The position numbers and the translations under genes are program-made. Shown here one piece after another: positions 1 through 34,579 of a stretch of DNA of 34,579 nucleotides. The notes beneath the pieces were generated by a model, which did no database searches, was not told the DNA's origin, and saw nothing but the letters and a program-made list of their open reading frames with translations. This DNA is from a virus (taxonomy: Duplodnaviria > Caudoviricetes): the IMG/VR virus record IMGVR_UViG_3300032225_000083, positions 1 through 34,579 of that record. The stretch is one strand, 5' to 3'. Numbering within the stretch: position 1 is the first letter of the stretch; the number at the start of each line of letters is the position of its first letter.

Positions 1-101
1 TCTCTTATTCGCTGGGCGTGCGTCAAATCATCTTTTACAACTAAGGATAAAAATGTTAATTTCTACCACTCAACAATTTAATAGCTATAAAGAATTTAAA
101 A
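1..101. repeat. Left copy of terminal direct repeat (circular overlap)
   Basis: Matches 34479-34579 at 95/101 nt. Confidence 0.95.
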
Positions 102-682
102 ACCCGCCAGCTGGTAGCCATATTGGTCGCCTTTATAAAATTGTAGATATAGGCACTCAAATAGGTGAATGGCAAGGTAAAGCCACACAAGCTCGTAAAA
201 TGATTTTTTACTTCGAGCTACATGGTGAGGATGACAAAGGGTTGCCATTATTGAACGACGACGGCAAACCGTTAATTTGCACAAAATACTACAACGCTTC
301 TCTTGGCGAAAAGAGCACCTTACGAAAGCATCTGCAATCGTGGCTGCATCTTGATTTTAGTTCAATGCCACAAGGGTTTCAAGTTGAAAGCATCTTAGGT
401 AAGTTTGCAATGGTGAACATTACAACCTATCAAAAAGATGGCAAAAGCCGCGCTTTAATTGAGGGTTTATCTGCCGTTCCTGCCATTGTCGCAAAACATG
501 GATTGCCAGACGGATTTAACGACATATTTATGTTTGATTTAAATAAGTTTGATAGCGCAAAGTTTGATTCTTTGTCTGATGGCGTTAAAAAAATAATTAT
601 AGATTCGCCAGAGTATCGAAAACTTACTAAGCAGACTGAGCCAGTAGAGGCTACAAACTTTGACGATGACATTCCATTTTAA
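53..682 (+). CDS. Phage ssDNA-binding/replication protein (NGO0469-like) with SSB-type acidic tail
   Basis: PAGSHIGRLYKIVDIGTQ N-terminus; C-terminal DDDIPF matches the canonical SSB tail; AAGGA RBS. Confidence 0.75.
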   Translation: MLISTTQQFNSYKEFKNPPAGSHIGRLYKIVDIGTQIGEWQGKATQARKMIFYFELHGEDDKGLPLLNDDGKPLICTKYYNASLGEKSTLRKHLQSWLHLDFSSMPQGFQVESILGKFAMVNITTYQKDGKSRALIEGLSAVPAIVAKHGLPDGFNDIFMFDLNKFDSAKFDSLSDGVKKIIIDSPEYRKLTKQTEPVEATNFDDDIPF

Positions 683-693
683 GGATAAAAATC

Positions 694-1404
694 ATGGCTG
701 GACATTGGTATAAAAAAGACGGTAACCCTATGTACACAATCATAGGAACTAACGGTAAAGAACGCGATACAGACCTGCGTGACGCTCGTAAACTTGGTCT
801 TGTGCCTTCAGTAACTACAATTTTAAAAGTTGCCGCAGCACCAGGCTTGGATATATGGAAGCAACAACAATTGTTAAAAGCTGTTGCAGAAGTTCCAAGA
901 CTTGATGAAGAACCTGAAAAAGAATGGTTTAGCCGTATTCTTAAAACTAGCAAAGAAGCTGGCGATAAGCATATGGATCGTGGCACCGATATGCACAACG
1001 TTATTGAAGATTATTTCAATAAAAAGCCTGGTGACTATCCTGCATATGTTAAAGAAACTTATTTTGCTGTTACAAAAGAATTTGGCAGCCAGAACTGGGT
1101 TTGTGAAAAGTCGTTTGCAGCTGACGGATACGGTGGAAAGGTCGATCTACATTGCGAAGATATTGTGATTGACTTTAAAACCAAAGAGCTGGTTGACGAT
1201 AAGACGGCAGCTTATGACGAACAACTAATGCAACTGGCAGCGTATCGAATGGGTTTAAACATTCCACACGCAGAATGTGCCAATGTGTATGTTGATCCAC
1301 AAGGTAACGTCAAAATAATCAGGCACGAAGAATCAGATATAGATAAAGCCTGGCTGTTGTTTACACATTTACTAGCATTTTATCGTATCAAAAACGCAAT
1401 TTAA
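694..1404 (+). CDS. PD-(D/E)XK exonuclease (Cas4/lambda-exo-like)
   Basis: PSVTTIL, RGTDMH, E...GKVD...IDFKT and QLAAY motifs. Confidence 0.85.
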   Translation: MAGHWYKKDGNPMYTIIGTNGKERDTDLRDARKLGLVPSVTTILKVAAAPGLDIWKQQQLLKAVAEVPRLDEEPEKEWFSRILKTSKEAGDKHMDRGTDMHNVIEDYFNKKPGDYPAYVKETYFAVTKEFGSQNWVCEKSFAADGYGGKVDLHCEDIVIDFKTKELVDDKTAAYDEQLMQLAAYRMGLNIPHAECANVYVDPQGNVKIIRHEESDIDKAWLLFTHLLAFYRIKNAI

Positions 1405-1410
1405 ACTTAT

Positions 1411-1436
1411 GGGTTGGCTTTGCCAGCCCTTTTTTT
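1411..1436 (+). terminator. Intrinsic terminator
   Basis: GGGTTGGC-TTT-GCCAGCCC followed by T7. Confidence 0.85.
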
Positions 1437-1476
1437 AATTTATAAGTACCACCTTTTTAACTTATCAATAAAGTTG

Positions 1477-1506
1477 TTGACACTAAACATTAACCTAGCT
1501 TAATAT
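1477..1506 (+). promoter_or_regulatory. Sigma70-type promoter with overlapping operator
   Basis: TTGACA-18-TAATAT; ATTAACCTAGCTTAAT at 1489-1504. Confidence 0.7.
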
Positions 1507-1537
1507 TCAATCTAGCAGCACACACAAGGACAAGGAT

Positions 1538-1810
1538 ATGTATATGACAAAAGATATTCACCGCCGTGGACTAGACGAAGGAATGGAAATTGCCCTTCGC
1601 ATGATTAACGAAACATTAGAAGTTAATTGCAATCACTTGGGTGAAGCAATTGCTCACGTGAATACAATTAATAGACAACGTAAATGGTTGAAACAAGATT
1701 TGGAATCAATACGCGAATCTTATATGCAACTTGCTGAACAATATAAAACCCTTCAATACCATTACGACTGTGCCATCTTAGATGCGAAAGGCTTAGATTA
1801 TGACCACTAA
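1538..1810 (+). CDS. Hypothetical protein (coiled-coil C-terminus)
   Basis: ORF with AAGGA RBS directly downstream of promoter. Confidence 0.75.
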   Translation: MYMTKDIHRRGLDEGMEIALRMINETLEVNCNHLGEAIAHVNTINRQRKWLKQDLESIRESYMQLAEQYKTLQYHYDCAILDAKGLDYDH

Positions 1811-1886
1811 TTATCCATTTCTTAGTATTGCTTTTGTTATATCACTTTGCATATTTGCCGAATCTATTGTGGAGTTCCTGCTATGA
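1800..1886 (+). CDS. 28-aa hydrophobic small membrane protein (not in ORF track)
   Basis: MTTNYPFLSIAFVISLCIFAESIVEFLL; fills operon gap; ATGA overlap with next gene. Confidence 0.55.
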   Translation: MTTNYPFLSIAFVISLCIFAESIVEFLL

Positions 1887-2083
1887 GCCAACAAGAAGCT
1901 ATTATTAAATGCCTTAAAAAAGGCTGGAAAAGCCCATTGGACGCTTTAAATGAGGCTGGCACTATGAAATTATCCACTCGCGTTGGAGAACTGCGGAGAG
2001 CAGGTTATATTATTCTTGACCGCTGGTCGCAACACCGCAAATTCAAATTGTATAAACTTATTAAATCGCCGGAGGCAAAATGA
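1883..2083 (+). CDS. Winged helix-turn-helix protein (HTH_39-like)
   Basis: SPLDAL...KLSTRVGELRRAGY motif; start moved to ATG 1883 (GGAG RBS). Confidence 0.75.
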   Translation: MSQQEAIIKCLKKGWKSPLDALNEAGTMKLSTRVGELRRAGYIILDRWSQHRKFKLYKLIKSPEAK

Positions 2084-2262
2084 ATCGTAACGGATTAGTG
2101 TTGTCAGATAGCTATATTTATACACCCGCCACAACTGACGTAACAATACGTTGGCGCAAATTGTATAACTGGGTTCCCCCTACTGAAAACCCTGAATTTC
2201 AGCGCAAATGGGCTCGATTTCGTCACATAACTGTTGCAGGTATTGAGGCAATTGGCAAATGA
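2080..2262 (+). CDS. Hypothetical protein
   Basis: GGAGG RBS; ATGA overlaps at both ends. Confidence 0.75.
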   Translation: MNRNGLVLSDSYIYTPATTDVTIRWRKLYNWVPPTENPEFQRKWARFRHITVAGIEAIGK

Positions 2263-2432
2263 CTTTGTGGAGAAAAAGAATAATGCAGGATCATAGGTTT
2301 TGCACCACTTGCAGAAAAAGTAAACCTATTGCTGGTGGTTATAAACAGCCAGGTTTATGCAGAGGCTGGCGTTGCGAAGATTGTTTAAATCACCGCAGCG
2401 TCAGCATTTATGCAAGTAAAAAAAAATTATGA
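2259..2432 (+). CDS. 57-aa Zn-ribbon protein (not in ORF track)
   Basis: RFCTTC...GGY...WRCEDC; GAGG RBS; ATGA overlap. Confidence 0.7.
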   Translation: MTLWRKRIMQDHRFCTTCRKSKPIAGGYKQPGLCRGWRCEDCLNHRSVSIYASKKKL

Positions 2433-2909
2433 CTGCAAATAGATAGCTCGTTCATCTTTACGGCGGTTCTCAAGTCCTTTTAAGACTTTCCCGCCAGACT
2501 TACAATACTTTAAAAACTCGTCGGCAGCACCTTCGTAATCACCGCGATTATGCTTTTGTCTGAGTGTACTGCGCTGTAAAGTTCCAAGCCCAACGTTAAA
2601 ACTGAAGCTGACAAGACTGTCCAGCCAACCTTGCTTATTGCCAGCAGTAGGACAATATTTAAGAACTCCGCGCTCAAATTTTTCCAAATCTTTTGCAAGA
2701 ATTGCATCAACTTCTTCCATTGTAAACAAACGATTCCAACCAGTAGGACAAGGTAGGTACTTCCTATCATCTACCGACAATTTCGTATGACTAGGATCAA
2801 TTACATGCCCAACGCCAACCGTCCACAATTTAGCCGGACATTGATAAGGCTTGAGCCTAACGCCCTCATGATGTTGTATTAACTTAATTGCGTTGCTAGA
2901 AACTTGCAT
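2427..2909 (-). CDS. Endolysin, GH24 phage lysozyme
   Basis: HEGVRLKPYQCPAKLWTVGVGH, SFSFNVG, GLENRRKDE; Cys at the position of the usual Asp in E-x8-D-x5-T. Confidence 0.95.
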   Translation of the reverse strand: MQVSSNAIKLIQHHEGVRLKPYQCPAKLWTVGVGHVIDPSHTKLSVDDRKYLPCPTGWNRLFTMEEVDAILAKDLEKFERGVLKYCPTAGNKQGWLDSLVSFSFNVGLGTLQRSTLRQKHNRGDYEGAADEFLKYCKSGGKVLKGLENRRKDERAIYLQS

Positions 2910-2923
2910 GATATATTTATTGC

Positions 2924-3015
2924 GTTGGGGCGTTAAGCCAGCGTTTGAGGATGTTGATGCAAGATGTTTTCTGGCTTTCCATCTTGCCTAGTCAAAGACC
3001 AAATCAAGCCCTAAC
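2924..3015 (+). ncRNA. Putative pseudoknotted structured RNA
   Basis: P1 2924-2931/3008-3015; stem 2959-2966/2980-2987; loop CTGGCTT pairs with AAGCCAG 2935-2941. Confidence 0.65.
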
Positions 3016-3533
3016 TACTTACCAAATGCTCTCCCGCCAAAATGGAACGCTATGATTGACGCAAACAAAGCCTGGGTTTCGTCATCCCACAACTGATTAG
3101 CCAACGTATTAAAATCAACGCCGCTTGTCAGTCCTTTATAAGCTAGTGTAGCGTCTATAGCCACAAGCAAAAAGAAAAACCCATAAGTAATTACAGGCCG
3201 CACAGATGCTCTTAAATTCTTCATCCATTGGCTTGTGCCTTCATTTAAGCTTATGTCATGGGCGTATATAGCTTGCATCTCCGCTTTTTGTGCGTCGATT
3301 AGCGATACTTTCTCCGCAGAGGCTGTTTGGGTCTTAATCTCGTCTAATTTAATTTCTTCAATGTGTTGCTGTGCTGCATAACCAGCCGCTGCCAATTGCA
3401 CCTCACGGCTAATCTGCATTTGCGCTAGTTCGAGCTCGTGTTTCTTGTCTGATTTATCTTGAAAGAAATCTAATATCTTAGGCAAGCCGCCCATTAAAAA
3501 CGATACAAGCGTTGAAAAAATTGTCAGCATCAT
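3015..3533 (-). CDS. Holin-like membrane protein (3TM-type)
   Basis: LRASVRPVITY and FHFGGR motifs; hydrophobic segments; adjacent to endolysin. Confidence 0.7.
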   Translation of the reverse strand: MMLTIFSTLVSFLMGGLPKILDFFQDKSDKKHELELAQMQISREVQLAAAGYAAQQHIEEIKLDEIKTQTASAEKVSLIDAQKAEMQAIYAHDISLNEGTSQWMKNLRASVRPVITYGFFFLLVAIDATLAYKGLTSGVDFNTLANQLWDDETQALFASIIAFHFGGRAFGK

Positions 3534-3817
3534 TCTCTTTCCATTAAAATTTTAGCGCGTAACTCACGCATTTTTTTTATTTCTATCATTGCGGCAACTG
3601 TTGCGTTGTTCATGTCCATATACATAATACCCATTACAGGAAGAGCGAGCACTAACACAAAACACAAGACCACCACGGCAATGAGTAAGCTCCACGGTAT
3701 GTCTCGCTCGTTCTTATCAGTATCATTAGCCATAGAAACCACAACGTTATGAACATTACCGCGAGAATTGAAGTCATCTGCTCCGCGATTTTTCTTTTTA
3801 AATTTTCCCGTTGCCAT
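3530..3817 (-). CDS. Single-TM membrane protein overlapping the upstream gene
   Basis: Hydrophobic LLIAVVVLCFVLVLALPVMGIMY then coiled coil; ATGA overlap with holin-like gene. Confidence 0.7.
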   Translation of the reverse strand: MATGKFKKKNRGADDFNSRGNVHNVVVSMANDTDKNERDIPWSLLIAVVVLCFVLVLALPVMGIMYMDMNNATVAAMIEIKKMRELRAKILMERE

Positions 3818-4263
3818 TGCGCCGCCTGTTGTTTGCGTAATTCTTGACGCTGAATTTCGGCGCGTTCCGCTTTAATCTTATCCCGCATTACTTCAAATTC
3901 AGACCAGATAGCACCCAGTTCTTTTGGTGCTTGATACACCATCATTTCACGCAATTCAGTTTCAAGTCGCTGCATTTCTTTCTGCGCCAAGATTCTGTTA
4001 AATGCTTCTTGGTTTACCGACAGCTCAGGGTCACGAACTTTCTTGGCTTTTAATTCTTCTTCGTGAACATGCTTTTCAAGTTGCTGATGCGCTTTAAAAA
4101 AATTTCCCAAATGACTGCTGATGTCAGAAACCACATCTTTGGCTTGACCATACGCATCAACCAATTCCATACCTTGCGCTTTGTATTCTTGATAAAGCTC
4201 GCAGCCCTTCCGCACAGCAGAAGCAGCAGTCTTTGCCAACGCAAGAATGGTAAGCGGATCAAT
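3652..4263 (-). CDS. Coiled-coil protein with C-terminal TM helix; probable ATT start
   Basis: Track ORF 3652-4239 extends in frame to ATT-GAT-CCG, giving (M)DPLTILALAK. Confidence 0.7.
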   Translation of the reverse strand: MDPLTILALAKTAASAVRKGCELYQEYKAQGMELVDAYGQAKDVVSDISSHLGNFFKAHQQLEKHVHEEELKAKKVRDPELSVNQEAFNRILAQKEMQRLETELREMMVYQAPKELGAIWSEFEVMRDKIKAERAEIQRQELRKQQAAQWQRENLKRKIAEQMTSILAVMFITLWFLWLMILIRTSETYRGAYSLPWWSCVLC

Positions 4264-4265
4264 TT

Positions 4266-4499
4266 TTATTTATGCCAAACGTTTATGAAATAACCAACAA
4301 GGCTAGATACGGCAGAAACAAAGGCCATACCAGCCCAAAACCCACCTTTGCCCTGATTTGCAAGTGCAACAAGTTTATCTATTTGCAATTCCATCTTATC
4401 GATTTTACTGCCCATTTCATCAAATCGGCGTTCATAATCCTGAACTTTTTGCCACAAAACACCGTACTTAACAGGATCAATAATATTTTCATCAATCAT
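4266..4499 (-). CDS. Small coiled-coil plus C-terminal TM protein (lysis-cassette associated)
   Basis: LANQGKGGFWAGM followed by hydrophobic tail; start at ATG 4499 (GGGA RBS). Confidence 0.75.
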   Translation of the reverse strand: MIDENIIDPVKYGVLWQKVQDYERRFDEMGSKIDKMELQIDKLVALANQGKGGFWAGMAFVSAVSSLVGYFINVWHK

Positions 4500-6768
4500 T
4501 TTTAATCCCCGCACCAGGCTTTAATGCTTTTTGTGTTTCTTTTGCTGCGGCACGACGAGTTCGCATTTCACTTACGGTTGTTCCTAGTTGTAAGCCTGGC
4601 ACAGCAGTATTTAATCCTGTTTCAGCAGCCTTCCCAACTAATGCCTTACCACGTTCAGCCAGCGCACCTACCAACGTATTTGAATTGTTTACAAATGCGC
4701 CTCTTGGTTGTGCTTGCGTATATCTGGCAACATTACCCAACGTTTTTAAACCTGTTGCTGTTTCACCATCAAAAATAATAGGCAACTTATTTGCGTCATC
4801 TAAAAATTTTAATGCTTTGTTGTATCCAGCTTGGCTAAAGTTTCCTTGATCGTCAATTATTCCAGCTCTGTCACGCAGATAATTAATAGTTCCAGCAGCC
4901 ATATGCTGACGCGATTCAGGGTCTAAATGATTAATCATTGTTTGAACATTTTTGTTATGCCCATTAATCACAAACTTTTCCACAAATTTTTCTGCTGGTA
5001 CTACATCATCAATCGCAGCCCTGTAAGCTGGATCGCGTTCAAGCATTTGAAATCTATTCTTTGCCGCACTTCTAGCGGCATCTGCTAATGGCTTTAGTTC
5101 TTTTGCGCCAGCTTGCAATGGTAATTTTTCTAATTCTTTAACCATTATTGATGCTGCTGTTCTAACATTGCCATCAGCAGACGTTCTAGCTACTTGTCCT
5201 AAATTTCTACGCAAAGACAAGAAATCCTCAAATGTCATTGCGTTTTCAGATGACAAACGTTGTAATTCTTTCATCTGAGAAACAGGAGCATCATTAGACA
5301 ACAATTGTTTTTTAAGGCTTGCTTCAACATTTCCTAACAAAGCTTTAGCATCCACAGGAAAATCGCCGCCAGCAGCATCGCGCAAAGCTTGATATTTACC
5401 ATCAATATCTGTTTTTAATGTGTTATCTAAAGTTTTGTAAGAATCAATTAGCCCTTGCCCATGATCCATGGTTCTTGATCCGTAAACATCAGGAGCTGTT
5501 TTATCTTTAAACGCATTTAGATTTTCTACAAGCTGACCATTTTGCTCATTAAATCTTTGCGCTAAAGCTGGGTCTTGTCCTCTGCGGTTTTGTTCTTTTG
5601 AAAGTTTAACAACGTCACCTGTAGCTTGCCCCTCAGTTAAACGAACTGGAACTGGCAAAGTATCTGCCTCAATATGACGTTGCAATGTTGGTAAATTTAC
5701 TTTATTAACAGGAATGTTTTGTAATTCTGATTTAAGTTCAGGCGTAACAACAGACAAAGCTTGTTGTACTGTTGCTTCTGTTGGCGTAGCAGCAGCACCA
5801 ACGCTTGCCATACCTGGCCGCAAAGTTGGTTCTTGCTTGGTAAATTTAGGAGTTACAGCTTCAACACCTTGTTTTAATGCAGCACCTGCTAATTTTGCTT
5901 CTTCTCCTACTGCCGCCAATGGTTTAGCCATTACTTTAGGTAATGCAACGCCCGCAGTAGCCATCAGATTTTCAATGTCAGCTTTTGGTAAGCCAGTTTG
6001 TTTAGAAATCCAATCAGCACCCTTGTCCAAATTTTGACCGACAAATTCCATAATTTGCCGACTAGCTTCATTTTTATATGCAGGAGTTTCAGTTACACCC
6101 AAAGCCTGACCTACTGGTTTTGTGTAAGGCTCAACAAATTGTTTATAAACTTCTGCTCTACCACGTTCTGCGGTTCCAGGCTTGACCAATCCCAAACCTT
6201 CACCAGCACGAACACCTGCATAGCCCACTTCAGCTAACGCAGTACCAGGTAACGCTTGGATGCCGCCGATAATAGTATCTGCCAAGCTTGCTCTGCTTTG
6301 CAAAGCCCTTTCACCCATGCCAAACTTTTTCTCAGAAACTTGTTTTACTTTACCCGCTTCTGGTTGAGCCTTTTCTGTTGGTAACGTATCTAACCAACTC
6401 CCAAACGTTGTAGGCTCCTCAGTTTTTGCTTGCTGTTCTTTTTGAGGCATTAAAACCGCATGAACTGGGTCTTTCTTACCTAATGGCCTATGAATGCCAA
6501 ACTGATTTAGAAATGACTCAGGAACAGACGCAGGAATATCAGCCGCTTCATTTGTTTCATGTTTAGAAGTGCCAGGCTTTGCTACCAAGTTTGGATTAGA
6601 TGCCCGTTCATTAAATAACTTTTCTTGCTGTTCGCGTGTTCTAAGGCCACTAGTAATAGGCATGTCTTTGCCATATTGCTTGCGGTAAGCATCTTTAGCC
6701 TGATCTAGCTTTGTTTGAAATTCGTTTTGAGTGCCAACCTCATCCAACAAATCAGCAAATGTAGCCAT
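4492..6768 (-). CDS. Large DNA ejection/internal virion protein with N-terminal peptidase M15 domain
   Basis: TSGLRT..QQ, AKPGTSKH...AAD, DPVH; occupies the position of P22 gp16. Confidence 0.75.
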   Translation of the reverse strand: MATFADLLDEVGTQNEFQTKLDQAKDAYRKQYGKDMPITSGLRTREQQEKLFNERASNPNLVAKPGTSKHETNEAADIPASVPESFLNQFGIHRPLGKKDPVHAVLMPQKEQQAKTEEPTTFGSWLDTLPTEKAQPEAGKVKQVSEKKFGMGERALQSRASLADTIIGGIQALPGTALAEVGYAGVRAGEGLGLVKPGTAERGRAEVYKQFVEPYTKPVGQALGVTETPAYKNEASRQIMEFVGQNLDKGADWISKQTGLPKADIENLMATAGVALPKVMAKPLAAVGEEAKLAGAALKQGVEAVTPKFTKQEPTLRPGMASVGAAATPTEATVQQALSVVTPELKSELQNIPVNKVNLPTLQRHIEADTLPVPVRLTEGQATGDVVKLSKEQNRRGQDPALAQRFNEQNGQLVENLNAFKDKTAPDVYGSRTMDHGQGLIDSYKTLDNTLKTDIDGKYQALRDAAGGDFPVDAKALLGNVEASLKKQLLSNDAPVSQMKELQRLSSENAMTFEDFLSLRRNLGQVARTSADGNVRTAASIMVKELEKLPLQAGAKELKPLADAARSAAKNRFQMLERDPAYRAAIDDVVPAEKFVEKFVINGHNKNVQTMINHLDPESRQHMAAGTINYLRDRAGIIDDQGNFSQAGYNKALKFLDDANKLPIIFDGETATGLKTLGNVARYTQAQPRGAFVNNSNTLVGALAERGKALVGKAAETGLNTAVPGLQLGTTVSEMRTRRAAAKETQKALKPGAGIKND

Positions 6769-8171
6769 TATTTAATTACTCCCAAAGCCCTTGCTTGATC
6801 GCGCATTTTGAGAATTTGCTGTTGCTCACTCTTAGACATAGAGTTCCACATTTTCTGAGCATCTGCCTTATCCATTTCTTGAAATAAACGAGGATCAGAA
6901 ATAGAGTCAAATGCTTGCTTACGATTCATGTATTCGTTAGCGTCATTTTGAGCAGGAGTTAAATAACGCGCTCTTGCAGTACGCATATTCTCAATACCAA
7001 TAAGCTGATTAGTAACGCGCAAAATACCTTCTTTGCTCATCTTATTATTTGGATTGGCAAACTCAGCCAATGCTCTAGCCGCATCAGTATTACCGCCAGC
7101 CATTTGTAACAACTTGGTATTTTTCATCAATTCATCAGTAGATGAAGTCTCAAGTTGATAAGCAGGAATTCCAAGCATTTGAGCAAAGCTTGCTGTTGCT
7201 TGTCTGCGATCTGCTGTCGGGCCTGTAAACGCTTCAGGCGTAAGCTTTTTGATATTTTGGAAAATGCCAATTCTTGCTGGTGCATCTTTAGCCTCAGCAA
7301 TAGTTCGCGGCAAATCTTCTGCAATAACTTTACCCGCAGCTTCCAACGTAGCTGCTTGTTGCGGAGCCAATCCAGTAGTTACTTGACCAGGCTTTCGTTG
7401 CGTAATAGGGCCAAGTAATTTGCGCTCTCCGCTTGGCGTAATTGTTTCTGTAGATGGTGCAAGCTCCTGTTCGTATGCCGTACCAGGTATAACTGTGCCT
7501 GGTGCTATTGGGCCAAATTCGCCAGTTTGAACCGCATAACCTTTTGCCCCTGTAGAAATAGGCATACCAGATGCAGAAACAGCCGAAGTTCTAGCAGATT
7601 GATCTAAGCCCTCAATGTGCCTCTGTTTAAAATATTGACGCAGTTGTTTAGGATTATTTTGAGCAATTTCCAAATAAGGTGAAATCAATGATTGCGCCTG
7701 ATCTTCTGGAATGCCCAAATCTTTAGCAATCCTCATTCCGTTTTGTTTTACTTTCGCAGCCAAAACAGAAGGGTCAACATTTTCACCACGTTCCGCAGCA
7801 ATAATCAAAGGGTCATTAATCATGCCGATTTGACTATCAGCAATTTTTTTCATTTTTGCAGATTGCAATTCCATTACTGAACCCGTTGCTTCAGTCTCAG
7901 CTTTGGTTTGTTGTGCCTTTGCCGTTTCAATTCTAGGCGTAGCTGTTTGTTCTGCAACTTTTGCTTCAGCAATTGCTTTTTTTAATTCTTCAGGAGTCAG
8001 TTGTTGCAAACGAGATAATTCAGCTTTTGCTTGTTCTACTTTTAAAGGATTAAGTTGTTCCGCTTGGCGGTAAGATTGTATTCCTTGAACTGAACGAATC
8101 ATTTCGCCCAAACTCATGCCTTCCACAGGTTTTATTTTTGTCGCAACTGGTTCAATATTAAAGTCAGCCAT
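6768..8171 (-). CDS. DNA ejection protein (P22 gp20 position)
   Basis: Ala/Gln-rich helical protein; synteny. Confidence 0.6.
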   Translation of the reverse strand: MADFNIEPVATKIKPVEGMSLGEMIRSVQGIQSYRQAEQLNPLKVEQAKAELSRLQQLTPEELKKAIAEAKVAEQTATPRIETAKAQQTKAETEATGSVMELQSAKMKKIADSQIGMINDPLIIAAERGENVDPSVLAAKVKQNGMRIAKDLGIPEDQAQSLISPYLEIAQNNPKQLRQYFKQRHIEGLDQSARTSAVSASGMPISTGAKGYAVQTGEFGPIAPGTVIPGTAYEQELAPSTETITPSGERKLLGPITQRKPGQVTTGLAPQQAATLEAAGKVIAEDLPRTIAEAKDAPARIGIFQNIKKLTPEAFTGPTADRRQATASFAQMLGIPAYQLETSSTDELMKNTKLLQMAGGNTDAARALAEFANPNNKMSKEGILRVTNQLIGIENMRTARARYLTPAQNDANEYMNRKQAFDSISDPRLFQEMDKADAQKMWNSMSKSEQQQILKMRDQARALGVIK

Positions 8172-8184
8172 AATTTACCTTTAA

Positions 8185-8850
8185 TTAACCTAAATATTGA
8201 GGCGCAGCTACAGATGAATTTTGTGGCCTCATTAGTGCGTACATCATTCCAGCGTTACCAGCTCCCTGCAACCCACCCGCCATAGCATTAGCAACACCAA
8301 CTTGACCACCAGCTATAGCGTTAGCCCCGCCAACAGCAAGCTGAGAAAGATTAGAACCAGTTTGCATTCCTAATTTGCCGCTGGCATCTACTGATTGTTG
8401 TCCAAGTCCAGCTATACCAGCTAACGTGTTATAAATTCCTGTTCGCTGAGTTAAATATGATGGTAATGCGGTGTTTAATGCATAATCAGTAGCAAACTTT
8501 TGCCTAGCCATATCTACATTTGAGCCAGGGCTTAAAACATTGCCATTTTGACTAACAGCCCCCAAACCTTCATTCATCCCAAATTGATAACCTGGTATTG
8601 ACTTAACATCTTCCGCTGTTGGCATTTTTGTAAAAAATGGCAACATATCCGTAATTTTGGTTAGCGCAGTTTTACCAATTTCTCGATACGGAGCTTGCTG
8701 CTCATTCAGAGTGTCAAACATCTTTTTCTGAATATCAGAAGCGTATTTAGTTCCCGCAAGTTGCGTATTAGCTGCATTTGTTGCAGCATCTGCTTGCATA
8801 CTTCCACCAATTAAACTACTTGCAGCAACAGCTGCCATCGCCCAAGTCAT
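8185..8850 (-). CDS. DNA transfer/pilot protein (P22 gp7-like)
   Basis: Gly/Ala-rich termini; QAPY and PGYQF motifs; synteny. Confidence 0.75.
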   Translation of the reverse strand: MTWAMAAVAASSLIGGSMQADAATNAANTQLAGTKYASDIQKKMFDTLNEQQAPYREIGKTALTKITDMLPFFTKMPTAEDVKSIPGYQFGMNEGLGAVSQNGNVLSPGSNVDMARQKFATDYALNTALPSYLTQRTGIYNTLAGIAGLGQQSVDASGKLGMQTGSNLSQLAVGGANAIAGGQVGVANAMAGGLQGAGNAGMMYALMRPQNSSVAAPQYLG

Positions 8851-9305
8851 TATTTATTTCCTTCCAGCGTTTTCATTTCGTTGATAATTTGTTTCAAATT
8901 GTTTTTTGAATCAAATAATGCAAGATCATCTGGCTCAATAAGTTCTTTTTCCATTTCATCCAAATCCGTTTTATCGGTTTTGTGAATGGTTATTCCTATA
9001 GAATCTTGCGTTGCTAATGTCACTCTTTTAGTGCCTGGTTTGCATTCAATAACATCGCCAGCCTTTAATGTTTTCATGCCTTGTTCTGTCCACGCAATTA
9101 TCTCCCCTTTTGCACATAAAAAGAAGTGAGGCTGCTTGTGTATCTTGCCAACAATAAGCGTTCCCGCTGACCTATAAACACGCCGACAATACATGCCAGG
9201 TACAAAGTAATGATCTGTTTCTAAATGCGCTTGCGGCATCTTAATCATTTCAGCTTGCAAACGATCAATTTGCTCTTTAGTTATTGGCTTAACAACTTCG
9301 TTCAA
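8850..9305 (-). CDS. Cupin-fold protein
   Basis: HYFVPGMYCR...GKIHKQPH...PGTKR beta-barrel motifs. Confidence 0.7.
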   Translation of the reverse strand: MNEVVKPITKEQIDRLQAEMIKMPQAHLETDHYFVPGMYCRRVYRSAGTLIVGKIHKQPHFFLCAKGEIIAWTEQGMKTLKAGDVIECKPGTKRVTLATQDSIGITIHKTDKTDLDEMEKELIEPDDLALFDSKNNLKQIINEMKTLEGNK

Positions 9306-9547
9306 AACGTACCCCCGCCAATTCCATTTAGTGCCGTTAAATAAGTAAATGTCCCCACGGCTGGGGTAGTCGTTCCTATTGCTGTATTGTCAATAGTGCC
9401 ACCACTAATAACGGAATAACTAACGGTTTGGGTTAAAACTTGTGGATTCATTAGCCACAACATCCATTCCTGCGTTGGTCTGCCTGTTGATGGCTCAACA
9501 AGCTGATTTATCGGAATGCGTATTGTCCCCCCTGGAGTTGTAGCCAT
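9302..9547 (-). CDS. Small virion protein (tail needle/fibre-anchor position)
   Basis: Follows gp10; TGRPTQEW; shares motifs with the 803-aa fibre. Confidence 0.65.
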   Translation of the reverse strand: MATTPGGTIRIPINQLVEPSTGRPTQEWMLWLMNPQVLTQTVSYSVISGGTIDNTAIGTTTPAVGTFTYLTALNGIGGGTF

Positions 9548-11013
9548 TAATTATCCCCAGCCGATGCCTTTAATTCCGCAGATACAACCACCGCCTTAAT
9601 TGGATCACTTACCACAACTTCGAAAATCCTATCACGCGACCAACCCAACCGCCGCCACAACGCTCTATTTATATAATTACCAATCTTCCCAATCCCAACC
9701 CAATGCTCATTTGACCACGTGCTACCGCCATTATTAGACCAGCGCAACATGGCCTGAGGATCATCCCCTTGCCCAGTAACTAAGCCAACGCCAGGTTGAA
9801 ATTGGATTTGAAAGCTTTCAAAATATTGCCGTTGCAAATCATTTGTAATATGCCTAGCTCGACGCAACCTGCGAATAGTATTACCGTCATCGGTATAAAC
9901 TTCATTTTCCAAACTGTAAATTTTGCCGTTTTGATAATCGCCAACTACAAAAACATTATTAAAATAACATCCACAATTTGAACGATGACGAGTGTAATCC
10001 GTACCATTCCAGTATAACCATTTGTGCCAGCTTTCTGTTGCTAAATCATAAACCCAAGTTAAACCATTACCAATACTAGGAAAGGTCACCACATACATTT
10101 CATGACCTTCTATTTGATAAGTGTAAGCAATTGCATCTTTGGTTATTTGATTAAGCAAAGATTGCTCAACAGCGTGAGTGCTTATTCTTTTAAATGCATA
10201 GCCTGTAATCATTTCAATGGTTGCATCGCCTCTTGTATCTTTAGAAACAAAAGCAAATGAATCACCAAAACGAGCAACAGAAAAAGGTGCGCCACAACCT
10301 GATTGCATCATCGTTCCAGGCAAACGCTGGAATGGAAAAGTTGTTAAGCCTGGTATTTGATTGCCAACATCCGTCCAAACTTCTGTAGTTACTTCTTTTA
10401 ATAAATAAACTTGCCGACGATCTACTATTATAGAAACAATATTGTCAGGATAACCATTTGCAGAACCATAATAGGCATTTGTAGATAGCCCCGAATTTAA
10501 ATCAGTACAAGCCCAATTAAACGTTCCAGGCTGGTTGTAAACGTTGTAGCCATCAATTGAATCAGTAACAGAAGCCCCTTGCCACGGGCCATCGGTAGAA
10601 TTTAAAGTTGTAAATACATTAGTTTTAAAATTGTAAGTGTAACGATTAGAACCATCTACTATATAAGCAATTAAACCGCTGCCAGTTTGGTTATCTGAAA
10701 TTGATACAGGGCCAACGTTAGATAATAAAGTGCCTATCTGTGTAGCAGTAAATGATGCGTTTATTTTGTAAACTTTATTGCCAGCCACAGCAACAAAATA
10801 TTCTTCGCCAGGCATCGTAAACATGCCGCGCACAGGCGCATTAGTTAATTGAGCTTTTATTACTAAGCCTGGTGTTGGATATAAAGCAACAATCCCACGT
10901 TCACCCTGACCTTTTGTTGGATCAATTTCAGCATAGAAATTAATGCACTCTTGGTCATTTTGATAAATAGATGGCGAAGTGTACGAAGTGCCAATAAAAC
11001 CGAAATCAGGCAT
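9547..11013 (-). CDS. Tail hub / packaged-DNA stabilization protein (P22 gp10-like)
   Basis: LYPTPGL, ISTHAVE, WVYDLATESWH, WRRLG..RDRIFE motifs. Confidence 0.9.
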   Translation of the reverse strand: MPDFGFIGTSYTSPSIYQNDQECINFYAEIDPTKGQGERGIVALYPTPGLVIKAQLTNAPVRGMFTMPGEEYFVAVAGNKVYKINASFTATQIGTLLSNVGPVSISDNQTGSGLIAYIVDGSNRYTYNFKTNVFTTLNSTDGPWQGASVTDSIDGYNVYNQPGTFNWACTDLNSGLSTNAYYGSANGYPDNIVSIIVDRRQVYLLKEVTTEVWTDVGNQIPGLTTFPFQRLPGTMMQSGCGAPFSVARFGDSFAFVSKDTRGDATIEMITGYAFKRISTHAVEQSLLNQITKDAIAYTYQIEGHEMYVVTFPSIGNGLTWVYDLATESWHKWLYWNGTDYTRHRSNCGCYFNNVFVVGDYQNGKIYSLENEVYTDDGNTIRRLRRARHITNDLQRQYFESFQIQFQPGVGLVTGQGDDPQAMLRWSNNGGSTWSNEHWVGIGKIGNYINRALWRRLGWSRDRIFEVVVSDPIKAVVVSAELKASAGDN

Positions 11014-11981
11014 TATCTAAAACCTCCGTCCATAATAAAGCCAGCGTCTTTAGCTTTGCCCATCATTAAAGCATCAGGATAACGAGCAACCTTCGGCGGC
11101 TGCATATTAATCCGCTTAATCGTTGACTTGGCTTGTGCTGCATAACTTGAAATCATTGAAACTTGCAGCTGATTTGATTTGCCATACATAGGCAGCAATC
11201 TTTCAGCTAAACACCATCTCAAAGCAATGTTATAGCCTTGAGGAAACTGTATTTCATCGTTTAAATTTTGAAAGTTGCGGAAAATTGTTTGTGTAAACAA
11301 ATGCAACTCGCCCTGTGATGGATTTGGATATACATACACAGTACCTAATAGTTCGGATGGTTGATAATAAATAGCTTTAGCCCACGGGCCATTTAGCTGT
11401 TTAATACCAATTCCCTCATACTCCTCTAAACTTAAAACAGCCACAGGGTAATCTAAATAGCCACCAGCAACGTTAGAGCCGCCCTGCATTGTTGCAACGC
11501 GAACAAACGCGCTTTCAATGTTTAATGGGCGTTCGTAATAAGCTGTAATTGTGGTGCTAGAAACCGTTTGATAATTGTTTAATAAATAAGTGCCAGCTTC
11601 ATTTACATTCCCGCCAGCACCAGTTCCGAAAGCAACAATTTTGGTTCCGCTTGCAATGCCAGAACCAGAAATAGTCATGCCTTGAGTAATGGCTCCCGCG
11701 CTAATTGCCGTAACCGTTAAAACATTGTTTGCAATTGATCCTGTAAAACTAGCTCCAACTGAACCATTAGGGCCAAGAGTATATTGAACTGTATTTTGAA
11801 CTGTTTTGAAAACAATCTCAGTTCGATAAAACACCATCATTGACTCATTCGACCATTGATCGAGCATGTCATTTAATAATTCAAGAGCATCTTCAGCTTC
11901 ATCCGCAGTTGGAACCTCACCAGCCGCCAATGCGCCTATGTCCTTCATTGCTCGACTAATGATATTTAAAGCTGTTGCCAT
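11013..11981 (-). CDS. Head-tail adaptor (P22 gp4-like) with inserted beta domain
   Basis: A..II.RA...G...AGE.P..E..DAL..LN.M...W N-terminus; P.GY.AL...LA C-terminus. Confidence 0.8.
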   Translation of the reverse strand: MATALNIISRAMKDIGALAAGEVPTADEAEDALELLNDMLDQWSNESMMVFYRTEIVFKTVQNTVQYTLGPNGSVGASFTGSIANNVLTVTAISAGAITQGMTISGSGIASGTKIVAFGTGAGGNVNEAGTYLLNNYQTVSSTTITAYYERPLNIESAFVRVATMQGGSNVAGGYLDYPVAVLSLEEYEGIGIKQLNGPWAKAIYYQPSELLGTVYVYPNPSQGELHLFTQTIFRNFQNLNDEIQFPQGYNIALRWCLAERLLPMYGKSNQLQVSMISSYAAQAKSTIKRINMQPPKVARYPDALMMGKAKDAGFIMDGGFR

Positions 11982-12017
11982 AACTTTATTACCTTTTAAT
12001 TTAAATAAACATCAAAA

Positions 12018-12518
12018 TTAATAATAAGTAACTTCAATGGTTGATGTGTATGGTGGAGCCGTAGAAAATATTAATGTTGCCGAACTTAGTGAATAGGTAT
12101 TTTTTTGCTGATAAACGCCGTTTATATAAACTTGCGTATTATTTTCATCACTTGGAGCCGCAGTTAAAGTAAATGAAGTAGTTGAACCTGTGCCTGTAAA
12201 ATTATCTAAATACGCAACTCTTGATCCAGAGCCGTAAATATTATCGTAAGTAGCAATAAGAACATCATCAGCAGTTTTTAGTACAAACTTATAGTTTGAA
12301 CCCATTACTAACCAAATTTCACCGCTAGGAACGCGACCAGAAGAATCTAAAACTATCGGATTAGTATGCGCGATAGTTCCAGAATAAGTCGTATAAGTAG
12401 CCGCTGGTGTTGTGGTTCCGGCTGCGTATGTATAAATTTTGCCGCCAGCAAGCGGATTGCCGTTGTTGTCAAAAAATTGCCAACCTACCCCACCAAATGC
12501 CGAAAGATTGACAGCCAT
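12018..12518 (-). CDS. Stand-alone tailspike head-binding/adaptor protein
   Basis: FFDNNGNPLAGGKIYTY, NPIVLDSSGR; C-terminal VYINGVYQ..FSTAPP module. Confidence 0.7.
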   Translation of the reverse strand: MAVNLSAFGGVGWQFFDNNGNPLAGGKIYTYAAGTTTPAATYTTYSGTIAHTNPIVLDSSGRVPSGEIWLVMGSNYKFVLKTADDVLIATYDNIYGSGSRVAYLDNFTGTGSTTSFTLTAAPSDENNTQVYINGVYQQKNTYSLSSATLIFSTAPPYTSTIEVTYY

Positions 12519-12550
12519 GTTTTTTCCTTTTAATCGTAAATGTTTTTAAA

Positions 12551-14104
12551 TTAAATTACGCGCCACTTTGACGAAGTAAAGTCATAAATTAATTGCGCTG
12601 ATTTATCAGCCGCCAACGTTAAATCTGCGCCTGTTCCAGTAATAATTCTGTTTCCAGAAGTTGAGCCCGTATTTTGATTTTGTAAAACAATGTTATTTGA
12701 TCCAACATTAATTATGGTTAAAATTCTGCCAACCATAACGTAATCGTTTTGTAGTCCAGTAATGTTACGAGAGGCATTTGACGATAAACGCCAAGTTGAA
12801 GCGTTGCTAGGAGCATAATCATTAACGTCAGCAGTTAATTGAGCAGGACTAGCAACCACTTGTCCCTGAATATAATTAGTGCCAGTTTCTAAATACTGGG
12901 CTGCTAATGTCTTTGTCGTATCCCAAACATTGTCATTAACAATTACATTATTCCAAGCAGCCGAAGTAATGCCCCTGATGCCAAAAGGTGCAGTTACAGG
13001 GAAAAATGAATTGCCTGTAATTGTTACATCAGTAAATGTGCTTTGGGTTTTAATACAGGCATCGGTTGAAGTGGCATCCGCGCCTATGTTGTAAAAAGTG
13101 TTTCCTATAATTGTAGATTTTGACAATGCATCTTCAAATACAATGCCATGCGTAGCTGTATTTCTAAAAGTATTTCCGTTAATTGTTATGTTATTGCCAC
13201 CATTTCTAAAGCGTATTAAGTATGGTGGATAATTTTGACCGCTTGGGGTATCACCGCCAAAAGTGTTGCCGCTAATAGTAATGCCATAAACTGCACCATA
13301 AAAATCTAATGGAGCGGTTCCTGCTTGGTCAAATACGTTTGCAGCAAATGTGCTGGTATGACAAAACCCTGCAAACAAAGTATCGCCAATATCAATTTGA
13401 TTACCAATAACACTTAGCCCGCGCAAATATTCTTTACCCGTAATACCAGTATTGGTAATAGCTGCGGTATTTGCATGGAAACGATTATTAGTAATTCTAA
13501 TAGCCCTAAAACCTTGATCTGGTAAATCAAACGGATTGGCAGAATCATCAGCCCAGTTTGATGGATCTATGTTTAAACTGACTGATGTTGTAACAAGCGC
13601 AGATACGTTGCTATCAAACCATAAACCACGATTCCAATGCTCAACAGATAAATTCCAGCCGTTAAATGTACAGCCCTCAATCGTGCAATCCATATCTTCA
13701 TATGACAATGCGCCAGGATTGGTTTTTTTATTTTTGATCGCCGTACCTGTTCCTTTGCCTGGGCCTTCGAAATAAATATTGGTAATCCAAGAAGTATCCT
13801 TACACCAAACCATTGGATTAGAGCCAAGATCAGAATGGTATTTGAGCTTTGGCCCTGCAATGCTTAAACCAGGCGTTGCCCCTGCTAAAAAACCACTTTG
13901 ACCAAATAACAAAGCACCGTAAGGAATTGAAATCTGAGTTTTAATAAGATACGTTCCAGAAGGTACAACCACAGCTCCAAAAGTAGCCAATGCAAGATTA
14001 AACGCTGGCCCACTATCAGCTACGCCAGTTGGATCAGCACCATAATCAAGCACATTAAGAGCCGCACCGTTAATCATTGAATAACTTACTTTTGTCAAAG
14101 GCAT
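12551..14104 (-). CDS. Tailspike/receptor-binding protein, right-handed beta-helix
   Basis: NVLDYGADPTGVADS...VPSGTY pectate-lyase-like start; repeated I.GN.F rungs. Confidence 0.85.
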   Translation of the reverse strand: MPLTKVSYSMINGAALNVLDYGADPTGVADSGPAFNLALATFGAVVVPSGTYLIKTQISIPYGALLFGQSGFLAGATPGLSIAGPKLKYHSDLGSNPMVWCKDTSWITNIYFEGPGKGTGTAIKNKKTNPGALSYEDMDCTIEGCTFNGWNLSVEHWNRGLWFDSNVSALVTTSVSLNIDPSNWADDSANPFDLPDQGFRAIRITNNRFHANTAAITNTGITGKEYLRGLSVIGNQIDIGDTLFAGFCHTSTFAANVFDQAGTAPLDFYGAVYGITISGNTFGGDTPSGQNYPPYLIRFRNGGNNITINGNTFRNTATHGIVFEDALSKSTIIGNTFYNIGADATSTDACIKTQSTFTDVTITGNSFFPVTAPFGIRGITSAAWNNVIVNDNVWDTTKTLAAQYLETGTNYIQGQVVASPAQLTADVNDYAPSNASTWRLSSNASRNITGLQNDYVMVGRILTIINVGSNNIVLQNQNTGSTSGNRIITGTGADLTLAADKSAQLIYDFTSSKWRVI

Positions 14105-14121
14105 GATCTATTTCCTTAAAT

Positions 14122-14424
14122 TTATTGCCACGGTAAACCGTTTGTTTTAACTTCATCTTTGCGGATTTTATAAGCCGCAAGTTCACCATCTGCTGATTCT
14201 TCAGATTGAGCCCCAACCAAATCCTTTACCCAAGTAATTACTTGAGATTCCGTTAAATTTTCGTAAGGAATAGGCGTATCTTGTGGAGCAGGTAAGCCAG
14301 TAAAATAATTGTGCGTATAACTATCTGTTTCATCAGAAACAGTAATGCTAAAAACAACAGTTTTAACAATTCCTGAATTATCTCTTTGCATATCAGAAAT
14401 TTTGTATTGGTAAGAATTACTCAT
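14122..14424 (-). CDS. Fibre-associated small protein (DUF7936-like), copy 2
   Basis: IPYENLTESQVITWV and C-terminal GLPW. Confidence 0.7.
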   Translation of the reverse strand: MSNSYQYKISDMQRDNSGIVKTVVFSITVSDETDSYTHNYFTGLPAPQDTPIPYENLTESQVITWVKDLVGAQSEESADGELAAYKIRKDEVKTNGLPWQ

Positions 14425-14436
14425 AAAATTCCTTGA

Positions 14437-16827
14437 TTAAGCAATAGCAATAGTTCTAGCTGTTTCTAATACGTTTGTACCGTCAGAAACAAAACTAATC
14501 ATATAATACCTAGCCGATACAATCCCAGTAACTAATGTTCCGGTCGTTTTAAATCCTGTTCCAAACGTAATTGTGTAAGTAGTAGTTCCGCTTGTTAAAA
14601 TTATTAACGTGAGCTGAGTTCCAGCCGCAGGTACGGTCGTTGTATATGTTGCATTAGCGTTGGGTGTTACTTTAACCACATTGTACGAACCAAACGCCAT
14701 CGCAGTTGCACCAGTTGAAAGCGCACTATATCCACCAGTAATATTGTTAGTTGCTAAAACTGCGCCAGTTACATCAACAGCCACAGTTGGAGCAGTAACT
14801 CCTCCAAATCTACTGTTTCCAGCGTAAGCATTATCAACAGTACCGCTAGAATAAAAACCAAATTTACCACTACCAGAGTTAAAGTTAGTTCTAAATGCGT
14901 AAGTATTTGTTGCTGTTGGTGGAGTAAAAGAACAATCAAAACCAACAAAGTTAGTAATTGTTTGGTTTGCGCCTTTGGTAAAAGAGCCAAAAGAATAACC
15001 AATAACAGAGCCTGTTGTATATGCTGAACCACCATCCGCAGCTGTAGCAACTAAAGAATATCCAAACATTCCAGCCGTTGCATTTGCAGTAAAAGCAGTT
15101 CTGGAAGTAAAACATCTTTGCGTTGTTGACGTATTTGGAAAATTTCCAGTTGTGCTTATTTGGTCATTACCGTTTGGAGCACCGCCAGCACTTACTAATC
15201 CACCAAAAAATGCATTACCAGCTGCTACATATAAAGAATATGCGTTGGTAATTGTTGGGGTGCCACTAGTTGTAGGGGCATCCGCAATATATAAAGTAGC
15301 TGCATTTGTTACGGTTCCACTAGCTGCCGCAAAAGTGGGTTGACCTAAGCTACTTGCTGCAACTGTTCCTGTTAATGCACCAGTTGATGTATAAGTACCT
15401 GCTGCAACACTAATCGCTGGGCCTGTAGTAGTCCATGCAGCTTGAGAAACAGCACCACTTACAACAAGTTTATTTCCTGCGGTATTGGAAAAAGTTCCTA
15501 TTCCAGCCGTATTTGTTGCTTGGAAATTAGAAGTACCAGTAATTACTTTTATTGCAAGTGATGCCGCACTACCAGCAGTTATTCTTAAACCAACATCACC
15601 AGAATTCATGCCTTGTATTACTAAACCGTAGCCAGTATCAGCAAAACCACCTGCGCTAGGAGCACCTTGTACTAAAAGATTTATTCCGTCATTAAATTGC
15701 GTTCCATTAACAGTATTTCCTGTAAATGATTGCCCTGCAAAATAATGCGTTACACAAGTACCAGCAGCATCTGGAGCATTAGGATAGAAAAATGTGCTAT
15801 CACCAGATAAAAGAGCAGCTCCCGAACCATAACTATTAGCATTAATCGTAAATTGATTAGCTGAACCAATTCTTAATAAAACTCCGATGCTATTTGCCAA
15901 TGCTAATGTTGCAGCAGCACGACCTAAATAAATTGAGCTACCAAAATAAGAGCTGCCATTATTTACAAACAAAGACCACGGAGCCGATATTGATGCGCTA
16001 CCACTTTGAGCTGGTGCATTAGCAATATATAAAGATGATGCGTTAGTAAATGTCGTCGCTGAACTTGCTGCTAATGTTGGTTGAGCTATTGCATGAATGG
16101 CTTCGTGAGCAACCGTTCCTGTAGAAGAAGAATCGGTAAATGTTGCAGCATCTATTCGCAATCCAATGCCTGAAGTAGTCCAAGATGCAGCACTTAAAGC
16201 AGTATTACCAATCTGTAATCTAGCCGCAGGAGTAGATTGATTAATCCCCAAACCTGTTGCCGTATAAGACAAAGTTGATCCAGTAGTTAATGCACTTGTA
16301 CTTGTTGCATACACCACGCCGTTAGCTGTGTAAGGAGTTGGAACACCGCCTGAGCTACTAGCCCAAGATAAAGTCCCGCTGCCATTAGTTGAAAGAACTT
16401 GACCAGAAGTGCCATCAGCAGAAGGCAAAATATAAGTAGTAGAGCCAGCCGCCGCAGCCGCCGCTAGTCCAACGTATCCAGACGTAGCACCAGATAAACG
16501 CAGGGTTGTTTTGGCGTTTAATATCGTGCCATCATAAGTAAGAGACGATCCAGTAGTTAATGCGCTTGCGCTTGAGGCATATAGCAAACCGTTAGCTGTA
16601 AATGGTGTAGCACCAGATAATCCAGTACCACCCGCAGAAGTTGGAACAACTTTCCAGCCAATAACCTGCACCACATTTGCATTATCTTTATAGTACAGTT
16701 TCCCATCTGTAATATTTATAGCAAGCTCAGACCCCAATGTGCTATTGGTTAAATTACTAGCCGATGGATTAGTGCTTGTCGTGCTAGTGCTATAAATTAA
16801 AATTGGTGAATAGCCAGTTTGTGCCAT
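14437..16827 (-). CDS. Tail fibre 2
   Basis: ELAINITDGKLYYKD N-terminal domain; LPSADGTSGQVLSTNGSGTLSW; Ser/Thr/Gly/Ala-rich. Confidence 0.8.
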   Translation of the reverse strand: MAQTGYSPILIYSTSTTSTNPSASNLTNSTLGSELAINITDGKLYYKDNANVVQVIGWKVVPTSAGGTGLSGATPFTANGLLYASSASALTTGSSLTYDGTILNAKTTLRLSGATSGYVGLAAAAAAGSTTYILPSADGTSGQVLSTNGSGTLSWASSSGGVPTPYTANGVVYATSTSALTTGSTLSYTATGLGINQSTPAARLQIGNTALSAASWTTSGIGLRIDAATFTDSSSTGTVAHEAIHAIAQPTLAASSATTFTNASSLYIANAPAQSGSASISAPWSLFVNNGSSYFGSSIYLGRAAATLALANSIGVLLRIGSANQFTINANSYGSGAALLSGDSTFFYPNAPDAAGTCVTHYFAGQSFTGNTVNGTQFNDGINLLVQGAPSAGGFADTGYGLVIQGMNSGDVGLRITAGSAASLAIKVITGTSNFQATNTAGIGTFSNTAGNKLVVSGAVSQAAWTTTGPAISVAAGTYTSTGALTGTVAASSLGQPTFAAASGTVTNAATLYIADAPTTSGTPTITNAYSLYVAAGNAFFGGLVSAGGAPNGNDQISTTGNFPNTSTTQRCFTSRTAFTANATAGMFGYSLVATAADGGSAYTTGSVIGYSFGSFTKGANQTITNFVGFDCSFTPPTATNTYAFRTNFNSGSGKFGFYSSGTVDNAYAGNSRFGGVTAPTVAVDVTGAVLATNNITGGYSALSTGATAMAFGSYNVVKVTPNANATYTTTVPAAGTQLTLIILTSGTTTYTITFGTGFKTTGTLVTGIVSARYYMISFVSDGTNVLETARTIAIA

Positions 16828-17106
16828 TTATACACTCGGCGTAAAAGTTTGTGGAAGCCACGGAGCAACTGCTTTAGGCTTATTTAAAATAGACAATTGC
16901 TGTGTAAGATTAGCCTCAATCAAGTTACCAGCTTCGCCTATTATCCATTTAATCACATCTTCTTCTTGCACTTCAGAAAATGGTTTATTACCTGGCTCTT
17001 GAAAATACCACCAGCCCTCACTTGCCACATCGCCAATTGAGCAAACATATTTAGCGGCAGTAATAATGTCGTTTTTAGCTTCAATATCTAAAATTTTGCA
17101 ATCCAT
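16828..17106 (-). CDS. Fibre-associated small protein (DUF7936-like), copy 1
   Basis: PFSEVQEEDVIKWI and C-terminal APW. Confidence 0.65.
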   Translation of the reverse strand: MDCKILDIEAKNDIITAAKYVCSIGDVASEGWWYFQEPGNKPFSEVQEEDVIKWIIGEAGNLIEANLTQQLSILNKPKAVAPWLPQTFTPSV

Positions 17107-19517
17107 TAAAAATTTCCTCCACCAATGCCGCCTGTAACAGTCATAACGCCGCTAGACGGATTGAATTTTAATTTTGTTGACGAAACGCTAATTGCTCGAT
17201 TGCCTGACGTATTGTTTACCCAAGTAACGTAATAATCCGTGTTGGTTGTTGTGTCATCCGTTACCGCCACATTATTGGCATTAGTTGCAGTCGTTGCAGT
17301 AGTCGCAGAACCTGCTGATCCGTCAATGCTTACGCCAGTTAAACTTTGGCTTGCGCTAGACCTATTAAGAGCAATCGAAGTAGTGCCAATGTAAACCGAA
17401 GAATTGCCTAAAACCGCGCTAGGAATCGTGCCAGTTAGCTGACCTGCCGGAATGCTTGTAAGACCCGATGCAGAACCGCTAAAGCCTGTAGCAGTCAAAA
17501 TTCCTGTGGACGGATTAAATTGGTATTTAGTCGAACTTACATATTCTGTAGATAAATTGCCTGTTGTTTGATTAGCAAACAATGGGTATCTAGTTGCATT
17601 GGTTGTCGTGTCATCTGTTACCGTTGCATAAGCTGTCGGAGTAACCCACGATGGTGCGCTAGATCCATTGCTTTGTAAAACTTGACCACTTGTGCCAACC
17701 GCAGTAACAGCCATTGCGCTTGTAGTAGCACCATAAACAACCCCGCCAGCAACAAATGCGGCTGATTGCCCTGTGCCACCTCGATTATATGCAACAACAG
17801 CACCGTTCCATGTTGCCGAAGTAATTGACCCAGGATAATCAAATGTATTTGTTGACCATGAAACATTCGATGGAGTTTGGTCGTGTCTATCCCAAGATCC
17901 CGCAGCAATTGCATTAGATAGCAAGACAACCGTTGTATAACCGCCAGATGGAACCGAAACAATTAAAGTATTAGAATTGTTATTGACTGTTATTGCGCCG
18001 CTTGATTGATTGTTGTTAAATGAAAAAATTGTTCCGTTAGGCAATGTTGTGGCATCTGGTAATTTTATAGTTTGCCCACCAGAACCAGTAACTAAATAAA
18101 CTGATGTAGATGCAACCGTTAAAGTTATTGCTGTTCCTGATGCCGCTACACTTGTAAAACCATTAAAATACGCATTTGCCGTAATGTTGTTATTTGCATC
18201 ACGCAAAACCACACTATTAGCACCGCTTGAAACCGTAACTCCAGTTCCACCATTGGCAACATTAAGAGTGCCAGACAAAGTAACTGCGCCAGTTGTAGGG
18301 CTTGATGGACTAAATCCTGTTGTTCCCGCGCTAAAAGAGCTAACACTAATTGGGAATGTTTCCCATGTTGGTGCTCCTGAATTATTTGATTTTAAATACT
18401 GACCAGAAGTTCCAACAGCAGTAAATTCTAAGGCCGTACCTGTGCCATAGACCACCGTTCCAGCTGTCGGCGTTGCATTGTTGTTTGTGCCGCCATTAGC
18501 AATCGGCAAAATGCCTGATACGTGCGTTGTTAGCCCAACTTTTCCATAAGAAGGGCTCACCCCAACACCGCCCGACAATAAAACATTGCCAGTAGCAATA
18601 TCTGATAGCTGAGTTAATGTTGTAGTGCCTGACGCTACAATAAGATCGCCAATCGTGTAGCTAGTTAATCCTGTGCCGCCATAACCTACGCCAATAGTGT
18701 TGGCATTCCATGTACCTGCGGTTAGCGTTCCGACAGTTGTAATTGAGCTTTGACCAGGGTAAGTATCTGAAAGCTTAATGCCTGAACTGCTAACATTTAT
18801 GGTTGTGCCATTTGCTAAAACCGAAAATGTGTTTCCGGTAAGTTGCAAACCGTTACCCGCCAAATACGAACCAGCACCAGAAAACTGTGACCAATTAATT
18901 GCAGTTACATCAATAGTGCCGCCTGGATCAGAAGTGCAAACCCAGCCTGTGTCGGCTAAAGTTGTACCTTTTTGCACAAATGTAAACGCGCTAGGAACTT
19001 CTGCCCAAGTATCCATGTCAGAAGAACGCGCCCAAGAACTAGCCGCAGCAACATAAATACCGTTGAACTGAGCTGATGCCTGATTCTTAACAAGAACTCT
19101 ATCACCAGCAGATAATGAGCTAGTCCAATCACCATTAGCTTGTGTTCCCAAGCCAGACAAAGTAATGTTTCCTGTCGTGCTGTATAAACAAGCCGCTTTT
19201 ACATTTAGACCTTGAGCTACAGAATCAACATACTGCTTATTAGCAATATCTGTACTATTAGATGGCAACGTTGAAATCGTGCCAGTTGTCGTCGCAATGT
19301 TTGTAAACGTACCCGCAGCAGGTACAGAGCCGCCAATAACAGAAGAATTAATCGTGCTATTAGTTATTGTCACCCCATCCACTATTGGATTTGTAGGCGG
19401 CAAAAATGGCGTTCCAGCAGGGCCAATAAACGTAATAAGGTCAAATGTCGGCTCAGGCTTAAAAATGCCCTGAACCGGAACAATATTAGTGGTTACTGTG
19501 TCTGCTGGCTTTGTCAT
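17106..19517 (-). CDS. Tail fibre 1 / structural fibre
   Basis: ANKQYVD, GDRVLVKNQ..NGIY, GGTG repeats, duplicated TDDTTTN module. Confidence 0.8.
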   Translation of the reverse strand: MTKPADTVTTNIVPVQGIFKPEPTFDLITFIGPAGTPFLPPTNPIVDGVTITNSTINSSVIGGSVPAAGTFTNIATTTGTISTLPSNSTDIANKQYVDSVAQGLNVKAACLYSTTGNITLSGLGTQANGDWTSSLSAGDRVLVKNQASAQFNGIYVAAASSWARSSDMDTWAEVPSAFTFVQKGTTLADTGWVCTSDPGGTIDVTAINWSQFSGAGSYLAGNGLQLTGNTFSVLANGTTINVSSSGIKLSDTYPGQSSITTVGTLTAGTWNANTIGVGYGGTGLTSYTIGDLIVASGTTTLTQLSDIATGNVLLSGGVGVSPSYGKVGLTTHVSGILPIANGGTNNNATPTAGTVVYGTGTALEFTAVGTSGQYLKSNNSGAPTWETFPISVSSFSAGTTGFSPSSPTTGAVTLSGTLNVANGGTGVTVSSGANSVVLRDANNNITANAYFNGFTSVAASGTAITLTVASTSVYLVTGSGGQTIKLPDATTLPNGTIFSFNNNQSSGAITVNNNSNTLIVSVPSGGYTTVVLLSNAIAAGSWDRHDQTPSNVSWSTNTFDYPGSITSATWNGAVVAYNRGGTGQSAAFVAGGVVYGATTSAMAVTAVGTSGQVLQSNGSSAPSWVTPTAYATVTDDTTTNATRYPLFANQTTGNLSTEYVSSTKYQFNPSTGILTATGFSGSASGLTSIPAGQLTGTIPSAVLGNSSVYIGTTSIALNRSSASQSLTGVSIDGSAGSATTATTATNANNVAVTDDTTTNTDYYVTWVNNTSGNRAISVSSTKLKFNPSSGVMTVTGGIGGGNF

Positions 19518-19780
19518 TATTCGTAATAAAGAGTTGCCGAAACTGTGCCGCTAATCACAATATAGATGCCGTTTGTGCAATTAATTCCATCAAAGAAGTT
19601 GTAATTAGTTGCTGAAACAGGCGTAAAAGTATCAATTACTTTAATTGAAGTGCCAGGCGTTTCTTGGTCATAAATGGTAATAGTTGGCGTTGCTGATGCA
19701 GCCGAAACCATAATGCCCTTGATCTTTCCTTGCGAATTTTTGACCAATTTGGTCGCGGAAAGTTGTGCGTAATTTGACAT
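19517..19780 (-). CDS. Small beta-rich virion protein
   Basis: ORF in structural operon; TAATG coupling to fibre 1. Confidence 0.75.
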   Translation of the reverse strand: MSNYAQLSATKLVKNSQGKIKGIMVSAASATPTITIYDQETPGTSIKVIDTFTPVSATNYNFFDGINCTNGIYIVISGTVSATLYYE

Positions 19781-19820
19781 AGTGTTGTCCCGCTGTAGAT
19801 AGTGAATTGTCGTTCAAAAT

Positions 19821-19855
19821 GAGAAAAAAAGGGGGCTTTTTGCCCCCCTTTTCTC
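19821..19855 (-). terminator. Intrinsic (possibly bidirectional) terminator after capsid genes
   Basis: A7-GGGGGC-TTTTT-GCCCCC-T5. Confidence 0.85.
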
Positions 19856-19872
19856 AACTCTCTAAGCAATGC

Positions 19873-20316
19873 TTAGTTAGTTTGTAGGCCACTTAGATCG
19901 TAACCGTAAACATAAACATCAGCAGTTGCTGTGGCAACTGTGCCACCAACGTTGAAATACAGAGTTTGAGCTGTTTGCGCTGTATTTGGGTTGGTTGCAC
20001 TTGATACTGTCACATAAGTTGCCGTTGTTTGGCTAGTTAAAGCCGCTGCGGTAAGAATGGATGTACCAGTTTTAGAAGCCGCAGGATAAACGCCAACTTG
20101 AACAGCTGAAACGTCAACGTTTGCACCTGCATTGTTAGCGTTGGCGATTACAACTTGAGTAGGAACATATAAAGCTGTGTTCAGAACTTGAGTTGTTGTA
20201 TCGCCAGAAGCTGCTAGATTTAGACCTTTAACAACAGCAAGCAAACGCAAAGCTTGGTTTGTTGCCAAGTTTGACGGATGAATGCTGACGGTAGTTGCTG
20301 CACCTGGATTAGCCAT
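19873..20316 (-). CDS. Putative capsid decoration/cement protein
   Basis: Directly after coat gene and before terminator; AAGGA RBS; beta-rich. Confidence 0.6.
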   Translation of the reverse strand: MANPGAATTVSIHPSNLATNQALRLLAVVKGLNLAASGDTTTQVLNTALYVPTQVVIANANNAGANVDVSAVQVGVYPAASKTGTSILTAAALTSQTTATYVTVSSATNPNTAQTAQTLYFNVGGTVATATADVYVYGYDLSGLQTN

Positions 20317-20334
20317 GATTTTATCCTTTCAAAA

Positions 20335-21576
20335 TTAAGAAGCCACGCGGCAAGCGAGTTCAGGATAAAGCGGAGCCCAGCCATACAGAACATCAATACG
20401 AGTCGGGATCGAGTCGTTGTTAATGGTGTATTGACGAACAACGCGCATCGACAAACCGAGTTCTTTATCAGAAGCACGACCAGCAAAGTGAACGCCATCT
20501 GGCAACTCTAAGTCAGCAGTTGCAAGCGTAAATGCGTTACGATGTGTCATGATGTTCTGAGGAGAAACTTCGCCGCTGAATGCGAACGGTGTAACAACAG
20601 CAGTTGAGCTTGTGCTTGTTACTGTAACGTTCTGGAACTGACCAGCTGTGATGATCGCAGGAGATACAGTTACAGATACGCCGCCAGTTGTAGCGGTAGC
20701 AGTTTGAGTCACAACAAAGTTGCGAAGCTTGTTGCCGCCGTAAGCTTGACGATTTTGTGGGTTGACTGCATACACACCAGCGATCTGGATAACGTCACCA
20801 GCGTTGATTGTAGCTGTGCTTGATGCAGTTGCAATCGTGATGGTAGAAGTCTGAGCCCAACCTGAAGTCAACGAACCAGTAAATGTGCTGGTGTTAGTTT
20901 TCAAAGCAACTGAATAGTTACCAAAAGTTTGTGGCACAACGTTCTGATCCATACGCCAGTTCAAACCAGCCGAATCACGACCCATCATACCGCGCTTGTA
21001 TTGACCAGCAATAGTGTCTGATGGTGTAAACAGACCTTTCAAGCTATCAACGATAGTTGCGCCAGTAAACGGCTCGATAATCATTGAACGATTACCGTCA
21101 CGTGGTGCGCCTTCAGAATCAAGGTAAGCAGCAGCGTTCAAGTATGTCAACAATGATGTTGGAGGAGTGCCAGCAGTACCAACGATGTTGGCTGTGTTAG
21201 CTTTAGCCATTGTCAGACCGTCAAAGTCAATCTTGTTGGCAACAGCAGCAACAGCAGGTTTCAAAACGCGATCTGAGAACATATCCAAAGACAATGCCAA
21301 GTCCTGTGTTGAGAACTGAGTATCAACGTGGAATTGAGTTGTCAAAGTAACAGGCACGCTAGTCTCGTTAAAATCTTCAACGTTCAAAGCTGGGCCACTT
21401 GTACCTATGAAGCGAGCAGGACGACGAACATTTAGAGTTGCGCCAATCTTCGCACCAGTTACAGCGAACTGATCGTCATACTCACGGGTGATTGCATCGG
21501 CGAATACCAATTCGTTCTCAAGAACCATGAGAGCCTCGTTGGTAATCATCGAAATGGTAAGCAGATTATTAGCCAT
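20335..21576 (-). CDS. Major capsid protein, P22 coat family
   Basis: MANNLLT..IT.EAL..LEN; KIGATLNVRRP; RIDVLYGW...PELACR. Confidence 0.95.
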   Translation of the reverse strand: MANNLLTISMITNEALMVLENELVFADAITREYDDQFAVTGAKIGATLNVRRPARFIGTSGPALNVEDFNETSVPVTLTTQFHVDTQFSTQDLALSLDMFSDRVLKPAVAAVANKIDFDGLTMAKANTANIVGTAGTPPTSLLTYLNAAAYLDSEGAPRDGNRSMIIEPFTGATIVDSLKGLFTPSDTIAGQYKRGMMGRDSAGLNWRMDQNVVPQTFGNYSVALKTNTSTFTGSLTSGWAQTSTITIATASSTATINAGDVIQIAGVYAVNPQNRQAYGGNKLRNFVVTQTATATTGGVSVTVSPAIITAGQFQNVTVTSTSSTAVVTPFAFSGEVSPQNIMTHRNAFTLATADLELPDGVHFAGRASDKELGLSMRVVRQYTINNDSIPTRIDVLYGWAPLYPELACRVAS

Positions 21577-21597
21577 TTCCTTATTCCTTTATAAAAA

Positions 21598-22518
21598 TTA
21601 ACGAATTCGCCCTGACAATCGAGCTGCTTTCCAAGCTTGATAACTGCCATGAAATTGGCGGTTGTTATCTAACTCAGTTGCTGGCCCATTTGCCGATGCC
21701 CTTATTGGGCTAATCGGAGGCGGTGCTTTACTTGTCTTAGCAACAGTTTCCTTCGGAGCAGAAGCAGGTAAATCTTCAAATCTAGCTTCTAGTTTCCCAA
21801 TCATTCGCAACGCGCTTGTGGCACTAAGCCCCTGCAATTTTTTGGCAATGTCAGTATTTTCTGCCAAATGATAAAGGATTTGAGGGCCAACATCTGATTC
21901 AAAGATTGCATCTCTTACTTCGTTGCTCACAACAACGTCGGCAGAGCTTACTAAATCATCAAAATCAGGCGTTTTTGCTCTAAAGTCATTAACGCGAGAT
22001 GACCAAGTATCTAATACTTTTAGCCTCTCTTGTTCTGCCCTTTGAGCTACTTCTTTAGCCTTTTCTTCCTTAAATCGCTTGTCAGCTGTCCACTCAGCGA
22101 GTGATTCAGCGTATTCAAACATATCAGAAAATTGCTCAGGCTTAGGTTTTGGATCAGGCTCAGTTGATTCCTGTTGTACAGGATTCAGCCTGGCTTCCAT
22201 ATCCTTCAGCTTGTTTTCTAATTCAATCCTAGCTTGCCGTTCACGCTCTGCATCTTGCTTTGCGGCCTCGCGTTGCTTGGTTATCTCAGAAAACCTTCGT
22301 TCAATTTTCGGATTAGTCTTACGCTCCGTTTCTTCTGTTACTTTCGCCTCATCGTTTGCTTCAACCTCAGCAGAATCAGCAGCCTCAACTGGCTCGGCAA
22401 CTTGTGCCGCCTCAGGAGCCTCTTTATTCCAACCTAGTTTTTCAGCAACAAATTCAGCTTTATTCTCATTCGTCACTACCGTAAAAGCAGGACGTTCTTG
22501 CACTTGCGTTTCAGACAT
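21598..22518 (-). CDS. Scaffolding protein
   Basis: Between portal and coat; charged helical; GPQILYHLA and SKAPPPISP motifs. Confidence 0.85.
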   Translation of the reverse strand: MSETQVQERPAFTVVTNENKAEFVAEKLGWNKEAPEAAQVAEPVEAADSAEVEANDEAKVTEETERKTNPKIERRFSEITKQREAAKQDAERERQARIELENKLKDMEARLNPVQQESTEPDPKPKPEQFSDMFEYAESLAEWTADKRFKEEKAKEVAQRAEQERLKVLDTWSSRVNDFRAKTPDFDDLVSSADVVVSNEVRDAIFESDVGPQILYHLAENTDIAKKLQGLSATSALRMIGKLEARFEDLPASAPKETVAKTSKAPPPISPIRASANGPATELDNNRQFHGSYQAWKAARLSGRIR

Positions 22519-22530
22519 AGGTTTTCCCTA

Positions 22531-22569
22531 AGAATTTACCCAGTTTGCCTAACTGGTAAGGTAATTCTG
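22531..22569 (-). promoter_or_regulatory. Stem-loop in the scaffold gene leader
   Basis: AGAATT/AATTCT outer stem; CCAGTT-TGCCT-AACTGG inner stem. Confidence 0.45.
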
Positions 22570-22577
22570 ACAACTAT

Positions 22578-24710
22578 TTACTGTTGCGTCAATGGATTTG
22601 CGCCCTGTTCAATGTCCGATGTTGCCGTAGTCATTGTACGTATCTGTTCTGCATTTCTACGGTCAATCTCAGCATTAAGCCGCGAAGTATCCATGCGATG
22701 CAGCAACAATTCAACACTGGCCTCAATTTCAGTCTTGTTCTGGCTAGTAATTGCGCGAGTGTTCTGGTCATTGACCTTAACTTCAGCAATAGTCTCAGTA
22801 TTGTGAGCCTTAGCAGTTTGACGCATGAGTTCACGCTGGGTTTCTCCCTGCTGTTTAATCTGCTCAACGCCCTGCTTATATTTAATATCCAGACCCATTG
22901 CTTGCATCTGCTGCTGCATTTGGTCAATAACTTGCTTCTGTTGCGCCAATTGCATCTGTATCTGCGGTGGAATGTCAGATTTAGGATCAATCTGCGCTAA
23001 CGGATTCATGGAGGCCAAACGATCAGCAATGGTGTCCGCACCAGGGAAATCCATATTTCTAAAGAACAAGTCACCAGCTGCTTGGAATACTTCTTCCTTA
23101 GCCATCAAAGGCATCATGCTCTCAACAGCCATCTGACGCTTAGTTTGGAATGCTGGGCCAGTATCCATAACCACATCGTATTCGCCCACAGTAACGTCAT
23201 TCAGCACCTTTTGGATGCCTTCTTCGGTTTGCGATGGTTCGTTTAGCGTAACCATATCAGGCGTACCATCAGCACCAATGATGCGAACTACGCGCTGCGT
23301 GTCATAAATCTTAGGAATTAGATCAAGAATAATCTTGCCAGTATGACGAATAGACCTAGTCAAATTGTCGTGGAAATGGAAATTGGACAAATCAACTTGA
23401 TTCTGCTGGCCTGACAATGCCTTGCCTGAGATGTTCCCACTTGGCAATTGGTTTGGATCCATAATGCCAATGACCATCTGCAAATCAGCAGAGATAGCAT
23501 TTGCGCTTTCCATAATGCCAAGAGGAGGAGCCTCAGGTTGCAGCCTGGTTGGTACTGGAGCCGGATTGCCTTCGATATCCTTTTGCTTGTAACGCAAAAT
23601 TGGATAAGCTTTTTGATTAGCTAACGCCCACTCTTGCTCGTGCCCCTCGTCCTGACCTTCCGCTAACAGCCACTTAGCTTTCGGAGCTAATGCAACTGAT
23701 TCAGTCATACTGGTGCGCCAGAAGTTATACATGCGCTGAGGGTCTTTAGCAAAGCGAACTAGCCCATACCGCTTGCGCTTGTCCTCAATGGTTACTTGTG
23801 CGCCATAGCAGGGAATAATCGGTATGTAACGGCTAGGCAATATGCGTTCGTCCAACACTTCCATAGCTGTCATCTTGCACCAATGCACCTGCTTACGAAA
23901 ACTTTCACGTTCATTGATTATGGTTAAGCCAGAAGCTGCAACGCGATCAAAGAAGTCTTTAGTGTCAGCAAACATTGACTGACCATTGCTTAATTGATAA
24001 AGCTTAGACTTGACGCGCTTGATGTAAAAATATTCTGCAATGCGTATATCTTCTTTGGTCACCCATGATGCCGTGCTATCACCAACGCTTCGCTGCGTAA
24101 AGTTTGCACCATCATTTGCACCTGGGTATTCCTTACGAAACTTAGTCTTATCAACAACTGTTGTGACCAAAACCCTCTCAGCGTCTGATCCGTCAGGCAA
24201 TACCGAATTAGGATCAAAATAGACTGTGAACGGATTGTCTATGGAATCAATGTATATCTCTTGGTCAAACGAATCTTCCCTTGAGTATCGAGTATTTACT
24301 CGCCAATAACCCCAGCCCATGCGTACAGCATAATCAAACGCCGTATCGTAAGCAGTATCAGCGTTAGAGTTGATCTCAATGTGCCTTGTTATGCCCTCAA
24401 TAACTTGTGCAATCTTATTATCAGCTTCGTTATTTACAGGATGAACTTTGATTCGTGGGCGATTCATCCGTTGCTGGTTTGTTACCTGCCGCACATACGC
24501 ATCAATCTTGTTGATGGTTAGGCAAGGACGCGCTTCTAAGTTGCGCGAGTTTTGTATTTCTACAGGCCATTGGTCGCCAGCAGCAAACTTAATGTCATTT
24601 ATAGCCTCAGAGCGATTCATGCCCTCAGCCTCATTAACAAGCCGCCAGAAGTCTATTGCATCATTAATGCGATCATCGGTCATAGCATCAGTTGCTTTAA
24701 CAATAGCCAT
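22578..24710 (-). CDS. Portal protein, P22-like
   Basis: GDQWP, RPCLTINK, GLVRFAKDPQRMYN; Gln-rich C-terminal barrel. Confidence 0.95.
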   Translation of the reverse strand: MAIVKATDAMTDDRINDAIDFWRLVNEAEGMNRSEAINDIKFAAGDQWPVEIQNSRNLEARPCLTINKIDAYVRQVTNQQRMNRPRIKVHPVNNEADNKIAQVIEGITRHIEINSNADTAYDTAFDYAVRMGWGYWRVNTRYSREDSFDQEIYIDSIDNPFTVYFDPNSVLPDGSDAERVLVTTVVDKTKFRKEYPGANDGANFTQRSVGDSTASWVTKEDIRIAEYFYIKRVKSKLYQLSNGQSMFADTKDFFDRVAASGLTIINERESFRKQVHWCKMTAMEVLDERILPSRYIPIIPCYGAQVTIEDKRKRYGLVRFAKDPQRMYNFWRTSMTESVALAPKAKWLLAEGQDEGHEQEWALANQKAYPILRYKQKDIEGNPAPVPTRLQPEAPPLGIMESANAISADLQMVIGIMDPNQLPSGNISGKALSGQQNQVDLSNFHFHDNLTRSIRHTGKIILDLIPKIYDTQRVVRIIGADGTPDMVTLNEPSQTEEGIQKVLNDVTVGEYDVVMDTGPAFQTKRQMAVESMMPLMAKEEVFQAAGDLFFRNMDFPGADTIADRLASMNPLAQIDPKSDIPPQIQMQLAQQKQVIDQMQQQMQAMGLDIKYKQGVEQIKQQGETQRELMRQTAKAHNTETIAEVKVNDQNTRAITSQNKTEIEASVELLLHRMDTSRLNAEIDRRNAEQIRTMTTATSDIEQGANPLTQQ

Positions 24711-24728
24711 AAATATCCTTTTTTAGCA

Positions 24729-26021
24729 TTATTGCATCCAATTACCCGCCTGTGCAACACTCGACTTGGCTTTAGGTTTAGGAGTTTCTTTTACCATCAT
24801 TGCAATGTAGCGAAAAGCATCAGCACCGTGAGAATATTGGTCATGTCTAGGAGTTTTGCTAAACATTCCAGTATCAGGATCAACGTCATATCTGTAATGC
24901 CTTAGACAAGCCAGCCCATCAGCGCAATTATCTCTGTCAAACCACATATTCGGAAACATGGTTCGAGCTGCATTGATAGAATCAACAACTGGAACTCTAG
25001 GTAAAACTTTTGTTTTAAATCCTGCATTTCTTACGATTTCCTCAATACTTCGCCCAGCACTAGCTAATGTCTTGTTTCCCGCATCATGCGGCAACCACAT
25101 AGTATCGTAAATGTAACCCTTCTTTTGCAGTTCTGATAAGTAATAATTAACTGTTTTTTGATTATCTTCTAGATAAGAGATAAGCCTGGTTTCCATCCCA
25201 ATAAATTGCAGGAACCAAATAGCTGTTTGATCTGACCAACCCAAATCCCATATTGCATGGACTGGCTTCATTGGATCGTATGGAACTTTAGTAATCCTGC
25301 CGTTAGCTTCAGCTAATTGCATTTCATTAGCAAAGATAGCACCGTCAACAGTTTGGCGGCACATTCCTTCCCATACCTGATTGTAAGCATGAATGTCTCT
25401 AGCTTTTAGAGCATCTTTTTCTTCATGCAAAGTCTCAGGAAACCACGGATTATCTGACCAATTAATCTGTTGGACTATGGCGTTTTGCGGAGGATACGCA
25501 ACAAACCGCTGGTAAGTCTCATCCGTATCAAGCTCAGGGTTGAACGTAATCCATATCTCGCTGTTCTCTTTACGGATAGTAGGAATAAGCACATTCCAGC
25601 TATTGCGACTAACTGTCTGCGCTTCCTCAACCCAGCAGATATCAACGCCCTCATAAGACTTAACGTTGGCAACGTTATTCTTTAGGCCAACAAAGTTAAA
25701 CTCTGAGCCGTTCTTTCCCCTAATCGTTGCTTGGGTTATCTCGTAGAACATATCGAGCCCTAAAGCCTGAATCTGGTCAGACAATAGCTTGTGAACGGAA
25801 TCTTTAAGGGATGTTTGAAATTCTCGCGCACATAACACTCTAAGCGGAACTTTGGCAGCTTTTATAAGCAAAGCCCTAGCAGCAGCCCAAGACTTTGCCC
25901 CTCCTCGCCCACCATGCATTACTCGATATCGTGACTTCTCAGGCTTAAACAGGATTTGTGCTTTAACTGGAAACTCAGCCTTAGCGATTACTTCTTGCAG
26001 ATCATTCATCTGGTTTGACAA
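24729..26021 (-). CDS. terL: Terminase large subunit (PBSX-type)
   Basis: Walker A GGRGGAKS; Walker B WVEEA; TFNP; nuclease WDLG..D and SHGADAFRY. Confidence 0.97.
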   Translation of the reverse strand: MSNQMNDLQEVIAKAEFPVKAQILFKPEKSRYRVMHGGRGGAKSWAAARALLIKAAKVPLRVLCAREFQTSLKDSVHKLLSDQIQALGLDMFYEITQATIRGKNGSEFNFVGLKNNVANVKSYEGVDICWVEEAQTVSRNSWNVLIPTIRKENSEIWITFNPELDTDETYQRFVAYPPQNAIVQQINWSDNPWFPETLHEEKDALKARDIHAYNQVWEGMCRQTVDGAIFANEMQLAEANGRITKVPYDPMKPVHAIWDLGWSDQTAIWFLQFIGMETRLISYLEDNQKTVNYYLSELQKKGYIYDTMWLPHDAGNKTLASAGRSIEEIVRNAGFKTKVLPRVPVVDSINAARTMFPNMWFDRDNCADGLACLRHYRYDVDPDTGMFSKTPRHDQYSHGADAFRYIAMMVKETPKPKAKSSVAQAGNWMQ

Positions 26022-26274
26022 ATGTTACCTGTATGCCTGTCAGTAATGCAGCACCATCTTGGCCTGTCAGCTCTGTCTGCTGAACTGCCTTGCCATCAAA
26101 TCTATCTATCAATTCCTTGACAGCCCACGGTTCGCCTAACTCAGCAGCGTTAAACAGCGTTTCAGCTACGTTTCTTAGGCGATGTGGTTCTTGCACAGCT
26201 ATCTTGCGTAACTGGTCATAAAACATTTTGCCCTTAGCTGCATTCAAGTTGCCCAAAGGTGCTCCAGCCGACAT
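26002..26274 (-). CDS. terS: Terminase small subunit
   Basis: GAPLGNLNA start; ELTGQDG tail; overlaps terL. Confidence 0.75.
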   Translation of the reverse strand: MSAGAPLGNLNAAKGKMFYDQLRKIAVQEPHRLRNVAETLFNAAELGEPWAVKELIDRFDGKAVQQTELTGQDGAALLTGIQVTFVKPDE

Positions 26275-26315
26275 TATGTCAATCCTTAATTATTTGATTA
26301 AATTAAATTAATCTG

Positions 26316-26522
26316 TTAATCATCCATGTCTAAACCATGTTTTTCATGGTGTTTTTTTGCTAATACATGAGTTGCGCTTTTGTGTTCGCCTTTTTCAGCC
26401 ATTTCATGACGCTGCTCTGCGTAACCAATAGCCACAGCTTGCTTTACAGGCTTGCCAGCTTCAATCTCGCGCTTGATGTTCTCTTGGCGTACCTTGTCAC
26501 TCGTTCCGTGTTTCAGCGGCAT
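26316..26522 (-). CDS. Hypothetical phage protein
   Basis: MPLK...ENI..E...GKPVKQAVAI motif; AAGGA RBS. Confidence 0.8.
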   Translation of the reverse strand: MPLKHGTSDKVRQENIKREIEAGKPVKQAVAIGYAEQRHEMAEKGEHKSATHVLAKKHHEKHGLDMDD

Positions 26523-26658
26523 CTTGGTTATCCTTTAATTTATTAACCATAGTAGTTAATTCTTGGATCGCGCCAGAAATTTGAATCAAGCTGACTTCTT
26601 GCTGACGAGCTGTGTTTTGTAGCTCAACGATGCGAGCTTCTAATTGTTCAATGTTCAT
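26497..26658 (-). CDS. 53-aa coiled-coil protein (not in ORF track)
   Basis: MNIEQLEARIVELQNTARQQEVSLIQISGAIQEL; ATGA overlap with upstream gene. Confidence 0.7.
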   Translation of the reverse strand: MNIEQLEARIVELQNTARQQEVSLIQISGAIQELTTMVNKLKDNQDAAETRNE

Positions 26659-27095
26659 CTTTGTGTAATTTGTAAAGTAGCAAAGTTAATAACAACTGCC
26701 TCTGATAATGAACCGCCGCTTATGTTTGTAACTTCAATTTTTGCAGCACCAGCAGAAACATCTAAAACACGAACGGCATAAGTTCCTGATGTAGCAATAC
26801 CACCAGCAACATTGCAAACCAAAATATCATTTGTAGCAATTTGATTATTAGTCAAAGTAAATGCAACAGCAGTAGTTGCGCCTAATGAGGCAGCATTCAT
26901 TGTAATTTTGCCAGCAGCCGCATTTAGCGTAACGCCAGTAGATTTGCTTGTCGCTTGAATTACAGCAGGAATTGCAACAGTTGCGCTGCCTGTTGTGTAA
27001 CCAACAATGCCAGTCTTTGCGTTAGCTAACACAAGATTAGCGTTAATAATGTCTTGGTCGGCGTAAGCCACACCAATAGCAACGGAATTACTCAT
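26655..27095 (-). CDS. Hypothetical beta-rich, probably virion, protein
   Basis: QATSKSTGVTLN...LSEAVVINF; AAGGA RBS. Confidence 0.8.
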   Translation of the reverse strand: MSNSVAIGVAYADQDIINANLVLANAKTGIVGYTTGSATVAIPAVIQATSKSTGVTLNAAAGKITMNAASLGATTAVAFTLTNNQIATNDILVCNVAGGIATSGTYAVRVLDVSAGAAKIEVTNISGGSLSEAVVINFATLQITQR

Positions 27096-27119
27096 TTTAA
27101 TTTCCTTTCAATTAATAAA

Positions 27120-27389
27120 TTAACACGCCCAACGTTTTAAAGCAGCTTTTGCTCTTTCGCCATCTTTGGCATCGCGAGCGACCGCGCCCATACGAGCACA
27201 GAAACTTTTCTTGCGCTTTGCCTCACCTTCCGTTTTGGGGTGCGGAGCTGGGGCTTTTAAATGCGCGTTGTTCTTACTGTTGTATTCTTGACGACCTTTA
27301 GCAGTCATTCCCGCACCTTCCTCAGTTGGCAAATAGTTTTTACCTTTGCCTTTAGTAGAGTGCGAAATTGGTTTGTCGTGTTTTTTCAT
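27120..27389 (-). CDS. Basic phage protein (DUF6321-like)
   Basis: GMTAKGR..YN...LKAP...RKKSFCARM...WAC. Confidence 0.75.
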   Translation of the reverse strand: MKKHDKPISHSTKGKGKNYLPTEEGAGMTAKGRQEYNSKNNAHLKAPAPHPKTEGEAKRKKSFCARMGAVARDAKDGERAKAALKRWAC

Positions 27390-27547
27390 TTCTTTTTCGC
27401 TGTTTTTGCAGCGGCCTTAAATGCTTTATCAGTAGGAGCACCCTTACTGCCAGGCTTTTTCATGTGCTCAACTGGCTTGCCTTCAGCCTTTTCACGCTTA
27501 ATACGTTCTTGCTTGGCATGAAGGTTGGCATATAAACCATTTTTCAT
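27386..27547 (-). CDS. Small basic phage protein
   Basis: GLYANLHAK...PGSKGAPT..AF; GGAGG RBS; start ATG 27547. Confidence 0.8.
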   Translation of the reverse strand: MKNGLYANLHAKQERIKREKAEGKPVEHMKKPGSKGAPTDKAFKAAAKTAKKK

Positions 27548-27804
27548 ACTTCCTCCACGATTGCACAAATATCAGCTTCTTGAATAATTTGATAATCCTG
27601 CCCATCAATTGCATGAGTAGGCCAATTCAAATAATCCCCATTACCATATTTTATAAAATCACCAACTTTTGCATCTAAAACTTTAGAGCCAATCGCAACA
27701 ATAGTTCCCTCGTTAAAAGGTTCCTTATTGTTAATAAAAATGATATCACTTATCTTTCTAACTTGCGGTTTGACAACAACTTTGTTTTTTAATGGTTTTA
27801 ACAT
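27544..27804 (-). CDS. groES: GroES-like co-chaperonin
   Basis: LKPLKNKVVV...GTIVAIG...KVGD...IIQEADICAIV. Confidence 0.85.
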   Translation of the reverse strand: MLKPLKNKVVVKPQVRKISDIIFINNKEPFNEGTIVAIGSKVLDAKVGDFIKYGNGDYLNWPTHAIDGQDYQIIQEADICAIVEEV

Positions 27805-27822
27805 TTAATTTGCAAAATGATA

Positions 27823-27857
27823 AAAGCCCTAAAGATGTTTACCATCAAAAGGGCTTT
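27823..27857 (-). terminator. Hairpin / probable terminator
   Basis: AAAGCCCT/AGGGCTTT stem with inner GATG/CATC. Confidence 0.5.
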
Positions 27858-27862
27858 ATTTA

Positions 27863-28105
27863 TTAATAGTCTTTACCGTACTGGCAACGCTCGTGAACAT
27901 ACTGAACGCCGCTGGCATGTTTGCCGCCATCAAACTTGTGTTTGTTGCCCATTTCTGATGCACCACTTGGAACCATGTTTTTATAAACATTGTGGCGGCT
28001 ACCTGCGCGATCAGCTGCGCCAGCATCACCCTTCATAGATGTGTGAGTGCCATAATCCTTGCCATCTTCACGCTTCATAATTTCTTGGCCTTTTGCTTGT
28101 TTCAT
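27863..28105 (-). CDS. Hypothetical protein
   Basis: GGAG RBS; fills operon. Confidence 0.7.
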   Translation of the reverse strand: MKQAKGQEIMKREDGKDYGTHTSMKGDAGAADRAGSRHNVYKNMVPSGASEMGNKHKFDGGKHASGVQYVHERCQYGKDY

Positions 28106-28107
28106 AA

Positions 28108-28467
28108 TTACTCCAAATTTTTAAGTTTGTACAACGTGGAATTAATCAAGTCTGCAATATCATCTATGATATTTTGCAGTTCAGTATCCTGTGGCAGACT
28201 TTCCCGCGCTTCTTCCACAAAGGATTGAATCCCCTCCATATATTCAATAGGCTCTTTAGCCGTATGAAAATCGGAAGGAAATTGGGTAAGGCGTTTGTAT
28301 CGCCCCATATATGATTCGGCAAAATCATCAGTTAAGTCAACAATGCCCTCGTAATATTTTTGTAATGCTTTATGCTTGGAATAACTTGTCGTTGACCAAT
28401 GCATAAAATGCGCTACTGTGCCGCTATGCAACAATGTAGATACAAATTCGGCAACTTCATCATTCAT
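28108..28467 (-). CDS. Ferritin/Dps-like four-helix protein (DUF5856-like)
   Basis: HFMHW....SKHKAL..YY......D.FAE...G; LYKL ending. Confidence 0.8.
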   Translation of the reverse strand: MNDEVAEFVSTLLHSGTVAHFMHWSTTSYSKHKALQKYYEGIVDLTDDFAESYMGRYKRLTQFPSDFHTAKEPIEYMEGIQSFVEEARESLPQDTELQNIIDDIADLINSTLYKLKNLE

Positions 28468-28507
28468 ATTGTCAATCCGACAAAAATATGTAAAAGACCA
28501 CTTTTAT

Positions 28508-28819
28508 CTATGATATATCAACAATGCGACAAACATAACGATTTTTTTCGTTTTTTTCCCAGCCGTGAACTTCAATTCTGATACCAGCTTCCCTGACTTT
28601 TGCCACAGTTTCTGATTCTTGTATTTTCTTAATCCTGGCTGAAACATTGCTGGCAGTAGTAACTTGCACCGCCAAAACTTCGCCACGTTTAATAGCCAAA
28701 ATGTCGCACCAACCCCACAAATCCTGCCTTATTTTTGCAAATGCATTCCAACGCTCAACAACCACAGGGAGATAATCTAACTCTTTTAACGCTTTTAAAC
28801 TGCGTTCAGTTGGTGACAT
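28508..28819 (-). CDS. Small restriction-endonuclease-fold nuclease (resolvase/VRR-NUC-like)
   Basis: DLWGWCDILAI...AVQVT PD-(D/E)XK variant. Confidence 0.65.
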   Translation of the reverse strand: MSPTERSLKALKELDYLPVVVERWNAFAKIRQDLWGWCDILAIKRGEVLAVQVTTASNVSARIKKIQESETVAKVREAGIRIEVHGWEKNEKNRYVCRIVDIS

Positions 28820-29075
28820 TTAGCAGTTCCTTTGTCCAGGCTAAGAGTTCTTCCTCTGTCGTTTGGTAATGCCTTTCAAACGCTTTACGCCCCATTCCGT
28901 GCACACCAATGTTACCGCGATGATGTGCAGGGCACAGACCAATAACAGGGGAGCTATCACGACGACCAGCGCGGCGAATATGATGAATTTCGCAAGGAGT
29001 TCCGTCATATCCATTCTTTTTGCATAGTATGCACCCAAGATCAGCAACTCTGTCGTAATGTTTATTTTTTGCCAT
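28806..29075 (-). CDS. Ref-like / HNH-type Zn nuclease
   Basis: LGCILC...EIHH...LCPAHHRG..GVH; start moved to ATG 29075. Confidence 0.75.
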   Translation of the reverse strand: MAKNKHYDRVADLGCILCKKNGYDGTPCEIHHIRRAGRRDSSPVIGLCPAHHRGNIGVHGMGRKAFERHYQTTEEELLAWTKELLNVTN

Positions 29076-29241
29076 TAAGCTTTTTAGCCATGCAACTACT
29101 ACACAGCCAACGCCTATTCTTTCCGTTTGCAATTATTTTCCAATAACCGCCTTCTGAATTTTTCTCAGTCGTGCAATTGCTACAAAATCTATTACCAGCT
29201 GGGCTTTTTAATGCAGGTTCAAATTCATCAACATTTAACAT
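29062..29241 (-). CDS. 59-aa Zn-ribbon protein (not in ORF track)
   Basis: RFCSNC...GGY...WLCSSC. Confidence 0.7.
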   Translation of the reverse strand: MLNVDEFEPALKSPAGNRFCSNCTTEKNSEGGYWKIIANGKNRRWLCSSCMAKKLNGKK

Positions 29242-29299
29242 TTGGCGTTTACTTTACTTAATTGTTATTATTGTCAAGCACTTACATAAGGAACTTAAA

Positions 29300-29476
29300 A
29301 TGATGCCTGACGATTGCTGCCTTCATTGTAACTTCGCATTATTTGAACAGGATGACATTGGTATTTGTAGGCGTTATCCCCCTAGTGTAATACTTGAAGA
29401 TGAAGATTTATCCTGCACCCACCCACTAATCTTACATGAGGATTGGTGCGGTGAATTTAAACGAAAGGTAAATTAG
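29300..29476 (+). CDS. Small Cys-rich metal-binding protein
   Basis: CLHC...CRRYPP...WCGEF; TAAGGA RBS supports ATG 29300. Confidence 0.75.
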   Translation: MMPDDCCLHCNFALFEQDDIGICRRYPPSVILEDEDLSCTHPLILHEDWCGEFKRKVN

Positions 29477-30439
29477 ATGGCAGCCGCAACTTGTACTGAT
29501 GAAGAATTTATCCAATTATGGAAAGAAACGCAATCCCCCGCAGAAATAGCTAAAATTTTACAAGTTGACTTACGCAATGTTTATCGCCGTAGAGTCACAA
29601 TCGAAAAAAACCATCAAATAGAACTTACAGTAAACACTAAAAAATCACCAACGTTTAACATAACTTATCCAGGTAACGGCGTTCGCGCCACGGTTGAAAT
29701 AGATCATGGAACAATCGTCGTTGCTTCAGATTGCCATTACTGGCCTGGTCATGTAACCACAGCTCACAAAGCATTTGTAAAAGTTATCGAAGCAATATCT
29801 CCTCAAATGATCGTCATGAACGGTGACGTTTTTGACGGTGCATCTATTAGCCGCCACAATCCTAATGGTTGGGCGACAACTCCTACAGTAAAACAAGAAC
29901 TGGACGCTTGCATAGAACGTTTAACAGAAATAGAAAATGTTGCTAAAAACGCTAAACTTCATTGGACCATGGGAAATCATGACATGCGTTTTAATACTCG
30001 CCTAGCATCTCAAGTAGGATCCGCTTGGCAAGGCGTACAAGGTATGAATCTAACAGACCATTTTCCTCGTTGGAAATTTAGCACTTCAATAATGGTTAAC
30101 GAAAATACAATGATTAAACATCGTTGGCATAATGGCATTCACGCCACCTATAATAATATTTTGAAATCTTCTGTGTCGTTTGTTAGTGGGCACTTACACA
30201 GTTTAAAATGCCTTCCTTTCAGTAATTATCATTCGACTTTGTATGGCGTAGATACCGGAACTTTAGCTGGTATTGATGATGAATCGTTTGCATACGCTGA
30301 GGATTCACCTAAAAACTGGCGTTCTGGGTTTGCTGTTTTGACATATGACGAGGGGATACTTTTACCGCCGGAACTATGTCAAGTTTTGGACGAAGCAAAG
30401 GGTAAATGTTATTTCCGTGGATCAGTTTTTTACGTTTAA
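29477..30439 (+). CDS. Calcineurin-like metallophosphoesterase with N-terminal HTH-like segment
   Basis: SDCH, NGDVFD, GNHD, GHLH motifs. Confidence 0.9.
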   Translation: MAAATCTDEEFIQLWKETQSPAEIAKILQVDLRNVYRRRVTIEKNHQIELTVNTKKSPTFNITYPGNGVRATVEIDHGTIVVASDCHYWPGHVTTAHKAFVKVIEAISPQMIVMNGDVFDGASISRHNPNGWATTPTVKQELDACIERLTEIENVAKNAKLHWTMGNHDMRFNTRLASQVGSAWQGVQGMNLTDHFPRWKFSTSIMVNENTMIKHRWHNGIHATYNNILKSSVSFVSGHLHSLKCLPFSNYHSTLYGVDTGTLAGIDDESFAYAEDSPKNWRSGFAVLTYDEGILLPPELCQVLDEAKGKCYFRGSVFYV

Positions 30440-30516
30440 AAAGTCATGCAAATGCCACAAGTTGCAGCTATTATTTGTGGGCAGTTCCCTACAACCTGTT
30501 GCTTGGAGTAAATAAA

Positions 30517-30738
30517 ATGGCAATTATTATTGATTACGAAAACAAACTGATTTACGTTGATGACTCGTTTGAAGTTGTGCAATACGAAGATGAAGATTTT
30601 GATTATGACGAAGATGACGGCACATTCTTTGACGACGAAGGTAACGAATACTGGTACGACGAAGAAGAAGATATCACTTACATCTACGACGAAGAAACAG
30701 ATGACTGGTACGAATGCGATGAAGATGTAGATTGCTAA
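30517..30738 (+). CDS. 73-aa hyper-acidic protein
   Basis: 33/73 residues Asp/Glu; GGAG RBS; terminator follows. Confidence 0.8.
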   Translation: MAIIIDYENKLIYVDDSFEVVQYEDEDFDYDEDDGTFFDDEGNEYWYDEEEDITYIYDEETDDWYECDEDVDC

Positions 30739-30740
30739 AC

Positions 30741-30763
30741 AAAAAGGGGCGAAAGCCCCTTTT
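30741..30763. terminator. Bidirectional intrinsic terminator
   Basis: AAAAAGGGGC-GAAA-GCCCCTTTT between convergent genes. Confidence 0.9.
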
Positions 30764-30973
30764 CTACATATTGTCACGTATTGCTTTTACAGGTATATCA
30801 GTCTTTTCGTGAATTCTAAGTATTACCATCTCAGATACATTAGCACCGTGTCTAATCTTACTTATAGTAGGAATTCCCAAATCAAGAATACGCGCCAGCT
30901 CTCGATCTGTCTTTGCATCTAATTCCCTACGTAAAAAATCAATTAACTTATGATCTAAGTGCGTTTGCCTCAT
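30764..30973 (-). CDS. XRE-like HTH protein
   Basis: TDRELARILDLGIPTISKIRHG. Confidence 0.8.
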   Translation of the reverse strand: MRQTHLDHKLIDFLRRELDAKTDRELARILDLGIPTISKIRHGANVSEMVILRIHEKTDIPVKAIRDNM

Positions 30974-31302
30974 AACGATCCTTTTCTTCTGTTAGCTGAT
31001 AACGTCTGCCATATTTCGGTTATACGAATTTCGTGCTGACGTTTGTTATCTAAAATTTTAAAGTCTTTGTAATTCTGAACCCACTCAGCCACAGCACTTT
31101 CGTACCCAGGGCTGTCTATAGCTTGCGCTTCTCTTTCTGCTACCGTACCACTAGCAAGTAAAAAAGAATGCGCCTTAGCTTGTTTAATGGCTTCTTCGCA
31201 CCGTTTTACCTCGCCAGATAGTTCGGCGTGTTCTTGATCTGTTCTACTTAGATAGATAAGTGCTTTTTCAACCCTCGCATCATTTAGATTTTCTAATTCC
31301 AT
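30970..31302 (-). CDS. Helical/coiled-coil hypothetical protein
   Basis: TVAEREAQA...WQTLSANRR; TAATG coupling at 31302. Confidence 0.75.
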   Translation of the reverse strand: MELENLNDARVEKALIYLSRTDQEHAELSGEVKRCEEAIKQAKAHSFLLASGTVAEREAQAIDSPGYESAVAEWVQNYKDFKILDNKRQHEIRITEIWQTLSANRRKGSL

Positions 31303-31487
31303 TATTTCCAATCCCCCTCATTTCCTCTGTTACCTTTGTTCCATTGTTCACGCGCATCTTTTTCTAATTTATCTGACTTGCGCCATTTTTTTACTTCTTC
31401 AAAATAATCTAACATTGGTTGCCTACCTTTAACCCGCAGTTGTAATACATATCTAACTTCACATTGATGACGGTATTCTTCGCTAAT
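31302..31487 (-). CDS. 61-aa phage protein (DUF7696-like), probable ATT start (not in ORF track)
   Basis: SEEYRHQCEVR...EQWNKGNRG..GDW; fills gap between neighbours. Confidence 0.65.
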   Translation of the reverse strand: MSEEYRHQCEVRYVLQLRVKGRQPMLDYFEEVKKWRKSDKLEKDAREQWNKGNRGNEGDWK

Positions 31488-31489
31488 TT

Positions 31490-32161
31490 TTAAAATAACA
31501 ACTCCTGAGTTTTTACTTTGTAATCTGCATTGTATTTTTTTGTTTCTCCTTTAGGATAATTTTCTTTTTTATAAAGAATTTTTGATTCCAAAAACTTTTT
31601 TTGCGGATTTTTTGCACAAACAAAAATGTACCTATGTTTTCTTGATCTTTCTTTTAAATAAAAATCATCGCCAAACTTTTTCCGCATAAATTCAACACGT
31701 GGCCCTTCACAATTTCTACTTAGGCGAACAATAGTTTGCCCATGCAAATGTTCCATTCCTTTAACTGCATAGTCAGTTCTTTTTGCTGATAACCCAGTAT
31801 AAATAAAATTACAGGCTTGATAGACATAACCAACATGGTTTTGTTCAATGTCTGCATAACTAACTACAATTGAAGGTTTAGGAAGCAATTTCAAACTTTT
31901 AGAAATTAACAAACTGGCACAATTTTTTTTATCTGAATCAATACATAATCTATTTAATTCCAAAACTAAATTGGATAATTCTTTGCCGGCAACTCCATTT
32001 CTTAAAGCTGATGATGATGGCGTCCCATATGTAACAACGCCAATTAATAAGTTTTCATCGTAAAGACCAAAAGCATAAGAAATACTAGGAATTCTTTTTG
32101 CGTAATGTTTATATAAAAGCCATGGTTCAGCCTCTACTTTTTTAATTGGCAAAACTCTCAT
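31490..32161 (-). CDS. Mom-family (GNAT-fold) DNA adenine modification protein
   Basis: KHY, GVVTYGTP, LELNRL, VVSYAD..HVGYVYQACNFIYTG, KHRY. Confidence 0.8.
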   Translation of the reverse strand: MRVLPIKKVEAEPWLLYKHYAKRIPSISYAFGLYDENLLIGVVTYGTPSSSALRNGVAGKELSNLVLELNRLCIDSDKKNCASLLISKSLKLLPKPSIVVSYADIEQNHVGYVYQACNFIYTGLSAKRTDYAVKGMEHLHGQTIVRLSRNCEGPRVEFMRKKFGDDFYLKERSRKHRYIFVCAKNPQKKFLESKILYKKENYPKGETKKYNADYKVKTQELLF

Positions 32162-32220
32162 GCCACCTTCCTTATCTTCTCTGCAATACGTTTATGCCGG
32201 TATTCTTCGCTGCTATTCAT
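32158..32220 (-). other. Chimeric 20-codon mini-ORF / recombination scar
   Basis: MNSSEEYRH + KRIAEKIRKVA; duplicates 31467-31484 and 32777-32794. Confidence 0.8.
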
Positions 32221-32761
32221 AAATTGCTATTGTTTCATTTTGCTTTGGAACAATTAACCCAAAATCATTTATAAATAACGAACTTGTTTGGTATCTATAA
32301 ATATTTACCGTTCTTTTGCTTGATTCTTTCCAGGTATTTTTATGGCTAATACCTTTTCTTTCACCAATTTTTACCCAACCCATTTGTTTCCAGAAAAAGT
32401 TACTTGCTAAATCATCAGCACACCCACAAGCAAAATCTTCTCTACCCACTAAATTACCGTGACTAATAGCGGCAGATAACAATGCTTTGCCTCTTTCAAT
32501 TAATCTTGCATCTTCTTGAATACATATTTGGTTGCACTTAGATACTTTACCGTAACTAAACATTGCAAATCCAACCAAATCATTATTTTCTACGCATACA
32601 AAAATTTTATCGTTGCAAGTTGTACTCCATCTTTTTCCAGTCTTATGACCAGTAATAGCAGCTTCATAGGCAGGGCTTGGTATAAATCCTAACGACAAAC
32701 TTTCTTTCTTAGATAAAGAAATTATGTAAGGTATATCCTCAAGTTTTGCATTTCTAATCAA
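32213..32761 (-). CDS. GNAT-family acetyltransferase
   Basis: IRNAKLEDI, LVGF, QICI..AR...GKALL, SNFFWKQMGW. Confidence 0.85.
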   Translation of the reverse strand: MIRNAKLEDIPYIISLSKKESLSLGFIPSPAYEAAITGHKTGKRWSTTCNDKIFVCVENNDLVGFAMFSYGKVSKCNQICIQEDARLIERGKALLSAAISHGNLVGREDFACGCADDLASNFFWKQMGWVKIGERKGISHKNTWKESSKRTVNIYRYQTSSLFINDFGLIVPKQNETIAIYE

Positions 32762-33123
32762 GCCAATGTCCTAATTTTCTCTGCAATACGTTTACGCAAC
32801 TCGCTAAAGCTTTCGCCTGGTAACGGATTAACGCCAACCTCCCTAGCCTTAGCCATAGTCAGCTGTTCGTCGCTATACCACGGCAGCGCAGGAGGTTTCT
32901 TTTCCTGCATATCAAGTTCATCTTCCCAACGGCCTTGATTTAACCAAGTGCTTGCATGAGGAATGAATTCTGTATCCGTTTCTTTCAACCGCCAGTATTT
33001 AATATGAACTGGCAACGCTTCAAACGCAGCTTCTTGTTCATCTTTAGTCATGCGCTCCCAAATCTTTTGAGCAACACGCTTAGATACTTTTCGCGGATAA
33101 AGTTTCCAGAACTCGTCGAACAT
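32758..33123 (-). CDS. Stand-alone phage replication-protein C-terminal domain
   Basis: FDEFWKLYPRK.....A...W and FIPHASTWLNQGRWEDE motifs; no N-terminal HTH. Confidence 0.75.
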   Translation of the reverse strand: MFDEFWKLYPRKVSKRVAQKIWERMTKDEQEAAFEALPVHIKYWRLKETDTEFIPHASTWLNQGRWEDELDMQEKKPPALPWYSDEQLTMAKAREVGVNPLPGESFSELRKRIAEKIRTLA

Positions 33124-33344
33124 TACTCATCCTCTTTAGGCTGCGTATAGTTTGGCTTGCCACCTGAATATGTTTTTACCCAAGGTTGTGCGGATTCTGC
33201 TGCTTGGCTGTCCGAAATTTGTGTATTCCCTTCGGACGTGCGGATTTCTTCAAAAAACTTATCTCTTAATTCATCCCGCTGCCTTACTATGCAAGCAGGT
33301 CTGTCACAGTAGTATCCGCAGCTATGTATGTCGTAATCGCTCAT
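33123..33344 (-). CDS. Hypothetical protein (His/Cys motif)
   Basis: HSCGYYCDRPAC..QRDELR; GAGGAG RBS. Confidence 0.75.
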   Translation of the reverse strand: MSDYDIHSCGYYCDRPACIVRQRDELRDKFFEEIRTSEGNTQISDSQAAESAQPWVKTYSGGKPNYTQPKEDE

Positions 33345-33541
33345 AACTCCTCGCCATTCTTTTCAGCTTGTTTGTTCATGTTGTGTAATCCTCTTGCGCG
33401 GATAACTTCAATACATACAGGATATGCAGGAGACTGATAATCATCTACATCTTTAATTGCTTTGATACACGCTTCGCGTTCTTCAGCTATAGCTCCATCA
33501 ATAATCAAACGCACCTCTGCTTCTGTGTATTCTTTTTTCAT
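33341..33541 (-). CDS. Hypothetical protein
   Basis: EREAC...C...IRARG motif; GGAGG RBS. Confidence 0.75.
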   Translation of the reverse strand: MKKEYTEAEVRLIIDGAIAEEREACIKAIKDVDDYQSPAYPVCIEVIRARGLHNMNKQAEKNGEEL

Positions 33542-33561
33542 ATTTCCTCCTACGTATCTTA

Positions 33562-33590
33562 TTATTAAGCAATCTTAATATTATCGTCAA
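33562..33590 (-). promoter_or_regulatory. Sigma70-type promoter with overlapping operator
   Basis: TTGACG-17-TAATAA; ATTAA-N6-TTAAT at 33564-33579. Confidence 0.6.
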
Positions 33591-33639
33591 GCATTTTCTA
33601 CAGTTTATTTTTTTTGTTTTAATTTTGGAATAGGACAAG

Positions 33640-34009
33640 ACAATTAGGTGGTACACACCCAATTTAGCCACTTGCTTCAGTAAAGTCGGAAAGTAAAGTC
33701 TTGCAAGCTACTACACCCTAAGGACTACGTTCAATTTCCAGAGCGACAATTTCGGATTGCCTAGCCGCCATACCACCTGTTTTGCTCTGTTCCTGTGATA
33801 CCCGTAGTAAGTTCACGCGCTGTCTTGTCAGTAGGCGCATAGGTTTTATTGGTGGCAGCCCCTACAAGGCTCTCTGCTAACGCGACCAGTACGGTCTAAA
33901 CGCAAAAAAGCCCTTTAGTCTTGGCTCTCATACGTGTAACGGCACGTTCCCATAAAGGTAGAGAACCAAAGCTAAAAGGCTTTGGGTTTGTCAATGCCGT
34001 TACATAGAC
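33640..34009 (-). ncRNA. Putative large structured non-coding RNA
   Basis: No ORF of 60 aa or more; many helices with G-U wobbles on the minus strand; upstream promoter. Confidence 0.65.
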
Positions 34010-34015
34010 GTAGCA

Positions 34016-34044
34016 ACATTAACACAAGTAAAAAAAAGCCTCAA
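34016..34044 (-). promoter_or_regulatory. Promoter for the ncRNA
   Basis: TTGAGG-17-TAATGT with extended -10 TG. Confidence 0.6.
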
Positions 34045-34059
34045 GTACATTCTTGAGGC
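34030..34059 (-). terminator. Intrinsic terminator after the cro-like gene
   Basis: GCCTCAAG-AATGTA-CTTGAGGC followed by T8. Confidence 0.85.
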
Positions 34060-34081
34060 AACCGCCGGAGGAGTCAGCGGA

Positions 34082-34300
34082 TTAAATTTCAGGCCAAATG
34101 TAATACCAATTATCTGGAAATAACATTTTCCTAGTAATTTTGCCTCGCGTTTGTTTTTCTATTTCTGCCGCTATGTAAACGCGCTTGTCAGTTGGTATCC
34201 CATACTTTCGCCACATACATACCGCTGGAGGGCTAATTTTTAGCTCTTTAGCTATAACTGTAGGCCCACCTAATAAATCAATAAGGTCTGAATCTGTCAT
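34082..34300 (-). CDS. Cro/YdaS-like HTH transcriptional regulator
   Basis: LGGPTVIAKELKISPPAVCMWR..GIP...WPE. Confidence 0.85.
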   Translation of the reverse strand: MTDSDLIDLLGGPTVIAKELKISPPAVCMWRKYGIPTDKRVYIAAEIEKQTRGKITRKMLFPDNWYYIWPEI

Positions 34301-34352
34301 TAACGTAGATTAACAAATAATGTTTGACAGGTCAATTAAACTAGCTTAATGT
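34299..34352. promoter_or_regulatory. Divergent promoter pair with two operators
   Basis: Plus: TTGACA(34324)-17-TAATGT; minus: TTGACC(34335)-17-TAATCT. Confidence 0.8.
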
Positions 34353-34391
34353 GTTGCTTGCGGTGAATTTACCGCTTATCTAAGGATATAT

Positions 34392-34559
34392 ATGACTAAT
34401 CAACTTATGGATGAAATCGAGCAGCAACTTGATGCGGTACTCTGGAAAATAGAAAAACTTTTAGAACCTGACGAAATATCTCTTATTCGCTGGGCGTGCG
34501 GCAAATCATCTTATACAACTAAGGATCAAAATGTTAATTTCGACCACTCAACAATTTAA
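34392..34559 (+). CDS. 55-aa hypothetical early protein (not in ORF track)
   Basis: TAAGGA RBS; MTNQLMDEIEQQLDAVLWKIEK; overlaps start of the SSB-like gene across the junction. Confidence 0.7.
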   Translation: MTNQLMDEIEQQLDAVLWKIEKLLEPDEISLIRWACGKSSYTTKDQNVNFDHSTI

Positions 34560-34579
34560 TAGCACTAAAGAATTTAAAA
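34479..34579. repeat. Right copy of terminal direct repeat
   Basis: Matches 1-101 with 6 substitutions. Confidence 0.95.

Follow-up and report, generated by a model that had tools for sequence, protein, structure and literature searches.

Freshwater phages carry a conserved, pseudoknotted RNA that appears, from sequence comparison, to be a reduced variant within the same superfamily as the Agrobacterium small RNA At1 (Rfam family RF02496) and to form a new subfamily. The copy studied here occupies 92 bases of a complete virus record of 34,579 nt (the window), in which P22-like head closure, portal, capsid and terminase genes are present (PHROGs). It is the single copy in that genome (model R1, 107.7 bits) and fills the gap (2924-3015) between a phrog_6637 gene and an endolysin gene, antisense to both minus-strand genes, as an earlier note on this DNA had described; the "holin-like" label which that note gave to the first gene has no support in PHROGs, where the family is of unknown function, or in Pfam (0 matches). 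Comparison with homologues indicates that the conserved knotted RNA structure in the window is real, and we consider it probable that the element is a discrete small-RNA gene. Its parts and neighbours are the following.

2427..2909, minus strand: flanking gene, endolysin (phage lysozyme; phrog_7, PF00959)
2909..2917, plus strand: predicted extended -10 box TG-A-TATATT, from the sequence and a positional peak in homologues
2924..3015, plus strand: whole structured RNA motif (reduced At1-like pseudoknot RNA), from covariation and model R1 (107.7 bits)
2924..2931, plus strand: 5' arm of P1, GUUGGGGC, pairing with GCCCUAAC at 3008-3015; 8/8 pairs change on both sides
2932..2944, plus strand: 13-nt 5' bulge made of GUU, the pseudoknot strand AAGCCAG (2935-2941) and CGU, from conservation and pseudoknot covariation
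2945..2948, plus strand: 5' arm of P2, UUGA, pairing with UCAA at 3004-3007; 3/4 pairs compensatory, A2948-U3004 invariant
2949..2952, plus strand: GGAU, 5' side of a conserved 4x4 internal loop whose 3' side is CAAA (3000-3003), from conservation
2953..2958, plus strand: P3 (GUU with GAC, 2997-2999) and the weaker P3b (GAU with GUC, 2991-2993), from pairing in homologues
2959..2987, plus strand: P4 hairpin, GCAAGAUG (2959-2966) with CAUCUUGC (2980-2987); 8/8 pairs compensatory
3015..3533, minus strand: flanking gene, phrog_6637 protein of a function-unknown family (PHROGs; no Pfam match), whose stop codon touches P1

The fold is a long hairpin that bends back on itself, as covariation shows: AAGCCAG (2935-2941) in the basal 5' bulge pairs over 7 bp with CUGGCUU (2971-2977) in the apical loop of P4, which consists of a U-run (2967-2970), this second strand and UC. 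P1, the UUGA/UCAA helix, the 8-bp stem and the 7-bp loop-bulge pairing had all been recognised correctly in the earlier note. The irregular helix that it drew in the middle, GGAUGUUGA/UCAAAGACC, is in the wrong register and was rejected, its pair 34-77 being broken in 5/69 and its pair 35-75 in 30/67 sequences. The replacement, GUU/GAC (2953-2955 with 2997-2999), is paired in 69/69 sequences with compensation and leaves the 4x4 GGAU/CAAA loop, giving the supported order P2 (4 bp), 4x4 loop GGAU/YRAA, P3 (3 bp), weak P3b and P4. Single-sequence folding was near chance and not significant (z of -1.41 on the plus strand, -1.36 on the minus strand and -1.95 for the exact span). The comparative evidence is decisive for the fold. 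The choice of strand also comes from the homologues, in which G-U cells outnumber A-C cells by 199 to 56, which identifies the plus strand as the RNA and, together with the covariation, supports the structured, pseudoknotted plus-strand RNA that had been proposed.

About 170 distinct homologues were found in freshwater phage contigs, with all helices kept by compensatory change. Scanning viral, metagenome and genome contigs with patterns yielded 164 distinct matches, of which 106 have a 7/7 pseudoknot, and a structural descriptor applied to all the loci collected gave 168 distinct copies, which include many close relatives and represent 92 lineages. When a scan fixed the pseudoknot and the U-run alone, an estimated ~400 IMG/VR stretches corresponded to one pseudoknot variant, 120 of these being among the matches listed; the matches listed comprised 106 distinct sequences, namely 103 motif members, one At1-type copy (L678) and two chance matches. 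Exactly one copy was present in 48/49 carrier records and in 22/22 near-complete ones, the exception being L700, which is At1-type.

In 98 aligned sequences, 93.5% of the cells are paired and 29/33 pairs change on both sides, in an alignment that was built to the model and is biased towards its pairing; in 69 aligned sequences, at most 93.8% of the cells are paired (range 93.5-93.8% over both sets) and 27/33 pairs change on both sides. Sliding the partners by 1-3 columns lowers the paired cells to 30-48%. The pseudoknot, whose covariation the earlier note had named as a check, is paired in 99.4-99.6% of cells in the 69 and 98 sequences (99.6%, n=98), 5/7 of its pairs being compensatory, and its variants (AAGCCAG, AAGUCAG, AAACAGG, AAGACAG, AAGCAGA, AAGCUCG, AAUCUAG and AACCAGA) each occur with a matching partner. 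P3 is 99% paired, with variants GCC/GGC, GGU/ACC and GUA/UAC, and P3b 84% (98 sequences). In the bulge, G2932 (97/98), U2933, A2935 and A2936 (98/98 each) and C2942 (97/98) are conserved; the first four belonged to the search patterns and C2942 did not. The internal loop reads AGGAUG in 102/103 members and AGGACG in one, found by a pattern that left the loop unspecified, and its 3' side is mostly YRAA. The U-run at 2967-2970 is essentially invariant among the homologues; it was specified in the pseudoknot and U-run scan and left unspecified in three earlier pattern scans. From this invariance and from known motifs, we infer U.A-U base triples and sheared purine pairs in the loop; among the members inspected for triple-helix covariation, one (L690) has a change at the invariant A-U pairs. 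After P4, eight of the 103 phage copies carry an additional hairpin, unrelated to the extra hairpin of At1, and L404, L699 and L706 are shortened members.

The phage core pattern, which catches fewer than half of the members, gave 47 matches in GTDB genomes, with one clear member (L549), located in a lysis cassette on a 4-kb contig of a Methylopumilus MAG. In 151 genomes of the Burkholderiales, the likely host order, R1 matched nothing save one binned phage contig and RF02496 nothing over its cut-off, and as judged by these two models no host counterpart was found there. A weak RF02496 match in a Burkholderiales genome (L803) lacks the motif and appears to be coding. Searching GenBank phages by blastn with two members returned fragments with E ~5 at best, or nothing. 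The motif is not described in the publications that literature searches found; six core words were absent from the searched supplements of Fremin et al. (PMC10690425), whose alignment archives and one table lay outside the search, and the motif may be among the 10,006 candidates of that study.

The Rfam scan that the earlier note had suggested gave nothing at the gathering level in the window, no RF02496 match at E<=10 and, locally, a chance snoRNA match (E 9.3). In E-value mode, the window and 38 homologue-bearing loci (39 in total) had no match at cut-off over the element. RF02496 lands on the element in five reduced-type phage copies, L388, L405, L669 and L415 among them, with 25-30 bits (best 29.7), and scores 42.6 bits on the At1-type L678 of a phage contig; all phage matches at the element are below its gathering cut-off of 60 bits. 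Reciprocally, our models score At1 with ~15 bits (E 0.15-0.2). The word "orphan" in the earlier note fits the window copy, which Rfam misses and leaves unassigned, but not its homologues, which match RF02496 at 25-42.6 bits, below 60, exactly over the element, and whose pseudoknot module is common to At1-family RNAs.

The architecture points in the same direction. At1 and the window copy have the same order of parts, P1, 3 nt, a 7-bp pseudoknot strand starting with AA, C, P2, loop, P3, P4, UUUU, the partner strand and UC, and both have a predicted promoter directly before P1, with one match per positive genome. The bulge RNC-AA-N5-C with its 7-bp loop pairing (UUUU-N7-UC), which 98 phage copies also show, and the helix order P1-P2-internal loop-P3-P4 were found in the window, whereas a family-level score, the extra hairpin and an EcfG-type promoter were not. 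The phage RNA is ~20 nt shorter, since the extra hairpin of At1 (CAACGAAA...GGCAG, between P4 and P3), which is present in L678 and L700, is absent in the window; its promoter is sigma70-like (TG-A-TATATT) rather than EcfG-like (GGAAC...GTT, the consensus given in PMC6599016); its loop AGGAUG/YRAAU is near-invariant, whereas that of At1 copies varies; and it belongs to freshwater phages, whereas At1 belongs to Rhizobiales. Among 14 At1-type copies parsed, the pseudoknot is 7/7 in 13 and 6/7 in one, an EcfG-like promoter lies directly upstream in 13, and the 4x4 GGAY loop is kept in 4, At1 itself keeping GGAU/CAA. The Rfam consensus structure of RF02496 is without a pseudoknot and, to judge from these sequences, needs revision. 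A descriptor common to both sets, written after both had been seen, finds 8/13 At1 loci, the window once and 0 in 1.96 Mb of controls. Taken together, we regard homology of the phage RNA to At1 as probable.

RF02496 occurs in 12/151 sampled genomes of an order holding a Bradyrhizobium genome and on many rhizobial plasmids, and At1-type copies were also found in viral contigs (L700, L703-L705). Those at L678:289-401, L700:1488-1605 and L705 are At1-type with the extra hairpin on AT-rich phage contigs and bridge the two subfamilies; the L700 copy, which is followed by a terminator-like hairpin, lies between two ORFs that by eye resemble ribonucleotide reductase and DNA polymerase. At1-family loci with an EcfG-like promoter and the unmodelled pseudoknot are L685-L697, L703, L704 and At1 itself (NC_003064.2 55274-55161), which lies ~50 nt before ligD on the same strand. 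At1 (= pAT_55271R) is reported as a discrete RNA of 113-118 nt whose level increases in stationary phase. One study sequenced it at 113 nt and saw a single Northern band of 115 nt, most intense at high density (PMC3384568); the other gives 118 nt, validated by RACE, and ~140 by Northern (PMC3738593). The portions of these two reports covered here give no function for At1, and none was found in print.

Where the phage RNA begins is suggested by several kinds of copies. In the window, the extended -10 box puts the predicted start near G2924, where P1 begins. TTGCGT at 2888-2893 is a weak -35-like sequence, and a promoter scan that depends on the -35 did not detect the box. A TAnnnT (at least 5/6) ends 15-16 nt before the conserved G in 20/168 copies and 11 nt before it in 6 short-P1 copies, with at most one copy at each other offset except one with 6. 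Counted over offsets 11-16, a -10 box occurs in 35/168 copies, as against 12, 8, 3 and 8 in shifted intervals. All 13 copies at the lysis junction have one just before P1 (13/13; TATATT, TATAAT, TATACT, TATAGT and TAAACT); the five antisense copies at the SSB/exonuclease site have none. The window box offers a reason for the A/U-rich start region of the lysin, which lacks an obvious SD on our reading as on the previous one, with the caveat that it overlaps this same region. In addition, an unpaired RCC follows P1 in 39/75 promoter-less and 2/17 promoter-bearing lineage representatives (Fisher p=0.003; background 63/637), although it could be slippage of the C-rich arm; the window copy has a predicted promoter and no RCC. 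In tRNAs, RCC is the very part of the end that is described as pairing with RNase P RNA (PMC11143913).

A second conserved stem, CCAACACG-CA-UGRGGAYUG ... CAGUCCYCA-GC-CGUGUUGG, closing a variable interior, was seen directly 5' of the motif in 28/168 copies (L669:170-300, L451, L460, L464, L351, L356, L405 and others) and 3' of it in L360, L458 and L567. It has no Rfam match and shares the 5' arm of the motif's P1, which makes the two folds mutually exclusive; it could be a processing stem or an RNA family of its own. The -10 box, the RCC, a copy lying in a tRNA cluster and this shared-arm stem together suggest, at the level of sequence, a discrete RNA with its 5' end at P1.

The genomic context is varied and shows the element to be mobile between different sites. 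Among the 168 copies, 94 are in sense between two named genes, 18 are antisense, 6 convergent and 50 have an unnamed side, with 33 different pairs of named flanking genes such as phrog_18140/exonuclease (phrog_18140 being, as a guess, SSB-like), nucleotidyltransferase-like/DNA polymerase, TerS/TerL and Dps-like/TerS-like. In sense copies the preceding stop codon is often 7-45 nt away and the following start codon 12-35 nt; one copy sits between tRNA-His and tRNA-Tyr, another just after tRNA-Arg, and six at a convergent junction with a GH19 lysin. The phrog_6637/endolysin lysis junction accounts for 13/168 copies. The upstream gene has a relative in 80 viral loci. There the two genes abut in 65 cases, are separated by an insert in 14 and lack a lysin match in one; two inserts are the RNA element, and another that was examined is a GIY-YIG/NUMOD3 gene (L006). 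On a quick tree of the upstream gene, the element is scattered over 12/78 rows with 5 changes, 3 of them forced by strong branches. A relocated copy in relatives without the element at the junction was sought in 43 of the 80 records, with one match (the known L034) and 0/13 in near-complete ones. The junction itself looks like an insertion hotspot, with several other small ORFs beside the GIY-YIG/NUMOD3 gene of L006; its gaps measure 532 nt (L006, L026, L028, L045 group), 77 nt (L001/L020/L048) and 136 nt (L002/L003), and L017, L055 and L065 also carry inserts. In L391:1196-1313, the strand that bears the motif has, ~170 nt further downstream, a Betaproteobacteria-1 RNA (RF02932, 91 bits).

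No partner gene emerged from these neighbourhoods. The 20 carrier genomes compared have no protein family in common, and DUF5856 (Dps-like), present in 11/20 carriers and 0/9 non-carriers, was rejected as a partner, the RNA being found in 0/36 DUF5856 phage records (0/9 near-complete). A riboswitch or other cis-regulatory leader would lie in sense 5' of related genes, whereas the 33 named pairs are unrelated and 18 copies antisense. Type III antitoxin pseudoknots (ToxI-like) form tandem repeats beside a toxin gene, whereas the phage RNA has a single copy per genome and no shared neighbour gene. A CsrA/RsmA sponge acting through AGGAUG was rejected by reasoning, with a single GGA held in a helix-flanked loop.

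Since a -10 box or an RCC marks P1, copies are single and contexts vary, the element is likely a discrete RNA gene. In its full form, our preferred reading is a self-contained small-RNA gene lying antisense in an optional site between two late genes, distantly homologous to At1, which acts in trans, resists nucleases and binds a host protein; for this whole we see an even balance of chances. For the window copy, the extended -10 box would act as a dedicated promoter, with P1 supplying the first transcribed base. Copies that lie in operons or tRNA clusters would be excised from longer transcripts, in many cases probably by RNase P, given that P1 (~7 bp) and P2 (4 bp) terminate in an unpaired RCC. 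Trimming would bring the 3' end back to P1, and the paired ends, the pseudoknot and the probable U.A-U triples would make a stable RNA. The weakest step is the last, in which a host RNA-binding protein involved in stress or stationary-phase physiology might recognise this shape and be titrated by it during infection; we propose it because the conserved bases lie at tertiary junctions and a conserved single-stranded seed is absent. A bolder version, which we think improbable, is that a bacterial general-stress RNA was captured and minimised, now occurs in hundreds of freshwater phages, undergoes tRNA-like maturation and serves there as a decoy by which a host stress or defence factor, be it a protein or a signalling nucleotide, is neutralised.

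The sense, intercistronic position of 94/168 copies also fits a role in cis, and counts against one in trans. On that account, to which we give a low probability, the element marks a boundary on the mRNA, where it would block nucleases or serve as a processing site and so stabilise either the preceding cistron (SSB, TerS, Dps-like) or the 5' end of the mRNA that follows; the short distances to stop and start codons, the U-tract that follows P1 in 37/168 homologues (the window element has no short hairpin with U-tract of the intrinsic-terminator kind) and the published 3' ends of At1, ~5-12 nt past P1, agree with it. Having one copy per genome does not, nor do the promoter-first and antisense copies, the window's included, which have no adjacent sense cistron to protect, the copy between two tRNAs, or the several At1 copies followed by a terminator or an opposite-strand gene. 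As for the nuclease-resistant end of the earlier note, resistance is plausible, though it would more probably belong to a discrete RNA than serve at the end of an mRNA. That note also offered a lysis-timing antisense element, which we find very improbable. It is true that the window copy has a predicted promoter and runs antisense through the gap ahead of the endolysin, that six other copies sit beside a GH19 lysin, and that the insert replaces the usual stop/start overlap, which makes a side effect on lysin translation plausible; yet only 13/168 copies are at the lysis junction, 65/80 related cassettes abut and 2/80 carry the element, its tree distribution is scattered (5 changes), and both RNA ends are paired, which is poor for antisense pairing.

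A new class of self-cleaving ribozyme is quite unlikely. The compact pseudoknot with invariant unpaired bases would suit one, and intercistronic phage sites resemble those reported as enriched for hammerhead and twister (PMC10085705). In line with the earlier note, which saw no fit to the hammerhead, twister, pistol, hatchet or HDV consensus, the RNA matches none of the ribozyme models of Rfam 15 in the window and the 38 homologue-bearing loci (E-value mode). Pistol has a G|U between stems and a partner hairpin 5' of the paired loop. An AAA stretch and the one-sided internal loop UUAAG...GCG, paired with a hairpin loop, recall it, but the partner hairpin is nested inside in the window, the G|U is absent, and no unpaired base separates P2 from P1 on the 3' side, where pistol cleaves. 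Twister and the c-di-GMP-II riboswitch likewise consist of a long hairpin in which the apical loop reaches back to a basal bulge, but with the partner strand on the 3' side; they have no conserved bases in common with the phage RNA, and the latter has neither an Rfam match to them nor a consistent downstream gene. Moreover, At1 copies do not consistently keep the 4x4 loop, the copy is single, and the predicted start at P1 leaves nothing upstream to remove. At1 is published as an intact stationary-phase RNA, its one 115-nt band matching the sequenced 113 nt, with RACE validation (PMC3384568, PMC3738593), which argues against self-cleavage. The P1 C4 and P4 CI RNAs resemble the promoter-less copies as small phage RNAs cut from a longer transcript, here by prediction, at a tRNA-like acceptor end, but they act through antisense loops, whereas the loop of the phage RNA is locked in a covarying pseudoknot and the window copy has a predicted promoter and no RCC. 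Highly unlikely, finally, is a trans-acting aptamer for a small molecule, such as a stress or immune signalling nucleotide, in place of a protein. The pseudoknot, the U-run and the purine-rich loop are features typical of pockets that bind ligands, and the gene context is too varied for a riboswitch, so that any ligand would be bound in trans; against this, the loop varies among At1 copies, and we know of no natural RNA sponge of this kind.

To At1, which entered the catalogues in 2012, the subfamily adds ~170 sequences that fix the true fold, with the pseudoknot absent from the Rfam model, as well as a minimal version with a 62-nt core and, apparently, three ways of arriving at one 5' end. 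With the estimated ~400 IMG/VR stretches for one variant and 0/39 loci at the Rfam cut-off, a common phage RNA gene is probably going unannotated. The corrected fold and the large variant set make the structure, binding and cleavage of an old orphan directly testable. If the RNA were a decoy of a host stress factor, this would be a new phage strategy, the RNA counterpart of phage sponge proteins, and the mechanism would also explain the orphan At1 family.

The window has some other features of note. On the plus strand, nothing terminator-like was found in 2200-3700, in agreement with the earlier note, which saw no terminator ahead of the element; a terminator-like hairpin with a U-tract at 1411-1437 (read from the sequence) follows an exonuclease gene, and a TTGACA...TAATAT promoter-like site at 1478-1506 precedes small early genes that converge on the endolysin. 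On the minus strand, 28108-28467 is a DUF5856-like gene of the Dps/ferritin type that clusters with the DUF5856 family, 31490-32161 a Mom-like DNA modification gene and 32213-32761 an acetyltransferase gene.

Follow-up and report, generated by a model that had tools for sequence, protein, structure and literature searches.

ColE1 RNA II combines a promoter, a structured unterminated transcript with alternative folds, an A/T tract and a controller of ~100 nt with variable loops. Its origin works by an R-loop, RNase H cleavage and Pol I, and the controller is an antisense RNA (RNA I) of the opposite strand. GOLLD and ROOL are known as large ornate RNAs of mobile elements. The accessible parts of the literature describe several further systems. 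Origins of phage T4 pair a promoter with an A/T unwinding element that lies downstream of it and contains an R-loop (PMC3016281), and RNA-based prophage origins exist (PMC7157519). Gifsy-1 IsrK has a short terminated and a read-through form with complementarity inside the leader region and lies downstream of a Q-like gene (PMC4825925), and the plasmid motifs ARRPOF, PAGEV and GEBRO, 223-349 nt long, are tied to replication regions (PMC5737381). The DNA analysed here, record IMGVR_UViG_3300032225_000083 (34,579 nucleotides, called the window), carries a non-coding gap between its cro gene (34082-34300) and the next ORF (33541), which a first-pass annotation had read as a single RNA of ~370 nt. 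We show here that the RNA element in this gap (34009-33630, minus strand, ~380 bases) consists instead of two modules, a leader and a core (Table 1). The element, as a predicted transcript, belongs to a family of phage RNAs that is real, uncatalogued, strongly covarying and equipped with a coded leader; its function is most likely that of an origin.

The window is the record of a P22-like podovirus (portal PF16510, terminase, capsid) with a CheckV completeness of 100%. Its ends (1-110 and 34470-34579) are near-repeats with few mismatches, hence a full circular genome is probable. Polymerase A, a tyrosine integrase, a Q-like antiterminator and an SF2 helicase found no match in the window, and its sole replication-type gene encodes a 121-aa protein. 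A conserved protein-coding frame is absent from the core: the lengths of 41 homologous cores fall into all three classes modulo 3 (19/13/9), and a stop-free frame is present in 11/41. ARAGORN called no tRNA or tmRNA gene in eight loci including the window region, and no plus-strand promoter or terminator indicative of an antisense transcript was found in 33630-34010, in a scan that missed the leader promoter too. Elsewhere in the window, a plus-strand block with a metallophosphoesterase and two small genes (29171-30760) breaks up the operon of the minus strand, and a bidirectional terminator lies near 30745. A Mom-like DNA modification gene lies next to a GNAT acetyltransferase gene (31490-32761), and relatives carry varied modification genes there.

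Table 1. Features of the RNA locus and of the associated genes in the window.
Feature	Position	Strand	Details
Cro-like gene	34082-34300	minus	upstream of RNA element; PF14549 P22_Cro, E 7e-8; phrog_35
Intrinsic terminator of cro transcript	34059-34030	minus	overlaps next promoter
Predicted sigma-70 promoter of RNA	34044-34016	minus	TTGAGG-17-TAATGT; -35 34044-34039, -10 34021-34016; putative function
Predicted transcription start	G34009	minus	7 bases past TTGAGG-17-TAATGT
Leader module, 106 nt	34009-33904	minus	5' hairpin 34009-33990, long stem 33983-33907, U-run 33909-33904
Leader kissing-loop pseudoknot	34004-33995 with 33944-33935	minus	10 Watson-Crick pairs, hypervariable centre
Core RNA, subtype A, ~265 nt	33894-33630	minus	ends in conserved CCUAU (33634-33630)
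Core domain 1	33888-33840	minus	P1 33888-85/33853-50, P2 33871-68/33860-57, PK1 33864-61/33843-40
PK2, long-range pseudoknot	33829-33822/33641-33634	minus	compensatory change in 6/8 pairs
PK3 pseudoknot	33808-03/33729-24	minus	6/6 pairs with compensatory change
Helix P5	33789-84/33744-39	minus	5/6 pairs with compensatory change
PK4 pseudoknot	33778-72/33652-46	minus	98.6% paired; 4/7 pairs compensatory
3' hairpin	33664-56/33650-42	minus	mutually exclusive with PK4; candidate switch
A/T-rich tract	33629-33591	minus	directly after core; candidate unwinding element or UP element of next promoter
Separate promoter for downstream genes	33590-33561	minus	TTGACG-18-AATAAT
Stand-alone C-terminal domain of phage replication initiator, 121 aa	32758-33123	minus	phrog_270 positions 179-262 of 383
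Stand-alone winged-helix gene	1847-2083	plus	phrog_4973, weak HTH_39; possible other half of split initiator

The cro terminator and the overlapping promoter with a start near G34009, both proposed earlier, were found again, and a -10-like box (at least 3/6 matches) stands at about equal distance in 40/40 leaders, most of them with TTG at -35. These leaders are 40 of 51 pattern matches, one of the 51 being a chance match. The long stem and the terminal U-run make the leader terminator-like, resembling an intrinsic terminator. The loop of the 5' hairpin and the apical loop of this stem pair with each other. This kissing loop and three pseudoknots of the core had been missed in the earlier fold. 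At least eight perfect self pairs form in 39/40 leaders, with 17 distinct central codes, and 112/1560 non-self combinations reach eight kissing pairs. That a perfectly paired code changes so fast between close relatives suggests that specificity is under selection, by analogy with plasmid incompatibility; neutral compensatory drift may be the alternative. Exact matches to the code are the two leader strands only, and no second genomic target was found. Late genes as targets of the code were considered (10 near matches versus 2.6 expected) and rejected, as the motif is equally frequent in genomes with other codes. Like Gifsy-1 IsrK and the P4 seqA/CI leaders, the A/B elements (the two subtypes described below) are predicted to have short terminated and read-through forms, with complementarity inside the leader region. 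In contrast to IsrK, P4 seqA-CI and C4 leaders, they have no Rfam match and no second genomic target, and in most loci an RNA core, not an ORF, is controlled.

Leader and core are separable, because insertions and other cores occur after the leader. In some copies a third structured module, a long hairpin with conserved ends, lies between the two (L003:1905-2022, L013:178-348, L017 ~1785-1948, L046 upstream of 1151), with no Rfam match at gathering (L003, L013, L017) or at E 0.5 (L046). An ORF of ~115-145 codons in the same place in L243, L256 and L288 likewise indicates that the modules are separable. The same leader precedes two further non-coding cores (L283 after 2568; L285 ~2390-2477) with no Rfam match, and the 5' domain of the L285 core is weakly shared with subtype B (E 0.002). 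Genome G010 (L498/L499) has two leader matches and one core.

For the core, 41 of 50 full-length subtype A sequences were aligned, nine near-duplicates being left out; pairwise identity in a set similar to these is 47-99%. The fold comprises 56 pairs in 10 helices, with 96.5% of cells paired and 37 pairs changed on both sides, and 0/500 shuffles paired as well, with slid partners pairing at 34-46%. As this structure was derived from the same sequences, a tree-based null of our own (not R-scape; 40 simulations, 28,920 pairs) was run in addition. Nine pairs exceed it at E <0.05, all of them canonical and located in P2, P5, PK2, PK3 and PK4, among them 33870/33858, 33871/33857 and 33874/33854 (domain 1) and 33823/33640 (PK2). 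Covariation among homologues, which the first-pass annotation had named as one of its checks, is strong. The folding energy of the region by itself is marginal, with a z of -1.77 and 3/100 shuffles equally good, a weak argument when taken alone. Conserved G-U pairs and cUUCGg loops, which occur in 15/41 cores on the minus strand and in 0/41 on the other, indicate an RNA of the minus strand; the earlier statement that imperfect pairs are G-U on this strand holds. In places, unpaired bases of the core are invariant. The earlier reading as a large, strand-specific structured RNA outside any Rfam family is supported by the Rfam scan and by covariation, for a predicted RNA.

All nine helices listed previously are present at their coordinates. 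The pseudoknot GCCACC/GGUGGU that had been proposed with them has to be replaced, as it contains C-A at one pair in 24/41 rows and another pair is unpaired in 16/41. The true partner of GGUGGU (33777-33772) is ACCACC (33652-33647), with 98-100% of rows paired and compensatory changes. The helix GACC/GGUC is paired in 93-100% of rows, but it shows no compensatory change, was part of the search pattern and overlaps a better helix, UGGU/ACCA. The hairpin at 33642-33664 is real and competes with PK4: a local hairpin occupies at least four of the seven PK4 bases in 32/41 rows, divergent rows of different sequence included. This is the pattern expected of a two-state switch or of a folding intermediate.

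Profile sorting yielded 52 distinct cores of subtype A, that of the window, and 61 of subtype B (113 in total), in addition to 106 copies of the Betaproteobacteria-1 RNA ("C"). The loci come from one protein scan and from pattern scans of viral and metagenome contigs, so that the counts are minimum values and carry the bias of these patterns. By sequence comparison, subtypes A and B are one family: iterative search merged them, and the same helices and pseudoknots occur in the same order in B. A model built from B alone matches window 33894-33703 at E 3.5e-4, and the B-only nhmmer profile missed the window at E 1e-5. Each of 14/14 genomes fetched has one core. In Rfam, the region drew three weak matches that stayed below gathering; the window as a whole had no match at gathering, and 12 related loci had none at E 0.5. 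A blastn search of 50,697 phage records returned only short chance matches for subtype A and one weak Manatee Spring match for subtype B, and one A and one B query found no homologue in 72,556 plasmids. One scan of genome contigs for host or prophage copies gave four chance matches, the subtype B model matched none of 151 genomes of one class (a scan with no positive control), and a search with the cro protein led to two distant loci, neither with the RNA profiles. Large structured motifs of mobile elements such as ARRPOF, PAGEV, GEBRO, GOLLD and ROOL are similar in kind; A/B differ from them in having no Rfam match and, for the queries used, in being absent from plasmids. Six family motifs did not occur in the accessible part of the Fremin 2023 supplements (PMC10690425), and part of the family may be among the 10,006 unnamed candidates that the accessible part of this study reports (PMC10690425). 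A literature search, with most subscription papers outside its reach, returned no description of the A/B family and no discussion of the Betaproteobacteria-1 RNA. A subtype B core is present in the GenBank phage MW202674.1 (5135-5382; L493:1889-2136), where the annotation has two small hypothetical proteins on the opposite strand instead. An HNH endonuclease gene starts at the RNA 3' end in a few B and C loci (L305:3181-3684, L306, L427, L465, L489).

The closest counterpart in position is the Betaproteobacteria-1 RNA (RF02932), which like A/B is found after cro and before the same stand-alone initiator domain, or after primase. It also often stands behind the same kind of leader, lacks a 3' terminator and has an A/T-rich flank and a long-range closing helix. 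The two RNAs differ in size (~190 nt versus ~265 nt) and, by eye, in topology, and profiles of A/B and Betaproteobacteria-1 loci do not cross-match at E 1e-5. The RF02932 covariance model has no match in the window at E<=5 or gathering, nor in the A/B loci, and it matches four related loci (L018-L021). The Rfam model covers 120 of ~190 conserved bases, and ~680 viral stretches match the core pattern of the Betaproteobacteria-1 RNA. The cultured Acidovorax phage AP1 (L534, OM049504.1, 11856-11979) has an unannotated Betaproteobacteria-1 RNA directly after its primase gene.

Past the core the DNA is rich in A/T, with an A+T content over 60 bases of 0.73 in A (locus background 0.56) and 0.60 in B (0.49). 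A promoter pattern follows within 150 nt in 16/44 A and 21/58 B loci (37/102; control rate 2-3%), and a terminator pattern within 120 nt in 1/44 A, 0/58 B and 0/68 C loci with enough flank, the latter scan having no positive control. Since the terminator is missing, the flank is A/T-rich and a promoter pattern follows, the simplest prediction is that the core acts in cis as part of a run-on transcript, or that it is cut out. The ORF after the core frequently begins 8-19 bases further on in O-type phages, and transcription would therefore run through at these loci. We propose, with a probability of roughly 0.4, that the element is in cis an RNA-primed (R-loop primer) replication origin that uses host enzymes, its predicted transcript starting at its own promoter. 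Most likely, the RNA stands in for a protein part that is absent from the phage. Most transcripts would stop at the leader after ~106 nt, and read-through would make the core. The core fold, PK4 or local hairpin, would then decide if, within the A/T tract, the 3' end remains annealed to the template in an R-loop; host RNase H and Pol I would trim and subsequently extend the core RNA. Loading of the host helicase would fall to the stand-alone initiator domain, bound to the displaced strand, and the short leader RNA might act in trans on nascent leaders that carry its own code, as a means of copy control or of excluding kin.

An R-loop primer origin fits best because a predicted unterminated transcript enters A/T-rich DNA, a new promoter follows, the 3' end has a candidate switch, the element is single copy and it is tied to initiator halves; a missing terminator with a new promoter past the core is expected if the transcript is consumed. 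The idea fits this phage, as its complete genome lacks polymerase A, integrase and Q and has only the C-terminal domain of an initiator. Predicted for A/B are the same parts as in ColE1 RNA II and T4 R-loop origins, namely a promoter, a structured transcript with alternative folds that by pattern scan runs unterminated into an A/T tract, and a ~100-nt controller with variable loops. In contrast to ColE1, the putative controller is on the same strand and not antisense, and the RNA has four pseudoknots. The origin or pre-primer analogous to ColE1 RNA II that had been suggested before thus suits this phage as an origin, but there is no sequence likeness: four profiles against NC_001371 gave a best E of 0.47-0.95.

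The protein at 32758-33123 is putatively an ssDNA-binding helicase loader. Its AlphaFold model is confident (pLDDT 87.9); Foldseek returned nothing at E<=0.001, the best fold match (Z 6.0, rmsd 1.6 over 42 residues) is not a clear one, and Atlas language-model neighbours (Phg_2220_C, T4 gp59, DnaD and DnaT at 0.82-0.89) are leads only. When loci were chosen by the stand-alone initiator domain alone, the RNA was found upstream in 24/24 testable loci (A 11, B 9, Betaproteobacteria-1 4); four of the 28 chosen loci end at a contig edge 404-958 bases upstream, and one of the 24 was scored via another locus on the same contig. MW202674 also fits this tie. In G024 and G032, subtype B has as its neighbour a second C-terminal domain of the O type, stand-alone as well but unrelated to the first (phrog_678). 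By place, 33 of the 113 A+B cores adjoin cro or the first stand-alone domain, 17 a DnaB-like helicase gene, 26 a gene for an SF2 helicase, primase or ParB, and two the second domain; 10 lie in other early regions and nine among late genes, 14 are unassigned and two too short. Overall, a cro/initiator, helicase, primase or ParB module adjoins 78/111 A+B loci with flanks. Polymerase A was found in 0 and an integrase in 1 of 51 larger records, 32 of which are at least 90% complete. The RNA is not confined to the replication-initiator slot named in the first-pass annotation: the same family also occurs with a full O-type initiator and DnaB-like helicase, beside SF2 helicases and in late regions.

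Several observations count against the origin. In seven A genomes (G005-7, G010-12, G015), an intact RNA is preceded by genes for a full initiator of 212-235 aa (with DUF1376 in four), a primase zinc domain and a DnaB-like helicase, and three of the seven have iteron-like repeats (at least three copies), with none in the window. The 9/113 late cores lie after Q, before terS, after terL or among head genes. A lone winged-helix gene is present in 7/7 A/B genomes with the stand-alone domain, hence a split initiator is possible; no match to the gene reaches threshold in nine O-type A genomes and in seven Betaproteobacteria-1 genomes with the stand-alone domain. To these we add the predicted run-through in O-type phages, a flip of GC3 skew across the RNA in 0/6 O-type genomes (a weak test), the missing plasmid homologue and the missing likeness to ColE1.

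A rather unlikely alternative is that the element is a cis RNA of the put type, which binds the elongating host RNA polymerase, confers resistance to termination and replaces N or Q, with the leader as a timing attenuator that releases this activity late. Q-like phrog_127 was found in 0 of the 51 larger records, as expected for a replacement of Q. The RNA is on the terL strand in 28/29 genomes, mostly 0.6-9.6 kb upstream of terL, an arrangement that fits antitermination and a lambdoid replication operon equally. Like HK022 put, the A/B RNA would act in cis, follows cro in a lambdoid layout with no terminator after it, and belongs to phages that lack Q; in the window, the terminator at 30745 is a real one between RNA and late genes. 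HK022 put binds the zinc domain of the polymerase beta-prime subunit and suppresses terminators. HK022 putR lies ~270 nt downstream of PR, and put RNAs are ~70 nt with two stems, according to the accessible part of PMC9378689. The ~265-nt core, in contrast, is nearly four times longer and pseudoknotted, has its own promoter and leader, and occurs as one copy instead of a putL/putR pair. A put-like function would accord with an RNA independent of replicon type, also found before terS and inside head clusters, but it leaves the new promoter past the core in 37/102 loci unexplained, three copies stand directly behind a Q-like gene, and in 5/13 genomes the stretch ahead of terL lacks a terminator on the same strand. 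For O-type genomes, strong terminators in the interval from RNA to terL were rejected as support for antitermination: of the six strongest that were read, five fall within a single nuclease ORF, and the sixth looks coding as well.

The RNA moves as a cassette between genome positions and replicon types and has no fixed protein neighbour, and since its neighbour genes vary, its partner is probably a host machine. This would also suit an ornate RNA acting in trans, cut by a nuclease from the run-on transcript, which oligomerises or binds a host factor as decoy, scaffold or counter-defence in the manner of GOLLD and ROOL. The compact fold with long-range pseudoknots that lock both ends, and three different cores behind the same kind of leader, point the same way, yet 101/102 A+B loci lack a terminator and the strong tie to stand-alone initiator domains would go unexplained; on balance we consider this rather unlikely as well. 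Very improbable is a ribozyme, mobile element or single-stranded DNA structure in place of a regulatory or priming RNA. The invariant unpaired bases, the HNH gene abutting the 3' end in few loci and the exclusively Watson-Crick kissing pairs of the leader would agree with it, but the conserved G-U pairs and strand-specific cUUCGg loops point to RNA, Rfam gave no ribozyme or intron match in the window and related loci, and there is a single copy per genome.

Returning to the RNA-primed origin, a wider and more tentative proposal is possible, namely that, in phage origins of a widespread class, origin recognition passed from the initiator protein to an ornate RNA. At least twice, the O-type initiator would have shrunk to its helicase-loading half beside the RNA. 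Unrelated cores (A/B, Betaproteobacteria-1 and two more) would be interchangeable, and a same-strand leader with a variable kissing code would set copy number and exclude kin with no repressor protein.

A strongly covarying family of large phage RNAs with four pseudoknots that is absent from Rfam 15 matters whatever its function, and it lends itself to structure probing and cryo-EM. The orphan motif Betaproteobacteria-1 gains a context, as it fills the same slot as the A/B RNA, and since the cultured Acidovorax phage AP1 carries it, the function is open to testing. As an antiterminator, the RNA would join HK022 put as a second and far larger example of antitermination by RNA only. If it is an origin, it would explain how many small phages replicate without polymerase, helicase or full initiator, and it would offer protein-light replicons with programmable compatibility codes.
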